From Wickerhamiella versatilis (Eukaryota), in assembly GCA_030867685.1 (NCBI GenBank), contig JAQOWU010000008.1, forward strand, positions 2,480,001 to 2,544,000: a DNA stretch of 64,000 nt, given 5' to 3'. A program made the position numbers and the translations under genes. The notes under the pieces were generated by a model. That model was not told the DNA's origin, made no database searches, and worked only from the letters and a program-made list of their open reading frames with translations. Of the stretch, positions 1 through 64,000 are shown in pieces; within the stretch, counting starts at the first letter, position 1; each line of letters begins with the position of its first letter.

Positions 1-998
1 ACAATATCTTTGAAGATATCTAAAAGCATGATAAATAATGGGGTAGCCTCACCACTGGCTACTTTTTCCGCTGTAAAGCGAATCTCTAGATAGCGAAGCA
101 GATACACTACCAAGGCATCTAATTTGTCATGTTGCTGAAGAAAAGAAGTAGGGGATAGTTGTGTCTCTGTGACTTCCTCTCCCTCGATCAACGTGCCCTC
201 TTCAATATGGCTCAAGCGTCTACGCTTTGAGGGTGGGGTCAAATTATCCTCGGATGAAGCTACTTCACCTTCGGACTCAGAGTCCCCATCTTCCTCGTCA
301 GATTCGGATTCGGATTCGCCATCTGAATCAGACTCATCTTCATCATCACACTCAACATCAATTTGCATAACCTTTTCAATAATAAGTTGCCACACTACCC
401 GGGCCTGCTCAGGAGCGTAGTCTAACAAGTGCAGTAAATTTGAAACATAATTTGTTGTTGCTTGAGTTGACTCCGTAGTATGCGGAAAGTTAACGGAGAG
501 TATCTTACCCATTCGAGTTGAAGAGGTTGGGATGAGTTGCAAAATTCGCATAAGTACCGTATGCTGAGGCTGCGTTTCCTGTAATGGCAGCACAAATTTT
601 TTCACAGAGCGACTAGCAATCTCACTCCACCATTGTGGGATTCCGCTAGCTAGAATCCCTAAGAAGCGAACAAATCCTTCAACTAGCGGGGTAGGAGAGC
701 TGCCTCCCCATTTGACGTCGAGTAGGGCTTCAACTAGCGGCACAGCAGTAGGTGTATCCAATTTCGGTATGTTCTTGCATAATACTCGTAAAATTGGCAC
801 TATTTCAGCTGTACCTCGTTCTATATCTGCAATAAGGGTCCTGACAGGCACTTGATTTCCAGGTAACTGATCTAAGGCGTGACGCACTGCGTGTTCGTAC
901 ATAACTGCACTCTCTCCGACTTCATCTTTTGATATCTCTAATAAAGTATTTTTTGCATGAGCCAACGCTTCCCGTGAGGCGGTATCCAGCGCCATCAT
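1..998 (-). CDS. RRN3: RNA polymerase I transcription initiation factor Rrn3 (5' part; runs off the window start)
   Basis: Not in the ORF track. Manual translation from ATG at 998 gives MMALDTASREA...NFPHTTESTQATTNYVSNLLHLLDYAPEQARVVWQLIIEKVMQIDVE, then an acidic loop and KLDALVVYLLRYL, which matches Rrn3 motifs. Confidence 0.88.
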   Translation of the reverse strand, partial: MMALDTASREALAHAKNTLLEISKDEVGESAVMYEHAVRHALDQLPGNQVPVRTLIADIERGTAEIVPILRVLCKNIPKLDTPTAVPLVEALLDVKWGGSSPTPLVEGFVRFLGILASGIPQWWSEIASRSVKKFVLPLQETQPQHTVLMRILQLIPTSSTRMGKILSVNFPHTTESTQATTNYVSNLLHLLDYAPEQARVVWQLIIEKVMQIDVECDDEDESDSDGESESESDEEDGDSESEGEVASSEDNLTPPSKRRRLSHIEEGTLIEGEEVTETQLSPTSFLQQHDKLDALVVYLLRYLEIRFTAEKVASGEATPLFIMLLDIFKDI

Positions 999-1382
999 TC
1001 GGTCCACACAGGCCTGCTGGGGGAATTAAATTTTTGTATGTCAGCAAAGTCTTTCACTCCAAAAGGGTTAGGAGCAAGTAACGCCCATACAGGCACCTCG
1101 AGGAGTAAAGAAAGTTCCAAGAAAACCAATTAGAACCATGAGCTATGAACAAAGTTCAGCAAATTGTTTTGTAATTGAAAGCCTTTTTTGCAGGCGGTGA
1201 GACCTCTTGGATAGCTGGCTCCAAAAAGTGCAAAAGTTCCCAAAACAATGAATATCATATCTAAATATTAACATAAAACAAACATAAAATGTAATTTAGT
1301 AATGCCGTGTTGAGAAATAACTCAACATTTTCGACCGCAAATCAAGTCGGTTGTGGAAGCTGACATAGAAAAGGCTACTTGG

Positions 1383-3128
1383 ATGCAGTACGTGGGTAGG
1401 GCCATTGGGTCTGTCTCCAAAACATGGAATAGCTTGAATCCATCAACTCTATCGGGCGCAATCGATGTGGTGGTGGTGGAGAGGCCAGATGGAGAGCTGC
1501 ACTGTTCAGCCTTTCACGTGCGCTTTGGCAAACTAAGTTTGCTGCAGCCCTCACAGAAGGGGGTGGATTTCTATGTGAATGGTAGGAAAGTGGATGTTCC
1601 AATGAAGCTAGGTGAAGGTGGCGAAGCCTTTTTCGTGGTCGAAACCCATGCGGACGTTCCCCAAGACTATCTGACGAGTCCCGTGGTATCTCCCGCGAAT
1701 AGTCCCGGAGCCTCACCCAAGGCGAATTCGGACGGCATGCATAGTGACGATGAGGTAGAATTTCTTGACATCAATGATGGAAAGCCTGAGCCCAAATTGC
1801 GGAAGCAGAATTTGCATAAACTGGATGAAATGGTGCAACGACTTTCAGAGGTGGATATATCGCCAGCTGCTAAGAATAATGGGGATGTGATTATGGATAT
1901 GACTGGTTATAAGCCTGATGAAGCAAATACACGGGTACTTGAAGAGGTAGTTGATGATATTTTTGATCATGATGCAGTGTCACCGGAAGACTCAGAAGGC
2001 AACAATTCATCTTATATCACAGATAGGACTGGTTGTCAAACTCCACCTGAAGTTTTTGCTTACCAGGAACCACGAACACCAAATTCCATGCGAGCACAGA
2101 CTCGAAGACACTTTGTCAAAACCTTGCGTTTGACATCTGAAACCTTGAGAAGGCTTGATCTCAAACCGGGTGAAAACCAGATGAAATTCGTTGTTAGAAG
2201 CAATAAAGCCACAGTCAGTGCCCAGTTATATCTTTGGGATAATAACACGCCTGTTGTAGTGAGCGATATTGATGGTACAATTACCCGCAGTGATGCTCTC
2301 GGGCACGTTATGACTATGATAGGCAGAGATTGGACGCATGCTGGTGTCGGAAAGCTTTTTGGAGATATTGCGTCCAATGGCTATAACGTGATGTACCTGA
2401 CGTCACGCTCTGCAGGATTGGCAGATGTCACTAGAGGATATCTCCGAAGCATTGATCAAGATGGGTGTCAACTTCCATCTGGGCCCGTCATTTTGAGTCC
2501 TGACAGAACCATGGCAGCATTGAGGAGAGAAGTGATCATGCGGAAGCCGGAAATTTTCAAAATGGCTTGTCTCCGTGATATTTCGAAGCTTTATGATCTC
2601 CACGAAACCACCGGAACGCCTTTTTTTGCCGGATTTGGCAACCGTATTACGGATGCTATTTCTTATCGATCTGTTGGAATCCCTTCCACCAAAATATTTA
2701 CCATTAATACAAACTCAGAAGTTCACATGGAACTTCTGGAGCTTACTGGTTACAAAAGTACCTATATGAACATTTCGACATTAGTTGATCATCTTTTCCC
2801 TCCTTTGCTAAATGGCAACAACCGTGCGCAGCGTGTAGATACGATCGATTTCACTGACACAAATTTTTGGAGGGAACCATTACCAGAACTCAGCGATGAA
2901 AGTGATGATAGTGATGACAGCAGGTCAGAGTCTCTATCTCCAGCTCCAGATTTCAGCGAAAATCTCAGTGTAAGATTTGGTGAGCAAGAATTTTCATCGC
3001 AGGATTCTGCAAGTGACTATGAGCCTGATAGCGACTCTGATTCAGGAAATGAAGATGAAGATGAAGATGAAGGTGAGAATGACGATAAGAGTGAGGGATC
3101 TGAAAATCGTCACGTCAGCAAACATTAA
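1383..3128 (+). CDS. PAH1: Lipin-type phosphatidate phosphatase
   Basis: First ATG at 1383 gives MQYVGRAIGSVSKTWNSLNPSTLSGAIDVVVVE (N-LIP domain). HAD motif DIDGT and an acidic C-terminal tail are present. Confidence 0.97.
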   Translation: MQYVGRAIGSVSKTWNSLNPSTLSGAIDVVVVERPDGELHCSAFHVRFGKLSLLQPSQKGVDFYVNGRKVDVPMKLGEGGEAFFVVETHADVPQDYLTSPVVSPANSPGASPKANSDGMHSDDEVEFLDINDGKPEPKLRKQNLHKLDEMVQRLSEVDISPAAKNNGDVIMDMTGYKPDEANTRVLEEVVDDIFDHDAVSPEDSEGNNSSYITDRTGCQTPPEVFAYQEPRTPNSMRAQTRRHFVKTLRLTSETLRRLDLKPGENQMKFVVRSNKATVSAQLYLWDNNTPVVVSDIDGTITRSDALGHVMTMIGRDWTHAGVGKLFGDIASNGYNVMYLTSRSAGLADVTRGYLRSIDQDGCQLPSGPVILSPDRTMAALRREVIMRKPEIFKMACLRDISKLYDLHETTGTPFFAGFGNRITDAISYRSVGIPSTKIFTINTNSEVHMELLELTGYKSTYMNISTLVDHLFPPLLNGNNRAQRVDTIDFTDTNFWREPLPELSDESDDSDDSRSESLSPAPDFSENLSVRFGEQEFSSQDSASDYEPDSDSDSGNEDEDEDEGENDDKSEGSENRHVSKH

Positions 3129-3321
3129 ACACAGAGAAAATTTAGTAATTTCACTTGCTAAATTAGCATTCTATCTAGGCATTGGCATCATCTTCTCCTT
3201 TACGACAAGACCTAGACTCGGATTTCGGATCAGTTTTATAATCATAGGGTGGAGCCGGCTCCGAAATTTGTGATTAGTAAATACGAAAAGGCGTTGGAGA
3301 CTTCTCTAACCTCTCACAAAG

Positions 3322-6054
3322 ATGGGGAGGACTAGACTTAAGATCTCTGGAATGACTTGTGGGGCATGTTCTAGCGCTGTATCAAGGGCCCTAGAAGCTG
3401 TTGATGGTGTCGATGAGGCATCTGTGTCTTTAGTCACTGACAATGCGGATGTCTCTCACGCCCCCGAAGTAAAGGAAGAAACGCTGATAAGTGCGGTTGA
3501 GGATGCTGGTTTCGACGCATCGATTTTACCTATGAATACCACAAAAACTACCATAAATATCAGTGGTATGACTTGCGGTGCTTGTACGTCGGCTGTTACA
3601 CGAGCTCTAGAATCTGTATCGGGCGTTTCTGAGGTAGGAGTTTCTCTCGTGACTGATACTGCCACCGTCAAACACAATACCTCCGTCGCTGATTTGATCG
3701 AGGCCATTGAAGGTGCTGGTTTTGATGCCGAAGTAGAGCGCTACGTTAAACAAGTACGCCTACGTGTTATGGGGTTAGAGGATGCCAAAATCGTATTTCC
3801 TGCTTTGTTGGAGCTTGATGGGGTTTTTGATATCAAAGAGGAAAATAAAAGCCGTGAAAACTCGGTTGTCGCAATTGAGTGCGATCAGAATCTTGGTATT
3901 CGGACCATTGTCAACACCGCTGAAAGGGCAGGAGCGTACGTAATTCCTGCAGACACAAGCGATAATTCTAGCCAGCTAATGGATCTAGAACGAGTGTATG
4001 TCACCCAGGCTTATCGTAAAAGCACTCTGATTTGCTTTTTCTTTGGCATTCCTGTTGTCTTACTCGCCAAAACACGTAATAAGTTGCCACATTGGCTCAC
4101 CTTTGAAGTCGTCCCCGGAATATGGTTTGACGATATATTATCACTTTTATGTGTACTTCCCGTTCAGCTTTGGGTAATGCGACCTTTTTATCGCAAGAGC
4201 TGGAGAGCTTTGCGAGCAGGATCACCAACAATGGATGTCTTAGTGTCTGTTTCTACAACACTTGCCTTCACCTACAGCATAATAGAGCTTTTTCGCAGCA
4301 TGATAATACATAGCAAGGCCCATCCAAGTTATCTATGGGAAGCCTGTGCTATGATCGTAACATTCGTGGTTCTTGGTAAATGGCTCGAGAACAAAGCTCG
4401 GGGTGAAACTTCTCATGCTTTGAGCTCTTTGATTTCCCTCGCTCCTGAAAAGGCATGTATCATTCTTCCAGAAGGTGGTGAAAGGATAATTTCTACTGAT
4501 CTGTTGGAAGTGGGGGATATCGTTGTTGTGAGACCTGGGGAAAAAGTATGTGCCGACGGGGAGGTCATATCTGGGCAATCTCATACAGTAGAAGCAATGG
4601 TCACTGGTGAACCAGTCCCTGTCTCTAAGTCAATCGGTGATAAGGTAATTGGCGGTACCCTTAATAGCGATGGCGCCCTACGCATTCGAATCGAATCGTG
4701 TGGCTCCGATACAAAGCTCGCACAAATAATTAGTCTTGTCCGCGATGCACAGTCTGGAAGAGCACCGATTCAGAGATATGCGGATACTATCGCTGCGTGG
4801 TTCGTTCCAGTAATCCTTTCACTAGGAATCTTAACATTTGCAGTATGGATGATTATTGTACATACGTATCCTAACCCTCCTGCTGCATTTCACAATCAGC
4901 CAACATTTTTTATGTGTCTTCGGCTCGGAATTGCGGTTGTTGTCGTGGCGTGTCCATGCGCGCTTGGACTTGCTACGCCTACGGCCGTTATGGTAGCTAC
5001 AGGCGTTGGTGCTGAACATGGAATGCTTGTTAAAAATGGGGCAGTATTTGAACAACTTAGCGCCGTCGACACTGTTATATTCGACAAGACTGGTACTCTC
5101 ACAGTAGGGCACATGCGTGTCAAGGATACTACCATTGAAGATAAATGGTGGCCATTAATCCATGCTGTAGAAAGCCAAAGCGAACACCCTGTTGGTCGGG
5201 CCTTAGTACATTTTAAGGAGGATATCACGTGTGAATCTCCATTTAAAGGCCCAATTGAGAATTTCAAAGCTAGTGTGGGCCATGGTGTTGAAGCTAGTGT
5301 GGGAGGCCATTCAATATGGATCGGAAGTTCCTTACAGGGTGTGGAGTTGGTAATTGACGGTGAGTCCCATGGCTGGGCCTCATTTCAGGATTCCCTCAGA
5401 GCCGAATCACCCGAGGTTGTGGAAAAGCTTCAGTTGGCTGGGTATACTGTAGCAATCGTAAGTGGTGACACAGCTGAAAATACGTCCCGGATTGCTGAAC
5501 AAGTTGGTATACCAGAAATGCAAACTTGGAGCAGAATGACGCCAGAACAAAAAGTAAATGTTGTTCGAGATATACAGGAATCAGGTAAATGCGTGGCTTT
5601 TGTTGGCGATGGTATCAACGATAGCCCAGCATTGGCCTCGGCGGCGGTTGGGATTTCGATGGAAGGCTCAACACATGTTGCAGTTGATTCCGCTGATGTC
5701 GTCCTCGTACAACGGTCTCCAATTGAAGGAATACCCGGGATTCTTGAACTTGGTCGATTTACTTTGAGACGAATCAAACTGAATCTTGTTTCGTCCGTTT
5801 TATATAATGCGATAATGATACCGTTCGCCATGGGCCTCCTATTGCCATGGGGTATCATGCTCAATCCCATAGTTGCATCGGCACTCATGGCTCTGAGCTC
5901 TGTTTCAGTTGTTTGCTCGAGCCTTTTCATCCGAACATGGAGTCCGTCATCTGCAGATGCTCCGATGTCTAGATGGAGATTGTGCCTACAGACTGTCCTT
6001 GATAAGATACGCATCGGCTCGAAAAATTATGCATATACGCCATTACGAGTTTAA
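3322..6054 (+). CDS. CCC2: Cu(I)-transporting P1B-type ATPase
   Basis: Two GMTCGAC metal-binding domains, TGEP, CPCALGL, DKTGT, SEHP, GDGIND and YN...MALSS motifs. Confidence 0.96.
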   Translation: MGRTRLKISGMTCGACSSAVSRALEAVDGVDEASVSLVTDNADVSHAPEVKEETLISAVEDAGFDASILPMNTTKTTINISGMTCGACTSAVTRALESVSGVSEVGVSLVTDTATVKHNTSVADLIEAIEGAGFDAEVERYVKQVRLRVMGLEDAKIVFPALLELDGVFDIKEENKSRENSVVAIECDQNLGIRTIVNTAERAGAYVIPADTSDNSSQLMDLERVYVTQAYRKSTLICFFFGIPVVLLAKTRNKLPHWLTFEVVPGIWFDDILSLLCVLPVQLWVMRPFYRKSWRALRAGSPTMDVLVSVSTTLAFTYSIIELFRSMIIHSKAHPSYLWEACAMIVTFVVLGKWLENKARGETSHALSSLISLAPEKACIILPEGGERIISTDLLEVGDIVVVRPGEKVCADGEVISGQSHTVEAMVTGEPVPVSKSIGDKVIGGTLNSDGALRIRIESCGSDTKLAQIISLVRDAQSGRAPIQRYADTIAAWFVPVILSLGILTFAVWMIIVHTYPNPPAAFHNQPTFFMCLRLGIAVVVVACPCALGLATPTAVMVATGVGAEHGMLVKNGAVFEQLSAVDTVIFDKTGTLTVGHMRVKDTTIEDKWWPLIHAVESQSEHPVGRALVHFKEDITCESPFKGPIENFKASVGHGVEASVGGHSIWIGSSLQGVELVIDGESHGWASFQDSLRAESPEVVEKLQLAGYTVAIVSGDTAENTSRIAEQVGIPEMQTWSRMTPEQKVNVVRDIQESGKCVAFVGDGINDSPALASAAVGISMEGSTHVAVDSADVVLVQRSPIEGIPGILELGRFTLRRIKLNLVSSVLYNAIMIPFAMGLLLPWGIMLNPIVASALMALSSVSVVCSSLFIRTWSPSSADAPMSRWRLCLQTVLDKIRIGSKNYAYTPLRV

Positions 6055-6257
6055 ATTTAACTTATGTAGTTTATTTTGATTTCATCTTCAGACTTAAGAT
6101 CGAAACAAAGTCAACCTTTTTTTTGATACGTGGGTTAGGGCGTGCTGTTCCAGTTCCCCACGTTGGGGGAATCGTAGGGGAAATCTTAGGATACTCAATA
6201 ATTAATACTTGACCTGTTGAAGATTTCTAAGTGACGTAAAGGCGCTTTGGATAAAAC

Positions 6258-6815
6258 ATGTCAGATTATGGGCTTCTGGCAATTATTTGTACCCTTGCAG
6301 CACGCTCTCAAAAAGAAGCAAGCAGTATTCGAGATCGCGTTCTATCTCGATTAGATCGCAATGATCAAATGAAAGTCATGGAAGCCTTAAAAACAATGGA
6401 GATACTGGGCCTAGTCGAAAGCGATGTTTTCACCATTCCTCGAGAATCTAATCTCGTGCATGTGAGACCTGGTAGCTTCGCAAATTGTTCTATCGATAAG
6501 TTGGCAGATTTCGGGATTAAAATGTTAGCATTGGATTCAGAGACAGCAATAGTAGAGTGCCATAGTCTGTCGCTGGCTATTTTGAGAGCGCATGAGGTTG
6601 GCCGAGCACTACTATCAGAGGAAACACATATGATACTTGATGAATGCTTTTTTGAAATATTTGGTTCCACAAGCCTTTTAATGGGAAAAAGAGATGATAC
6701 TGTATCCCGGGATGATGGTGAGAAAGGGCTATGGGGTTGTTTTGTATTATTGTGCTTTTGTCTTTTATTATTTTTGGGAACTGGAGTCTTGCTTGGGTAT
6801 GTGTTAACAGCATGA
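6258..6815 (+). CDS. Hypothetical protein with a C-terminal hydrophobic segment (possibly tail-anchored)
   Basis: 185-aa ATG-initiated ORF filling the gap between two genes. C-terminus LWGCFVLLCFCLLLFLGTGVLLGYVLTA. No family recognised. Confidence 0.6.
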   Translation: MSDYGLLAIICTLAARSQKEASSIRDRVLSRLDRNDQMKVMEALKTMEILGLVESDVFTIPRESNLVHVRPGSFANCSIDKLADFGIKMLALDSETAIVECHSLSLAILRAHEVGRALLSEETHMILDECFFEIFGSTSLLMGKRDDTVSRDDGEKGLWGCFVLLCFCLLLFLGTGVLLGYVLTA

Positions 6816-6939
6816 CTCAAGTTTTATGAACATATGCTTCAAAAGCTCTAACGAGCATTTAATTTTATAATAACAGTAATGACCTATTCTCTACGTTGCC
6901 CTAGAAGACACTCTCGTAAGCGGAGGAAGTAAACAACCA

Positions 6940-9087
6940 ATGGCTGAACTAGAGCGTCTGTCTCTTGAACCAACCCGGTTTTTAGGCTCTACCATTCGGT
7001 CGAGCTCTGGATTGGACTCGCACAATGAACTTGTAGCTGCATGTGTAGGAGCTGGCGCTTTAGTGTTAAATGTCAAAAATAACGAAACGCGTTTTTTCTA
7101 TTCACCACCGCTTGATAGGGAAAAAACATCACCGGGGCATCCAGCTATAAAAGTCAATAATTCATCATGCGTTGCAATTTCCAGCCGAGGGCATGTGGCT
7201 ATTGGAGAATCAGGATATCAGCCGCGTATCGTGGTTCATTTTCCCAATGGGACCGTAATGGCATCAATGACAATCCACCAATTTGGTGTTGACCATTTAG
7301 CTTTTAGCCCAGATGGAAATTATCTTATGAGCCTTGGTACCCCCAACGACGGATATGCGTATGTATGGTCGATAGGAGAGCACTCTGGAGATGTTCAGCA
7401 GCATTCTGTCAATCGCTGCATTAGTGACGTCAAAGATGTAACTTGGGTATCTCCATCCCGTTTTGTAACTGTGGGCGTCCGTCATGTACGAGTATGGAGC
7501 GTTGAAGCGCCCGGTGCACTCACATGGCGCAATGCAATACTTAGAGAATATGCTGAGGCTGTGTTTGAGTCTGTATTACCACTTGCAATGCAGTCTTTCT
7601 TAGTGGCAACCTCTGCTGGAGATATACTACGCTTAAGTCCAGACGTTTCATTGATTGTTTCGCTGAAAAAACCAATACGTCTCATGACCATGAAGGGGGA
7701 TCATCTATTTATTGGAAGTGATAAAGAAGTCCTTCAAATCCCCCTGATTGACTTGAAAAAGCCTCCTAATGTCATACCTGCGGCATGTGTCGCAATCACC
7801 GAGCAAGCGGCGGCAACTGCTCATGCCGTCTATCCACTCGAGGAATTGATAAAAGACGCGCCGGAGAGTTTTCCTATAGCTGCTTATGATTCTTTTTCTT
7901 CCACTTCATCTGAAATTTTGGCATGGCGTGGTTTAGAATTGAGTCGGTGGTCTTCAGACCTGAAGTGTCTCCGCCTGCAAAAATTCAACGAAGTAATAAC
8001 GTGCGTCGCCCAGAATGAAGAAGTTTATGCGGTTGGGTTTGAATCTGGTGAGATTGAAATCAATGGAACTAGAAAACAAGCACATAGTGGGCCTGTGCGT
8101 TCTATTGCGGTAACTGGAACTCTCGTCGTGAGTGGGGGAGCTGATAAGTTTTTGCAAGTCTGGAATTGCAATCAGCTTATTGAAAGCATTCCCACATCTC
8201 ATTCTTTAATAAAAGTTGCTGCCAAAGATACTATAATTGCATGTACCACATCATCACGCGGTGTCTTGATTTATCACAACCGTCAACTGATCAAATCTAT
8301 AAGCCTTAAGTCTATTGCTTATGATCTGGTCATATGGCGCTCACTAGTAGTCATAAGTAGTGGAGACAGACATGTGACGGCCTGGAATACGGAAACTGGC
8401 GAAGAACAGTACAGTTTTCGACCATCAGATCATCGAGGAGAGCCTACAAATATCACGAACATGCTTATCATAGACGAGAAAAATGTACTAATAGGGTCAG
8501 GTACAGACAAGAGTATTTCGCTTTTCAGTTGGCCTCGGGGCGATCTACTTTATAAAACTTGGGGGTCAGCACAGTCGATTAGAGCTCTAATTGGCATTGG
8601 ATCATCTGTTGTATGCATATCAGATTTTGCAGTTTGTTATGATATCAGGGAGAAGCAGTCTTCAAGCTCACCGGTGCCAGTTAGAAGGTCTGTTCTTAGA
8701 GCGCCAAGTCCCTCGCGGTCTCCCTCACGGTCTCCAAGCCCCACCAGAATGAGACTAGCCACAGATACCAATGGTGGCCGTATTCCGGCAAGTCAAGCCT
8801 CTATCCCACCTCTTACCTCCAAGTTACGAACCTCGAGGTCTCCAAGCCCACATCGTGAGCTCGGCAATCGAGCTAGGCAGTTACCAAATACCAGTAAATT
8901 ACGAGAAACTGCCTTGTTAGATGCTTTGAATGCATTCAATTCAGATGTAAGTGAACCCTCACCAGAGCTGTCACAAATACTGCGACCTGCATTAGCCCAG
9001 GCGCTTAACCGTGTGGGTGGATCTTGTATGCCTGAAGATGTGGGCAACCTTATCGTTCAATATGTGAAGGACAATCTTCAGTTATGA
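6940..9087 (+). CDS. WD40-repeat protein, MABP1/WDR62-like
   Basis: Multiple WD-type repeats. VAIGESGYQPRIVV, HQFGVDHLAFSPDGNYLMSLG and FVTVGVRHVRVW resemble the MAPKBP1/WDR62 family. SR/SP-rich region near the C-terminus. Confidence 0.8.
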   Translation: MAELERLSLEPTRFLGSTIRSSSGLDSHNELVAACVGAGALVLNVKNNETRFFYSPPLDREKTSPGHPAIKVNNSSCVAISSRGHVAIGESGYQPRIVVHFPNGTVMASMTIHQFGVDHLAFSPDGNYLMSLGTPNDGYAYVWSIGEHSGDVQQHSVNRCISDVKDVTWVSPSRFVTVGVRHVRVWSVEAPGALTWRNAILREYAEAVFESVLPLAMQSFLVATSAGDILRLSPDVSLIVSLKKPIRLMTMKGDHLFIGSDKEVLQIPLIDLKKPPNVIPAACVAITEQAAATAHAVYPLEELIKDAPESFPIAAYDSFSSTSSEILAWRGLELSRWSSDLKCLRLQKFNEVITCVAQNEEVYAVGFESGEIEINGTRKQAHSGPVRSIAVTGTLVVSGGADKFLQVWNCNQLIESIPTSHSLIKVAAKDTIIACTTSSRGVLIYHNRQLIKSISLKSIAYDLVIWRSLVVISSGDRHVTAWNTETGEEQYSFRPSDHRGEPTNITNMLIIDEKNVLIGSGTDKSISLFSWPRGDLLYKTWGSAQSIRALIGIGSSVVCISDFAVCYDIREKQSSSSPVPVRRSVLRAPSPSRSPSRSPSPTRMRLATDTNGGRIPASQASIPPLTSKLRTSRSPSPHRELGNRARQLPNTSKLRETALLDALNAFNSDVSEPSPELSQILRPALAQALNRVGGSCMPEDVGNLIVQYVKDNLQL

Positions 9088-9343
9088 ATCCACTGTCATT
9101 ATGAGATATGTTAAAGATTAAGTTACGTTCCAATATCCTTTCATGATTAAAAACAAGCTAATGTTATTGCACTGGGGAACCTAATAGGGCATAAGTGTGA
9201 GGAGACTTCGTATCTGATGAGTTTTAGATTTTGAGGTCAGAACTATTTTGATTAAATAGCAAATCACATCGTTCCCTGTCATATAATTTTCAGATATACC
9301 AATATCTTCTTTCCTGCTTACCTCACCCGACCACGACAGAAAC

Positions 9344-10450
9344 ATGTCGCTAGTTTTTGGAGGTACCAGAGTGGGTTTGACATTTTGGCGGGCTTCATAT
9401 AGATCATTCGCTACTAAGAGTTTGTCTGAGGAACCTCCTAAGTTACCAGAGTGGGCAAAGCAGTCGATCTCTTGCCAGTCGCCAAGTCCTCGACCCCCAA
9501 AGCGACCCCAGACACTAAGTCGCAAACTGGACACTTATATGGAACTTTCAAAGCCCAGACTGTCAGTGCTGGTTGTTTTGAGTGCTATGTCTAGTTATGC
9601 GTTAGCGCCATCAGGTACAAGTTCTGTTGTAGACCTTATTTTCCTATCGATGGGGACCGCACTTTGCTCAGCGAGCGCAAATGCCATCAATATGGGTCGT
9701 GAGCCTGAATTTGATAGGCAAATGACCCGAACACAAAGTCGTCCTGTAGCGTCGGGTCGATTATCCGTAAAACAGGCCTTCGGTTTTGCTGGTCTCACAG
9801 GCGTCTCTGGAGTTATTACACTGGCGTATGGTACAAACGATGTGGTCGCTGCGTTAGGTTTGCTTAACATTATATTGTATGGCTGGACTTACACCTCGCT
9901 CAAGCGAAAACATATTGTGAATACATGGGTTGGTGCCGTTGTTGGTGCTATTCCACCCCTCATGGGATGGGCTACGTGTGCATCATTATGGAGACCTGAG
10001 CCATGGATTCTGGCAGGTATTCTTTATAGCTGGCAGTTCCCACATTTCATGAGTCTTTCTTACTCAATCGCAGACGAGTACCGGCGGGCCGGATATGTCA
10101 TGTCTGCTTGGAAAAATTCACTACTTACTGCGCGTGTAGCTCTACGTCATAGTATTGCTATGTTTCCATTATGCTTTGCTGCTTCATGGATGGGGTTATG
10201 TGATCCCTTTTTTGCGCTGGATAGCTCTATAGCAAATGGGTGGCTTGTATACACCTCGTACAAATTCTGGAATGAACAGCGGTTGCTTTCCAATGGACAG
10301 ATGGTACCCTCTAAGAATCCAGGAGAACACAAAAAATATTCGCGGCTACTATTTTGGGCTTCAGTTATCCATCTGCCAGCAATCCTTGTTTTGGCTATGC
10401 TTCATAAAAAAGGCCAATGGGACTGGCTCTTTGAAAAGACAAAGGAATAA
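9344..10450 (+). CDS. COX10: Protoheme IX farnesyltransferase (heme O synthase), mitochondrial
   Basis: ELSKPRL, NAINMGREPEFDRQMTRTQSRP, YTSLKRKH and WQFPHF motifs, with a presequence-like N-terminus. Confidence 0.96.
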   Translation: MSLVFGGTRVGLTFWRASYRSFATKSLSEEPPKLPEWAKQSISCQSPSPRPPKRPQTLSRKLDTYMELSKPRLSVLVVLSAMSSYALAPSGTSSVVDLIFLSMGTALCSASANAINMGREPEFDRQMTRTQSRPVASGRLSVKQAFGFAGLTGVSGVITLAYGTNDVVAALGLLNIILYGWTYTSLKRKHIVNTWVGAVVGAIPPLMGWATCASLWRPEPWILAGILYSWQFPHFMSLSYSIADEYRRAGYVMSAWKNSLLTARVALRHSIAMFPLCFAASWMGLCDPFFALDSSIANGWLVYTSYKFWNEQRLLSNGQMVPSKNPGEHKKYSRLLFWASVIHLPAILVLAMLHKKGQWDWLFEKTKE

Positions 10451-10689
10451 TAATTTGTACATACTTTGCCGGGGTGTAAACATAAAAGACTTATTTAATG
10501 TATATATGTACATAGATTAGAAATGCATGCTAAATACCTCCTCCAACTACAGAGTGGTGCGGACTGATAGAATTTAAGAACAAGGCATGAAAATAGATAA
10601 AAATAGTATTATTTCTTAGCGAATTAGAGGTTATTGCTAATAACCACTTGTTCATCTTTCATCTCGCTGTTAGTAAAGGATCACCAATC

Positions 10690-10971
10690 ATGTTTACTTT
10701 GAGACGCGGCAGGCCTGTCGAAGTTCATTCAGAAAGTGAACTTCCATTTGCTGTTGGTAGAAAAGCACCAGCAGGACCAAAAAATCAGGAGGCTTATGCT
10801 ATTTACTGTCAAGAACAAGATACAATCAGATTAACAGGATATACCTCATTGAAGCCACCTGGTATCACTAAGACAATGCAAGCGTTGGCAGATGAAGATG
10901 CAGAACGTTCAAGGAATAACCTTGAGGCAAATCAAGTATATGATGGAATGGACGGTGTGTCACTGGACTGA
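10690..10971 (+). CDS. Small APC/C subunit Apc15/Mnd2-like protein
   Basis: First ATG at 10690 (93 aa). IRLTGYTSLKPPGITKTMQ followed by an acidic tail resembles the fungal Apc15p core (IR..G..WL[RK]PPG..KT). Confidence 0.7.
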   Translation: MFTLRRGRPVEVHSESELPFAVGRKAPAGPKNQEAYAIYCQEQDTIRLTGYTSLKPPGITKTMQALADEDAERSRNNLEANQVYDGMDGVSLD

Positions 10972-12048
10972 AGACAAATGTGTTCTATGTGGCGACTGTG
11001 AGGTGGGTAAAGGCTCGACAATATTCCACTCTGCTGAGCGTCCATTGACCTCAACATCTATCATTGTGATTAGAAGATCTTGTAATGTGTCCACATCTGT
11101 ACGAATAGAGCCAGCATACACTTGTATTTTGTGACCAGAGCGAACAATGTGGTCGAGACGAAGGTATATTTGAGCTACTAATTGACTGAGCTTTGACGCG
11201 ACTGGTGTCTCAACGTTGGGAACACCTACCTTACTGGCAACATGCGCAGCGTCCAAGGCAAACATTGCTAAACGTCTACAGTAGCGGTGAAATTCACGAG
11301 GGTTAGATCTCATTACTGTCTTCACTGAGTGGGGAAGATACAATTCCTCGGCATCAATGCCAATACGGAGACGCGGCTGATCCTTTCTTGGAAGATGCAA
11401 TTCGAAGGGAAGCCTTATACCCAAGAAGCTAGCCACAAATACAAGAAAATATGCCACTCGTTCGAACCCACTGTTAATCACAGCGGTAGAGTAGTGAGCA
11501 AGCTGTGACAGTTCTGGGATAATGCTGAAACCTAATATAAATTCGTATTCAGTATTTCTTCTTCGTTTTTTCTTCAGTGTGAATATTTCCAGTAACGTCT
11601 GAACGCAATTCGATTGAAGACCCATGCTCGAGCGAAAAAGTTGTATATAATCGCTTTCTAGCATTGTAGTTTGTGAATCTAATTTCCCTTGGAATTCCTT
11701 CACGTCATTGCTCATCGAAATCTGTCTCTGTCGTAAGGATTGACGTGCCGGTACAAATTGGGCATTTGCCAAATCCTTTTCTGCTATTAATCGGCTCGTT
11801 TCATCGCGCATCTCAGCAGTAAGCTGCTGGGTTCGTTCTAACTGTGATTGCAATGCTGCAACTTGGGAAACGAGTGAGTCTGCTTGTGCAGCGCCACAGT
11901 TCTTCGTCTTATCGACGGATTCCCGTAGAGAGGCCACTTGAGTTACCGCCTTAATCACGTTAACACGTGCTCGCAGCGTTAACTGCGTAGTACAAGAACC
12001 ACAATACACCCGGCGCTTGGGTTCGCCACAGATACTGCAGCTTACCAT
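10960..12048 (-). CDS. ATG14: Class III PI3K complex subunit, Atg14/Vps38(UVRAG) family
   Basis: N-terminal CSIC...YCGSC zinc motif, long coiled coil, and ASFLGIRLPFELHLP BARA-like region. Confidence 0.7.
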   Translation of the reverse strand: MVSCSICGEPKRRVYCGSCTTQLTLRARVNVIKAVTQVASLRESVDKTKNCGAAQADSLVSQVAALQSQLERTQQLTAEMRDETSRLIAEKDLANAQFVPARQSLRQRQISMSNDVKEFQGKLDSQTTMLESDYIQLFRSSMGLQSNCVQTLLEIFTLKKKRRRNTEYEFILGFSIIPELSQLAHYSTAVINSGFERVAYFLVFVASFLGIRLPFELHLPRKDQPRLRIGIDAEELYLPHSVKTVMRSNPREFHRYCRRLAMFALDAAHVASKVGVPNVETPVASKLSQLVAQIYLRLDHIVRSGHKIQVYAGSIRTDVDTLQDLLITMIDVEVNGRSAEWNIVEPLPTSQSPHRTHLSSVQ

Positions 12049-12280
12049 CCCGGGTGTGGGGACTTGTTAATAATCAAATTCATAGAATGGATATAGTGCG
12101 AGATACAAAGCCTGTTCATCTAATTGTTATTTTTCGGATGAACATATTGTTCAATATAAATCTAGTAAAAGCTCCATTAGTAGGAAATAGACATAAAACT
12201 CCTACTTATATTATAACTTGATATATTTAGCAGTGACTCCATGATTGTATATTGGCAAAGTGAGTGAGGTCGTCAAAATT

Positions 12281-12916
12281 CTACATGGTCCCACCTTCTC
12301 TGGAACAGCCAACCAGCTTCACACCAGCTTCTATAAGTTTTTGCTCCGCAACTCTGGCTCCTTGAGCACTGATTGGTTTAGTTGCATCTAAGATAACAGA
12401 AGTGGCGTATCCTAACCGTAAGGCATCCAAAGCAGTATTTAGGACACAGAATTCCTCAGCCAACCCAACTACAGTGACCTCATGCACGTGATGGTGGCGA
12501 AGAAATGAATCCAGGTCCGAACTGGTGTCCTGAAAGACATCCTGAAATGCTGAATAGAACTCAACGCTGGGATCGCTTCCTTTTTCTAGCACTTTGTCTA
12601 TATGTGAGAGGTCGAGAGAAGAAACAAGTTCAGCTCCATGGGTTTGCTGCACACAATGGTCAGGCCATGCTGTACTTTCAAAAGATTTGGATCCGGACCG
12701 CAACTTTAAAGGTTCGAAAGGCTTTAATCCTGGATGTGTAGATGCAAACGATACATGATTAGGAGGGTGCCAATCCTTTGTGGCAATCACATAATCCCAA
12801 ACATTCTTCTCAGCCAGAGCATTGATTAGGGGCACTATTGATCCACCATCTGGTACTGCTAATGCACCACCTTCGACAAAATCGTTCTGTAAATCGATAA
12901 TCAAAAGTGCACTCAT
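12281..12916 (-). CDS. PNC1: Nicotinamidase/pyrazinamidase
   Basis: IIDLQNDF, DWHPPNHVSF, WPDHCVQ, KG...YSAF and GLAEEFCV catalytic motifs. Confidence 0.95.
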   Translation of the reverse strand: MSALLIIDLQNDFVEGGALAVPDGGSIVPLINALAEKNVWDYVIATKDWHPPNHVSFASTHPGLKPFEPLKLRSGSKSFESTAWPDHCVQQTHGAELVSSLDLSHIDKVLEKGSDPSVEFYSAFQDVFQDTSSDLDSFLRHHHVHEVTVVGLAEEFCVLNTALDALRLGYATSVILDATKPISAQGARVAEQKLIEAGVKLVGCSREGGTM

Positions 12917-13440
12917 TACATTAGGTCACTTGCTTATACAGACTCACTTCGTAATTTCAGCCTTATATGCAGAGGAAAAACTCGTACTTATCACCTTACC
13001 AATATATTACAGAGTCTAACGAGCAACACAAAGATAAGTTTGTTCGATCTATTTTTTTTCCAGCTTGCAGCAACAAGAGGGGTGTCTGACAAGGATGAAT
13101 TATTTTTTTGAATGAATTATATGCCTATAAGGAAGAAGGGAGTAGCCGCTTATGTTATGTTCGTTTCTAGTAGCAAGGCGGGCTGTTGAACAACCTATCA
13201 AAAGGGCCAATTGCGGACCTTTTCATTGCATAATGGGTTAAGTTTTCAAATAAATCAGCATATCTTGCTAAAACTTGTGAATACTCTAATGATTTACCTC
13301 AGGGAAGGTCAAGACGCAGGGTCAAGAGTTGGGGTATATCATGGTTTTACTACCCTTTATAGGGGACGCCTTTTTCAGGGACAATAAAAGTTTCTAGCAT
13401 TCATGCGTTTTTAATACCCTAAAACACAACTTAGGCATAA

Positions 13441-13908
13441 TTAGTACTTAACAAACTGCTTCTTGGTCGAGGCGACAGGCGACACACGCAAGACGTTGAA
13501 ACGGACAGTCTTGGACAATGGGCGGCACTGGCCAACGGTAACAACATCACCATCCTGGACCCGGAAAGCAGGGCTGACATGAGCAGCGACGTTCTTGTGG
13601 CGCTTCTCGTATCGGTTATACTTGGGCACGTAGTGCAAGTATTCACGACGAATAATGATAGTTCGATGCATCTTGGTAGAGACGACGACACCGCTCAGGA
13701 TACGACCACGAATAGAAACCTCACCAGCGAACGGGCACTTCTTGTCGATGTAAGAGCCGAGAACAGCCTCCTTGGGGGTCTTGAATCCAAGGCCGACATC
13801 TTTGTACCAACGCTTGGTAGCCTTCGAGGTCTTAGACTTAGAGGCGTTAAAGATATGGGGCTGCTTTTGGAAAGCACGCTCCGACTGGACAGCGAGCTCA
13901 GTAGCCAT
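13441..13908 (-). CDS. RPS11: 40S ribosomal protein S11 (uS17), intronless
   Basis: ATG at 13908 gives [16 protein letters not shown]...YIDKKCPF...RYEKRHKN...[14 protein letters not shown]. Strong codon bias. Confidence 0.98.
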
Positions 13909-14226
13909 GGTCTGATCTTTGGAACCGGAGCGTCGACCGCTAGCGTGAGAGTGCAAGACGATTGGGAACGCAGTGCCCTTAAGCCCTTATATGACTAATG
14001 TTATTAGATGACCCACATATGAAGCTTAGATCACATGAGACTGGGGGCTGATAGTCAAATGTTTTTTTTTAAAAAAATTTATAATTGGTATTTTTGAATT
14101 TTTATTTATAACTCTTTAGAACCTTCACTCAATTTGTTTGCACCTCTATTTTGCTTCTCCTCCACGGGCGAATGATTGTGCGGTGGCCTTAACCTCGAGC
14201 GTATTTTGTATCAATCTATATTATTT

Positions 14227-14601
14227 TCAGTTTTTATCCTCAGAATCTTCAGGATGCTTTGAGTTTTCGATCAACTTTATCACAGTGCCAACAACTTGGG
14301 AGTGCATAAGCGGAGATCCACTCACGCCACAGTTTAGGAATGTAGGAGTTTTCGTCTTCTCCGCAATTATCAATGCAAGGTGTGCTGCAGAATCTTTGAA
14401 TTCACGATGATCTACAAGCGTCGTAACAACTGCACCCCCCTTTTGGTTAGGAACTGCGTAAACCAGAGCCCCAAACAGAGGCGAGGCATCCTCATCTGCT
14501 GATTCCACCGTCACCTTCAAAGGTGTTTTACTACTACCCCAAAATACAGAACACTTCAACCCCCCCAGAGTCACATCCGAATCAGAGTTTATCTTCGCCA
14601 T
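14227..14601 (-). CDS. Proteasome assembly chaperone 4 (Poc4/PSMG4)-like small protein
   Basis: 124 aa. FGALVYAVP...VTTL...AAHLALIIAEKTKTPTFLNCG resembles the fungal POC4/PAC4 pattern. Confidence 0.6.
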   Translation of the reverse strand: MAKINSDSDVTLGGLKCSVFWGSSKTPLKVTVESADEDASPLFGALVYAVPNQKGGAVVTTLVDHREFKDSAAHLALIIAEKTKTPTFLNCGVSGSPLMHSQVVGTVIKLIENSKHPEDSEDKN

Positions 14602-14631
14602 TCAAGGGCCAGAATCATTTGAGTCATCACA

Positions 14632-15717
14632 ATGAGGGCGATTAGGACCTTTGTATCCAGTATCCCGCGCTATGTGAACGCTGCACCATTTGTTCCGTTG
14701 AAGTCGCCGACAGGATTTCCCGGGGCTGTTGGCAATACCCCGCTGATCAAATTAAACAAACTCAGTGAACGAACTGGTCGGCAGATCTGGGGGAAAGGTG
14801 AATTCATGAACCCCGGTGGCTCCGTCAAGGACCGTGCGGCACTTTTCATCATTGAAGATGCTGAAAAACGTGGACAGATTGGCCCTGGTGCCACGATCGT
14901 AGAGGGCACTGCCGGCAACACTGGTATTGGACTTGCACATGTATGCCGCTCAAGGGGGTACAAATGTGTTATCTATATGCCAAATACACAGTCTCAGGGT
15001 AAAATTGACATACTTCGGCTGCTAGGTGCTGAAGTTCACCCCGTGCCTGCTGTCCCATATGCTGATCCAAATAACTACAATCACCAAGCAAAGCGTCATG
15101 CGGAATCTCTCGACAATGCAGTTTGGACAAACCAATTCGATAATTTGGCAAACAGACAGGCACATATTGATACGACAGGCCCAGAGATCTGGGCTCAGAC
15201 TAATGGTGAAATAGCCGCATTTACATGTGCCACAGGAACTGGCGGCTCTTTGGCTGGTACGACCCGCTACTTAAAAGACATCAGTGAAGGGGGTGTCAAA
15301 TGTTACCTGGCTGATCCTCCAGGTAGTGTACTATACAGCTATATCACCACAGGACACATGGAACGTGGTGGCTCTTCTATCACGGAAGGTATTGGCCAGG
15401 GTCGCGTGACGGAAAACCTTGGAGCGGACATTTCCCTTCTTGACGGTGCAGTCAAAATCCCGGACGAGGAAACAATTGAGATGGTCTATAGGCTATTAGA
15501 TGAGGAGGGTATTTTCTTGGGTGCGTCTTCGTGCTTGAACGTAGTTGCTGCTGCGAAGGTTGCTGCCTTTGTTCCCGAGGATTCTCATGTGGTTACGCTT
15601 CTTTGCGACTCTGCGGAACGTTATGCGAACCGTTTGTTCAGTCACAACTGGCTTGAAAGTAAAGGACTGCTCTCAGCAATTCCTTCTCACCTTAAGAAGT
15701 ACATAGTGTTACCATAG
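14632..15717 (+). CDS. Cysteine synthase (O-acetylserine sulfhydrylase, PLP-dependent), likely mitochondrial
   Basis: [16 protein letters not shown] (PLP lysine), [16 protein letters not shown] and TEGIGQGR motifs. Basic N-terminal presequence. Confidence 0.93.
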
Positions 15718-16134
15718 GAATATTAGGGTGTAAAAGAGGTATTCTATTGCGGGATCTTTATCGGATAAAGTCTTTATAATTAGTGTGTCAATGCAAGTGT
15801 GCAACACTAAGCGAAATTCATTTGTGCTCCCAGCCAGCCCCCTAATGACTAGCAGGATACTTACTTAGGCCCAATTTTAGAACCATTTGCTGCATGCAGT
15901 CTTGGCTTCAAAATGTGCTTGAGGAGTTTCCTCACACAATGAAAACTCATACACAGTACATCACTCCTAAGTCGGACAGATCGCGTCCGTCAATGCCATC
16001 CCTATTACGTGGAGGCATTCAAGGCGCTCATAGCAGGCCATTAGCCTCAAACATTCTGCAGAAGTATAATTGACTTCCCAGGTCTTTTCCGTCCTAACAA
16101 GTGCTGTTTTTTTGATGAACATTGCAGATTCTGC

Positions 16135-16167
16135 AGAGAGAGAAAGGGAGGAAGGGAGAGAGAGAGA
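16135..16167. repeat. 33-nt pure-purine (GA-rich) tract
   Basis: agagagagaaagggaggaagggagagagagaga read directly. Confidence 0.85.
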
Positions 16168-16237
16168 TGCATGTGTGAGGGAGTGCGTTTACTAGTCCTC
16201 TTCAGAGTAAATTATAAGAATATAGCAATAAATATAT

Positions 16238-18091
16238 TTATTCACAGTAACTTAAGTTGAGAGCTACAATTTCCTGGCATAAAGTTGGCCAGTCCGTAGC
16301 CCGTACCTTTCGCGAGCCCTGCTTGCGCTTCTCTTCATACCTGAGAAGCTCATACATCAATCGTAGATTAGGTTGGATAACGACGTTTAGCCTACGAACA
16401 CGCACATGAAAATATGCCTCAGGCAATGAATAATGTAGGCGTCGCATGACTTCTGCAATGCAGACGGCAGCGCTCCGTGATACACCCATTCGACAATGCA
16501 CTAGTGTGGGAATGTTTTTAAGATAAGAGTCTTCGAGAATTGAAAACAAATAAGGCAAAACATTCTCCAAACTATCTGTACCATCATCCTGAAGGTCATT
16601 GATAGCAACAACCTCCTGATCTTCAAATGATCGCCATGCCAACCGTTCCCCTACGCTGATAACACGACGGATTCCCAGAGCCTTCAGCATTCGATGGTTA
16701 TTTGCCTCTATGATAGATCCCAAGAATAGATAAGGAAGAATCTTGGAAGGGAACGACCCTTTGAATTCACGAAGCCACCCAGATAACGGCATAGGACATG
16801 GGACCGTACCGATGTCGATGACTGCGCCAATATTAGAACCATATTCATCACTCAGAGGGCTGAATTTATGAAGCAAAGGCATCATTCTTGCTGCCAAGGT
16901 GACATCGGTGGGATGCAGCGAAATAGGGCGTCTCGCTCGGACCTGTAAATCTAATAATGCATCCTCAACTGAAAGCATCCGCGTGTAAATTAAGTATAAT
17001 AATCCCAGAATCGAGTTACAGCGGTACCCGTCATCGGAATAAATCAAAGTGCCATTATATTGCCCTCGAACATAGATGAGCTTACAGAAACTGATGAGAA
17101 TACAACTCAATTTCGTGTCAAGTTCACCCAATACCCCGAAACCCGGAAACTTAAGAAATGAAAATGGCGAGTTATGCACTTCATGGCAATTTCGGACGGC
17201 GTATCTGATTAATTGGTCAATCTTTGGCAGGGTTGGAAGGTCAGCTGGTCCATAGCCAGCACTACACTCGACAAAAAGATTCCACTTCCGATCAGCGTAC
17301 GCATCGCCATTGAGAGCTCTCATATGTTCGAAATGCCTTACATCAGTTCCATTACCCATCCAAACACCCTCGGCAATTGGTGAAGCTTTTGTCACATGTA
17401 ATATACCGATCTGCTCAGCAGCATATAAATGGCCATCCCGCCCCGCACTGAATGATTCGACAAAGGGATCGTATATGATGTAGTCAGATCTATCCAAAAA
17501 TGTCTCAGGGAGTTTACCGACATAACTATATGTGCGTCGACTCAGGCCCAAGGCATTTTGCTCTTTAGCTATAATGTTGGAAATCGCTCTTACATCAGAC
17601 TCATTGTCAAAGGAAGGAGAATATACGAGAATATCACAAACTGTAGCATAACGCGCAGGTTGAGAGGCAAAGTCACGAATCGTCAGTACTCCTTTCGGAC
17701 GATCGCGAAAATGCTCTTTGTCAAGTATGTCGTCGGGCTTAAAAGAGTATCTCAATGTCCCACCTAGATTCATTTCGTCACCAACTTTTATTCGCATTAG
17801 GCCGCATCTAATATTGGGTCTCTCATACAGGTTGCACCATCCCTCTTTTCCCAGTCGTTGGCCAAAGAACGCGAGGGTGCTTGCATTCGCTTCATGTATA
17901 CCATGAAGCCAAGGAAACAGCTCGTCCACATCTGGACTAGGTGTTGCTTCCTCGGCCTCTAGCAAACTCGCGAGAACGGACTCACTCCGAAGCTCTGAAA
18001 CAGCGAATTGTGAAACCGAAACGGTCGCGTCCTGGGCAATGTTTGTTTGATCAGGTGAGAAATCAAGCTTCTCAACCCCTGCAAGAGCCAT
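16238..18091 (-). CDS. PPS1: Dual-specificity protein phosphatase, Pps1-like
   Basis: LFPWLHG N-terminal motif, a degenerate first DSP domain (IYSDDGY), PSKILPYLFLG, catalytic VHCRMGVSRS and VRVRRLNVVIQPN. Confidence 0.9.
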   Translation of the reverse strand: MALAGVEKLDFSPDQTNIAQDATVSVSQFAVSELRSESVLASLLEAEEATPSPDVDELFPWLHGIHEANASTLAFFGQRLGKEGWCNLYERPNIRCGLMRIKVGDEMNLGGTLRYSFKPDDILDKEHFRDRPKGVLTIRDFASQPARYATVCDILVYSPSFDNESDVRAISNIIAKEQNALGLSRRTYSYVGKLPETFLDRSDYIIYDPFVESFSAGRDGHLYAAEQIGILHVTKASPIAEGVWMGNGTDVRHFEHMRALNGDAYADRKWNLFVECSAGYGPADLPTLPKIDQLIRYAVRNCHEVHNSPFSFLKFPGFGVLGELDTKLSCILISFCKLIYVRGQYNGTLIYSDDGYRCNSILGLLYLIYTRMLSVEDALLDLQVRARRPISLHPTDVTLAARMMPLLHKFSPLSDEYGSNIGAVIDIGTVPCPMPLSGWLREFKGSFPSKILPYLFLGSIIEANNHRMLKALGIRRVISVGERLAWRSFEDQEVVAINDLQDDGTDSLENVLPYLFSILEDSYLKNIPTLVHCRMGVSRSAAVCIAEVMRRLHYSLPEAYFHVRVRRLNVVIQPNLRLMYELLRYEEKRKQGSRKVRATDWPTLCQEIVALNLSYCE

Positions 18092-18398
18092 CCGAAAACT
18101 ATTAGACTAATACCACGTTACCAGTGTCCTCCAAACTTTTAGCTTTCTAGGAACCAGCCTGCTTATCAGATACATGGGCTAGGTTTCGGCATCTAATTAA
18201 GATTCCTACGCTTACACTGAGAGACAGTGGAATTCACCGTCTATGAAGTACCTTTAGTGGATGCAGATAGAATCTACAGTACAGAGAGTAAATCATAACA
18301 TCCTATAGTTTTAAATTTGCCATCGTAGGTATCGAAAGTTTCCAGTAAACAAAAATAATCCGAGGTAATAATATAAAATTATAGCTGTCTAACAAGCA

Positions 18399-19256
18399 TT
18401 ATGCTCTTCCCATTCCTTTTTCCCACAGAGGTCCTGCGAAATGCTTCACTCTGTCGGATACGGCCTGCATCGAATCTATAGCGGGTCGAACATCAACACT
18501 GAATGCGGGTGCGTCTCCTTCGTCAGGTGCTTCGTAAAAGTCAATAACATATCGGACTTCCTGCCATTGTCCGTCAGGAGATGGACGAAGAACGGTCCAA
18601 TCATGACGGTCAAATGGCAAAGGAGCTCCAAATTTCGAGGGCCAAACCTTTCCGGCCCAGTGTATAAGTCGCGCGCGAGGCGAAAGATCGTGAGGTCGGC
18701 CTGTAAACCGTAACAATCTTGGATGCACACCAGCCTTGTCCGCGTACGGCTTCTCCCATTCAAGTACTTCGTTCCATACCCCTTCGTTCAGAAAATTATG
18801 CACTGCCACCATAGATTCAACAGCATCCTCAGGAATGTCATCCGAGCTTCCGGACTTACGCACCATTGCATTGAGCATTTGCTGCGGAGAGGGGTATTCC
18901 CAATTGCCTTCCCCATTATCCTTTCCGCGAGGAATCGAGGATATGGTACGGTCAGCAGGAAGATCTGTTTTCTGACCAGGTAGACGAGTATTCTTCAACG
19001 CAGGCATATTATTCAGAGGATTCAAACGCGGATCGCTATGGTTTACTGGGCATTTTGCACTGGACTCGGAACTGGGTGCTGGCGTGTACTTCGTGTGAAC
19101 GGGGCATTGCGAAATATCCAAAGACATGTCTCTATGCTTTGACGTGGAGTCCGTCCTAAGAGAAGGGGACCACATAAGACCCCATAAAGCATTACGGTAT
19201 GTAGGTGGTTGCGGTTGCACCTCTCGCGCTGGCGCGCTAGACCAAAACAAACCCAT
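18399..19256 (-). CDS. CYC3: Holocytochrome c synthase (cytochrome c heme lyase)
   Basis: Two CPV heme-regulatory motifs, LNPLNNMP, WEYPSPQQMLNAMVRK, HNFLNEG and PFDRHDW...RYVIDFY. Confidence 0.93.
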   Translation of the reverse strand: MGLFWSSAPAREVQPQPPTYRNALWGLMWSPSLRTDSTSKHRDMSLDISQCPVHTKYTPAPSSESSAKCPVNHSDPRLNPLNNMPALKNTRLPGQKTDLPADRTISSIPRGKDNGEGNWEYPSPQQMLNAMVRKSGSSDDIPEDAVESMVAVHNFLNEGVWNEVLEWEKPYADKAGVHPRLLRFTGRPHDLSPRARLIHWAGKVWPSKFGAPLPFDRHDWTVLRPSPDGQWQEVRYVIDFYEAPDEGDAPAFSVDVRPAIDSMQAVSDRVKHFAGPLWEKGMGRA

Positions 19257-19496
19257 TTATTATACGAGAGAGAAAAGGGGATATTATGATTATATAACAA
19301 ATCCTGGATTCTTCTGCTTGACCTGGAACCATCCGCGCATATAAATATTTATTTATCTGGTGACATTCATCACAATAATAGATGGCTTGCTATATCTGAT
19401 ACTGACGTGCAAAAATTTCTTTTGTAAGATTGTGACTTAATCTGATATACACAAACAAAACTCGTTAAAACTAAGATTGTACAGTGAAAAATTCGT

Positions 19497-20699
19497 TTAA
19501 GGATGCTGTGGGAGCAATCTTGGCAGATTAGCATGCTCTGCATTGAATTTGAATAAGGATTGGCGCCCAGCATGATGCCACCAGCGCGGCAAACAGCTCC
19601 AAGAGGCAAAATCAACATTGTCACCCTCAATCTCAGGGCAGAGACATCTACCGGTAGAATAAGAAGCAGTGTCATGAGGACAGCGCCAAAAAGGTACATG
19701 ATAGTATCCAATATCGCTGAAATGGTGGATTTGTGATTTGTTTGCCAGCCCTAGTAAGCCGAGTGTATGAACCGAGGCGTCTCCCCATCTTTCGTAAAAG
19801 AAACCACCAGTTTTGTCCAGATGATCAAAATATCTAAGATACCGCGGATCTCTCCAGAAGTTTAAGCTCCCGATCTCAAAATTACTCCAAAAATGACATA
19901 GATTGTATCCGGTACCGTCGTCGGGGATATATTCTTCTTCCCACATCTGTCTGAAATCAGTGGCAAAGTCCCAGCCATTATCAACAGCAACATCTTCAGG
20001 ATGATTGTCAAAGTAAGATTTGGCTGTGTGATATAATGTGGGAATCGTTTCAGGCACTTCATGTAAGGAAATTACGAACCCGTACACTTTGTTGTTTTCC
20101 CTGAGAAACTTGAAAGGATCATATCTTTGATCACAAAAATAATGAACTCCTGGTTCGACGCGCCAGTACCAATCATACTTGAGCATCAATGGATGTCGGA
20201 AAAAAAATCCAGAATTGAACCGGCACATATGACGATACGAATAGGACCCTCCGTATATAATTCCTTCATCCTCCATTCTCTTCACACACTGTTCAAATTT
20301 TTCAGAATCAATATGGGAAGGAAGACTCCAATGCTCAGTCGGAACCAACCCATACTCTACATGCCCACTGACCATTCCTGTGGTCAATATACGAAACTCA
20401 TCAGTGAATTCCTCGTCATTCAAAAAAACCCAAGGATACTTAAAATAACGGTTAAAACGATCCTCAAGCTCCCTTATGGATTTTAATGCTTCATGTACCT
20501 CGTAATTACGCACTAGCATATAAATGCAGGCATTTTCCTTGCCAATTTGTTCCCTATCATGTTCAACGTTAGGGATGTTTGGCCAATATGTCAAGTCCGA
20601 GAGTGTCTGTTCTGTTTCGAGGGCTTTTCGATCCTTGCCTGCGCTCCAAACAATGAATATTCCAACACAAAGAACGACAGCCGACAAAACTCGGCGCAT
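19497..20699 (-). CDS. GT15 alpha-1,2-mannosyltransferase (KRE2/KTR family)
   Basis: N-terminal signal anchor, LEDRFN, YRHMCRFNSGFF, WRVEP, CHFWSNFEI and FFYERWGDA. Confidence 0.95.
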   Translation of the reverse strand: MRRVLSAVVLCVGIFIVWSAGKDRKALETEQTLSDLTYWPNIPNVEHDREQIGKENACIYMLVRNYEVHEALKSIRELEDRFNRYFKYPWVFLNDEEFTDEFRILTTGMVSGHVEYGLVPTEHWSLPSHIDSEKFEQCVKRMEDEGIIYGGSYSYRHMCRFNSGFFFRHPLMLKYDWYWRVEPGVHYFCDQRYDPFKFLRENNKVYGFVISLHEVPETIPTLYHTAKSYFDNHPEDVAVDNGWDFATDFRQMWEEEYIPDDGTGYNLCHFWSNFEIGSLNFWRDPRYLRYFDHLDKTGGFFYERWGDASVHTLGLLGLANKSQIHHFSDIGYYHVPFWRCPHDTASYSTGRCLCPEIEGDNVDFASWSCLPRWWHHAGRQSLFKFNAEHANLPRLLPQHP

Positions 20700-21066
20700 G
20701 GCTCAAAATGGACTGAACCTGGGTATGATTTTTTTAGTAATAATCGATATGTTAGCTTACCACACAAGAGAGGCTCCAGAGCATCTACTATCTGTCTTTA
20801 AAAGATAAAATAAAAGACACACTTCCCATAGAGATAGGCTAAACGGTGTTTTGAGTGCACAATGTTATCACTGACGAGGAGGAGGAAAAGGTGTAGGAAA
20901 GAAATAGCAATAAATCATTAAACGGTAAAGCTTTGAGGTAGTCATATGGCGCTCATATCAGTTTGTAAATCCTAGCCTGTGTCCTCCGTAACAAGCCATC
21001 TAGTGATAAATATATATGACGATACTCTGATCACGTTATTAGTAATCCGCAACCTTGTGCAGGAGT

Positions 21067-22572
21067 ATGGCGGCAACACTTTCTGACAAGGAGCTCTTTG
21101 AGCTCAACAAGCAAGCGGTGACGCAGAATTTCAGCCTGAACCCCCATTTGACCTACAACACTGTGCAGTCTGTCAACGGGCCCCTGGTGATCTTGGATAA
21201 AGTAAAGTATCCTCGTTACGGAGAAATTGTCAGTCTTTCTCTTCCTGACGGTTCCTCTCGTCAAGGACAAGTCCTAGAAGTCAAGGGTAACCGTGCAGTC
21301 GTTCAGGTTTTCCAGGGTACCTCGGGTATCGATGTTAAGAAGACCACCATCGAGTTCACCGGTGAGAACCTTAAAATCCCAGTCTCAGATGATATGCTTG
21401 GTCGGGTGTTTAACGGAAGTGGTACACCTATAGATTCTGGTCCTCGTGTACTGGCTGAGGATTTCCTTGATATCAACGGCAGTCCTATTAATCCTTACAG
21501 TCGTACTTATCCTGAGGAGATGATCTCCACGGGTATTTCGACAATAGATTGTATGAATTCCATTGCTCGTGGCCAGAAGATTCCTATTTTCTCTGCCTCA
21601 GGTCTTCCGCACGATGAAATTGCTGCTCAGATCTGTCGCCAGGCCTCTTTGGCCAAGCCGACGAAGGATGTCCATGATGGTCATGAGGATAATTTCTCGA
21701 TTGTGTTTGCAGCAATGGGTGCGAACCGTGAGACTGCTCGTTTCTTCCAGCATGACTTCGAGCAGAACGGCTCTCTGGACCGTACAGTCCTATTTTTGAA
21801 CTTGGCTAATGATCCTACAATTGAGCGAATCATCACACCTCGTCTTGCACTTACCACAGCGGAGTACCTTGCCTACCAGACCGAACGTCATGTGCTTACA
21901 ATTATGACTGACATGAGTTCCTACGCAGACGCCCTACGTGAGGTCAGTGCAGCCCGTGAAGAGGTGCCAGGACGTCGTGGTTACCCGGGTTATATGTACA
22001 CGGATTTGTCCACTATTTACGAGCGTGCTGGTCGTGTAGAGGGCCGAAATGGTTCTATTACACAGATTCCGATTTTGTCCATGCCGAACGATGATATGAA
22101 CCACCCAATTCCCGACTTGACTGGGTATATCACGGAAGGCCAGATATTCGTGGATCGCCAGCTTCACTCGCGTGGTATATATCCCCCTATCAATGTGCTT
22201 CCGTCGCTTTCTCGTCTAATGAAGGCAGCCATTGGTGAGGGAATGACCCGAAAAGATCATGGCGATGTGTCTAATCAGCTCTATGCTAAATATGCCATCG
22301 GTCGTGATGCTGCAGCAATGAAAGCAGTTGTTGGTGAGGAAGCGCTAAGCACGGAGGATAAGCTATCACTCGAGTTCCTTGATAAATTTGAGCGTACCTT
22401 CGTGGCCCAAGGTAAATATGAAAACAGAACTGTGATAGAGTCTCTGGACCTTGCCTGGAGTCTATTGCGTATCTATCCAAAGGAATTGCTGAATCGTATC
22501 AGTCCTAAGATTCTGGATGAATTCTACGATCGTCGTCCGCGTCACCCTGAGGATGAGGACGCTGAAGAATAA
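21067..22572 (+). CDS. VMA2: V-ATPase V1 subunit B
   Basis: First ATG at 21067. [25 protein letters not shown] and [17 protein letters not shown] motifs. Confidence 0.98.
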
Positions 22573-22651
22573 ACTTTTAAGACTGAATTGAGCAAACTAT
22601 TGGAATAGTCTTAATATCAACATTTTCTAAACAAAAAAAACTGGCCTAGAT

Positions 22652-23731
22652 TTAAATATGAACGTATGCTCTCACAGCTTCGCCGAAGCTATAGAGAATC
22701 TCTTTCTGGAGAGTAATATACTGGGAGCCTCCGCCAAGTTTATCAAATGAGTTTTGGCGATGTTGGTATATGCCCGATGCCGTCCTCATTATTATAGAGG
22801 AGCTTGTACTTGCGACCTGTTCTGCCGAAGCCTGTATTTTTTGTAATGCATGGTTCATCATGCGCGCATCATAAACATTCACAGAACCTGATTGGGCTGC
22901 GACCACATCGTTTCCTGAACACGACAGTGAATGAATTGCAGAGGTTTTCATGGTCAAATTTCTATGCCGCGTCCGAAGATCATAGATGTCTAGCGAGTCT
23001 TTAGTTCCCAGCAACAAGCTATGCCCTGCCACACCAAACTCATTAGGACCATCACCTTCGCCATTAGATTTACCATATAGTGCTATAGCTTGAACACCTG
23101 GTGCAGACCATTCGTGTATAACTTGCGAACTCCCACACTCCCATAAAGCAACCGTGCTATCACTAGTACACAACGACAAGATATTCCTGCCGCGATCAAT
23201 CATCTCAACTGAATCCACCATGCCCCGTTGGTGCTGCATCGTCTGAGCCAGCCGTCCTGTACGCGCATCCCAAATCTTCATGGCAAAATCCATACCTGCA
23301 GACAAAATGACTTCAGTACTCGGAAAGAACTTTGCCACACTTGTATGTAGAATGTGGCCTTCGAAATCAATTCGAGACTGGGTATCAGGATCATATATGG
23401 CCAAAGAACCTTTGCTGTCTCCTGCCAGCACGCGGTTTGTTACTGGGTCGACATCTCCACAAGATTGTGGCATAAAAGGCGCCTCTAGGTATTTTCCCAG
23501 GATAAATCGAAATTTTCTATCAAACGATAATATGGAATTGTCATAGCACACTTCTAGACCTGGGCAGTCTAAACTTAGCCCTTTATTTGAACTCTTCGCA
23601 GTGACGGCATAATGAGACCCATTAAGTTCGACCCAAAATCTCTCTTCTCCCACCTTTCCCCTCACCACATCATCCAATACCTCGCCAACTGTCTCTTGGA
23701 TGTGGATATCTGGGAGGTCGCCTAGTGTCAT
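22652..23731 (-). CDS. RPN14: Proteasome base assembly chaperone Rpn14/PAAF1 (WD40)
   Basis: N-terminal LPDIHIQ...E.FWV, GHILHTSVAKFFPSTEVILSAGMDFAMKIW, IDRGRNILS and LWECGS. Confidence 0.85.
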   Translation of the reverse strand: MTLGDLPDIHIQETVGEVLDDVVRGKVGEERFWVELNGSHYAVTAKSSNKGLSLDCPGLEVCYDNSILSFDRKFRFILGKYLEAPFMPQSCGDVDPVTNRVLAGDSKGSLAIYDPDTQSRIDFEGHILHTSVAKFFPSTEVILSAGMDFAMKIWDARTGRLAQTMQHQRGMVDSVEMIDRGRNILSLCTSDSTVALWECGSSQVIHEWSAPGVQAIALYGKSNGEGDGPNEFGVAGHSLLLGTKDSLDIYDLRTRHRNLTMKTSAIHSLSCSGNDVVAAQSGSVNVYDARMMNHALQKIQASAEQVASTSSSIIMRTASGIYQHRQNSFDKLGGGSQYITLQKEILYSFGEAVRAYVHI

Positions 23732-24300
23732 GTAGGATTAAAAGCCTTACGATCTCGCTCCCATAAGTCGTAGTAGTGGCAAAACCAGTCAGGCCACCAG
23801 CACCTCTGTGGCAGTATGCAGGTATTTTCAGAAGCATTATCAATTGCATCCTCTGCTGTTAAAACTGGAGTCTCCACTAGCTCTATAAAAACTTCAGCAT
23901 TATAGCTTCCGCGTGGCCCAGCATAGGCAATGTATTCGCCGAGTATTGCCGAGAATGCCCAATGCTGTATTTTTCTTAGCAACCCAATAAATATGGTGGC
24001 ATCTAACACAAGCATGGGGTAGTTCCGGCGATCAAAAACATGGTGCATGGCCTCACCAACAAGCGTGCGGGACAAAACACGCCAGTCTGCAACTGATTGC
24101 CAAGGTTCTAAAGCAATGTGTATGAGTTTAATCATATTCTCCTCCGCAAATTGACGTAAAACTGGAAACGGCTCGCCTGGTGTAAAAACCATGATAGTTT
24201 GAAGCTGAAGATGTTGAAGGAACTCGAAATCTTCACTGCTTAATGACATCGCACGGTATATTCCAGGCTCGACGCTGCCGAAACTCTCAGGAGCCTGCAT
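23728..24300 (-). CDS. OCA4: Oca4-like Siw14/PFA-DSP family pseudophosphatase
   Basis: First ATG at 24300. PESFGSVEPGIYR and YPMLVLDATIFIGLLRKIQHW...EY...YNAEVFIELV. Lacks the HCxxGxxR catalytic loop, as Oca4 does. Confidence 0.78.
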   Translation of the reverse strand: MQAPESFGSVEPGIYRAMSLSSEDFEFLQHLQLQTIMVFTPGEPFPVLRQFAEENMIKLIHIALEPWQSVADWRVLSRTLVGEAMHHVFDRRNYPMLVLDATIFIGLLRKIQHWAFSAILGEYIAYAGPRGSYNAEVFIELVETPVLTAEDAIDNASENTCILPQRCWWPDWFCHYYDLWERDRKAFNPT

Positions 24301-25020
24301 TTTCCATAGCTTCACAGCGTGTGAAAATACTAGCCCTTACCCTGAAGAGGAAGACACCTACTAGATAGGTGGTGATCGAAAACACAGGACAAAAGTTGTC
24401 AAATTTTTGTATTCTAAGGATCAGTCGATTTAAATTGGGGCTATATCAACCCAATTATGTGCTTGTGACTTGCTAGGCGTGATGCCTCTGCCAGAGATAT
24501 ATACAAGGATGAGCCCAAAGAAAGGACCCCTACTAGACAAAACACCTATAAAGCATAAAGTCTAGGAATAAAGGAAACGAGCTGTTTACATAGTGACTCA
24601 TGACAAGCTCGAAATTTTGCTACTTTTTACGAACTACGGAATGGAAAGCAATAGCAAGAAAGAAAAAGGAACTTCGCGCCAATGGTATTTATGCGTATTC
24701 CTAAAATTACTCTGCTCTAATAGAATGCTTTCTAATATCAAGAAAATATATCACATGCCAATTCGAGGTTTAGGTAGATGCCGCGTTGCATCTTGAGACG
24801 TGTTTGTACTAATAATCCACACTTAGGAGAGGTGGATCGACGGATCAAAACCCTTGCCCATACCAGTCTAGGTGGCCTTGGGAAGTCTGCAAGAACCATA
24901 GAATGTTAAAAAAAGAATTATTTAATACTTACGACTAAAATTAGAGCGAATTTTTCAATATTACTGAATTTTTAAGTCCCAAAGAGTTGCCCGTGCAATA
25001 GCACCGATAAGGGAATGGCA

Positions 25021-25047
25021 CACGTCGCACGTGTCTGTAGCACGTGG
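25021..25047. promoter_or_regulatory. Cluster of E-boxes (candidate Pho4-type sites) upstream of BTA1
   Basis: CACGTC at 25021, CACGTG at 25028-25033 and CACGTG(G) at 25041-25046, 80-100 nt before the ATG. Confidence 0.65.
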
Positions 25048-25125
25048 TCGAGGGATACTCCACAAGCCACATATAGTGCTTTAAAGTGATTATAAACGAC
25101 AGCTCTGATTTCCTCAGAAGCATAG

Positions 25126-27384
25126 ATGTATTTGCTTGATTTCAATATCGATCTGCTGGTGACAGGTTTGGTGGCAGGTGTCGTGACATTCATATCATGG
25201 CACATGCGCCAGAGTTTGAAAACCTTGTTATCGTTCTGTTGGGGGTGCTTCTTTGCACCAATTGGACACAATGGTACCCAGCAAGATGCTTTAGAAAAGT
25301 TCTATTCGGGTCAAGCCTCTATTTACGATGCCACTCGTAAGAAGCTTTTGCAAGGACGAGAGATTATGCTCAGTTTGGCAAAATCGCATCTAATACGGTC
25401 TAATGGCCTTGTTTGGGTTGACCTCGGAGGTGGCACTGGATGGAATATTGAATATATGAATACCATTATGCCACTAGAGAAGCACTTCAGCGCTGTGCAT
25501 CTGGTGGACCTAAGCCCAAGTCTTTGCAAAGTCGCTGGAGAACGCATTAAAAAATTGGGTTTGGAAAAAACTGTGTTCGTGCACTGTTGCGATGTCAATG
25601 AGTTCGTCTTATCTGGCAAAAAAGCAGATTTTGTCTCTCTCTCTTATTCACTTTCAATGATACCAAACTACTTTGCAACTGTTGACAAGGTTTGCGACAT
25701 GTTAGATCCCAAATTTGGGATTACTGGTGTTGTAGACTTCTACACGCAGTCTCAATCAAACTACTCAACACCAACAAAGATATCGACGCTCGGTGGAGAG
25801 CTTTGGCGTCACGTGCCCTGGTTGTCTAGGACTTTCTGGCGCTTATGGTTCGAATTCGACCGTGTTTTCCTCGATCCTGCGCGTCGTGACTATCTGGAAT
25901 ATCGTATGGGTACAATCAAAAGCCTCAATCAACGTAATAATGGCCTTGGATTCATTCCTTACTACATATGGTTGGGGTGTGATAAGCTTCGTGCTCACGA
26001 TATTGAATATAGAAATCAGCTTGCAGTTGAGTCACCTGTATTGCTTGCATACGATAGAACTGGTGGTGATGGCCTGACACCGAGCACTCTTGAGCCCGAA
26101 AATACGCCCAAGTCAACCGGGCTTGAAGCCTCAATCGCTTGTGCTCAGCAAAACCTACCATTTCCGAGTTTCTTCTACCAAAGAGAAATTTGGAGAATGT
26201 TCTACGCACCGGCACCGACTGATGTACACTTTAGCAACCAATTTATTTACGCTTTCACATGGGAGGATCCACGGGCAGATCAGGAAATATTAAACCTCGG
26301 CTCTGACGATGTTGTATTGGCTATAACCTCCGCTGGAGATAATCTTCTGGCATATGCAGCGTTGGAGAACCCGCCTCGGAGGATTCATGGCGTTGACATG
26401 AACCCGTGTCAAGGCCATCTTGTAGAGCTCAAGCTTGCTGCTATGAAGACACTTGACTACGGGAAATTCTGGGAAATGTTCGGAATGGGTCGATCCTCAA
26501 CTTTCGAAGATGATCTCATAAACAAAATGGCGCCTCACATGTCCTCACAAGCATTTCAATGGTGGTTCAAGAGGGGTCCAAAAATATTCCGACAAGGTCT
26601 ATACGATCATAGTGGATCCACAAGGTGGGCATTGCGCTTGGCGCGTGCAGTATTTACCAAAGCTGGATTGACAAGCGATGTTGAGATGCTATGCACTAAA
26701 TGTCATAACCTGTCTGATCAAGTCCACCTTTGGCGAACACGAATCCGTCCAGCACTTTTAGAGTCACGGTGGGTTCGAACAATCATGTGCTGGCCTGTAT
26801 TCCTGTGGAAGGCTCTCGGGGTACCTATAAATCAGGCAGCACAGATAGAAAGCTCGTTATACGAGTATATAGTGGATACCCTCGATCCCATTGTCGAATC
26901 AAGTCTGATATCCGACGACAATTACTTCTACTATTTGACATTGATGGGTCACTATTCTCGTAATAATTGCCCCGACTACTTGTCGGAACGAGGGTACTTC
27001 AATCTCAAGCGTAAAAATTATGCTGCGCTCGATGGTATGAGAATTCATACTGACTCTATCAACAATGTAGTCTCCCGATTGACCCCGCATTCTGTGACAG
27101 TGGCGGTGATCATGGACCATTTAGACTGGTTTGGAAAAGAGGATGGCTATGAAGATGTAGAGGCAGAGGTGAAGATGCTCACGAAGGCTCTAGCTTCAGG
27201 AGGTCGGGTTATGCTTCGATCATCTGCAAAGAGGCCTTGGTATATAGACATCTTCGAGGCTCATGACTATCACTGCCATCCAGCAGCTGTTCGAGAGTCC
27301 GGTACTTTTATTGATCGTGTAAACATGTACGCCTCAACTTGGTTGTGCGAAAAGCCTGGAGCTATCAAAGAGCTGAAAATATAA
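25126..27384 (+). CDS. BTA1: Betaine lipid (DGTS) synthase: BtaB-like methyltransferase fused to BtaA/DUF3419
   Basis: QQDALEKFYSGQASIYDATR, WVDLGGGTG (SAM binding), IYAFTWED, ITSAGDN and DRVNMYAS. Confidence 0.94.
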   Translation: MYLLDFNIDLLVTGLVAGVVTFISWHMRQSLKTLLSFCWGCFFAPIGHNGTQQDALEKFYSGQASIYDATRKKLLQGREIMLSLAKSHLIRSNGLVWVDLGGGTGWNIEYMNTIMPLEKHFSAVHLVDLSPSLCKVAGERIKKLGLEKTVFVHCCDVNEFVLSGKKADFVSLSYSLSMIPNYFATVDKVCDMLDPKFGITGVVDFYTQSQSNYSTPTKISTLGGELWRHVPWLSRTFWRLWFEFDRVFLDPARRDYLEYRMGTIKSLNQRNNGLGFIPYYIWLGCDKLRAHDIEYRNQLAVESPVLLAYDRTGGDGLTPSTLEPENTPKSTGLEASIACAQQNLPFPSFFYQREIWRMFYAPAPTDVHFSNQFIYAFTWEDPRADQEILNLGSDDVVLAITSAGDNLLAYAALENPPRRIHGVDMNPCQGHLVELKLAAMKTLDYGKFWEMFGMGRSSTFEDDLINKMAPHMSSQAFQWWFKRGPKIFRQGLYDHSGSTRWALRLARAVFTKAGLTSDVEMLCTKCHNLSDQVHLWRTRIRPALLESRWVRTIMCWPVFLWKALGVPINQAAQIESSLYEYIVDTLDPIVESSLISDDNYFYYLTLMGHYSRNNCPDYLSERGYFNLKRKNYAALDGMRIHTDSINNVVSRLTPHSVTVAVIMDHLDWFGKEDGYEDVEAEVKMLTKALASGGRVMLRSSAKRPWYIDIFEAHDYHCHPAAVRESGTFIDRVNMYASTWLCEKPGAIKELKI

Positions 27385-27579
27385 ACTGTAACTTACCCAA
27401 ATTCGGTGACCTTATTCTTAAAAAAAATTAAAAAGATATCTCAACCCTTTAAATTAATCGCTATTTTCACTCACAACCAGCTTTTATTCATTGCAGTTTA
27501 AATAACAATATCATAAGGTTATTATACTATGTCAATACAAGTTTGCGGCTGCAAGGGACTATATAAATAGTACATTCAA

Positions 27580-28620
27580 TCAAGCAGACCATTCGACAGA
27601 CCAATGAAGAGTTTCTCCAGCCTTAAAAGGGACTACTTCCAGCCCATTACCATTGTCCAATTTCTCATCCACCTTATGCGGCCTTTTTACTAGGGTCAAC
27701 GTCGCTGGACTGAGGTGACTAGGATCCACATGGTAAAAACTCGAGCCAAAGTCTGTGACAAACCCTTTGAGCTTGTCCAACTTGCCTACAGAATCAAATA
27801 CTTCAGCCACAAGCGGTATAGCATCAGTCTGAGTAAAAACGCCAGCTGCCGCTCCCTTACCTTTTTCCTTGTTCTGAATTGGATGGGGAGCTGAATCCGA
27901 CCCAAAGAAAAACTTTGGGTTCCCAGAGGTTGCTGCATCTATAAGAGCCTGTCTATCACTGGGCATTTTGGCTACTGGCTTGCAGAAATTGTGCGAATTT
28001 CCACCCCAAGAATCGACAGTCAAATACAAGTGATGAGCAGTAATCGTCGCGGCAACAGTTGGTCCACATTTCTTTACTGCTTCTACAGCCGCTGCAGAGG
28101 TACAGTGCTCGAGGACAATTCTGAGCTTGGGAAACTTTTCATGAAGAGTTAGAAGAGTTGGCAAGAATTTCTCCTCGGCGTTAAGAACGTGTATTCCTCC
28201 ACTGCTGGGGCATTCACCATGAAGATTCAATACAATGTCTTGTTTCTCCATCTCTGCAAATACCGGATAATAAGGTTCATAAGATGCCACGCCATGATCG
28301 CTGTTCGTTGTTACACCAGCGGGGTAGCATTTTACTCCTTTGATGTTATGCTTTGCAGCACTTCGAATCGTATCTGGGGTGGTCGTAGGGTGCAGGTAAA
28401 GGGACATTAGGTAGCTTGTCCGTGGATCAATATTTTGTAGAGATTTGTGATATTCAACAACTCGCTCTGGCTCTGTGAGCGGAGGGACGAGATTGGGCAT
28501 CACAAAACACACACTGACACCACCAGAATGTACAGTTGGAGTGATAATTTCTTTCATTGGACCATCCCGTAAATGAACATGGAAATCACCAGGTTTCCCT
28601 AGTTCGATAGAATCTCCCAT
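27580..28620 (-). CDS. URA4: Dihydroorotase
   Basis: DFHVHLRDG, VMPNLVPP, KCYPAGVTTNS, EHCTS, FCKPVAK and GSDSAPH. Confidence 0.97.
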   Translation of the reverse strand: MGDSIELGKPGDFHVHLRDGPMKEIITPTVHSGGVSVCFVMPNLVPPLTEPERVVEYHKSLQNIDPRTSYLMSLYLHPTTTPDTIRSAAKHNIKGVKCYPAGVTTNSDHGVASYEPYYPVFAEMEKQDIVLNLHGECPSSGGIHVLNAEEKFLPTLLTLHEKFPKLRIVLEHCTSAAAVEAVKKCGPTVAATITAHHLYLTVDSWGGNSHNFCKPVAKMPSDRQALIDAATSGNPKFFFGSDSAPHPIQNKEKGKGAAAGVFTQTDAIPLVAEVFDSVGKLDKLKGFVTDFGSSFYHVDPSHLSPATLTLVKRPHKVDEKLDNGNGLEVVPFKAGETLHWSVEWSA

Positions 28621-28718
28621 TATGTAAGTGTAGTGGCTTACCGTGCACTCATTGATGCACAGTGTTTAATGTCAAGAGGCATATAATTTCGTATATAACA
28701 TCCTATCTTTTACTAAAA

Positions 28719-29684
28719 TTAAAATTTAGAGGCGAGCAATTCAAGCAGAGTCTCGGTATCCTGGGCGAACTTGCGAATACCCTCTCCAAGCTTCTCGTAG
28801 GCCATCTGGTCCTGGTTGAGATGCAAGGCGAACTTGGCAGGTTCATCCAAGAATGAAGCCTTCTCAATGCTGAGAGAAGCAGCCTTAGAAGCATCAAGCT
28901 TCAGAGGAACTGGCTCTGTAGAGTTGTATAGCTCCTCCAAGAGCTTTGGACTGATGGTCAGGTAGTCAACACCCGCCAACTCAGTAATCTCGCCTGTGTT
29001 ACGGAAAGAGGCGCCCATTACGATGGTCTTGTATCCGAACTTCTTGTAGTAGTCGAAAATGCTACGAACAGATTCGACACCTGGGTCATTCTCGGCACTG
29101 TAGGTCTTGTCGGTGTTAGCCTTGTACCAGTCAAGAATACGACCAACAAATGGACTAATCAATGTCGCTTGGGCCTCTGCTGCCGCAACGGCTTGCACGA
29201 ACGAGAAAAGAAGAGTCAGATTCACATGTACGCCATGCTTGGCCTCCAACTCCTTAGCGGCCTGAATACCTTCGTAGGTAGATGCGATCTTAATCAAGAC
29301 ACGCTCCTTAGAGATGCCCTTCTTAGCATACAAATCAATGATGCTAAGTGCCTTTTCAATTGTACCCTTGGTATCGTATGAGAGACGGGCATCAACCTCG
29401 GTAGAGACACGGCCCGGAACAATATCGAGAATCTTCGAGCCGAACTCCACAAGCAACTTGTCCAATGCTGCTGAAGCCTTCTCCTGCTTGCTTCCACCCT
29501 CGGTAGTCGATGCAACAGCATCGTCGATGAGTTTCGCGTATTCAGGCTTCTTGGCGGCAGCTAGAATAAGCGAGGGGTTGGTGGTAGCATCCTGTGGCTT
29601 GTATTTAGCAATCAGATCAAACTCACCGGTGTCGGTTACGACAACAGTACCAGTTTGTTTAAGTGCGTCAAGGCTCGAAACCAT
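28719..29684 (-). CDS. TAL1: Transaldolase
   Basis: [29 protein letters not shown] (Schiff-base Lys), [11 protein letters not shown] and MGASFRN. Confidence 0.98.
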
Positions 29685-30234
29685 TTCTTACGTGTCAAAT
29701 GACTATGGGCTCACCTACTGTTTTATATGCATCATGCTTGTATGACGTAATAATAGCCCACTTCCCGACCCCAAGGGTTGCTACTACCCTTAACGACAGG
29801 AAGATGCAGTGTGCTCGAGACGTTAATCAGGTCCTTAAATCTCGCGAATGTTTTACAAGTAGATCTTAAATGTTCTTTTCTGGTGATCTACCCCATTTTG
29901 CACAGAATTAAAAGTAAACATCATAAGTAATAACGTCACATGCAATCGAATGTTCTAAATTATAAACACTGGAATGATTTCTGGGTAGTTGGGTGGCAAA
30001 TGGCAAATAACAGATAACATAATATTCCGATCGAGTTTCCTTATTCTTACAGGAAATCAATTTGTGTAGAACAGTTTTTTTTTGAACTGCTTCCACATGG
30101 ATTAGACGAACATGGAGAGTAATAATTAAATTTATGTGATGGGTATAGGAAAGATCTACACTATTCTTCGGATCCATTAGCCAAGATTATCCGGGCGTGC
30201 CTATTATGCCCTGACATAGTTAGTCATCGAAGAA

Positions 30235-30975
30235 ATGGAGAAGCTGTTGAGATGGTCTATGGATGCTGCCCACTCGGGTAATGCGGGAGATCCGGATCCC
30301 AAGCTATTGGCTCAATTATTCGGTGCTCCTGGTGAACCAGATCAAATGAAGGAAGATCTGCGCTTTGTTGTGGAGAATACCGACGATTTGGGTAAAAGGG
30401 TTGAGTGCCTGGAAAATTTTGAAGAGTTGGTAGAGAGCATTGATAATGCAAATGAAATTGGGCTACTGTGGGAGCCTTTGCTGTATCTTGTCAATGACAA
30501 AGAGCCTCAAATTCGTACCCTGGCACTATCAGCAGTAGGTTCTGCGGTTCAGAACAACTCAAAAGCACAAGGTGATCTGGTGGCCACTAAGACTGGTGTA
30601 AATACTATTATGGAACATGTGTGTGAAAAAGATGGTGCCGTCGCAAATAAGGCAATATATGCCCTTGCTTCAGCTCTTGGTCACTGTCCAGCTGCATATG
30701 CACAATTTCGTGAAGCAAAGGGTTGGGAGCTGTTGCAGTATCTTTTCGATTCCCATTTCGATGCTCCTTATGGAGTTACAAAGCTACGTGGACGCGTACT
30801 AAGTGTATTGTATGCAGTGCTTCTCGCTGATCCCACCGACTCTATAAAGGAGTTGAATGCCACCAGCATCTGGTCCAAAATTAAAAAAGTAGAACCCGAG
30901 CTTGATGAGTCTCTTAAGGAGAGGATCACTCACATTCGCGAACTGCTGAACGATAAGGGATATAATAATGCCTAA
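30235..30975 (+). CDS. FES1: Hsp70 nucleotide exchange factor
   Basis: MEKLLRWS...PDPKLLAQLFG, LENFEELVESIDNAN and GSAVQNN armadillo-type motifs. Confidence 0.92.
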   Translation: MEKLLRWSMDAAHSGNAGDPDPKLLAQLFGAPGEPDQMKEDLRFVVENTDDLGKRVECLENFEELVESIDNANEIGLLWEPLLYLVNDKEPQIRTLALSAVGSAVQNNSKAQGDLVATKTGVNTIMEHVCEKDGAVANKAIYALASALGHCPAAYAQFREAKGWELLQYLFDSHFDAPYGVTKLRGRVLSVLYAVLLADPTDSIKELNATSIWSKIKKVEPELDESLKERITHIRELLNDKGYNNA

Positions 30976-31001
30976 ATACGCTTATATAATTTTCTCTCGC
31001 T

Positions 31002-31937
31002 ATGTCTGATCACGATCAAGCAGAAACTCGTCAAATAGTGGCAGCACTCAGTTCGGGACAGAGTACCCAAGACAGTATTCAAAGTGCGCAAGCAGAAATA
31101 GATCCACTCCTGCTTGAACAATTATCTGCTGCCGTGGGAAATTCTGAATCGTCTGCTCCGCCACCACCCCCTTCCGCTCAAGACCAGCAGACAGATGCTA
31201 ACGATTCTTATCATGGCGTCGATCTTGGAGTGGACGACCAGCTTCTGGTCGATTCTCTGAGATCAATCATAAGTGGTGAGCCTCAGAGTCAGTCTCAACT
31301 TGAACAGTCCAATACCGATAGAGACACTGTGCAGGCACTCCAGGCAGCCCTTCTCAATGCGGATACGACAGGCCGCACAAGCGAGGAAGGGCGTGATCGT
31401 ATGCGTGCTGATGCAAGGGAACGCAAGAGACGCTGGAGAGATTCTAACGTGGAGCGGAATAGGATGAACGACTTGCGTGCGCGGATCCATCGAAAGGCAG
31501 GTGAATTATTTGGCGAGGGCGATTCGCCCCAAAAAACGCATTGGATAAATCAAGAATTTATGAGACGTCGGGATCGGAGGGATAACTCGCCAAATCTTTA
31601 TGGCACGCCGCCTCTTGTTGATCGAAGGTCACTAACCAGACAACAGTTAGAAGTGGCGCAGGAAGAGATTAGCAGGCTCTTTCGCGAATCAAATGCAGCA
31701 CTTGAGCCGCGATTAAATGGGCTAAGAAGGGAAAACCCTGACACAATGCCTTATTTGCCGGAGTTGTTAACACGTACCCCAAACCGACCCAAGTTTACTA
31801 TCAACTATTCAGCACGGACACCTAAGAGCAAGATCAAGGTCTATTCTAATTCAATTGGCGTGTCGGGCGTTCCACCAAGGCTTCCAGAAATTATTGCTGA
31901 GCAGAAATCGCCTGTCTCTTCGCCTCAAGCAGAGTAA
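31002..31937 (+). CDS. DUF3020-domain fungal protein (basic, probably nuclear)
   Basis: RERKRRWRDSNVERNRMNDLRARIHRKAGELFG...WINQEFMRRR matches the fungal DUF3020 pattern. Confidence 0.8.
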   Translation: MSDHDQAETRQIVAALSSGQSTQDSIQSAQAEIDPLLLEQLSAAVGNSESSAPPPPPSAQDQQTDANDSYHGVDLGVDDQLLVDSLRSIISGEPQSQSQLEQSNTDRDTVQALQAALLNADTTGRTSEEGRDRMRADARERKRRWRDSNVERNRMNDLRARIHRKAGELFGEGDSPQKTHWINQEFMRRRDRRDNSPNLYGTPPLVDRRSLTRQQLEVAQEEISRLFRESNAALEPRLNGLRRENPDTMPYLPELLTRTPNRPKFTINYSARTPKSKIKVYSNSIGVSGVPPRLPEIIAEQKSPVSSPQAE

Positions 31938-32391
31938 TTTATAAAGTGAGCGACTCTAAAAGAGGGCTATCTCCAGTTGCATTCAATATTCGTTGCATCT
32001 TCTTCTGTTATACTTAGATACATTGCATTATTTATCATCATACAAATTTAGTATTAGTTCCGTGTTACAACTAGCAAAAACTTAAGACCCTAAATTTATC
32101 AAACTCTAACTGCAATATCATCTTGCGCATGCCCCAGTTTCTCATGTGCTGCTCTGAAATAGATTAGCTAGTATCAATTGAGCCGCAAGCCATTTTCTTT
32201 TTTTTTCTTGAAGCCTCTCTTCCGGCATTTTACTATTGCAGCTTCCCCCTTGCAGAAATGTAAATAGAGCACAAGGCCAAAAAAAGTCCCAGGCATAGGG
32301 TTACCGCACAAAGCATAATCAACGGAGCTGTTTACATATCCACTATAAAGTGCTTAGGGTGTAAGAGAAAAAGAAATAGTTTTTATTTTTC

Positions 32392-32661
32392 ATGTCTCGT
32401 CTTCTGCGTTTGTTAAGAGAGCCCAGCCCATCACCTGGATCTCGCGGCAATCGCAAGTCATGGGAGTCGCACCGTAGATCCTTGTCGGATTCTGGTAGTG
32501 CATTGTCGCAACTGTGCTTGCCCGACAAGGATCCCCCCTCATACGAGGAAGCGGCTGATGAGCCATTGCGTTATCAGAAACAACAGAAGAGACAACGTAG
32601 TTCGAAAATTATTTCGACAGAAGACGGCTTCTTAGGTAGCAAAATCTATCTATGTGACTAG
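32392..32661 (+). CDS. Small hypothetical protein with a PPxY (PY) motif
   Basis: 89-aa ATG ORF with more GC-rich coding-like composition in an otherwise empty 1.2-kb gap. Contains DPPSYEEA and RRSLS. Confidence 0.55.
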   Translation: MSRLLRLLREPSPSPGSRGNRKSWESHRRSLSDSGSALSQLCLPDKDPPSYEEAADEPLRYQKQQKRQRSSKIISTEDGFLGSKIYLCD

Positions 32662-33190
32662 GGAGTCTACAGGGGTTGGCTTGAGATCCCATCAGTGAAG
32701 ACGTTGAAACTATCTATGACAGGAAGTGGGGTAAGTGTAAGCGTTGGATCACTCCTCTCCCCCTCACCACAGTCGTCTAATATAACTCTGAAGCCACATG
32801 CTGGTACTTTAATGATGGCAGGCATACATTCATTCTACTAGAATGCCATTATTACGCGAAATGCATTTTCTGCTATCCCAATTTTTTATACAACCTCTCA
32901 GCCCGTGATTCGGTTTTCATCGGACATAACCGGAAAAAACCGGGTAGAATCGAGACATGGCAAGGGCCAGTCGTAATGTCCAGATTATAATTATAGAAAA
33001 TTAAACATGATGTTCTTCTATTTGCGGACAATCTGCAATTCTGTTTAACATGACCTAAAGATTACAGGCGTGACTATCTATGAAGATAGACGCGAATCGT
33101 ATTGTACGTGCGAACACGGAGTGGTTAGGGCTGAAGAAATTGTCCAAGGATTTAATTACAAGCGTTGTTTTCTGAAACAATCTTGCAAAA

Positions 33191-33706
33191 ATGGCATTTA
33201 TCACTTGGGATGAATCTGTAGAAGCATCCAAGATCGTGGACATATTGGCAAAACGTGGCGAAACCATTGCTGTGGCGGAAAGTGCCTGTGGTGGCCTGAT
33301 AGCGAGCTACTTGGTATCTGTGCCAGGTGCCTCGAAGGTTTTTGTGGGTGGTACAACAACATACGCTCTCAAAAGTCGACTAAGACTGAGTGGTTGGTCG
33401 CAGAAGGACATTGATTCATACACAGGGCCATCTGAGGCAGTTGCCCAAAGATTAGCCAGAACACTGCGTGTTGAACTCGGTGCTACATATGCCCTCGGTG
33501 AAACTGGCTGGGCTAGCGAGTCCACGCATCCTGGCTGCGAGCCTGGGAAGGTTTACCTCTCAATTGCCGGTCTCAAAGATGGCGTCAAATCTACAGACTT
33601 GTCTACTGGTATAGTGGATAAAACTGCTAATATGGAGGCATTCGCAAGACATGCCGTTCGATTCCTTCGAAGCATCCTGCTGGAACTCGAGGCTCCGCGG
33701 GAATAG
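33191..33706 (+). CDS. CinA C-terminal / PncC (NMN deamidase)-like protein
   Basis: IAVAESACGGLIA...VPGASKVF.GG..TY and ETG.A...G.VY.SIAG motifs. Confidence 0.88.
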   Translation: MAFITWDESVEASKIVDILAKRGETIAVAESACGGLIASYLVSVPGASKVFVGGTTTYALKSRLRLSGWSQKDIDSYTGPSEAVAQRLARTLRVELGATYALGETGWASESTHPGCEPGKVYLSIAGLKDGVKSTDLSTGIVDKTANMEAFARHAVRFLRSILLELEAPRE

Positions 33707-33760
33707 GTAGAGGATTTAATTTGTGTTATTAATTTTACTTTAGTAATAGTTCAACCAGTA

Positions 33761-34117
33761 ATGTTCCGTTCTCTTGCGTTGCGCTCTGTTCGTCCAGCCG
33801 TTCGTCAAGCTGTTCAGCCAACCTTCATCCGCCCTGCTCTGGCCAGCGGTTTCGCCCCAAGGTTCCAGAGCACTCTTGCTCGCCCAGACATTGAGAAGCG
33901 GGTGCTTGCTGTGTTTGACTCCTATGCCCAAGGGTCTGACAAGCTCTCCCCATCGGCTTCTTTCCAGGACCTTGGCCTTGACTCTCTTGATGCTGTTGAG
34001 CTCATGGTTGCAGTAGAGGAGGAGTTCGGTATTGAGATCCCCGATAAGGAGTCCGACGAAATCAAGTCCGTTGGCGATGCTATCGATTATATTGCAGCCC
34101 AGCCGGAGGCCCGCTAG
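33761..34117 (+). CDS. ACP1: Mitochondrial acyl carrier protein
   Basis: Arg-rich presequence and [12 protein letters not shown] (phosphopantetheine Ser) followed by [10 protein letters not shown]. Confidence 0.97.
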
Positions 34118-34339
34118 ATTTTATGTCTTTTCTTAGAGCTACTTGGGTTATACGCAAGAAATATTTTCATATATTTCGACGCATGTAGATAGATAAGGCC
34201 GCTTTGCCTTCTCGGTCTAGGCCAGATTGCATTAACTTTAGTTATACAATATTGAAGATAGGCCAATTTTCATTTCTCTCTTGATGACCAACGGATCAGC
34301 CCGCTCCATCGCAAAAATACCCTTTAGCAACGGTTCTTT

Positions 34340-35353
34340 ATGTCCGATGCTGACTGTTCAATGACAGGTGAGAAGCCAGAGAAGTCCGCGGTCAAGGGCG
34401 ACACGCAGATTGTTGCCCCTGATAAGACGGATTATGTCGAATCTGACAGCAAACTCCTCGATGAGTATCCCCGTGATAGTGAAGAAATAGATGTCACCCA
34501 CATGAAGGTATCATCCGTGCGGGCCCTGGGTCTGAAGAGATTCCCCAATGTGAAATTTGTATGTTTTCGACAGAATTTAATATCCAGTCTGAAGGGTATT
34601 GAAGAATTGCCGGAAGATTTGGAGAGTCTGGACTTTTATGATAATCGTATAGGACATATGGATCATCGCCTCGAACATTTTGGCCCCCCCTTGACAAATC
34701 TCGATCTTAGCTTTAACAATATTCGTCACGTTCGGCACTTAGAGGGACTGGTGGGGTTGCGGGATTTATATCTCTGCCAGAATGACATTGGGCGGATACA
34801 AGGACTCGATACTCTTGTCAACTTGCGAAACCTGGAACTGGGTGCAAATTCAATTCGTGAAATCAAGGGTCTGGATAAGCTTGTGAATTTGGAGGAACTG
34901 TGGCTCGCACGCAATAAAATAACCAAGATTGAAGGTCTTGAGAAGTTAAAAAAATTGCGATTGCTCAGCATTCAAAGCAACCGAATATCAAAGATTGAAG
35001 GCCTTGAGGAGCTGGAAAACTTGGAGGAATTGTATATCAGTTACAATGATCTTGAACGTATTGAAGGTTTGGATAAGAATACCCATTTGCATACCCTGGA
35101 CATTTCTCACAACCGAATAGAGGAGTTGTCAGGTCTCGGGCATCTTGATAAGCTTGAAGAATTATGGTGCTCCTCAAATCGGTTGGCCGGCTTTACAAGT
35201 ATCGAGCGCGAACTTAAGCACCTGCCTGAATTTAATACAATCTATCTCGAGCACAATCCTTTGCAAAAGGCATCAGGACCCATGTATCGGAAAAAGGTAA
35301 TGCTTTCATTGGGTAAATCACTTAAACAAATTGACGCCACGCCTATAGTATAA
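34340..35353 (+). CDS. SDS22: PP1 regulatory subunit Sds22 (LRR)
   Basis: Tandem SDS22-type LRRs (LDFYDNRI, LDLSFNNI, LELGANSI, LSIQSNRI) and the LRR cap YLEHNP...YRKKV...QIDAT. Confidence 0.95.
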   Translation: MSDADCSMTGEKPEKSAVKGDTQIVAPDKTDYVESDSKLLDEYPRDSEEIDVTHMKVSSVRALGLKRFPNVKFVCFRQNLISSLKGIEELPEDLESLDFYDNRIGHMDHRLEHFGPPLTNLDLSFNNIRHVRHLEGLVGLRDLYLCQNDIGRIQGLDTLVNLRNLELGANSIREIKGLDKLVNLEELWLARNKITKIEGLEKLKKLRLLSIQSNRISKIEGLEELENLEELYISYNDLERIEGLDKNTHLHTLDISHNRIEELSGLGHLDKLEELWCSSNRLAGFTSIERELKHLPEFNTIYLEHNPLQKASGPMYRKKVMLSLGKSLKQIDATPIV

Positions 35354-35374
35354 ACCAATTAATTCAATAAAATT

Positions 35375-37060
35375 TCAGACCTCTGAAGCGGGGTCCACTA
35401 AAGTCTCTTCAACTAAATCCTCAATATATTCCTCGCGGGCAGAATCACGCTCCAGGCGATGCTCATCTTGGAAAGTTGATGCCACTATACATGCTATTGC
35501 CATTGTACTAACGAAAGCGAAAACTGCAATTTCAACCGTACGATAGCTAGCTGTGATAGCAGAAAGATATTTCTTAGGAACATCTTTAATGGCTTCAACG
35601 GACTTCATCAAATCATGTATAATACTTTCTGTTTCACCGTTATGAGGTAAGTTCTTCCTCAAAGCGGACGCAAGTACATTCTGAAGGATTGCTGCTGAGG
35701 CAGATATCCCGATTGACGACCCTGCCCCTCTAAAAGTGTACTGGGCAGCTGTGGTGGTTGCCTGAAGTTCGGGGGAAACAGCCGCTATCAGTGCTATAAG
35801 GGTTATTGTGAGCATCGATGCATATCCTACACCCTGTAGGAGAAACGCCAACCACTGGTACCATGTTTTTGTGGTAAGTGGAAACCATAGGGCGGTTCCC
35901 ACACTAAACATAGAGCTCGAACAAAGCATAGCAAATGAGGCCAAGATACCTGCTTTCCAGTACCTGCCCGTATGACGCATGTACAGGCCCGAACCTAGCG
36001 ATCCGGACGCCACGCCCACGAAGTTTATTAGGATGCAATGTGACACATTGGTATAATCGTAGCCATAAACGGCCTGCAGAAAGAGCGGTCCATAATAGAG
36101 AAAAGAATATGCCAGGGCAGACCCAAAGAAATTGGCGAGGCAGGCGCTCATCACGGTACGATGGCATATGACCTCAAGTGGCATTACAGGTTCAATTGCC
36201 TTACACAGTTCCCAATAGTAAAAGACGTATAACATACCGCCCGAGAGGATAAAAAATGACGCTATAGGGAGGCTGAACCACGCAAACTGGTTACCCCCTG
36301 TGGTAGTCCCTAGCATAAAGAAAAGTAACGCTGAAACAAGCGCGAAGGAGCCAACAATGTCAATTCTCTCGAGACTGTTACGCTTCACAGGGTGATCGAC
36401 ATGACTATCGCCTGTGACAATCTCTGAATCGCCTGCTTTTTTCTCGATCACCGCCAGCCATACAGCAATGGCACAGATTAATGCTAAGGGTACCTGCGCC
36501 TTAAAGGCCATACGCCATCCGCTAATCGAGGTAACCCATCCACCAAAGATACCACCTAAAGCTGCACCCGAGCCAAAACAAACATTCCCAATCCCTTGAA
36601 AGATCCCACGTTTGCGCAATGGGATATAGTCTGATACTGTAACGGTGGACATGGAAAGCATGCCACCGGCACCCACACCAGACACAAACCTTCCCGCAAT
36701 TAATGCAGGAAGTCCAGCCGCAACTCCGCACATAAGACAGCCAATACCAAACATTATAGTGCAAAAAACGCTAACATGCTTTCGGCCAAAAATATCAGAA
36801 AACTTGCCATAGAGGGGTTGAAAAGCCGAATATGCAACAGTGTATCCTGTTGCAATCCATGAAATGTTATCAAGCTGTCTAAGTTCGCTTGCAATGTGTC
36901 CCATCAATGTTGTAACAATCGTGGTATCCATTGCCGCTAGAACTACACCAGAATATAATGCAGAAAGAAGAATTACTAGCCTCCACGTCGATATCTCACT
37001 AGAACCATTAGCAGCACCAATTAGCGGTGTTTGTTCCGAGGTTACACCTCGATCCGACAT
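35375..37060 (-). CDS. 14-TM MFS transporter (DHA2 / Vba vacuolar basic amino-acid transporter-like)
   Basis: First ATG at 37060. N-terminal EQTPLI dileucine-like sorting motif, LAAMDTTIV, QPLYGKFSDIFGRK and SDYIPLRKRG. Confidence 0.9.
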   Translation of the reverse strand: MSDRGVTSEQTPLIGAANGSSEISTWRLVILLSALYSGVVLAAMDTTIVTTLMGHIASELRQLDNISWIATGYTVAYSAFQPLYGKFSDIFGRKHVSVFCTIMFGIGCLMCGVAAGLPALIAGRFVSGVGAGGMLSMSTVTVSDYIPLRKRGIFQGIGNVCFGSGAALGGIFGGWVTSISGWRMAFKAQVPLALICAIAVWLAVIEKKAGDSEIVTGDSHVDHPVKRNSLERIDIVGSFALVSALLFFMLGTTTGGNQFAWFSLPIASFFILSGGMLYVFYYWELCKAIEPVMPLEVICHRTVMSACLANFFGSALAYSFLYYGPLFLQAVYGYDYTNVSHCILINFVGVASGSLGSGLYMRHTGRYWKAGILASFAMLCSSSMFSVGTALWFPLTTKTWYQWLAFLLQGVGYASMLTITLIALIAAVSPELQATTTAAQYTFRGAGSSIGISASAAILQNVLASALRKNLPHNGETESIIHDLMKSVEAIKDVPKKYLSAITASYRTVEIAVFAFVSTMAIACIVASTFQDEHRLERDSAREEYIEDLVEETLVDPASEV

Positions 37061-37438
37061 CAGCAAATTGGATACTTAAGATAACCGCGTTGAGCTCACT
37101 AAGCAAGGCTCTGACCTGAAAGCCAGCTGCACGCTTCTCTGAGGGAGGTGGAGCTATGAGTCTATTTGAAAAAATCACAAATAGCAAGATTTGTTTACTT
37201 GAGAAATTTTTTTTTACTAGGAAGGGATACTTTAGTAGATTAGTGCTTTCATTCCACCCCATATTCACAATGCGCACCAACCCAATACATATACAGGCCC
37301 CAGATATATCATCACCCTGATATGCTTAAACCACGATAGTTTAGTTTGTACAGGCCGCAGACCTCCGAAATGAAATGCCACTCGTTACATACACCAATAA
37401 AACACGGTATTACTAATTAAGTCGTCCAATCACAAATA

Positions 37439-37684
37439 ATGGTTAACGGCACCTACCGATTCGCAGCGAAGTACAAGGAGCCTGTTGTCATCGGCCGTCA
37501 CCTTTCTCTGCCTGCTGCTGCGAGATGGGCGCCAACTTTGGCGTTGTGGGGCGGTGGAGCCCTCACCGCGGTCCTATTTATGGCGGATTCGATCCCTCTT
37601 TACCGCCAGAATATTCTCAGCAAGCTGCCGGTTGTTGGATCCTACTACGACGATTCTATAGACCCTGAGGACTCTCCCTTTTAA
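37439..37684 (+). CDS. QCR10: Cytochrome bc1 complex subunit 10
   Basis: 81 aa. WAPTLALWGG...F.DSIP.YRQNILSKLPVVG...IDPEDSPF. Confidence 0.88.
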   Translation: MVNGTYRFAAKYKEPVVIGRHLSLPAAARWAPTLALWGGGALTAVLFMADSIPLYRQNILSKLPVVGSYYDDSIDPEDSPF

Positions 37685-39310
37685 ATGGCATGTAAGTGTA
37701 TGTAGCTATCTTCCTTTTCCTGGTGGTTTTTCAAGCTGCAGCGGAACCCCGTTAATCTCAGTCTATGTGTGGCTAGCGTAGTTCTCCTGGGCTTCTGTCT
37801 ATATTGTAGCCAAGCAGAAATCCACTAGATTCGATCGCACTATAGTTTGTCTTAGCTCTGTCGAGTGTTCACAGAAAAAAGCAGCCCCGAGCCAGAAGGG
37901 CCTTATCTTAGACCAGTATCTTTTTCATAGGGTCCGGATCATATCACTAGGAGTAAATGCGTACAACAATATCACGGGAAGCATGTTACTGCGTCTATGC
38001 ACAAGTGCGATGCGCTGTTACTTGTGCCAAGCAGCAGCGAGTACTCTCTGATCGTTCCACTGCACGATAGTATACTGTCACATTTTGGGAAATAAGCAAC
38101 TATATTACAGAAATTTTATTTCATCAGTTTTTTCATCCTGGACTGAGAGGACGATTACGATTACCTGCTTACAATCTGCGATGACGTGAAGTGAACAAAA
38201 AAAGAGGTCTTATTTTCAACTTTTAGTAGGTTTTTTTTGTCCTCCTGTTAAACTAGAATGGCCCTCCATTATAATTTGGCATCGTTGAACCTTGGTAAGT
38301 ACACCTTTGTCGTCAAATGATAGTCCTTCACATATCTATATTAAGGTCGCATATATGTCTATCAACACGACAAAATACATATAGCTAGAAAGCATAATTA
38401 CCCTGCAAGTTATACCTCAAATTGCCACTATTTGAGCATAATCAACACTGCTCATGGGCAGCGGATACCCAAAAAAAAATTCTACAGTGTTCGATGCCAA
38501 TTGTTCAGGGAATTTTTGTCACCAGTCTGCATCCTGTACGCTGATGTCATCAGGACTACTTCTAAGCGAATGCTCAGAAAATCTAAAAGATTCGTTGGAT
38601 TACAAATGAAGCGAGAAGTACTTGGTGCCTCTCGTGTTAGTGGATATGCATGCGCTTAGGCCATGAGCAGCCTTTGTTAAGGTTTGGTTGCTTTAGGGGC
38701 ATTTATTATGGCCACAGCAGTGCTATTTCCTAGCCAGAGAACCATTATCAGGATTTTTTTCAGTAAGTTAGCAGTGATTCAAATACTTTCTCATGCACCA
38801 CGCAGATCTATCAATGATGAGAAAGAAAACCTTCAGTCTTCAACATGAGCTTTCTAACTAAGATATACATGTCAAAAAACTGACCACGTGGCAGTTCGGG
38901 TCGAGCGGGGTCCTCTTATAGTTGCTACGGGAATTTGCCGCTCAACCCGGTACATATTTAGTTGTAATTAAGTGTTCCTAGAGGTAATAACCAGATTTAA
39001 ACAAAGCATAAAATGAATTCCAACGAGTTCAACGCGGCTCCAGCAACTCGCCGCTTGGATCTGGTTCTGATTGTCTCATCAGGTTAAGGGTTCGCAATAA
39101 GCGAATTGCTCGGTTTGAGGGTAACCGTCGCATGAGCCGAAAAAAATCAGAAAGTTGAAGTAGCGCATGTTTGTAGTGGATTATAGAGTAGTAACGTACT
39201 CCGTATACTATTACTATCAATATTATTTTTTTTCACTTATTCCAGTCCGCTAATAGCCTCTTATGAGGCAAACTTTACTCTCCTCTCGTACTAAGAGTAG
39301 TTAGGTTTAG

Positions 39311-40399
<1,089 letters not shown>

Positions 40400-40594
40400 G
40401 CTATTGTTATTTAGTAGTTTTCATAGTGATCTATTTCTAAAACAAAATTCATGTTCATTTAAAATACTTTGTTAATATGTGCTTTGCATTGTTGTACATT
40501 GGCTTGTCTTTGGAAGTTCTTTGTATCAGAGGTGTAAGCCCGACAATAAACATTGGAATAAGAGTTCCTGACTAATAAGGGGCTTCAAATCTTG

Positions 40595-41198
40595 ATGGGT
40601 AGGTGTTACTTGCCACGCTGGGGGCACACGATATTGGCAGAACTAACTATAAGGTAACGTTTTTAGTAGCCTATTTTCCAGGCTATGGAATTCAAAAAAG
40701 GAGCATCGGGTGTTGATACTCGGGCTGGACGGTGCGGGTAAGACCACGATTCTCTATAGAATGCATCTTGGGGAAGTGGTGTGCACCGTACCAACAATAG
40801 GTTTCAACGTGGAAACAATGGTTTACAAAAATCTGCAGTTCAACGTCTGGGATCTCGGTGGTCAGACAACTATTCGGCCGTATTGGCGCTGCTATTACAC
40901 GGGAACCGATGCTGTTATTTTTGTTGTTGATTCCCTGGATAAAGACCGCCTCGAAATATGCTCGTCAGAACTTCACCAGATGCTTAAAGAGGACGAGCTG
41001 TCCGAGTCAGCCCTCTTGGTTTTTGCAAACAAACAAGATCAGCCGGGTGCGCTGAAGTCTGAGGAAATCACAAAGGCTCTCAAATTACCGTCGCTGCGGG
41101 ATCGTTCGTGGACTATTGTGCCGTGCTCTGCCATCCGCGGAGATGGTCTGAGCGAGGGCCTGGACTGGTTAGTAGATGTTATAACTAACCAAGAGTGA
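40595..41198 (+). CDS. ARL1: ARF-like GTPase Arl1 (exons 40595-40598 and 40654-41198)
   Basis: Splicing restores [33 protein letters not shown] (myristoylated Gly2). [16 protein letters not shown] and NKQD motifs. 182 aa. Confidence 0.93.
40599..40653 (+). other. Spliceosomal intron, 55 nt
   Basis: 5' GTAGGT, branch AACTAAC (40641-40647), 3' AAG. Removal joins ATG-G to GT-AAC in frame with the GTPase ORF. Confidence 0.88.
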
Positions 41199-41569
41199 CC
41201 TTTGGGTGTAGGGAGATCATTTATTTATTCCACGCCATGTTGTTATGAATACAGAAATGGTAGGGTAGTTTTATTAGAATCCCTATTTGAATATAATTGC
41301 AAACATATAGCAAAGCGATATATCTCATGCGCCAACCGCTATATGAGCGATAGTTAGTTTTTGTACTTTATAGCGCACCTCTCAACTTAGCTAGCGGTTC
41401 TCTGGCATTCTGCTTAAAACCGGCATTCATCTGGTCAATCCTAATTCTATTTTCGTGCCACCACATCTCAGGAATGCAAGTGTTATCTATGTCATTCGTG
41501 ACAATACCTGAAGCAAGATACGTTATTCTGAATACCTGCTATGGGCTCAACATATAGTTTGCCACGCCT

Positions 41570-41599
41570 CTTATCCCTGATAAACTTATCCCTGATAAA
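41570..41599. repeat. Perfect 15-bp tandem duplication CTTATCCCTGATAAA x2 (inverted GATA pairs) in the catalase promoter
   Basis: Units read at 41570-41584 and 41585-41599. Confidence 0.9.
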
Positions 41600-41751
41600 A
41601 TCATTGATAATATTGGATGTTAGTTTATTAGCCAATAGTCTTTAGGTTAATATTGATCACGCTGCAAGTTTGCGTCTCTGACAAATCTCCTCCTTACCCC
41701 ATTAAGCATTATCTTTGCTGGCCTTTTGACTGTCAAGAAATTTCATAACTA

Positions 41752-43215
41752 ATGTCGCCCCAGCCTACGTATACGACCTCCAACGGATGTCCGGTTTTCA
41801 ATCCTTACTCGTCACAGCAGATTGGCACGCCAGGTCCTCTACTCCTGCAAGATCATCATTTGCTTGACCTTATGGCACATTTTGATCGAGAGAGAATCCC
41901 AGAGCGGGTGGTCCATGCAAAGGGCTCAGGTGCCTTCGGTGAATTCGAATGCACGGATGATGTGTCTGACCTTACATGCGCGAAGTTTTTAACCAAAGGG
42001 ACAAAGACCCCACTGCTCACCCGGTTTTCTACAGTGGGTGGTGAGCAGGGCTCTCCTGATACAGCGCGCGATCCTCGTGGATTTAGTGTCAAGCTTTATA
42101 CCGAGGAAGGTATAATTGATTGGGTTTACAACAATACACCAGTATTTTTTATTCGTAACCCTAGTAAGTTTCCTCTTTTCATTCATACTCAGAAGCGCAA
42201 CCCACAGACGGGTCGAAAGGATGCGAACATGTTTTGGGATTTCCTTGTGAACAATCCGGAGTCTCTGCACCAAGTTATGGTTCTGATGAGTGACCGAGGC
42301 ACGCCTGCGTCTTTCCGCCATCAGCATGGCTACTCGGGTCATACCTATAAATGGGTTAAGGAAGATGGTTCGTTTGTTTACGTCCAGATTCATTTGCTTT
42401 CTGACCTTGGATTTAAGACCATTTCAAATGAGGAATCAGTGAAGAGGGCTGGTGAGAATCCTGATTGTGATCGTGAGGATCTGTTTGAATCGATCAAGAA
42501 CGGAAACTATCCTACTTGGACATGCTATGTCCAAACAATGACTCCAGAGCAGGCTGAAAAGCTTGACTTCTCGGTATTTGATCTCACTAAAGTTTGGCCC
42601 AAGAAAGACTTCCCTTTGCGAAGATTTGGTCGTTTCACGTTGAACAAGAACCCAAGCAATTTCTTTGCCGAGGTCGAACAGGCTGCTTTCTCTCCATCGA
42701 ACACAGTCCCAGGCTGGGAGCCTAGTGCTGATCCTGTCCTCCAGTCTCGGCTTTTCTCGTATCCAGATACGCACCGTCACCGATTGGGTCCAAACTTTTT
42801 CCAGATTCCTGTCAATAGATGCCCAGTTGCTCATAATCCGTTCATTAGAGATGGCTTTATGAGTGTCGATGGAAACTATGGTTCTGAGCCTAACTACCCC
42901 TCTTCGTTCTATCCCTTGGCCTACAAGAAGAGCGCGGCGAATCCGGGAGTTTCGGGCTCTCAACATGAGGTATGGTCAGCCACTGCGTCTACATTCCACT
43001 GGGCCGACGATGGTGACTACCGTCAACCGGCGGCTCTATGGAATGTATTGAAGAATACTGGTCAGGATGAAGCTCTGATCCACAATGTTTCTGGTCATGC
43101 ATCGGCAGCGCACCCGGACATGCAAAGGAAAGTATGCGAATATTTCGGTAAGGCATCTCCTGAGATTGCAAATCGACTAGCTAAAGCTCTAGGTGTGAGC
43201 ACCGAAAGACTATAA
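41752..43215 (+). CDS. CTA1: Small-subunit heme catalase (catalase A type)
   Basis: FDRERIPERVVHAKG, RFSTVGGE, RDPRGF and RLFSYPDTHRHRLG. Confidence 0.96.
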   Translation: MSPQPTYTTSNGCPVFNPYSSQQIGTPGPLLLQDHHLLDLMAHFDRERIPERVVHAKGSGAFGEFECTDDVSDLTCAKFLTKGTKTPLLTRFSTVGGEQGSPDTARDPRGFSVKLYTEEGIIDWVYNNTPVFFIRNPSKFPLFIHTQKRNPQTGRKDANMFWDFLVNNPESLHQVMVLMSDRGTPASFRHQHGYSGHTYKWVKEDGSFVYVQIHLLSDLGFKTISNEESVKRAGENPDCDREDLFESIKNGNYPTWTCYVQTMTPEQAEKLDFSVFDLTKVWPKKDFPLRRFGRFTLNKNPSNFFAEVEQAAFSPSNTVPGWEPSADPVLQSRLFSYPDTHRHRLGPNFFQIPVNRCPVAHNPFIRDGFMSVDGNYGSEPNYPSSFYPLAYKKSAANPGVSGSQHEVWSATASTFHWADDGDYRQPAALWNVLKNTGQDEALIHNVSGHASAAHPDMQRKVCEYFGKASPEIANRLAKALGVSTERL

Positions 43216-43406
43216 ACTATCAAGTAGATATATAGTTGAATTGTTTTACTTCCAGATTAATTTTTTTTTCATTCCGTCAGAAGATGAGTTTCATCAGGAA
43301 GCTAATTAAACAACCTATTTTACGATTCCAATCTGGAAATAGGAATATGGCTTACTACTAATAACGACGGTAAATTTAAATAAAGTGGCATTTCCGGAAG
43401 ACAGTA

Positions 43407-45125
43407 TCATAGTCTGCGAATTCTGTCAGGGACTGGAGTTTGTGGTTGACTCCGAGTACCCGAGAAGGTGGGTTTCAACGGCGAGGGGCGGACTCTAGAT
43501 GGCGGATCGTACTGACCTGGCATGGCAATAGCCCGCCATTGTCCGATACGTAGGCGCATTTGAGCTCGCTCATCCCGCTTCCGCATGGAACGAGCTCGTT
43601 GGTCGCTTAGCCTGACTGTTAACCATTTATTCCACCAACTACGAAGCATCCAATATTTCCGTTCCAAATTTGAATCTTCGACCATCTCAATAGCTCGGGA
43701 AATACCCATTTCTACTTCCCGATAGCGCTGGAGCCATTCATGCAACCAAAAACGGAGGTGCATACTCTCCAATGATCTTTGAGACTTCTCGCGCAAAGTA
43801 CGCATATTAGCCTCCCACGAGAGTAAATGGCGTACGACCAAAATGCGAATGACATCTTTTTCTAGAGATTGACAATATAACATTTCCTCCCTCCACCTAT
43901 CCAAATAATAAAATCGAAGGTTTCGAATCATTGTAGAATTACACTGGTTGAAGTATGTCTCTAAACGTGACTCCTGTTCAATGTTGGTCAGATGAAGCCA
44001 CTCAACAAGAAATTTCCGGAGTAAAGAACTGCAGAATATATTAATAGCCAGCGAATCTGCAACTTGTGCATCTCTATAAACCGAAAGCACCTGATTTAGA
44101 GAAGTTTTTCTGACAAAATGATCTACTCGACTGTCACTTTCATCAAGCTCAAGCATAATTCGATGCCATTTTCGGAAAAAAGTTAGCTTGAGGTAAATGT
44201 GAGAAGCATCCTCAAGTTCCAGAACTCGAGATTTCTCTTCAATGCCTCTTCTTTTCCACAAGGTTAGAATCAAATAAGTGGTTCTTCCTGCGACTCGCTT
44301 GTTCAACAGAGCGAATTTCATCGCATCCTGCCACTCTGCGAGAAATAATCGAGAAGAACCAATTCTGAGGGCATTAAGGTGCATACGACGACGCCAATCT
44401 CGAAGAAATAGCCTGATATAGACATGAGAAGGCTTCGGAAATCTTTCCAGATCAATTAATACACGGGAAAAATGCGAAAATGTCATCTTAATCATGATAT
44501 GTGAACTCTCAACCTCTTTGTGACGGTCGCAGCAAAGGGAGGCCCACCATTTGGAAATTAGGTTCTTCTTCAAAATCAGACAACTAGATCTTTCCCTCAT
44601 GTGATTGATATTTAAATATTCTGACATCTTCCTCAGGCAAACGCGTTTCGTATTCATATCTAGGGACCTCTCAAGTGCTGTTTCCTGGCGAGCAAGTTCT
44701 TTTGTGTTAAAGTGCCAAATACGCATACAATCCTTCGCCGATGTGGACAGTAAAAAATGTTTGTAGTTTATATCGAGTTTTTGTGTTTTTTTGTAGGCAG
44801 CAAACCAGATCCGCAGGAACCTTGCACATCTTCGACGCACCACGAATACGAGTTTTTCTGCATCTTCTTCGGGTGACCTGGGAAATGGTATTGGTACGCA
44901 CGTTTTGCGAAGGAGTTCGAGACGCTGGCACCACGAATCACCAGGTAAATGACTTACACGGCAAAGAATCTCAAAGAGCTCAGGCTTTAATGGCCCAAGG
45001 CCGAGTTTGCGTAATGAAGAACGCAAGTCCACTATATTAAGAACACGGCTTCCTCCTGGACGATCCAGTAGTGTGGCAACTGCTTGAAGTATATGCCAAT
45101 CATCTCCAACGTCTGTGGTATCCAT
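43407..45125 (-). CDS. SFI1: Spindle pole body half-bridge protein Sfi1-like
   Basis: First ATG at 45125. Periodic Trp-containing helical repeats (FLRIW, FLRDW, FFRKW, FLVEW, YLDRW) typical of centrin-binding Sfi1 repeats. C-terminal SP/TP sites. Confidence 0.7.
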   Translation of the reverse strand: MDTTDVGDDWHILQAVATLLDRPGGSRVLNIVDLRSSLRKLGLGPLKPELFEILCRVSHLPGDSWCQRLELLRKTCVPIPFPRSPEEDAEKLVFVVRRRCARFLRIWFAAYKKTQKLDINYKHFLLSTSAKDCMRIWHFNTKELARQETALERSLDMNTKRVCLRKMSEYLNINHMRERSSCLILKKNLISKWWASLCCDRHKEVESSHIMIKMTFSHFSRVLIDLERFPKPSHVYIRLFLRDWRRRMHLNALRIGSSRLFLAEWQDAMKFALLNKRVAGRTTYLILTLWKRRGIEEKSRVLELEDASHIYLKLTFFRKWHRIMLELDESDSRVDHFVRKTSLNQVLSVYRDAQVADSLAINIFCSSLLRKFLVEWLHLTNIEQESRLETYFNQCNSTMIRNLRFYYLDRWREEMLYCQSLEKDVIRILVVRHLLSWEANMRTLREKSQRSLESMHLRFWLHEWLQRYREVEMGISRAIEMVEDSNLERKYWMLRSWWNKWLTVRLSDQRARSMRKRDERAQMRLRIGQWRAIAMPGQYDPPSRVRPSPLKPTFSGTRSQPQTPVPDRIRRL

Positions 45126-45478
45126 TTCCCATGATGCTGCTGACTTACTGAGCCAGCACGGTTGTTCACGAGATTCCACATTTGATAAGAATAATTCGTC
45201 TGATAAGGCATTGGAAACGCGCTAGGCAGTTTTGTGAGGATCAGATGGGACGCAATGTGTCTTTTTTTCTTTTTCTTGCCTCTCTCTGTCTTTTTGTCCG
45301 AGTTCATGTTTATGCAGAGTCTAACATTCAATGGTTATTTTTTTCCAATCCTAAGAGCGAAGTGAATAAAACAAAACCGGAGAAATACTCTTCCAGCAGG
45401 TTCGTGACTATAGATTTTAGGGATAAGATATCATGAGGTCACTTAAGAGAAACGCGCCTGGGCTTATTATTAACACAA

Positions 45479-46609
45479 ATGGTTCATGATCTTCCTTTGC
45501 ATGCCCATAACAGATCGGTAAGACCTGTACAGGATTTTTTGTCGCGTGACCCAGAACTTACAATATTGAGAAAGCGGGATCCGGCATATACTCCTTCATC
45601 TGAATCAGAACCACCTAGTAAGTACATGCGATCATCTTCTCCACCCCCCATGCTTCCACAGGACGCGTTTTTGCCTCCCAGCTCACCTCCAATGGCAATT
45701 AACGCGGATAATGATTCTAGTACTGATGAAGACGAGGATGATGTACCTGTACGGTCTTCGTCTTTAGCTGCAGCAGTGGCTTCACGATCATTAAGCCAAC
45801 GGCGTACTCGCCCTGCCACTCCAGATGGCGTATTGCGGAGAGTGTTCGACCATGATTTTGATGATACAGTGCGAATCACTGGCAGGATACCGGTTGATCT
45901 CAGTGACTATGGTTTGCAACATGTTCCTGATGAGGTAGCCGATCTGCGGAGCTTTTTTGTGGTTGGCCAAAATCGTGAGATAGCATTCAACTTGAATTTA
46001 GCAAAAAATAATATCCGCAGCTTAACGCCGGTTTTTGATGTGCCCCAGATTGATATTTTGAGTCTCAAAGATAATAAGATAGAAGAGATTCCCCCTGCAA
46101 TAAAGTCGCTACGGAGACTACGAGAGATAACACTGGTAAACAATAAGCTGAAAGCTCTTCCAATTGAGCTTTTGGAACTCCCAGTGGAGGTACTTACTGA
46201 TTTTCCTAATCCGTGGCTAGTGCCACCTCCCAATGCCGTAGCAGCCAGTTGTGATACTCATGCCTTTGCCCACGAATGGAAGCCCCTTCTTGGTGAAGAC
46301 AAACCACCTACGCTATCTGAATGTTGCATGCGAGCTATGATAGGCAACCAATACCTTAAACGCGACTTAGATCGGGGGAGGTTCAAGCTCGGGCTCACAG
46401 TCACAAAAAAACTAAATCAAATGTGGAGTGCTGAATCTGTGGGGCGTGCTTGTTCAAATTGTGGTGCTGGAATTGTACAAGTGACGATACAGTACCGTGA
46501 GTGGTGGTATGTTTGCCATAAAAGAGATATTCCTTTTGCTGCCAATTTCTGTAGCCGATGGTGCGCAAACAGATTTTGCCAAAAGTCTCGTGTTATTCGC
46601 ATTAATTAA
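45479..46609 (+). CDS. LRR protein with BC-box-like motif and C-terminal Cys cluster (LRRC58/LRR1-like architecture)
   Basis: LRRs (LNLAKNNI, LSLKDNKI, ITLVNNKL), then PPTLSECCMRAM and CSNCG...FCSRWC. Confidence 0.8.
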   Translation: MVHDLPLHAHNRSVRPVQDFLSRDPELTILRKRDPAYTPSSESEPPSKYMRSSSPPPMLPQDAFLPPSSPPMAINADNDSSTDEDEDDVPVRSSSLAAAVASRSLSQRRTRPATPDGVLRRVFDHDFDDTVRITGRIPVDLSDYGLQHVPDEVADLRSFFVVGQNREIAFNLNLAKNNIRSLTPVFDVPQIDILSLKDNKIEEIPPAIKSLRRLREITLVNNKLKALPIELLELPVEVLTDFPNPWLVPPPNAVAASCDTHAFAHEWKPLLGEDKPPTLSECCMRAMIGNQYLKRDLDRGRFKLGLTVTKKLNQMWSAESVGRACSNCGAGIVQVTIQYREWWYVCHKRDIPFAANFCSRWCANRFCQKSRVIRIN

Positions 46610-46924
46610 TGACAGCTCTTCTTTATGATCTCATCGATATGAAAGCAGACCTATGCATAGCTGATGAAATGATATGGGATTTATGACCAAGCTAGAATAG
46701 AAAATTGCCATCTAGTTTCCTCTTATTGAACTTACTTTTGTGATCTAAACAAACGGCAAAATGTCCATGTAAACTAAGAATGTAAGAATATAATGCCTGG
46801 AACCATTGTCTTACACTATATTCGACCGAGATTTTCAAATCTAAGTGAATCAACCGAAAGAGGGAGCCAGCTCTGAAGAGGAGTGTTGGAACAAACATTT
46901 GTCCGCTCAATATCCTCGTTGTAC

Positions 46925-47848
46925 TCAGTCATTCAAACTCCTCAGCATCATACGGCGGCGCTCATTCGTAGTCTGCACTCCACGACCAAAGATTGGTAAC
47001 AAGTGTCCTGATAATCTTGCCCCGTATTGCTGGTTGGCTAGATCTATCTGTTCAGGCGTGAGGAAAGGAACAAGATGAAGTCTTACAGCCAAATGATACA
47101 TTCTATCGAGCGGGGTTTCGAGCCAGGTACCCAATGGTTGAGGGAAGAATCGGGCAAACGCGAAGGCATCAGAAGCATCTCCACGTAGCTCCAAACGATT
47201 TGTTAGCTGAGAACTTGAAGCCGCTTCGATATTCTGATAAAATCGCAGAAAGAACCAGCTACCCACGAATCCAATATATGACGGTAGAAGATTCCCAGTT
47301 AGATCCACCGCCCACAATGTGGTTAGAAATATTAAGAAAAGAGAAGGTAGCCATCTCAACTGGAGGCGTATTCGTCCACGCATAAGAATAACAGTATGGC
47401 CCGGTATCAGTTGTTTAAGGGCTACTGTAATACCAGCTATCAGGCCACTAGCACCATATATGCTACAAGAAGTTTTCGTGAGAAGACATAAGAGGAAGCT
47501 CGCAATATTAGGCACCAACAGAAATAAAGTCACAAAAAATAAGTAATGCCTTGTTCTCCAAGCCTTTTCACAGTATCGCCCTCCCGTATCTACCACCACC
47601 AGGACAAGTATGAATGGTATCAGCTGTAGCTCTACAAAGCATGTGGTTATGAGTGTCCAGCAAGCCCATAAAGGTGTCTTACCGGAAACCAATACCAAGT
47701 AGTATGCGTCTAGATTTGGAGGTGCTTGAGGTTGGTCACCTTCATCATTATAGCTTCTTGCAGCACGATAAACACGAAATGCCCTTACAGTAACCGAAAA
47801 AACAACCACTAGCGCCACCAGAAGCCGCGACACTAGCGCTGTTCTCAT
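46925..47848 (-). CDS. TMEM115 / DUF1751 rhomboid-like Golgi membrane protein
   Basis: WTLITTCFVE, GRYCEKAW, VALKQLIP, WFFLRFYQ, RGDASDAFAFARFFP and ERRR..LRSL. Confidence 0.88.
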   Translation of the reverse strand: MRTALVSRLLVALVVVFSVTVRAFRVYRAARSYNDEGDQPQAPPNLDAYYLVLVSGKTPLWACWTLITTCFVELQLIPFILVLVVVDTGGRYCEKAWRTRHYLFFVTLFLLVPNIASFLLCLLTKTSCSIYGASGLIAGITVALKQLIPGHTVILMRGRIRLQLRWLPSLFLIFLTTLWAVDLTGNLLPSYIGFVGSWFFLRFYQNIEAASSSQLTNRLELRGDASDAFAFARFFPQPLGTWLETPLDRMYHLAVRLHLVPFLTPEQIDLANQQYGARLSGHLLPIFGRGVQTTNERRRMMLRSLND

Positions 47849-48361
47849 CGGTTATGGGCTAGGGTATCTATCTTCACGGAACACGCTTAAGCTGTATTTA
47901 GAATACATTTTGGAGTCCACTGGTCCGTCGCTTTGATATATACACAAGGATATCTTCTTAGAAAAACCAAACGTATATTTGTGAAGAGTCTACTTCACTA
48001 TATGCAGCCTACTGGAATTGTCCCCTATCTCCCCCTTTTTCTCCTCTTAACCCGCATGGTGACCGTAAAGTGACTATCCAACGTTGAAAAAAATATTCTG
48101 ATAAGACTATTTCGCATCTTCCATTTGAGCTATATAGGCTCAACACTGGAACTCCAGAACCACTCCATCGATCCAATCATCCTCACATGGCTTCAAACCA
48201 AGGAGAGTTAGCAATTGTACGAATCCTATCGTTTGAGGAGGAAATGGCTTTTATGTCGTAATCAGTTATCTTTATTTTGTATGTCCTTGGCTCACCCCCC
48301 GGGGCCTCCAGTGCGATTAGGTGACTGGGCTAGGTTACCGAAAGGCGGCAAGATACTTGGC

Positions 48362-51300
48362 ATGTGGCACCAATGTCGTGGTCCAATATGGGCTATAGAT
48401 GATGTTGACCCATGTTATCGAGAGTACTATTTTGAAATGTTACCAATAATTGCCGCATTTTCTGTGGCGGTAGTCTACACTGTGTATCAGTTAATTTATC
48501 ATCAGGTATCGCACATAGAGAATCTGTATGGTGATGCTGTAGAGGATATTCCCGAATCGTCTACCCCAGAGGCATATGTTGTTGTTCGCGGGCGTACTAG
48601 GCAAGATAATCTACGCCTGGCTATCGAGTTAGTGCTTGTGGCCAGTAAATTCTGGGTTATTCTAAATGTACCCAATTATTATGCTTCGAAATTACTTTGG
48701 TCTCGTATTTTTCTAAACCTATGGCTATTTCTTCTTGTGTCGGTTAGAATTGCTTATCGCTATTCTCGCACTCCCTTAACCGCCCGCCCATTTGTTCAGT
48801 GTGCATATCTGTACACTGGTTGTCTATTAGTGGATGCTGTCGGATGCTATTCCCAGATAGTGCACCCAGATCCTCTCTCTATGGTTCGGAGTCTGACAGT
48901 CATCTCTTTTCTTCAGTGGATTGTTCTGTTTACGTCTCCATTGGGCGACCATGCTGCAAGATTCTACATGACCGAAGGAAGACACCCAAATGCTGAACCC
49001 ACATGCTCACTTTTGCAGTGGATACTTTGTCTTTGGAATGCGGAAATGCTCGTAGAGGGTACTAAGAAACCACTTCAGATGCACGATGTGTGGGAGCTTC
49101 GGGAACAGGATCATACGTATGCTATAATGAATGAATTTGAAAAAACACCTAAGAAACACGCTTTTGTCTGGCGTTTAATTTACGCCCTTTATAGGCCTTT
49201 CATCCTCAATTTGTTATTTGGTATACCTGGAATGATGTTGGTACTAAGTCCCACTATATTCGTCAATTTGATTTTGAATTACCTAGAGGACAAATCAAAT
49301 ACTCCACGGGCAGTTGCATGGCTATATGTTGTGGGTATTGGTGTCGCCCATACTCTGAAAATCACTTTGAATAACCAAGGGTTGAACGAAGGGCGCCGCT
49401 TCAGTGTTGGATTGCGAGCAATTATAATAGACGAAATATATCACAAGGCTTTATTTCGGCAAGTAAGCGCCCCAAGCCCAGAGGCTGATGAGCAGGAAAA
49501 TGCAGGTGCTGCTGATTTTGACCCAGGAAGTACGGGCGCTGTCCTTAATTTGATGAGTGTCGACGTCTACAAAATATCAGATTTTTGCTCCTACCTTCAT
49601 CATAACATTGGTTCTCCTTTGACGTTAGTATTTGCAGTACTCTTGCTATATCGCGTTTTGAGCTGGTCTGCTTTTGCGGGGGTAGCTGTAATGCTACTGA
49701 GCATGCCATTGAATAGCAGTCTAGCTCGCAAGGTCGCAGATAATCAAACACAATTGATGGTTGTAACTGACAAACGCACAGGTGCAACTAATGAACTAAT
49801 AGGCGCAATTCGCATTATCAAATTCTTTGCGTGGGAGCAATGGTTCTATGATGAGATTTCAAAGGTACGGAGTAAGGAAATGAACCTACTTTATTGGAGA
49901 TATATGTATCTTTCACTTACTACCTTTGTTTTTTTTGTGATTCCAATCCTCATTATCGTTGCAAGTTTTAGCTCCTATGTTCTGCTTGAAGGTAAAGAGC
50001 TCACATCTTCTGTAGCCTTTACAAGTATGACGGTATTTCAGTTGGTTAGGATGCCTTTACTCGAAACTGCAAATATTCTTACGCAGGCTTCCGTATGCCT
50101 TGTATCGGTACGCAGAATTTTGCGTTTCCTCAAGGAACCTGAATCTCCTAAGAGATCACAGCTGGTAACGGATATTTTTGGAAAGTGTGGCTTTGAAGGC
50201 GCAACATTGAGCTGGTCCACCTCTTCATCCTCAGAACAGGACGACACATTCAAACTACGGGACATTGATGTCCTTTTTCCAATGGGAGAACTGAGTGTGG
50301 TAATGGGCCAAACTGGGGCAGGAAAGACGTCTTTTCTTCTTGCCCTTCTTGGCGAGATGCCACTAGAGAGTGGAAAAGTCTTTTTACCTGTGTCTCTGGA
50401 TCGTGATGATGCGCGAATCAACCCGTTGACGGGCCTTAAGAATACGGTAGCTTATTGTCCTCAGCAGCCATGGCTTGTTAATGATACTGTCAGAAGCAAT
50501 ATAATTTTTGCATCACCTTTTGACATCCATCGATATCGTGCGGTTTTAAATGCATGTCAACTAACCAAGGATCTGGATATTTTAAGTGATGGCGACCAAA
50601 CCTTTATTGGAGACAAAGGCATTGCATTGAGTGGCGGACAAAAGCAAAGAGTTTCTCTTGCTCGGGCGCTGTACTCGAGCAGCGAGTTTTTGCTTCTAGA
50701 TGATTGCCTCAGTGCTGTGGATAGCCACACAGCTGAAGCTCTTTATGAGAACGCACTACGGGGAGAGCTGTCTTATGGCCGCACTATTGTACTGGTAAGC
50801 CATAATGTAGCTCTTACTATCAGAGAAGCATCTCAGCTGCTTTTGATGGAGAATGGCCGCGTAGTTGCTCATGGACATCCAGCAGATATGGCAGATCGTG
50901 GCTGGCTTGGCGATGACGAACTTGTGCGCAAGTCTGCAACTGCTTCCAGAGCAGCATCTCGTATGGGCACACCTGTTATGTCGGTTACCGACTTGAAATC
51001 TAAAGGTCCAAACACAAATGTAACGAGTACAATGACAGCTACAAGTGAAGCTCAGGTTGAAGCATTGGATGTAAACTTGAAGCTGGCGGAAGAGGAACAT
51101 GCCAGCGGCAGTGTTGAATTGAAGACGTATACGAGCTATTTGAAGGTGCTAGGTGGTTCAATGTGGCGTTTTATGGCTCTGATTGTGATACTAATGGCCC
51201 CTCTAAGTGTATACTTAACTACCTGGTGGGTAAAACTTTGGTCTTCAAATGCAGAGAGTGATTTAGGAATGTATGCCGCCGTATATGTGTTAATTGGCGT

Positions 51301-52930
51301 AACATCAGCAGGCTTTATTGGTGCTCGAAATGCTATTTATTATACTGGATCTGTGCATGCGTCAAGTAAAATTTTCAGCAGTCTCCTGAAATCTATTCTA
51401 CGAACCAAAATGCGTTTTTTTGATATCACACCGGCGGGTCGTATTATCAATCGGTTCACGAAAGATATCGAAACGATAGACCAACAGCTGATGATCACAT
51501 GCCTCTTTTTCCTTGTGAGCATCATAGACGTTATTACAGTTACGGCAATTATTACTAGCGTCACACCAATTTTCCTTCCAGTTGGTCTCGCAGTTGCATT
51601 ACTATTTCTAGGGGTTGGTTTCCTATATCTAATGACGTCTCGTGAACTTAAGCGGATGGAAGCTACCTCAAGATCTCCCATATTTCAAAACTTTGAGGAA
51701 ACCCTGTCTGGGGCTGTGAGCATTAGAGCCTATGGCGATACAAGACGTTTTCAAACCACCAACATGGATGCCATTGATGATAGTCATCGTCCATATTTTT
51801 ATCTATGGCAGTCAAACCGTTGGTTGGGTTTTACGTGTGGAACAGTTTCGATGGTTGTTTCGGTCGTGGCATCTGCTGCTGTAATAGCTTTTTCTTCCAA
51901 GATTGATGCTGGATCTGCAGGTATTTCCTTGAGCTTTGCCATGACGTTTGGTGATGCTGTATTTTGGGCTGTTCGCTTGTATTCTGAATCGGAAATCGCA
52001 ATGAATTCAATGGAGCGTGTAAATGAATATGTTGAGCTAGAGCAGGAAGCACCGGCTATTATAGAGTCCTCAAGACCACCTGCAGGATGGCCTGATAAGG
52101 GCAAAATTGAATTTCGTGATTTGAGTCTGCGCTATTCTCCAGATTTACCCTTAGTTATAAAAAATGTCTCATTCACCGTTGGCAGTGGCCTAAAAGTTGG
52201 TATTGTTGGTCGTACTGGGGCAGGAAAGTCGACAATAATTACTGCTCTTTTCCGCACTCTTGAATCTACTAGCGGATCTATTATAATCGATGGTGTTGAT
52301 ATAAGCAAAATAGGGCTCTATGACCTTCGCAGGGCTATTTCCATCATTCCTCAGGACCCTACGCTGTTTCAAGGGACTTTGCGTTCGAATCTAGATCTCT
52401 ATGGCGAGTTTGATGATAACGCTATATACAGGGCTTTGGCACATGTCCAGCTAGTTCCAGAGGCAACTACGCTGGAAAATTCCTCAAGACAAACAGGCTT
52501 TGATACAAGCGATGAAAATGTAAATCGGTTCCTCAATTTGGATTTGCAGATTCAAGAAGGTGGCTCCAATCTTAGCCAGGGTCAACGCCAACTCTTATGC
52601 TTGGCGCGATCTATCCTCAAGGAGCCTCGAATTTTACTTCTTGACGAGGCCACAGCATCAATAGACTACAAAACTGATGCTTTGGTACAGCAGACAATTC
52701 GAACTGCGTTTAGTGATGTTACAATCCTTACTATTGCTCATCGCCTTCGTACCATAGCGGACTACGATCGGGTGCTTGTGTTGGAGAAGGGTCGCGTGGC
52801 ACAATTCGGTACACCGGCCGACTTGCTGAAGATACGAGATGGCATATTTTACGGCATGTGTGAGCGTAGCGGTGAGCTTGAAGCCCTTATCAATATTGCC
52901 AATGCAGCTAAAGCGAAATCGGGTTCATAA
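48362..52930 (+). CDS. YBT1: ABCC/MRP-type vacuolar ABC transporter (Ybt1/Vmr1-like)
   Basis: Two NBDs (GQTGAGKT/LSGGQKQR and GRTGAGKS/LSQGQRQ/DEATAS) plus an N-terminal TMD0. Start chosen at MWHQCRGPIWAIDDVDPCY; an alternative in-frame ATG lies at 48281. Confidence 0.9.
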   Translation: MWHQCRGPIWAIDDVDPCYREYYFEMLPIIAAFSVAVVYTVYQLIYHQVSHIENLYGDAVEDIPESSTPEAYVVVRGRTRQDNLRLAIELVLVASKFWVILNVPNYYASKLLWSRIFLNLWLFLLVSVRIAYRYSRTPLTARPFVQCAYLYTGCLLVDAVGCYSQIVHPDPLSMVRSLTVISFLQWIVLFTSPLGDHAARFYMTEGRHPNAEPTCSLLQWILCLWNAEMLVEGTKKPLQMHDVWELREQDHTYAIMNEFEKTPKKHAFVWRLIYALYRPFILNLLFGIPGMMLVLSPTIFVNLILNYLEDKSNTPRAVAWLYVVGIGVAHTLKITLNNQGLNEGRRFSVGLRAIIIDEIYHKALFRQVSAPSPEADEQENAGAADFDPGSTGAVLNLMSVDVYKISDFCSYLHHNIGSPLTLVFAVLLLYRVLSWSAFAGVAVMLLSMPLNSSLARKVADNQTQLMVVTDKRTGATNELIGAIRIIKFFAWEQWFYDEISKVRSKEMNLLYWRYMYLSLTTFVFFVIPILIIVASFSSYVLLEGKELTSSVAFTSMTVFQLVRMPLLETANILTQASVCLVSVRRILRFLKEPESPKRSQLVTDIFGKCGFEGATLSWSTSSSSEQDDTFKLRDIDVLFPMGELSVVMGQTGAGKTSFLLALLGEMPLESGKVFLPVSLDRDDARINPLTGLKNTVAYCPQQPWLVNDTVRSNIIFASPFDIHRYRAVLNACQLTKDLDILSDGDQTFIGDKGIALSGGQKQRVSLARALYSSSEFLLLDDCLSAVDSHTAEALYENALRGELSYGRTIVLVSHNVALTIREASQLLLMENGRVVAHGHPADMADRGWLGDDELVRKSATASRAASRMGTPVMSVTDLKSKGPNTNVTSTMTATSEAQVEALDVNLKLAEEEHASGSVELKTYTSYLKVLGGSMWRFMALIVILMAPLSVYLTTWWVKLWSSNAESDLGMYAAVYVLIGVTSAGFIGARNAIYYTGSVHASSKIFSSLLKSILRTKMRFFDITPAGRIINRFTKDIETIDQQLMITCLFFLVSIIDVITVTAIITSVTPIFLPVGLAVALLFLGVGFLYLMTSRELKRMEATSRSPIFQNFEETLSGAVSIRAYGDTRRFQTTNMDAIDDSHRPYFYLWQSNRWLGFTCGTVSMVVSVVASAAVIAFSSKIDAGSAGISLSFAMTFGDAVFWAVRLYSESEIAMNSMERVNEYVELEQEAPAIIESSRPPAGWPDKGKIEFRDLSLRYSPDLPLVIKNVSFTVGSGLKVGIVGRTGAGKSTIITALFRTLESTSGSIIIDGVDISKIGLYDLRRAISIIPQDPTLFQGTLRSNLDLYGEFDDNAIYRALAHVQLVPEATTLENSSRQTGFDTSDENVNRFLNLDLQIQEGGSNLSQGQRQLLCLARSILKEPRILLLDEATASIDYKTDALVQQTIRTAFSDVTILTIAHRLRTIADYDRVLVLEKGRVAQFGTPADLLKIRDGIFYGMCERSGELEALINIANAAKAKSGS

Positions 52931-52999
52931 CTGCTGATCTAGATAAAGAAGATATTCTAGGCGTAGGCATATGTCAAAATTTAAAATTTCAATGTAAAA

Positions 53000-53506
<507 letters not shown>

Positions 53507-53557
53507 TTAGCGACTAAGACCTGCTGTCAGGATGATCCTAATTAACTAAGCATGCTT

Positions 53558-55330
53558 CTAACGTTTGTTGGATGATGTGACGACAATTCCCTCCACATCC
53601 TTTTCTGAATATCTTACTCGTTTTGCAGGGATCCAGTGAACACAGCTTGTTGGCTTTGTGTTTGAAATTATTGTGTGTGTATCACCAGTCCACACAGGGG
53701 GTCCAGCAATCACTGAGAGAGTTTGAAACCCTATGTTAAAATTATAGCCTGAAAAAGAATTTGAATCAATTGCTGGATGGCTTTCATATATTTCGTCCAA
53801 ATTATCATCTTCTAAGGGACGGTGATTCTCGAAGTATTTCAGGTCAGCGGCCTCAAAGGACCATTCAATTGCCGCATTTCGCGGAAGTCTGCTCACTTCT
53901 GCTACTATTAGGGGAATTGAGGGCTCAATGCAGTTCCATATCTCCTCTGCCAAATAAGTAGCTTCTACAGAAGTGGTGTAGGCTATAGCTACCCTGAATA
54001 CCCAATTCTGACCATGCATTGTATTTAGCAGTCTTTGTGCATTTTGTAGTGCCAAAACAGCCTGCTTGACAACGTTATTTTCGAGTTCTAATGTATGAGG
54101 AATGAGCCCTATTTGGCCCGCGACATAACTGATGCCCTGGACCATACGTATTTGGGAGTAAGGACCAATGTTAGCAGGCGCCCAAAAGCTTCTTCCTTGT
54201 ACATGCAAACCCTTGGCCTCATTATCTGGTTCGATTTCTCCACAGACTGTGAGCTCCACTTCCCAAGGTAGAGGTGCTTCTATGCAAGCTCGAGATGGTG
54301 GGTTAAGTAACGAGGCAAGGTGCAAGTTATACATTTGATTAAATGCCACAAAGCTATCCATATTATGCAGTATAACAGCGACATAATAGATACTGTCATT
54401 CTTTTGAAGGTGATGGAACACTTCCTCGCAGGTCCCTCGTATGGTCTGATACCATTTTCCACCTGCGGTGTACTCACCTTTCTCGAATGAAGCTTCCGCA
54501 ACATCGAATTTTACATCCGGAATTTTAGAAGTAGTATCGACAGACTTTAGCTCCAGTTTAGCGGCCAGATCCTCAAAAAAAGGTTCTAGAAGTGGAGGCT
54601 GACGAACTAATCTACGGTCACTAGCCAATTCGTTTTTCTCCGAGTGGCATTTGAAACTGAGATAATAAACATCGTCACTGGAATGCTTCACAACTTCAGG
54701 TTCATCCATTACCATCTTACGCAGAAAAAAAGGTGCATTAAAGACCATGGTTTCATATTCACCACCTTCACCACAAGGGTGGGAGCCGTAGAGTGAGTGG
54801 AGCCTAAGTAAATCTTGGCGGGCATCCCCTAATGTGAGTCCAAGGTGCTTTTGGTCCAACCCATAGCCAGCAACTTTAACAATTCGTGCATCAAGTCCGC
54901 TCTCCACCAGTTCGTCAAGAAGCTCACACTGGTCTCTCTGCCACAAAAAACAAAGCGGTACCAGACCACCAACTGAATTACACGCACTGTCGACACGTAA
55001 CTGCTGGTATGTCGACGCAATAGCGCCTACAGAAACACCTTCGAAATCCAGATCTTTCCTTATGTCCTTCAGTAGGTGTGAGAGGTCATCTACAACAGCA
55101 TTCTCGGAATCGCTGATTTCTCGGCGATACAGTGGAACCCCCATGCATTCAGATAGATATTCCACTGCTCGATAACCAACGGTCTGAAACATGTAACTGT
55201 CGATCTCCTCGCCTAGCCCTGCACGAGGGAACAAGTTTGCAAGGGCGACAAGTTCATGTCCTTGGTCCAGACATTGAGCTATGTTGTAAACTGAGTCTTT
55301 GCCGCCGCTTACAAGAGCGACAAATTTCAT
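53558..55330 (-). CDS. DPH6: Diphthine-ammonia ligase (ATP-binding domain plus RidA/YjgF-like domains)
   Basis: VALVSGGKDS, DSYMFQTVG, CGEGGEYET and LHVQGRSFWAPANIGPYSQ. Confidence 0.95.
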   Translation of the reverse strand: MKFVALVSGGKDSVYNIAQCLDQGHELVALANLFPRAGLGEEIDSYMFQTVGYRAVEYLSECMGVPLYRREISDSENAVVDDLSHLLKDIRKDLDFEGVSVGAIASTYQQLRVDSACNSVGGLVPLCFLWQRDQCELLDELVESGLDARIVKVAGYGLDQKHLGLTLGDARQDLLRLHSLYGSHPCGEGGEYETMVFNAPFFLRKMVMDEPEVVKHSSDDVYYLSFKCHSEKNELASDRRLVRQPPLLEPFFEDLAAKLELKSVDTTSKIPDVKFDVAEASFEKGEYTAGGKWYQTIRGTCEEVFHHLQKNDSIYYVAVILHNMDSFVAFNQMYNLHLASLLNPPSRACIEAPLPWEVELTVCGEIEPDNEAKGLHVQGRSFWAPANIGPYSQIRMVQGISYVAGQIGLIPHTLELENNVVKQAVLALQNAQRLLNTMHGQNWVFRVAIAYTTSVEATYLAEEIWNCIEPSIPLIVAEVSRLPRNAAIEWSFEAADLKYFENHRPLEDDNLDEIYESHPAIDSNSFSGYNFNIGFQTLSVIAGPPVWTGDTHTIISNTKPTSCVHWIPAKRVRYSEKDVEGIVVTSSNKR

Positions 55331-55749
55331 TTAAATTCAACCACCAGTCTCTGTCAGCACCAGATCATGATAGCCCACTTCTCTAAGCTAAGCCTAGCCA
55401 GAAACGGTACAAATTTTAGTTCTGTAAGGTGAACGTGCGACTTATTAAATTGACTCAATAATAAAAAAACGCTCTTACTTTAGTCTTTCACATCATGTCG
55501 TTGATCGACTTTTGTTACGGTGGCGGCTCTTATGAAACAGACCAATAATCTAAGATTAGCAATATGATACTCTAAATACAGAAAATACACACATGATGCT
55601 TCTATTTATGTTCTACAGAGGTCCTACTCAGAAGGGTCACCAGAGAGCAAGGGTTAGGCTAGTTACGTCATTACAAGGAGAGTTCACCGACCACATTGTG
55701 CCTCTTAACTTACTGTTGTCGGTTGGATTGCAGGTAAAAAGAGGGAGTC

Positions 55750-57267
55750 ATGAAGAAGAAGTTTATCAATAAGTTCGCGCCTCGCGAGTTATCGTCGGAA
55801 GATAACAGAAAATATCTGGAAAAGAAGAATATTCCGGTTAATGAAGGACGAGTTATCAACAAATTTGGGGCTTTCGGTGGAATGGGTAAGAGCATTGCTC
55901 GTAAGAAACGTGAGGAACGTGATATACTGGGTATAGAAGACCCGCACATATCTGCGGAGGGCCTCTATTCGCGCCAACAAGGGGCGATTTATGGCTCACA
56001 GCCTAGCCGGGCCAATGACCCGAAGGCCGACGCCTCGAACCCCTATGCAGTTTGTGCACCTGTGAAGGGAAATCCCTATGCGCAAGATACAAGCAATCTT
56101 CCGCAGCACCATGTCCCTGCGCCACCCACTGGACCAGTCGGACCTGATGCCGGGTATGACTCTGGGGAGCCTCTTCGAAAGGTTGAAACATCACAATCAG
56201 TATTAGAGGCAAGAAGAGATTTGTTCGGAGGCTCAGATACTGCTTCAATTAATTCGAGGAATCCATATGCATCAGCACCTTCGGAGCCAGTCTACGATGA
56301 GTTGGCTGAATTGAATAGCTCGGGAGCTTCAATTCGATCATTTAAACCATATGAGCAACGTGGGAGCTCCAGGCTGCCGCCGCTGGATGAGCTCAATAGC
56401 ACACCGAATGAGCTGGATGAACTGAACGCCGTTCCGGGGGAAGCCTCGAATAGGCCCAATCCAGATGATGAGCTTTTACAGATGCCATCTGAGGTGGCTC
56501 CACCGGATGCAACACGTAGTGGTGAAGTACATGCTGTCTCCTTTGATGACGACGTCAACAGCGATGATGAGGAGGCTGAAGAGATGAAATTACAGATTCG
56601 CGACGAGAAGAAAAGGACTGTACAGTCCACACGGAACGCGCTGCGCGTTGCAGCAGAGGCAGAGAACAGTGGCCGCAATACTCTGGGAATGTTGGGCTAC
56701 CAAGGTGATACACTTGCCAACACAGAGAGCAATATTGGACTTGGTGCAAATCAGTCCAGGATTGCGGAGGACAAGGCAAAGGAACTGGCTAAATTGAACC
56801 GATCAATATTTTTGCCTCACATGTCGAATCCCTTCAATTCAAGAAGACGGCTGCAGGAAAAGGAGGCACGTCTCAAACAGCAGCGCATAGAGGAACAGAA
56901 TGCGAGGGAACGACGTAGCGAAGCTGCTCGGGAAAGTGAACAGCGTGTTATGGCTGGACTTAACGAAACAGGTGGGGTCAACTATTCTGATACTGCTGCT
57001 CGTGTGAGACGCCAGATGATGCGGGGTTCCCAGGAACGCAAGCAATATCAATTTGAGGCAGACTCGGAGGACGAGGAGCTCGAAGATGAGATAGACATGA
57101 ACCTTGATTCATTGTCACATGCCACAAATCGTTTGCATAATCTAAGTCTGTCGATGAATGGTGAGGTCACGGCCCAGAATAAACGCCTTGATTCTCTTAT
57201 TACTGATACGGATAAGCTTGATGTTGATGTGCACATGAACTCTGCCCGTATGGCCTCAATAAAATAG
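55750..57267 (+). CDS. SEC9: Plasma-membrane Qbc-SNARE Sec9 (SNAP-25-like)
   Basis: NPYA repeats, STRNALR...LGMLGYQG, LNRSIF.PH.SNPFNS and a C-terminal SNARE motif EIDMNLD...EV..QN.RL. Confidence 0.93.
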   Translation: MKKKFINKFAPRELSSEDNRKYLEKKNIPVNEGRVINKFGAFGGMGKSIARKKREERDILGIEDPHISAEGLYSRQQGAIYGSQPSRANDPKADASNPYAVCAPVKGNPYAQDTSNLPQHHVPAPPTGPVGPDAGYDSGEPLRKVETSQSVLEARRDLFGGSDTASINSRNPYASAPSEPVYDELAELNSSGASIRSFKPYEQRGSSRLPPLDELNSTPNELDELNAVPGEASNRPNPDDELLQMPSEVAPPDATRSGEVHAVSFDDDVNSDDEEAEEMKLQIRDEKKRTVQSTRNALRVAAEAENSGRNTLGMLGYQGDTLANTESNIGLGANQSRIAEDKAKELAKLNRSIFLPHMSNPFNSRRRLQEKEARLKQQRIEEQNARERRSEAARESEQRVMAGLNETGGVNYSDTAARVRRQMMRGSQERKQYQFEADSEDEELEDEIDMNLDSLSHATNRLHNLSLSMNGEVTAQNKRLDSLITDTDKLDVDVHMNSARMASIK

Positions 57268-57406
57268 GTCATAGGTCAGAGTAGTGTATTTATTTAGTTG
57301 TGAAGCGGCGTACGTATTAAAATCTATTATCATTGTCTAAGTCCATATATGCTGTACATTATGCTTCTCCGATGACTAAGATCGCTCAATCTAGTTGGCC
57401 TTGGAA

Positions 57407-57796
57407 ATGAGCAGCCAAGAGCTGTACAGCCGCATGGATGCGATTCTCGAGGCCACTGGAGATCTTCTACTTGCTGCAGGTACTGATGGAAACCAAATGG
57501 TACCTAATCCAGGGGTTGATTGCACAACGCTCAATTTGAGGGTCGAGGAGTATCAAGCCGTTCTCAATGATATGGAAATGAAGATACTTGAGGCTATGAG
57601 CGCTCAAAATAAAGCTAAGGAGTCTCAGTTTGGGAATGCGAACACAGCTGACCCCAAGCTAGAGCTTGAGCCACCGCGCGGAGTAAATGCTGAGGATCTC
57701 GACACCTCCTCCATGCCCCACTTTGATTTTGACACATTTGCAGACGATTTTCAGGGCCTGCCAAATATGGATGGTAACGGGATTTTCGACTTTTAG
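57407..57796 (+). CDS. Small protein, possibly Mediator tail subunit Med2-like
   Basis: First ATG at 57407 (129 aa). Helical N-half (MDAILEATG...VEEYQAVLNDME) and an acidic/Phe-rich C-tail (FDFDTFADDF...IFDF). Identity is tentative. Confidence 0.6.
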   Translation: MSSQELYSRMDAILEATGDLLLAAGTDGNQMVPNPGVDCTTLNLRVEEYQAVLNDMEMKILEAMSAQNKAKESQFGNANTADPKLELEPPRGVNAEDLDTSSMPHFDFDTFADDFQGLPNMDGNGIFDF

Positions 57797-57843
57797 CGAT
57801 TAAATGCTCTTAGATAAACTTCTAACAGATCAATGTAGAGTCC

Positions 57844-58752
57844 TTATAATTTAACAACCATAACTGTCACATTATCTGTGGTAAATGAATCAAGCGAATG
57901 CACCAGGAGTTTTTCGCTCGCTTGATCTGCTGAATCGCATGCTTGAACTATATTAGCTGCTTCCTCGTCAGTGCAAACATCCCAGAGGCCGTCACAGGCA
58001 AGAATCAATGCTGAGTCTTCTTCAGTGAGGTCAGTCTCCGTAGTGTAAGGACTGCCAACAACATAATCTTTCATATATAGGTCCCCTAAGCTCCTTGTAA
58101 CCGCAAGAACACCATTAACGCGACTATTCATGACGATACCCCCGGCATTTGTGACCCTTCGTTGCTCATTGACGTCTGAGCCACGGTGGTCATAAGATAG
58201 CCTCAGTGCCTGTTGCCCCCTGCACAATACAGCTCTGGCGTCTCCCACATTAGCTACCCACAGGGCCTGTTTCGTATCATCGGAATTCTTTGGCATGAGC
58301 TTTCCATCCTTGTTAATACTTCCAATGACAGCAACTACAGCCGTGCAACCAGAATTCATAATTCCATGCTGTTCTATACGCGTATCCATTTCCTCAAAAG
58401 CCAAAGAAAGACCCTCAGCCATATCACCAGTCTTCTCATATGCTTGACTTACCAATTCATGCATGGTGTTTGCACATAACAGTGAACATTGAGCACCCGC
58501 ATGCCCATCGAAGATCGCAAGGTACACGCAGCCTGGAATACCCATGAAATCTTTGATTATGCTATGTGAGTCCTCCATAGTTTTGCGGTAACGGGTGTTA
58601 CAATCATTATGCACAGCCACTTCAGGACTTTGCCCACTAGAGCGGGTTGAATTAGTCTTTGAGCCCTGGCTACTAGACCCTTGATTTAACTCATCCCCAT
58701 CCTTGCCAGTAGAAGGGTCTTTTTCTTGATTTCGGCTGAAAACTCGCCGCAT
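57844..58752 (-). CDS. PTC1: Protein phosphatase 2C, Ptc1-like
   Basis: RKTMEDSH, IFDGHAG, ANVGDAR, RLSYDH, LAVTRSLGD, LACDGLWDV and TDNVTVMVV. Confidence 0.94.
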   Translation of the reverse strand: MRRVFSRNQEKDPSTGKDGDELNQGSSSQGSKTNSTRSSGQSPEVAVHNDCNTRYRKTMEDSHSIIKDFMGIPGCVYLAIFDGHAGAQCSLLCANTMHELVSQAYEKTGDMAEGLSLAFEEMDTRIEQHGIMNSGCTAVVAVIGSINKDGKLMPKNSDDTKQALWVANVGDARAVLCRGQQALRLSYDHRGSDVNEQRRVTNAGGIVMNSRVNGVLAVTRSLGDLYMKDYVVGSPYTTETDLTEEDSALILACDGLWDVCTDEEAANIVQACDSADQASEKLLVHSLDSFTTDNVTVMVVKL

Positions 58753-58882
58753 AGCTGCGGTACAGGGATAGTCTTGTCGCTCGCTGACCTAAGCTAGCTA
58801 ATCTGCTGAACCATCGGGGTCTGTCTATATATGCTATTACTATCCAGCTCTGTTGGATTATAAATAATAATTCCCCAATAAT

Positions 58883-61411
58883 TTAATGCCTAGGAGGTAA
58901 TTGGAATGTGATTTTCGGCTCATCATCATCAGGAGCACCTGCAGAAGCAGCTGGCTGTGGTGGCGTCGGTTCGTCCTCATCCTGCTCTTCAATTTCATCA
59001 TCATCATCCCTAATTCCTCCAAGGGCTGCGAGACGCCTACTACGCTCCACTTCCGTTTCAGGTTCCTCTTCATCATCGGACTGCAATGCTAATTCATCAT
59101 TGGAATGTTTTACCTGGGAAACCTCATGATCAGACCCGCTGGTAGGCTCACCCTCTGGAAGTTCCCCTCTTTCTATCATTGATTTCAGCTTCTCACGCAA
59201 CTCACGGTCTTCAACGTTTGAGAATGCACGGAAATGCCGTGACAAACTCTTCTCTTCACCTGGAGCTTCTACTGGTTCCAGTTCTGCCTCGGGACTCGAC
59301 TCCACATCTTGCATCTCTTGATCTTCAACGCGACCTGGTTTACTCCAAGGCCAATGCGGCAACCACTTGCTGAACCCCTTTCCAACACGGTAGTCATTCC
59401 GACCCTCAGCAGCCCCACGGTGGCGATATCTGTACCGCTTCACTATTTCACCCTCATCGTTCTCCAACACAACATCATCTCCGTTCATATAAGCGTATAC
59501 ATGTTGCCCGGGTCTACGAGGTATATTAATGAGGGAGGTTGCACGGCTGAGCGTATTATTATTAGCCTCGCTAACAGACCTTGATCTCTGCTGCTTGTCT
59601 GCATGAATTTTCAGTTGAGGTTCCCCTTCAGGCTCACCATGTTCTTTTTCCAACTCGAATTTATGCACATAGTTCCCCTCTTCATCCTCAACAACTACAT
59701 GTGGACCCTCGACGTAGGCTCGGATATCATCTGGTTTATACCCTTCAAGTTTTGATGCGGGCACCATGTCAGTTTTACTTACATGTTCACCTGACTTAAA
59801 ATCCATACTAAGCTCGAGGGGCAACAAAACCATCGTTGAGCCAGAATCAGTATCACTATGTTCATGTGTACGTGCTGAAGACGGGGCCTGCAAATCGAGA
59901 GTCTCACTTGGACGTGGTTTCTTCTGGAACTTACGTCTGTTTCTGAGACCATTGCGTAGGGGATACTCCGTCTCTACCTGCTCAAGCCTCAAAGGACCAC
60001 CGCCTTCAGAGGCACGAGTAGGCAGCCGTGACAACCAAGAGGGACCATTGCCTCCACCAGTGGTATAAGTCATAGTGATAGCGACCCGGTTGATGTGTTT
60101 TCCTAATGTGAACATGGCTACTGAGGAGCCATGCACAATGATTGAAGTGATTACCAGGAAACACGTTATAGGCCAAACCGTATGTATTGCGTAGTAAAAC
60201 CTCGAATTCTTGTCTGTCGACAAGTCTTTCAAGGGATGTTCTGAATTTGTTTCGAGCTCAGCACGAGCGAGAATTGCCATGTACAAACCACCTACCCCTA
60301 TAGGTCCAAAATGGCCACAGAACGAAGCCTCACGCCAAGTCTTGATATCAGGTATTACTGGCTTCAACATAAGCATGATCGGGATTCGACGGACAACAAG
60401 GATGATGATAGCTATGATTACCAGCTTCCAAGCTCGAATTCCAAGTTCGTCATTATTAAAGTCAGTCCAGGGCACTATGGAACCAAAGTAGACAAAAAAT
60501 GCAGTATTGAGCAAGACATCGATAACATCAGAGACATGTGATTCTTCCGTTTGCTTCGCGAACCAGCCGTCCCACGAGAAAGCTGCGCCAGCAGCAAATG
60601 CAACCAGCAGCTCATCTGCACCTACTACTGTACCAACACCGGCACAAAACAATGCAACACAGAAATAGTATACCAAAAAACTCTCCCTATCAATAAGGTC
60701 GAACTTTTCTGCCAACTTTATGAGTTGGCGGGCGACGTATCCAATAACTGCGCCTAGAATAACACCAAATACACAGCTGTAAAGGACCCCAACAAGTATA
60801 AAATCTTTCGCAATTTCCGCTGGATGATGCTCATGCAATAATATTTCAACAGCCATTATTACGAAAGGATAGGCCATACCATCATTGCATCCAGACTCCG
60901 CTGAAAGCAAATTACGTATATGTCCTGGCACACGTTGAGCAAATTTGCCTTTTCCTACAACGGCAGCAGCAAGGACAGGATCAGTAGCCGTCACGCAGCC
61001 AGCAATACACAAAGCCTCAATCCATCGCAACGTTGGTACAAGCTTCCATATAAAAACCGAAGAAATCACCCATCCCCACGTCATTACAGGTACGAGAAGC
61101 ATACTGATGCTCCACCAATGTCGCAGCATATACTTCTTCGGCAATTCGACAGCGACGGCAAATATTTGCACAACAAGGACGATACGGCAAATTTGAAAAG
61201 TGATTTCATCTGTATTACCCCAGGTTACTGGTGAAAACCAGTTCAAGCAATGAGGCCCGACTATCAGGCCGTAAATTGTTGCCACTGTCGCTTCTCCGAT
61301 ATACAGCCTCTGCTTCATAAAGAGCGATATCAGCCCGAAGAGAAGTAATGCAAATCCTACAACAGCATAAGCAACAGGGGCCCGCGTGGTGTCGACCTTT
61401 TCCCATGCCAT
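58883..61411 (-). CDS. NHA1: Plasma-membrane Na+(K+)/H+ antiporter
   Basis: YIGEA, AVELPKKY, ATDPVLA, ESGCNDG and GHFGPIGVG, with a long hydrophilic C-tail containing ETEVERSRRLAALG. Confidence 0.96.
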   Translation of the reverse strand: MAWEKVDTTRAPVAYAVVGFALLLFGLISLFMKQRLYIGEATVATIYGLIVGPHCLNWFSPVTWGNTDEITFQICRIVLVVQIFAVAVELPKKYMLRHWWSISMLLVPVMTWGWVISSVFIWKLVPTLRWIEALCIAGCVTATDPVLAAAVVGKGKFAQRVPGHIRNLLSAESGCNDGMAYPFVIMAVEILLHEHHPAEIAKDFILVGVLYSCVFGVILGAVIGYVARQLIKLAEKFDLIDRESFLVYYFCVALFCAGVGTVVGADELLVAFAAGAAFSWDGWFAKQTEESHVSDVIDVLLNTAFFVYFGSIVPWTDFNNDELGIRAWKLVIIAIIILVVRRIPIMLMLKPVIPDIKTWREASFCGHFGPIGVGGLYMAILARAELETNSEHPLKDLSTDKNSRFYYAIHTVWPITCFLVITSIIVHGSSVAMFTLGKHINRVAITMTYTTGGGNGPSWLSRLPTRASEGGGPLRLEQVETEYPLRNGLRNRRKFQKKPRPSETLDLQAPSSARTHEHSDTDSGSTMVLLPLELSMDFKSGEHVSKTDMVPASKLEGYKPDDIRAYVEGPHVVVEDEEGNYVHKFELEKEHGEPEGEPQLKIHADKQQRSRSVSEANNNTLSRATSLINIPRRPGQHVYAYMNGDDVVLENDEGEIVKRYRYRHRGAAEGRNDYRVGKGFSKWLPHWPWSKPGRVEDQEMQDVESSPEAELEPVEAPGEEKSLSRHFRAFSNVEDRELREKLKSMIERGELPEGEPTSGSDHEVSQVKHSNDELALQSDDEEEPETEVERSRRLAALGGIRDDDDEIEEQDEDEPTPPQPAASAGAPDDDEPKITFQLPPRH

Positions 61412-62720
61412 GTTTACAACGGCAGCGGTGTTACTGGTTTTGTAGGTTGAGTATCTGAAACGTACGTAATCATGTGTTGATTAGCCTATAGAGGTAATCC
61501 GGATTAACATGTTCATACACCAGTATTTCGGAACTATCGTTTGTAATTAAATTTCAACAGTAATGCAGAAATTTTATGTAAATCGAATCGGTGATCCTTC
61601 TCATGGTGGTTGGGCCTATGGGGTATATAAGACAAATACCCTAGCCCTCGGGTGGGGAGGGGGAAATCGGACCTCGAGTCTTGCCAAGAAAAAGATGAAG
61701 GGTAAATGATATTATTGAGGTAAGTTCTTCTTGAAATTGATGCAATAAGAAGAACTCTCTCCTAAGTATGGAACATACGAACATAAACTGATTATAAAAT
61801 CCCCGAATACTGGACTAGAATTCGCAGCCCCACCGGCCTATATAGAATATGTCAACCATGATATGGCATTTGTGATGGTATGCCCAGTTCCAAAGAATTA
61901 AAACTGAGACACACAGCTTAGACAGTCTCTATAGAGCAGTATGCCTCCCTTATACTGCCATTGCCCTTCTGTCTAAGCTTCTTTCGCAATTCTCAAGTTT
62001 CAGCAAATACAGGGCTAGGGGTGATTAACCATAGTCCTGTAGCTCTAAAAGTCTATCTTAGTGGCAAGTAAACACAAAGTCATGGCAAAATAAAATTTAT
62101 TACAGTAGAAAAATCTCACGGAATTGGACAAAATTCCGAGGAGTATGCGGTATTCATACTAACTTCTTTCGTGCGCACATACATATTCTTACTTTTTGCA
62201 GTGCTATGCAAAAGGGTAAGGGTTATACAGAAGAATAGTGTTCACGGATGTTTGACATCGGTTTAAGATGTCCTCGAGCTGAGGGTGAGGGTTCACAATG
62301 AATCGACAAGACGTCAGGCTGCCATGTTTTATCGATGACCCCTCAACGCTAGCCTTGACGTCTGTCAAAGTGCGGCGGATCGCTGGCGGTGATGTAATCA
62401 GTGCATACCTACGTAGGAGACGAGAATAGTATACAGCGGAAATCTTTTCCTGTCCGCAATATTCTGTTTTATGTAGCGATTTGAGATTCAGAGTATAGCC
62501 AGCTTGACATTTTCAATTTTAAGTTCATTAGGACCCATAGTTTCTATATTATAGAGTGGGACTTGTTCCTGTTTACTCCAGGGTCTTAAGGTAGGGGTGG
62601 TCAGCAGTTAAGTCCCATCATCACGTTACCTTCACTTTCAACGCACCCGAGCATCCACGCGACCTGGCTTTCATCAGTGAGGTCAAGGCATCCTAAAATT
62701 AAAAAACCGAACTGTCTTCA

Positions 62721-62745
62721 CACGTGGTTAAAATCATCGCACGTG
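62721..62745. promoter_or_regulatory. Paired CACGTG E-boxes upstream of the Myb-like gene
   Basis: CACGTG at 62721-62726 and 62740-62745. Confidence 0.55.
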
Positions 62746-62777
62746 TAAGGAGGGTGGGAAATATTCTGCCTTAGTCT

Positions 62778-64000
62778 ATGGGTGATCCACCACCGTTCAC
62801 ATATAGTGTCTATGACGACGAGCTATACAATGTGAATCAAGTCAGTGAACGCAGGCAGGCCCAATTCCAGGGAGCTGAAGGCTCTCTTCGGCCTACCTTT
62901 AGTCCTCAAGTGACCGTTGACGATAATAATAATCAGAAGAAACCTCGTCCACGCGTACCCACATATAATCAACCTGCACATAGAACATACCAGAGCCCAG
63001 TATTCATGGGCATCTCGGAGGAGCAGGCAGTCCGGCAGGTTCCGCCAATGCTTCCCCCTCAACCACAAGGCCTTCTCCAACCAGTATCTGGCGGTAGCAG
63101 CCCTTATTTTGGTACAGGCGAAGGTTGGCGCCAGCCATTCCAGACAATGTGGCAACAGAACACCGGTGAACAGCGTCGTGTTCCTCATTATCCAGTGCCA
63201 TCCATGACGGGGCCTGGAAATATTTTACCTTATACGTCTTATAGTCCAAATATGCGCTCTCCGGCTGTGGGTGAATATTGGCAAGGCCCGCCCAGTAATA
63301 TGCGATACGTTCAATATCCTTATGCACCGCCCACTGGGTCTTGGGACACGGACCCACTTGGCCCCGGGATCTCTGTGTCCAACCCTCTTCTTCCTCAGCC
63401 ACAGCTCCAGCGAGTGCCTCCAAGCAGACGACCCGGTCATGGAGCAAAAGTGGGAAAAGGGCATAGACGAGCTAAATCTTCAAGATCTGGCAGAGGGTCG
63501 TCGTCAGGTCGGAGGATGTTAGAGTCGGTTGGTGCTGCATTTAGTGCACCGACGTATGTACCAGGAGGCATCGATAATGGTCCACTCCCCTCTGCATCTG
63601 AGGGACCGTTAGGTGGATTCTACTGGGGCCTTTTTATGGACTCTGATGATCTCACTTTACCCGTGCAAATGTACGAACCCCCCTTGCATGATTGTATCCC
63701 GACATATCCGCAAGCACTAGATGCTGATCAACAGCCTAGGGCGCGCAAGAAGTCGAAGTACACACAAGAACAAGACCAGCTTATCCTGAAATTGAAAAAC
63801 CGAGGTGAAGGCTGGGCTGAAATAGCTCGAAAAGCCCGTTGCGATAATAATTTGGCAGCACGCAATCGATACCAGGTTCTCATAGGGCAACAGGGTGGTG
63901 GTGCTTTTGTATGGACTGCTGAGGATGTTCAGGGGCTTCAGACCCTATTAGATGAAGGTGAGCGTGCGAAGTGGCATTTCCTAGCTACAGAATTATCGAA
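62778..64000 (+). CDS. Myb/SANT-like protein resembling Candida adherence factor Aaf1 (runs off the window end)
   Basis: Not in the ORF track. Manual translation is open from ATG 62778 (preceded by in-frame TAG) to the window end. Pro/Gln-rich N-half, then RKKSKYTQEQDQLILKLKNRGEGWAEIARKARCDNNLAARNRYQVLIGQQGGGAFVWTAEDVQGLQTLLDEGERAKWHFLATELS. Confidence 0.85.
   Translation, partial: MGDPPPFTYSVYDDELYNVNQVSERRQAQFQGAEGSLRPTFSPQVTVDDNNNQKKPRPRVPTYNQPAHRTYQSPVFMGISEEQAVRQVPPMLPPQPQGLLQPVSGGSSPYFGTGEGWRQPFQTMWQQNTGEQRRVPHYPVPSMTGPGNILPYTSYSPNMRSPAVGEYWQGPPSNMRYVQYPYAPPTGSWDTDPLGPGISVSNPLLPQPQLQRVPPSRRPGHGAKVGKGHRRAKSSRSGRGSSSGRRMLESVGAAFSAPTYVPGGIDNGPLPSASEGPLGGFYWGLFMDSDDLTLPVQMYEPPLHDCIPTYPQALDADQQPRARKKSKYTQEQDQLILKLKNRGEGWAEIARKARCDNNLAARNRYQVLIGQQGGGAFVWTAEDVQGLQTLLDEGERAKWHFLATELS

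Follow-up and report, generated by a model that had tools for sequence, protein, structure and literature searches.

On the minus strand of the 64,000-nucleotide stretch of DNA analysed here (the window), the stop codon of an OCA4-like gene and the start codon of RPN14, the gene of a predicted proteasome base chaperone that would bind the Rpt6 C-domain and help base assembly, share the four letters ATGA. The junction overlap is conserved, both genes are expressed, their transcripts are not spliced, and RNA-seq depth steps up at the junction. The best explanation places the pair at the far end of the transcription-unit overlap that goes with a compact eukaryotic genome: the spacer has probably been lost and the transcription units overlap, RPN14 being expressed mainly from its own mRNA and the ATGA not acting as a coupling device.

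The ATGA junction and the two genes that share it

Minus-strand letters 23745 to 23720, read directly, are GCTTTTAATCCTACATGACACTAGGC. The ATGA at 23731-23728 is common to both ORFs, with the RPN14 ATG at 23731-23729 and the OCA4-like TGA at 23730-23728; the OCA4-like ORF ends AAT CCT ACA TGA and the first RPN14 codons are ATG ACA CTA. The minus-strand letters and the ORF list thus confirm the stop/start overlap described in the original prediction, which called it prokaryote-style, a label that fits its geometry only. The four-base overlap was judged without a statistical test, as none is needed.

Upstream of its ATG the RPN14 frame is closed by two TAA codons, directly read on the minus strand: the one noted originally, three codons away (23740-23738), and another six codons away (23749-23747). 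No slippery heptamer of the form X XXY YYZ occurs between these TAAs and the OCA4 TGA. Together the two stops and the missing heptamer rule out a frameshift fusion of OCA4 and RPN14, for which the original prediction had likewise seen no room. The sequence also contains a five-codon mini-ORF in the RPN14 frame (MGARS, then a stop; 23747..23764, minus strand); should RPN14 transcription begin 5' of 23764, this would count as a uORF.

The OCA4-like ORF (23728..24300, minus strand), taken from the ORF list and a profile match, encodes a 190-aa protein with the PF03162 Y_phosphatase2 fold (E 6.3e-26, with a score of 91.4 bits where the cut-off is 27, and a match to profile positions 4-159 of 165), the HCX5R loop being deleted. 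Alignment with AtPFA-DSP1 and Siw14 places a 6-residue gap at the P-loop position; neither Cys nor Arg is present at the P-loop when the protein is aligned to AtPFA-DSP1, and the gap region is shortened too in the 10 closest aligned relatives. With its catalytic loop missing, the protein is predicted to be a pseudophosphatase. Loss of the whole HCX5R motif marks Oca4, whereas Oca1, Oca2, and Oca6 merely carry substitutions there (excerpts of PMC13216928). By that mark the name OCA4 (S. cerevisiae YCR095C type), used in the original prediction, is plausible for this PF03162 member; the named relatives are a "hypothetical protein" (W. sorbophila) and a "protein-tyrosine phosphatase" (Nadsonia). 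The C-terminal LP..PDWF motif is kept in 12/12 aligned family members, P170 and W172 being invariant and L163 at least 90% conserved, which bears out the family-like residues claimed for the end of OCA4. The tail that follows has 17 aa both here and in the sister-species protein (P0005), and in the 10 more distant relatives its length ranges from 13 to about 31 aa; the C-terminus thus has a normal family length, and the alignments do not place the end of OCA4 earlier, an outcome that would have counted against the overlap.

The RPN14/PAAF1-type ORF (22652..23731, minus strand), from the ORF list and WD40-type family matches, encodes 359 aa: about 98 N-terminal residues, then a WD40 propeller. 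Residues 99-274 are collinear, in one stretch, with residues 107-298 of S. cerevisiae Rpn14 (3acp, 3vl1; E about 8e-19), and Atlas feature matches (0.97), taken as a lead, read "Proteasomal ATPase-associated factor 1" and "Similar to S. cerevisiae YGL004C RPN14"; both support the name RPN14. The N-terminal region, 98 aa vs 106 in S. cerevisiae Rpn14, is conserved from residue 1 in a three-sequence alignment, with residues 5-19 identical in all three. The next in-frame Met, which the original prediction put about 85 codons on, is codon 87 (23473-23471); it is V in one relative (P0001) and S in the other (P0002), the strain used for RNA-seq has GTA at this codon (23473 T>C and 23471 C>T), and the first downstream Met common to the three aligned sequences is M147. 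A PDB sequence search with the first 100 aa gave no significant match (best E 0.69), and the AlphaFold2 model of the N-terminus from the three-sequence alignment is poor (mean pLDDT 44.1).

Mechanical ORF calls cannot by themselves rule out that the geometry is an artefact of an assembly error, a hidden intron, a frameshift-split gene, or an RPN14 start further downstream. Such an origin is very improbable and already largely refuted. The junction sequence is found in DNA runs of 11 studies; 20 of the 24 runs listed contain half or more of the sampled words, with the full set present in 9 of those 20 (5 studies). A contig of run X13 matches the window identically across 22300-24649, and a contig of run X20 has 34 differences, its sole gap (at 22633) lying outside both ORFs. 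RNA-seq reads of runs X23 and X24 contain no indel or joint between 22652 and 24300 and no intron or edit at the junction, so that the junction assembly error named as a possible refutation is contradicted by DNA and RNA alike. A split gene or a later start is opposed by the two ORFs belonging to different families, each full length against its relatives, by the loss of Met87 in two of three lineages and in the RNA-seq strain itself, and by the RPN14 N-terminus being kept from its first residue. Since the OCA4 C-terminus is normal and the RPN14 N-terminus conserved, the overlap arose by loss of a spacer and not through a mis-called end.

The lengths of 190 and 359 aa are both retained in a variant of about 95% and in a sister species whose proteins are 80% (OCA4-like) and 65% (RPN14) identical to those described here; because these lengths persist in diverged lineages, the overlap is more than an accident. 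Conservation in sister species had been proposed as a check, and it holds for the ORF lengths; the ATGA itself is probably present there too, judging from the protein lengths, the shared contig, and a terminal Ser and initial Met-Thr that fit TCATGAC. Scans for sister-species DNA gave no relatives among 429 pattern matches in metagenome contigs (OCA4 alignment) or among 367 matches in genome contigs, and 175 matches in metagenome contigs (RPN14 alignment) yielded one unrelated WD40 protein of 24% identity (locus L001).

Transcription through the junction

The RNA-seq data are short, unstranded reads from one sample (X23 and X24, taken as RNA runs by species label), with depth summed in 91-nt bins. 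Ends of RNA molecules place the main OCA4 transcript 5' end at 24304..24305 (minus strand), about 4-5 nt 5' of the OCA4 ATG: at 24304/24305 there are 14 molecule ends in X23 (adjacent depth 22) and 7 and 5 in X24 (adjacent depth 15 and 14), and upstream of the start depth drops from about 55 to 5-11. A transcript that starts here leaves out an out-of-frame ATG at 24307; one X20 contig terminates at 24338.

Depth is flat on OCA4 (about 65) and flat again on RPN14 (about 125), the rise between these levels lying no further than about 150 nt from the junction. The mean summed depth is 68.5 (X23) and 62.8 (X24) for the six OCA4 bins and 121.0 and 129.9 for the nine RPN14 bins, giving RPN14/OCA4 ratios of 1.77 and 2.07. 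The rise occupies 23665..23846 (minus strand), the last 40 or so OCA4 codons, with summed depths of 60.7 (X23) and 63.1 (X24) in bin 23756-23846, 80.4 and 84.2 in bin 23665-23755, and 121.0 and 107.4 in bin 23574-23664. Because this is a step and not a gradient, a single 3'-biased transcript does not fit, and a step of this size means that about half of the RNA covering RPN14 lacks the 5' part of OCA4. The step fits extra RPN14 transcripts that begin inside the end of OCA4, a start zone placed by 91-nt bins. A strong transcription start inside OCA4 had been named as a possible refutation; the depth step speaks for starts there, but no sharp pile-up of 5' ends is reported near the junction in X23 or X24, unlike at the OCA4 start.

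Coverage is unbroken across the junction, and one X20 contig covers both ORFs, in itself no proof of a single transcript. After the OCA4 stop there is no drop in coverage, and no fall of about 65 marks an OCA4 poly(A) site within RPN14, so OCA4-RPN14 read-through RNA is likely; such RNA probably exists as well, and RNA of bicistronic format could account for about half of the coverage on RPN14. The A/T profile reveals no terminator-like A/T-rich stretch near the junction or anywhere before 22660; poly(A) or terminator words near the junction are limited to AATAAA at 23587 plus a patch rich in A/T at 23540-23500, and depth is steady there. The only strongly A/T-rich stretch (70-80%) downstream of the OCA4 start, at 22600..22660 with no strand assigned, is likely to be where RPN14 and the convergent VMA2 share a 3'-end zone, with molecule ends accumulating at 22646.

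Candidate core-promoter elements within the OCA4 coding sequence are TATA-like words at 23885..23908 (minus strand; TATAA at 23904, TTTATA at 23889), which sit 158-173 nt 5' of the RPN14 ATG; the TATAWAWR consensus is absent from OCA4. The nonamer GGTGGCAAA, which we take to be the PACE (Rpn4) element, was rejected as a candidate, its 16 matches with at most one mismatch against 15.2 expected being accounted for by chance; one PACE-like match at 23775-23783, 44-52 nt 5' of the ATG, overlaps the variable OCA4 codon 175 (H, N, or S). A GGTGGC at 23798-23793 is dictated by Trp-Trp-Pro codons.

Under the favoured explanation, the spacer between two unrelated native genes would have been lost, leaving overlapping transcription units. 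OCA4 would be transcribed from the sharp start at about 24305 and its transcripts would continue past the stop into RPN14, probably through it, whereas RPN14 would be expressed mostly from a monocistronic mRNA of its own with scattered starts in the last 100 or so nucleotides of the OCA4 coding sequence, its core promoter and leader being embedded in OCA4 codons. We infer where RPN14 transcripts start, where OCA4 transcripts end, and which RNA is translated. The read-through RNA would act as OCA4 mRNA and not as a template for Rpn14: on an RNA that begins at 24305, 13 ATGs, the OCA4 start included, lie 5' of the RPN14 ATG, which is therefore out of reach of leaky scanning from the OCA4 cap, and eukaryotic ribosomes normally do not reinitiate after long ORFs. 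The ATGA itself would be an end point of compaction, held thereafter by selection on the RPN14 start and OCA4 stop codons.

Coupling and regulatory read-through as alternatives

The original prediction left a choice between reinitiation on a bicistronic mRNA and a promoter lying inside OCA4; the depth step favours the promoter, and reinitiation is a poor prospect. In the coupling model, ribosomes that end at the UGA of the AUGA would reinitiate and the bicistronic mRNA would supply a material share of Rpn14, by analogy with bacterial operons, calicivirus and influenza B RNAs, and 80S reinitiation induced in yeast. The ATGA geometry and the retention of both protein lengths in diverged lineages agree with it, as does the likelihood of read-through given by unbroken coverage, the lack of a drop in RPN14, and the lack of a terminator-like stretch before 22660. 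A UGGGA, which we take to be TURBS motif 1, is found at 23763-23759, 28-32 nt 5' of the AUG and inside the MGARS mini-ORF, and in TURBS this motif lies tens of nucleotides 5' of the restart site, accompanied by a flanking stem. The UGGGA here, however, arises from the Trp-Glu codons of the family LWxE motif, the sister species has Trp-Gly at the site, and simple arithmetic gives a chance 5-mer in about 8% of 80-nt stretches. The 1.8- to 2.1-fold depth step, by which at least about half of the RPN14 RNA is without the 5' part of OCA4, points in 91-nt bins to added RPN14 starts, whereas the downstream gene of a coupled pair has no transcript start of its own. No functional link between the OCA4 and RPN14 proteins is known; the literature search returned no paper naming both, and among the matches listed no title or abstract described native budding-yeast genes that overlap by ATGA. 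Excerpts of one paper state that S. cerevisiae "cannot normally translate polycistronic transcripts" and also that reinitiation on bicistrons is inducible in yeast with no need of cis-elements (PMC11952965), and acquired bacterial operon genes of the Wickerhamiella/Starmerella (W/S) clade are described, in the part of the preprint available, as having overlapping, potentially bicistronic transcripts (bioRxiv 10.1101/399394). On balance there is little chance that the native pair is in part a true bicistronic mRNA yielding Rpn14 by termination-reinitiation at the AUGA.

A regulatory use of the same read-through is also unlikely, if slightly less so. OCA4-RPN14 RNA would then control RPN14 by interference or as a poorly translated isoform, such that OCA4 tunes RPN14. 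Flat depth and the lack of a terminator-like stretch make the necessary read-through likely, and Wu and Cox propose, in the portion available, that abundant short-spacer bicistrons of S. cerevisiae modulate monocistronic translation (PMC8573964); against this, in the one sample and condition sampled, both genes are expressed together, RPN14 more highly, with no sign of repression. Overlapping transcription units, with RPN14 served mainly by its own mRNA, remain the preferred explanation.

Comparable systems and genomic context

A close parallel is the compaction of microsporidia and nucleomorphs, which reportedly is the subject of a paper entitled [quoted passage not shown]. There, and probably here, unrelated genes have lost the spacers between them, transcripts begin within the gene upstream or extend into the one downstream, trans-splicing is not involved, and the geometry is a by-product of compaction. 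The host in this case differs in being a free-living budding yeast with a genome estimated at about 10 Mb, and other spacers in the window are ordinary (divergent ones at least 353 nt), making the junction a local extreme and not a genome-wide state.

Bicistrons of S. cerevisiae also consist of same-strand genes with short spacers, with read-through beside monocistronic forms; according to excerpts of the study, the long form gives poor translation of the second gene, whose translation efficiency is lower (Wu and Cox 2021, PMC8573964). Those bicistrons keep their spacers, and the word "overlap" is absent from the main text of that article; the genes described here are separated by -4 nt, are old and conserved, and have retained the arrangement across species. 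Bacterial and archaeal coupling at ATGA or TGATG (PMC6728339, PMC10666635) has the same four-nucleotide stop/start geometry on one strand. Coupled pairs in prokaryotes lie together on an mRNA that lacks an internal promoter and often encode subunits of one complex, whereas extra RPN14 transcripts are indicated here and the two proteins are functionally unrelated. Calicivirus VP2 and influenza B BM2 share the stop/start overlap and a UGGGA, 28-32 nt 5' here (PMC2793014, PMC3035654, both in extract), but the present UGGGA is explained by conserved codons and the pair is cellular, with a probable promoter of its own. The horizontally acquired siderophore operon of W/S-clade yeasts resembles the pair in clade, short spacers, and potentially bicistronic RNA; its genes, in the part of that report available, are of bacterial origin, functionally linked, and spaced (mean 158 nt in C. 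versatilis; Kominek et al., 10.1101/399394), unlike OCA4 and RPN14, which are native, functionally unlinked, and overlapping.

If the explanation by spacer loss is correct, a eukaryotic promoter and leader would be written wholly in the codons of another conserved gene, OCA4 would bear two functions at once in its last 30-60 or so codons, and the locus would show the extent of spacer loss possible in a budding yeast that lives freely. For annotation the pair is a warning, since gene finders adjusted to the spacers of S. cerevisiae may get pairs of this kind wrong. Coupling, if it did occur, would make this the first yeast in which AUGA reinitiation is used natively by the cell and would mean that eukaryotic cells use operon-style coupling for their own chromosomal genes, offering a compact two-gene expression design for a food-grade clade; the pairs with 26- and 60-nt spacers described below could then work alike.

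The organism, a food yeast, belongs to the W/S clade, its VMA2 having a best named match in Wickerhamiella sorbophila (88%). Mean intergenic length genome-wide is 370-549 bp in three species of the clade, as given in the part of the preprint available (bioRxiv 10.1101/399394). Among the 16 same-strand neighbour pairs in the window the spacers run -4, 26, 60, 98, 124, 130, 193 nt and upward, 6 of the 16 being 130 nt or less, while the 10 divergent spacers all measure 353 nt or more. The 26-nt spacer separates a gene for a Fes1-domain protein from one for an SPP41-type DUF3020 protein, and the 60-nt spacer a diphthamide synthase type gene from that for lumazine synthase; in each case the genes are real and unrelated. 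The ATGA junction thus stands at one end of a continuum of short spacers between unrelated genes, which implies that promoters within upstream genes must be common here.

Geometry and recurrence of the overlap

On the minus strand, OCA4 (24300..23728; 190 aa) ends in AAT CCT ACA TGA and RPN14 (23731..22652; 359 aa) begins with ATG ACA CTA, and direct reading of the sequence gives an ATGA at 23731-23728 that is common to both. Two TAA stops in the RPN14 frame, at 23740-23738 and 23749-23747, lie upstream of the ATG, so an earlier RPN14 start is impossible. A frameshift fusion of OCA4 to RPN14 is also excluded, since TAA closes the RPN14 frame and the 9-nt interval from the nearer TAA to the TGA contains no slippery heptamer. 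The original prediction, which had dismissed both an earlier start and a fusion, thus described the overlap (ORFs, ATGA, and in-frame stops) correctly in every detail checked.

Half or more of the words sampled from the locus are present in 20 of the 24 listed DNA runs, which come from 11 studies; the contig of one run (X13) is identical to the window over 22300-24649, so the junction is not an assembly error. A contig of a second run (X20) has 34 differences and a sole gap at 22633, and RNA reads crossing from OCA4 to RPN14 have no indels at the junction. Readings of the overlap as an artefact are largely excluded and very improbable.

In a variant lineage, OCA4 (P0006, 190 aa) and RPN14 (P0001, 359 aa, 95% identity) are encoded on one 26,743-nt contig; a further RPN14 variant (P0008) also has 359 aa. 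Strain differences in the RNA-seq reads at 23664, 23473, and 23471 reproduce V23E and M87V, which places the RNA-seq strain in the P0001 lineage. In the sister species, OCA4 (P0005, 80%), RPN14 (P0002, 65%), and VMA2 (P0010, 96%) share one 103,780-nt contig. Conservation there, which the original prediction had raised as a check, holds for both ORF lengths (190 and 359 aa); the ATGA itself is probably present too, judging from protein termini (...NLS and stop; MTPT...) that are compatible with TCATGAC.

Identity and ends of the two proteins

OCA4 matches PF03162 (Y_phosphatase2; E 6.3e-26, profile positions 4-159 of 165), with a 6-residue gap relative to plant PFA-DSP1 and yeast Siw14 exactly at the HCX5R loop, leaving neither Cys nor Arg. 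According to excerpts of one study, the whole motif is lost in Oca4, unlike Oca1, Oca2, and Oca6 (PMC13216928), and this shared absence makes the label plausible. Named relatives are only a "hypothetical protein" (Wickerhamiella sorbophila, 213 aa) and a "protein-tyrosine phosphatase" (Nadsonia). Exhaustive HMMER searching gave 819 relatives with E of at most 1e-3, of which seven have E of 1e-30 or lower. In an alignment of OCA4 with its sister-species protein and 10 of its closest relatives, the C-terminal LP...PDWF motif is present in 12 of 12 sequences, as anticipated from the family-like residues near the OCA4 end; the tail beyond it is 17 aa in OCA4 and ranges from 13 to about 31 aa among those 10 relatives. 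OCA4 therefore terminates at the family's normal end point, with no extension into RPN14.

The RPN14 ORF encodes a WD40 protein that aligns collinearly over a long stretch with only one PDB protein, S. cerevisiae Rpn14 (99-274 vs. 107-298, E about 8e-19); by Atlas features it neighbours PAAF1 and RPN14 clusters (0.97). The N-terminal region agrees with Rpn14 in length only: residues 1-100 alone gave no significant PDB match, and an AlphaFold2 model from a three-sequence alignment was poor there (pLDDT 44.1). Residues 5-19 are identical across three lineages. Met87, the sole alternative start close by, is replaced by V or S in the two other lineages.

Transcripts across the junction

From one sample, about a quarter of the data of each of two RNA-seq runs gave 1641 (X23) and 1688 (X24) reads aligned to 22300-25000. 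The library is unstranded, first mates being equally frequent on the two strands; reads had no splice joints over 22300-25000, indicating no splicing, and no indels over 22652-24300. Molecule ends cluster at 24304/24305 (14 in X23, 12 in X24) and depth falls upstream from about 55 to 5-11, which sets the OCA4 RNA 5' end about 4-5 nt before its ATG. This 5' end cuts through an out-of-frame ATG (24307-24305, minus), and a leader this short would be expected to let some ribosomes scan past to the in-frame ATG of codon 18 (24249). The X20 contig extends to 24338, so the OCA4 start may vary between strains.

Summed depth in 91-nt bins was 68.5 ± 7.7 (X23) and 62.8 ± 9.1 (X24) over the six OCA4 bins, 80.4 and 84.2 in the bin at the junction, and 121.0 ± 9.6 and 129.9 ± 17.1 over the nine RPN14 bins. 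This flat-step-flat profile is the pattern of two transcript populations, whereas a single transcript with 3' bias would slope. From the step at this bin width, an estimated half or more of RPN14 transcripts would begin near the junction, within the OCA4 end; the X23 and X24 end counts report no sharp 5' pile-up there.

The original prediction offered two routes to RPN14 expression, reinitiation on a bicistronic mRNA or a promoter within the OCA4 coding sequence, and the depth step favours the second: RPN14 would probably be transcribed from a promoter embedded in OCA4 codons, giving overlapping transcription units. In keeping with this, scanning from the OCA4 cap would encounter 13 ATGs ahead of that of RPN14, and second cistrons are not normally translated in yeast (PMC11952965, PMC8573964). 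OCA4 RNA may also traverse all of RPN14, since depth shows no fall within RPN14 and A/T-rich, terminator-like sequence is absent before 22660. Such read-through RNA, which probably exists, would be the substrate for coupled reinitiation at the ATGA, and UGGGA occurs 28-32 nt 5' of the RPN14 ATG. That word, however, follows from the Trp-Glu codons, and at this position the sister species carries Trp-Gly. Coupled reinitiation is improbable. A regulatory role of read-through, by interference, is unlikely, if slightly less so than reinitiation. The embedded promoter remains the preferred reading.

Gene spacing and related arrangements

A census of the mechanical ORFs (38 with 150 aa or more) kept 36 after two antisense within longer ORFs were dropped. 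The 16 same-strand spacers measure -4, 26, 60, 98, 124, 130, 193 nt and upward; none of the 10 divergent ones is below 353 nt, and the smallest of nine convergent ones is 21 nt; nine of 10 ORFs checked with the tight pairs have a Pfam family. After OCA4-RPN14, a Fes1-domain gene (30235-30975, plus) and an unrelated DUF3020/SPP41-type gene (31002-31937, plus), separated by 26 nt, are a second same-strand pair too close to leave space for a promoter or 3' UTR; a diphthamide-synthase-type gene (55330-53558, minus) and an unrelated lumazine synthase gene (RIB4-type; 53497-53000, minus), 60 nt apart, are the third very tight pair. The -4 overlap is thus the extreme end of a continuum.

The closest known kinds of arrangement include the frequent overlap of gene expression reported for compacted eukaryotic genomes. 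Bicistronic transcripts of S. cerevisiae (PMC8573964) also belong here, as do the overlapping, potentially bicistronic transcripts of an acquired siderophore operon (10.1101/399394). The operon is from the Wickerhamiella/Starmerella clade, in which the present yeast is placed by the best named match of its VMA2 (Wickerhamiella sorbophila, 88%). No paper naming both RPN14 and OCA4 was found, and among the matches listed no title or abstract describes an ATGA overlap between native genes of a budding yeast.

At 825 nt, the divergent spacer upstream of OCA4 (24302-25125) greatly exceeds the same-strand spacers in length, and RNA depth in it is low (about 1-11) as far as about 24850. At 34340-37060, a plus-strand gene for an LRR protein and a minus-strand gene for an MFS transporter are convergent, with 21 nt between stop codons, so their 3' ends must overlap. 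VMA2 (+) and RPN14 (-) converge at 22572-22660 (spacer 79 nt); molecule ends cluster at 22646, 6 nt past the RPN14 stop, a position that may be either a true 3' end or the edge of an alignment. Strains differ in the length of the T-run at 22633-22640: AA is inserted in 6 of 26 (X23) and 22 of 49 (X24) RNA reads, and X20 lacks one base. The otherwise dense window has no ORF of at least 150 aa in 37061-39382, 31938-33190, or 40400-41751 (1.25-2.3 kb). Its only exact match to the Rpn4-binding PACE nonamer lies at 29992-30000 (+), 235 nt upstream of the Fes1-type gene, and may reflect Rpn4 control or chance.
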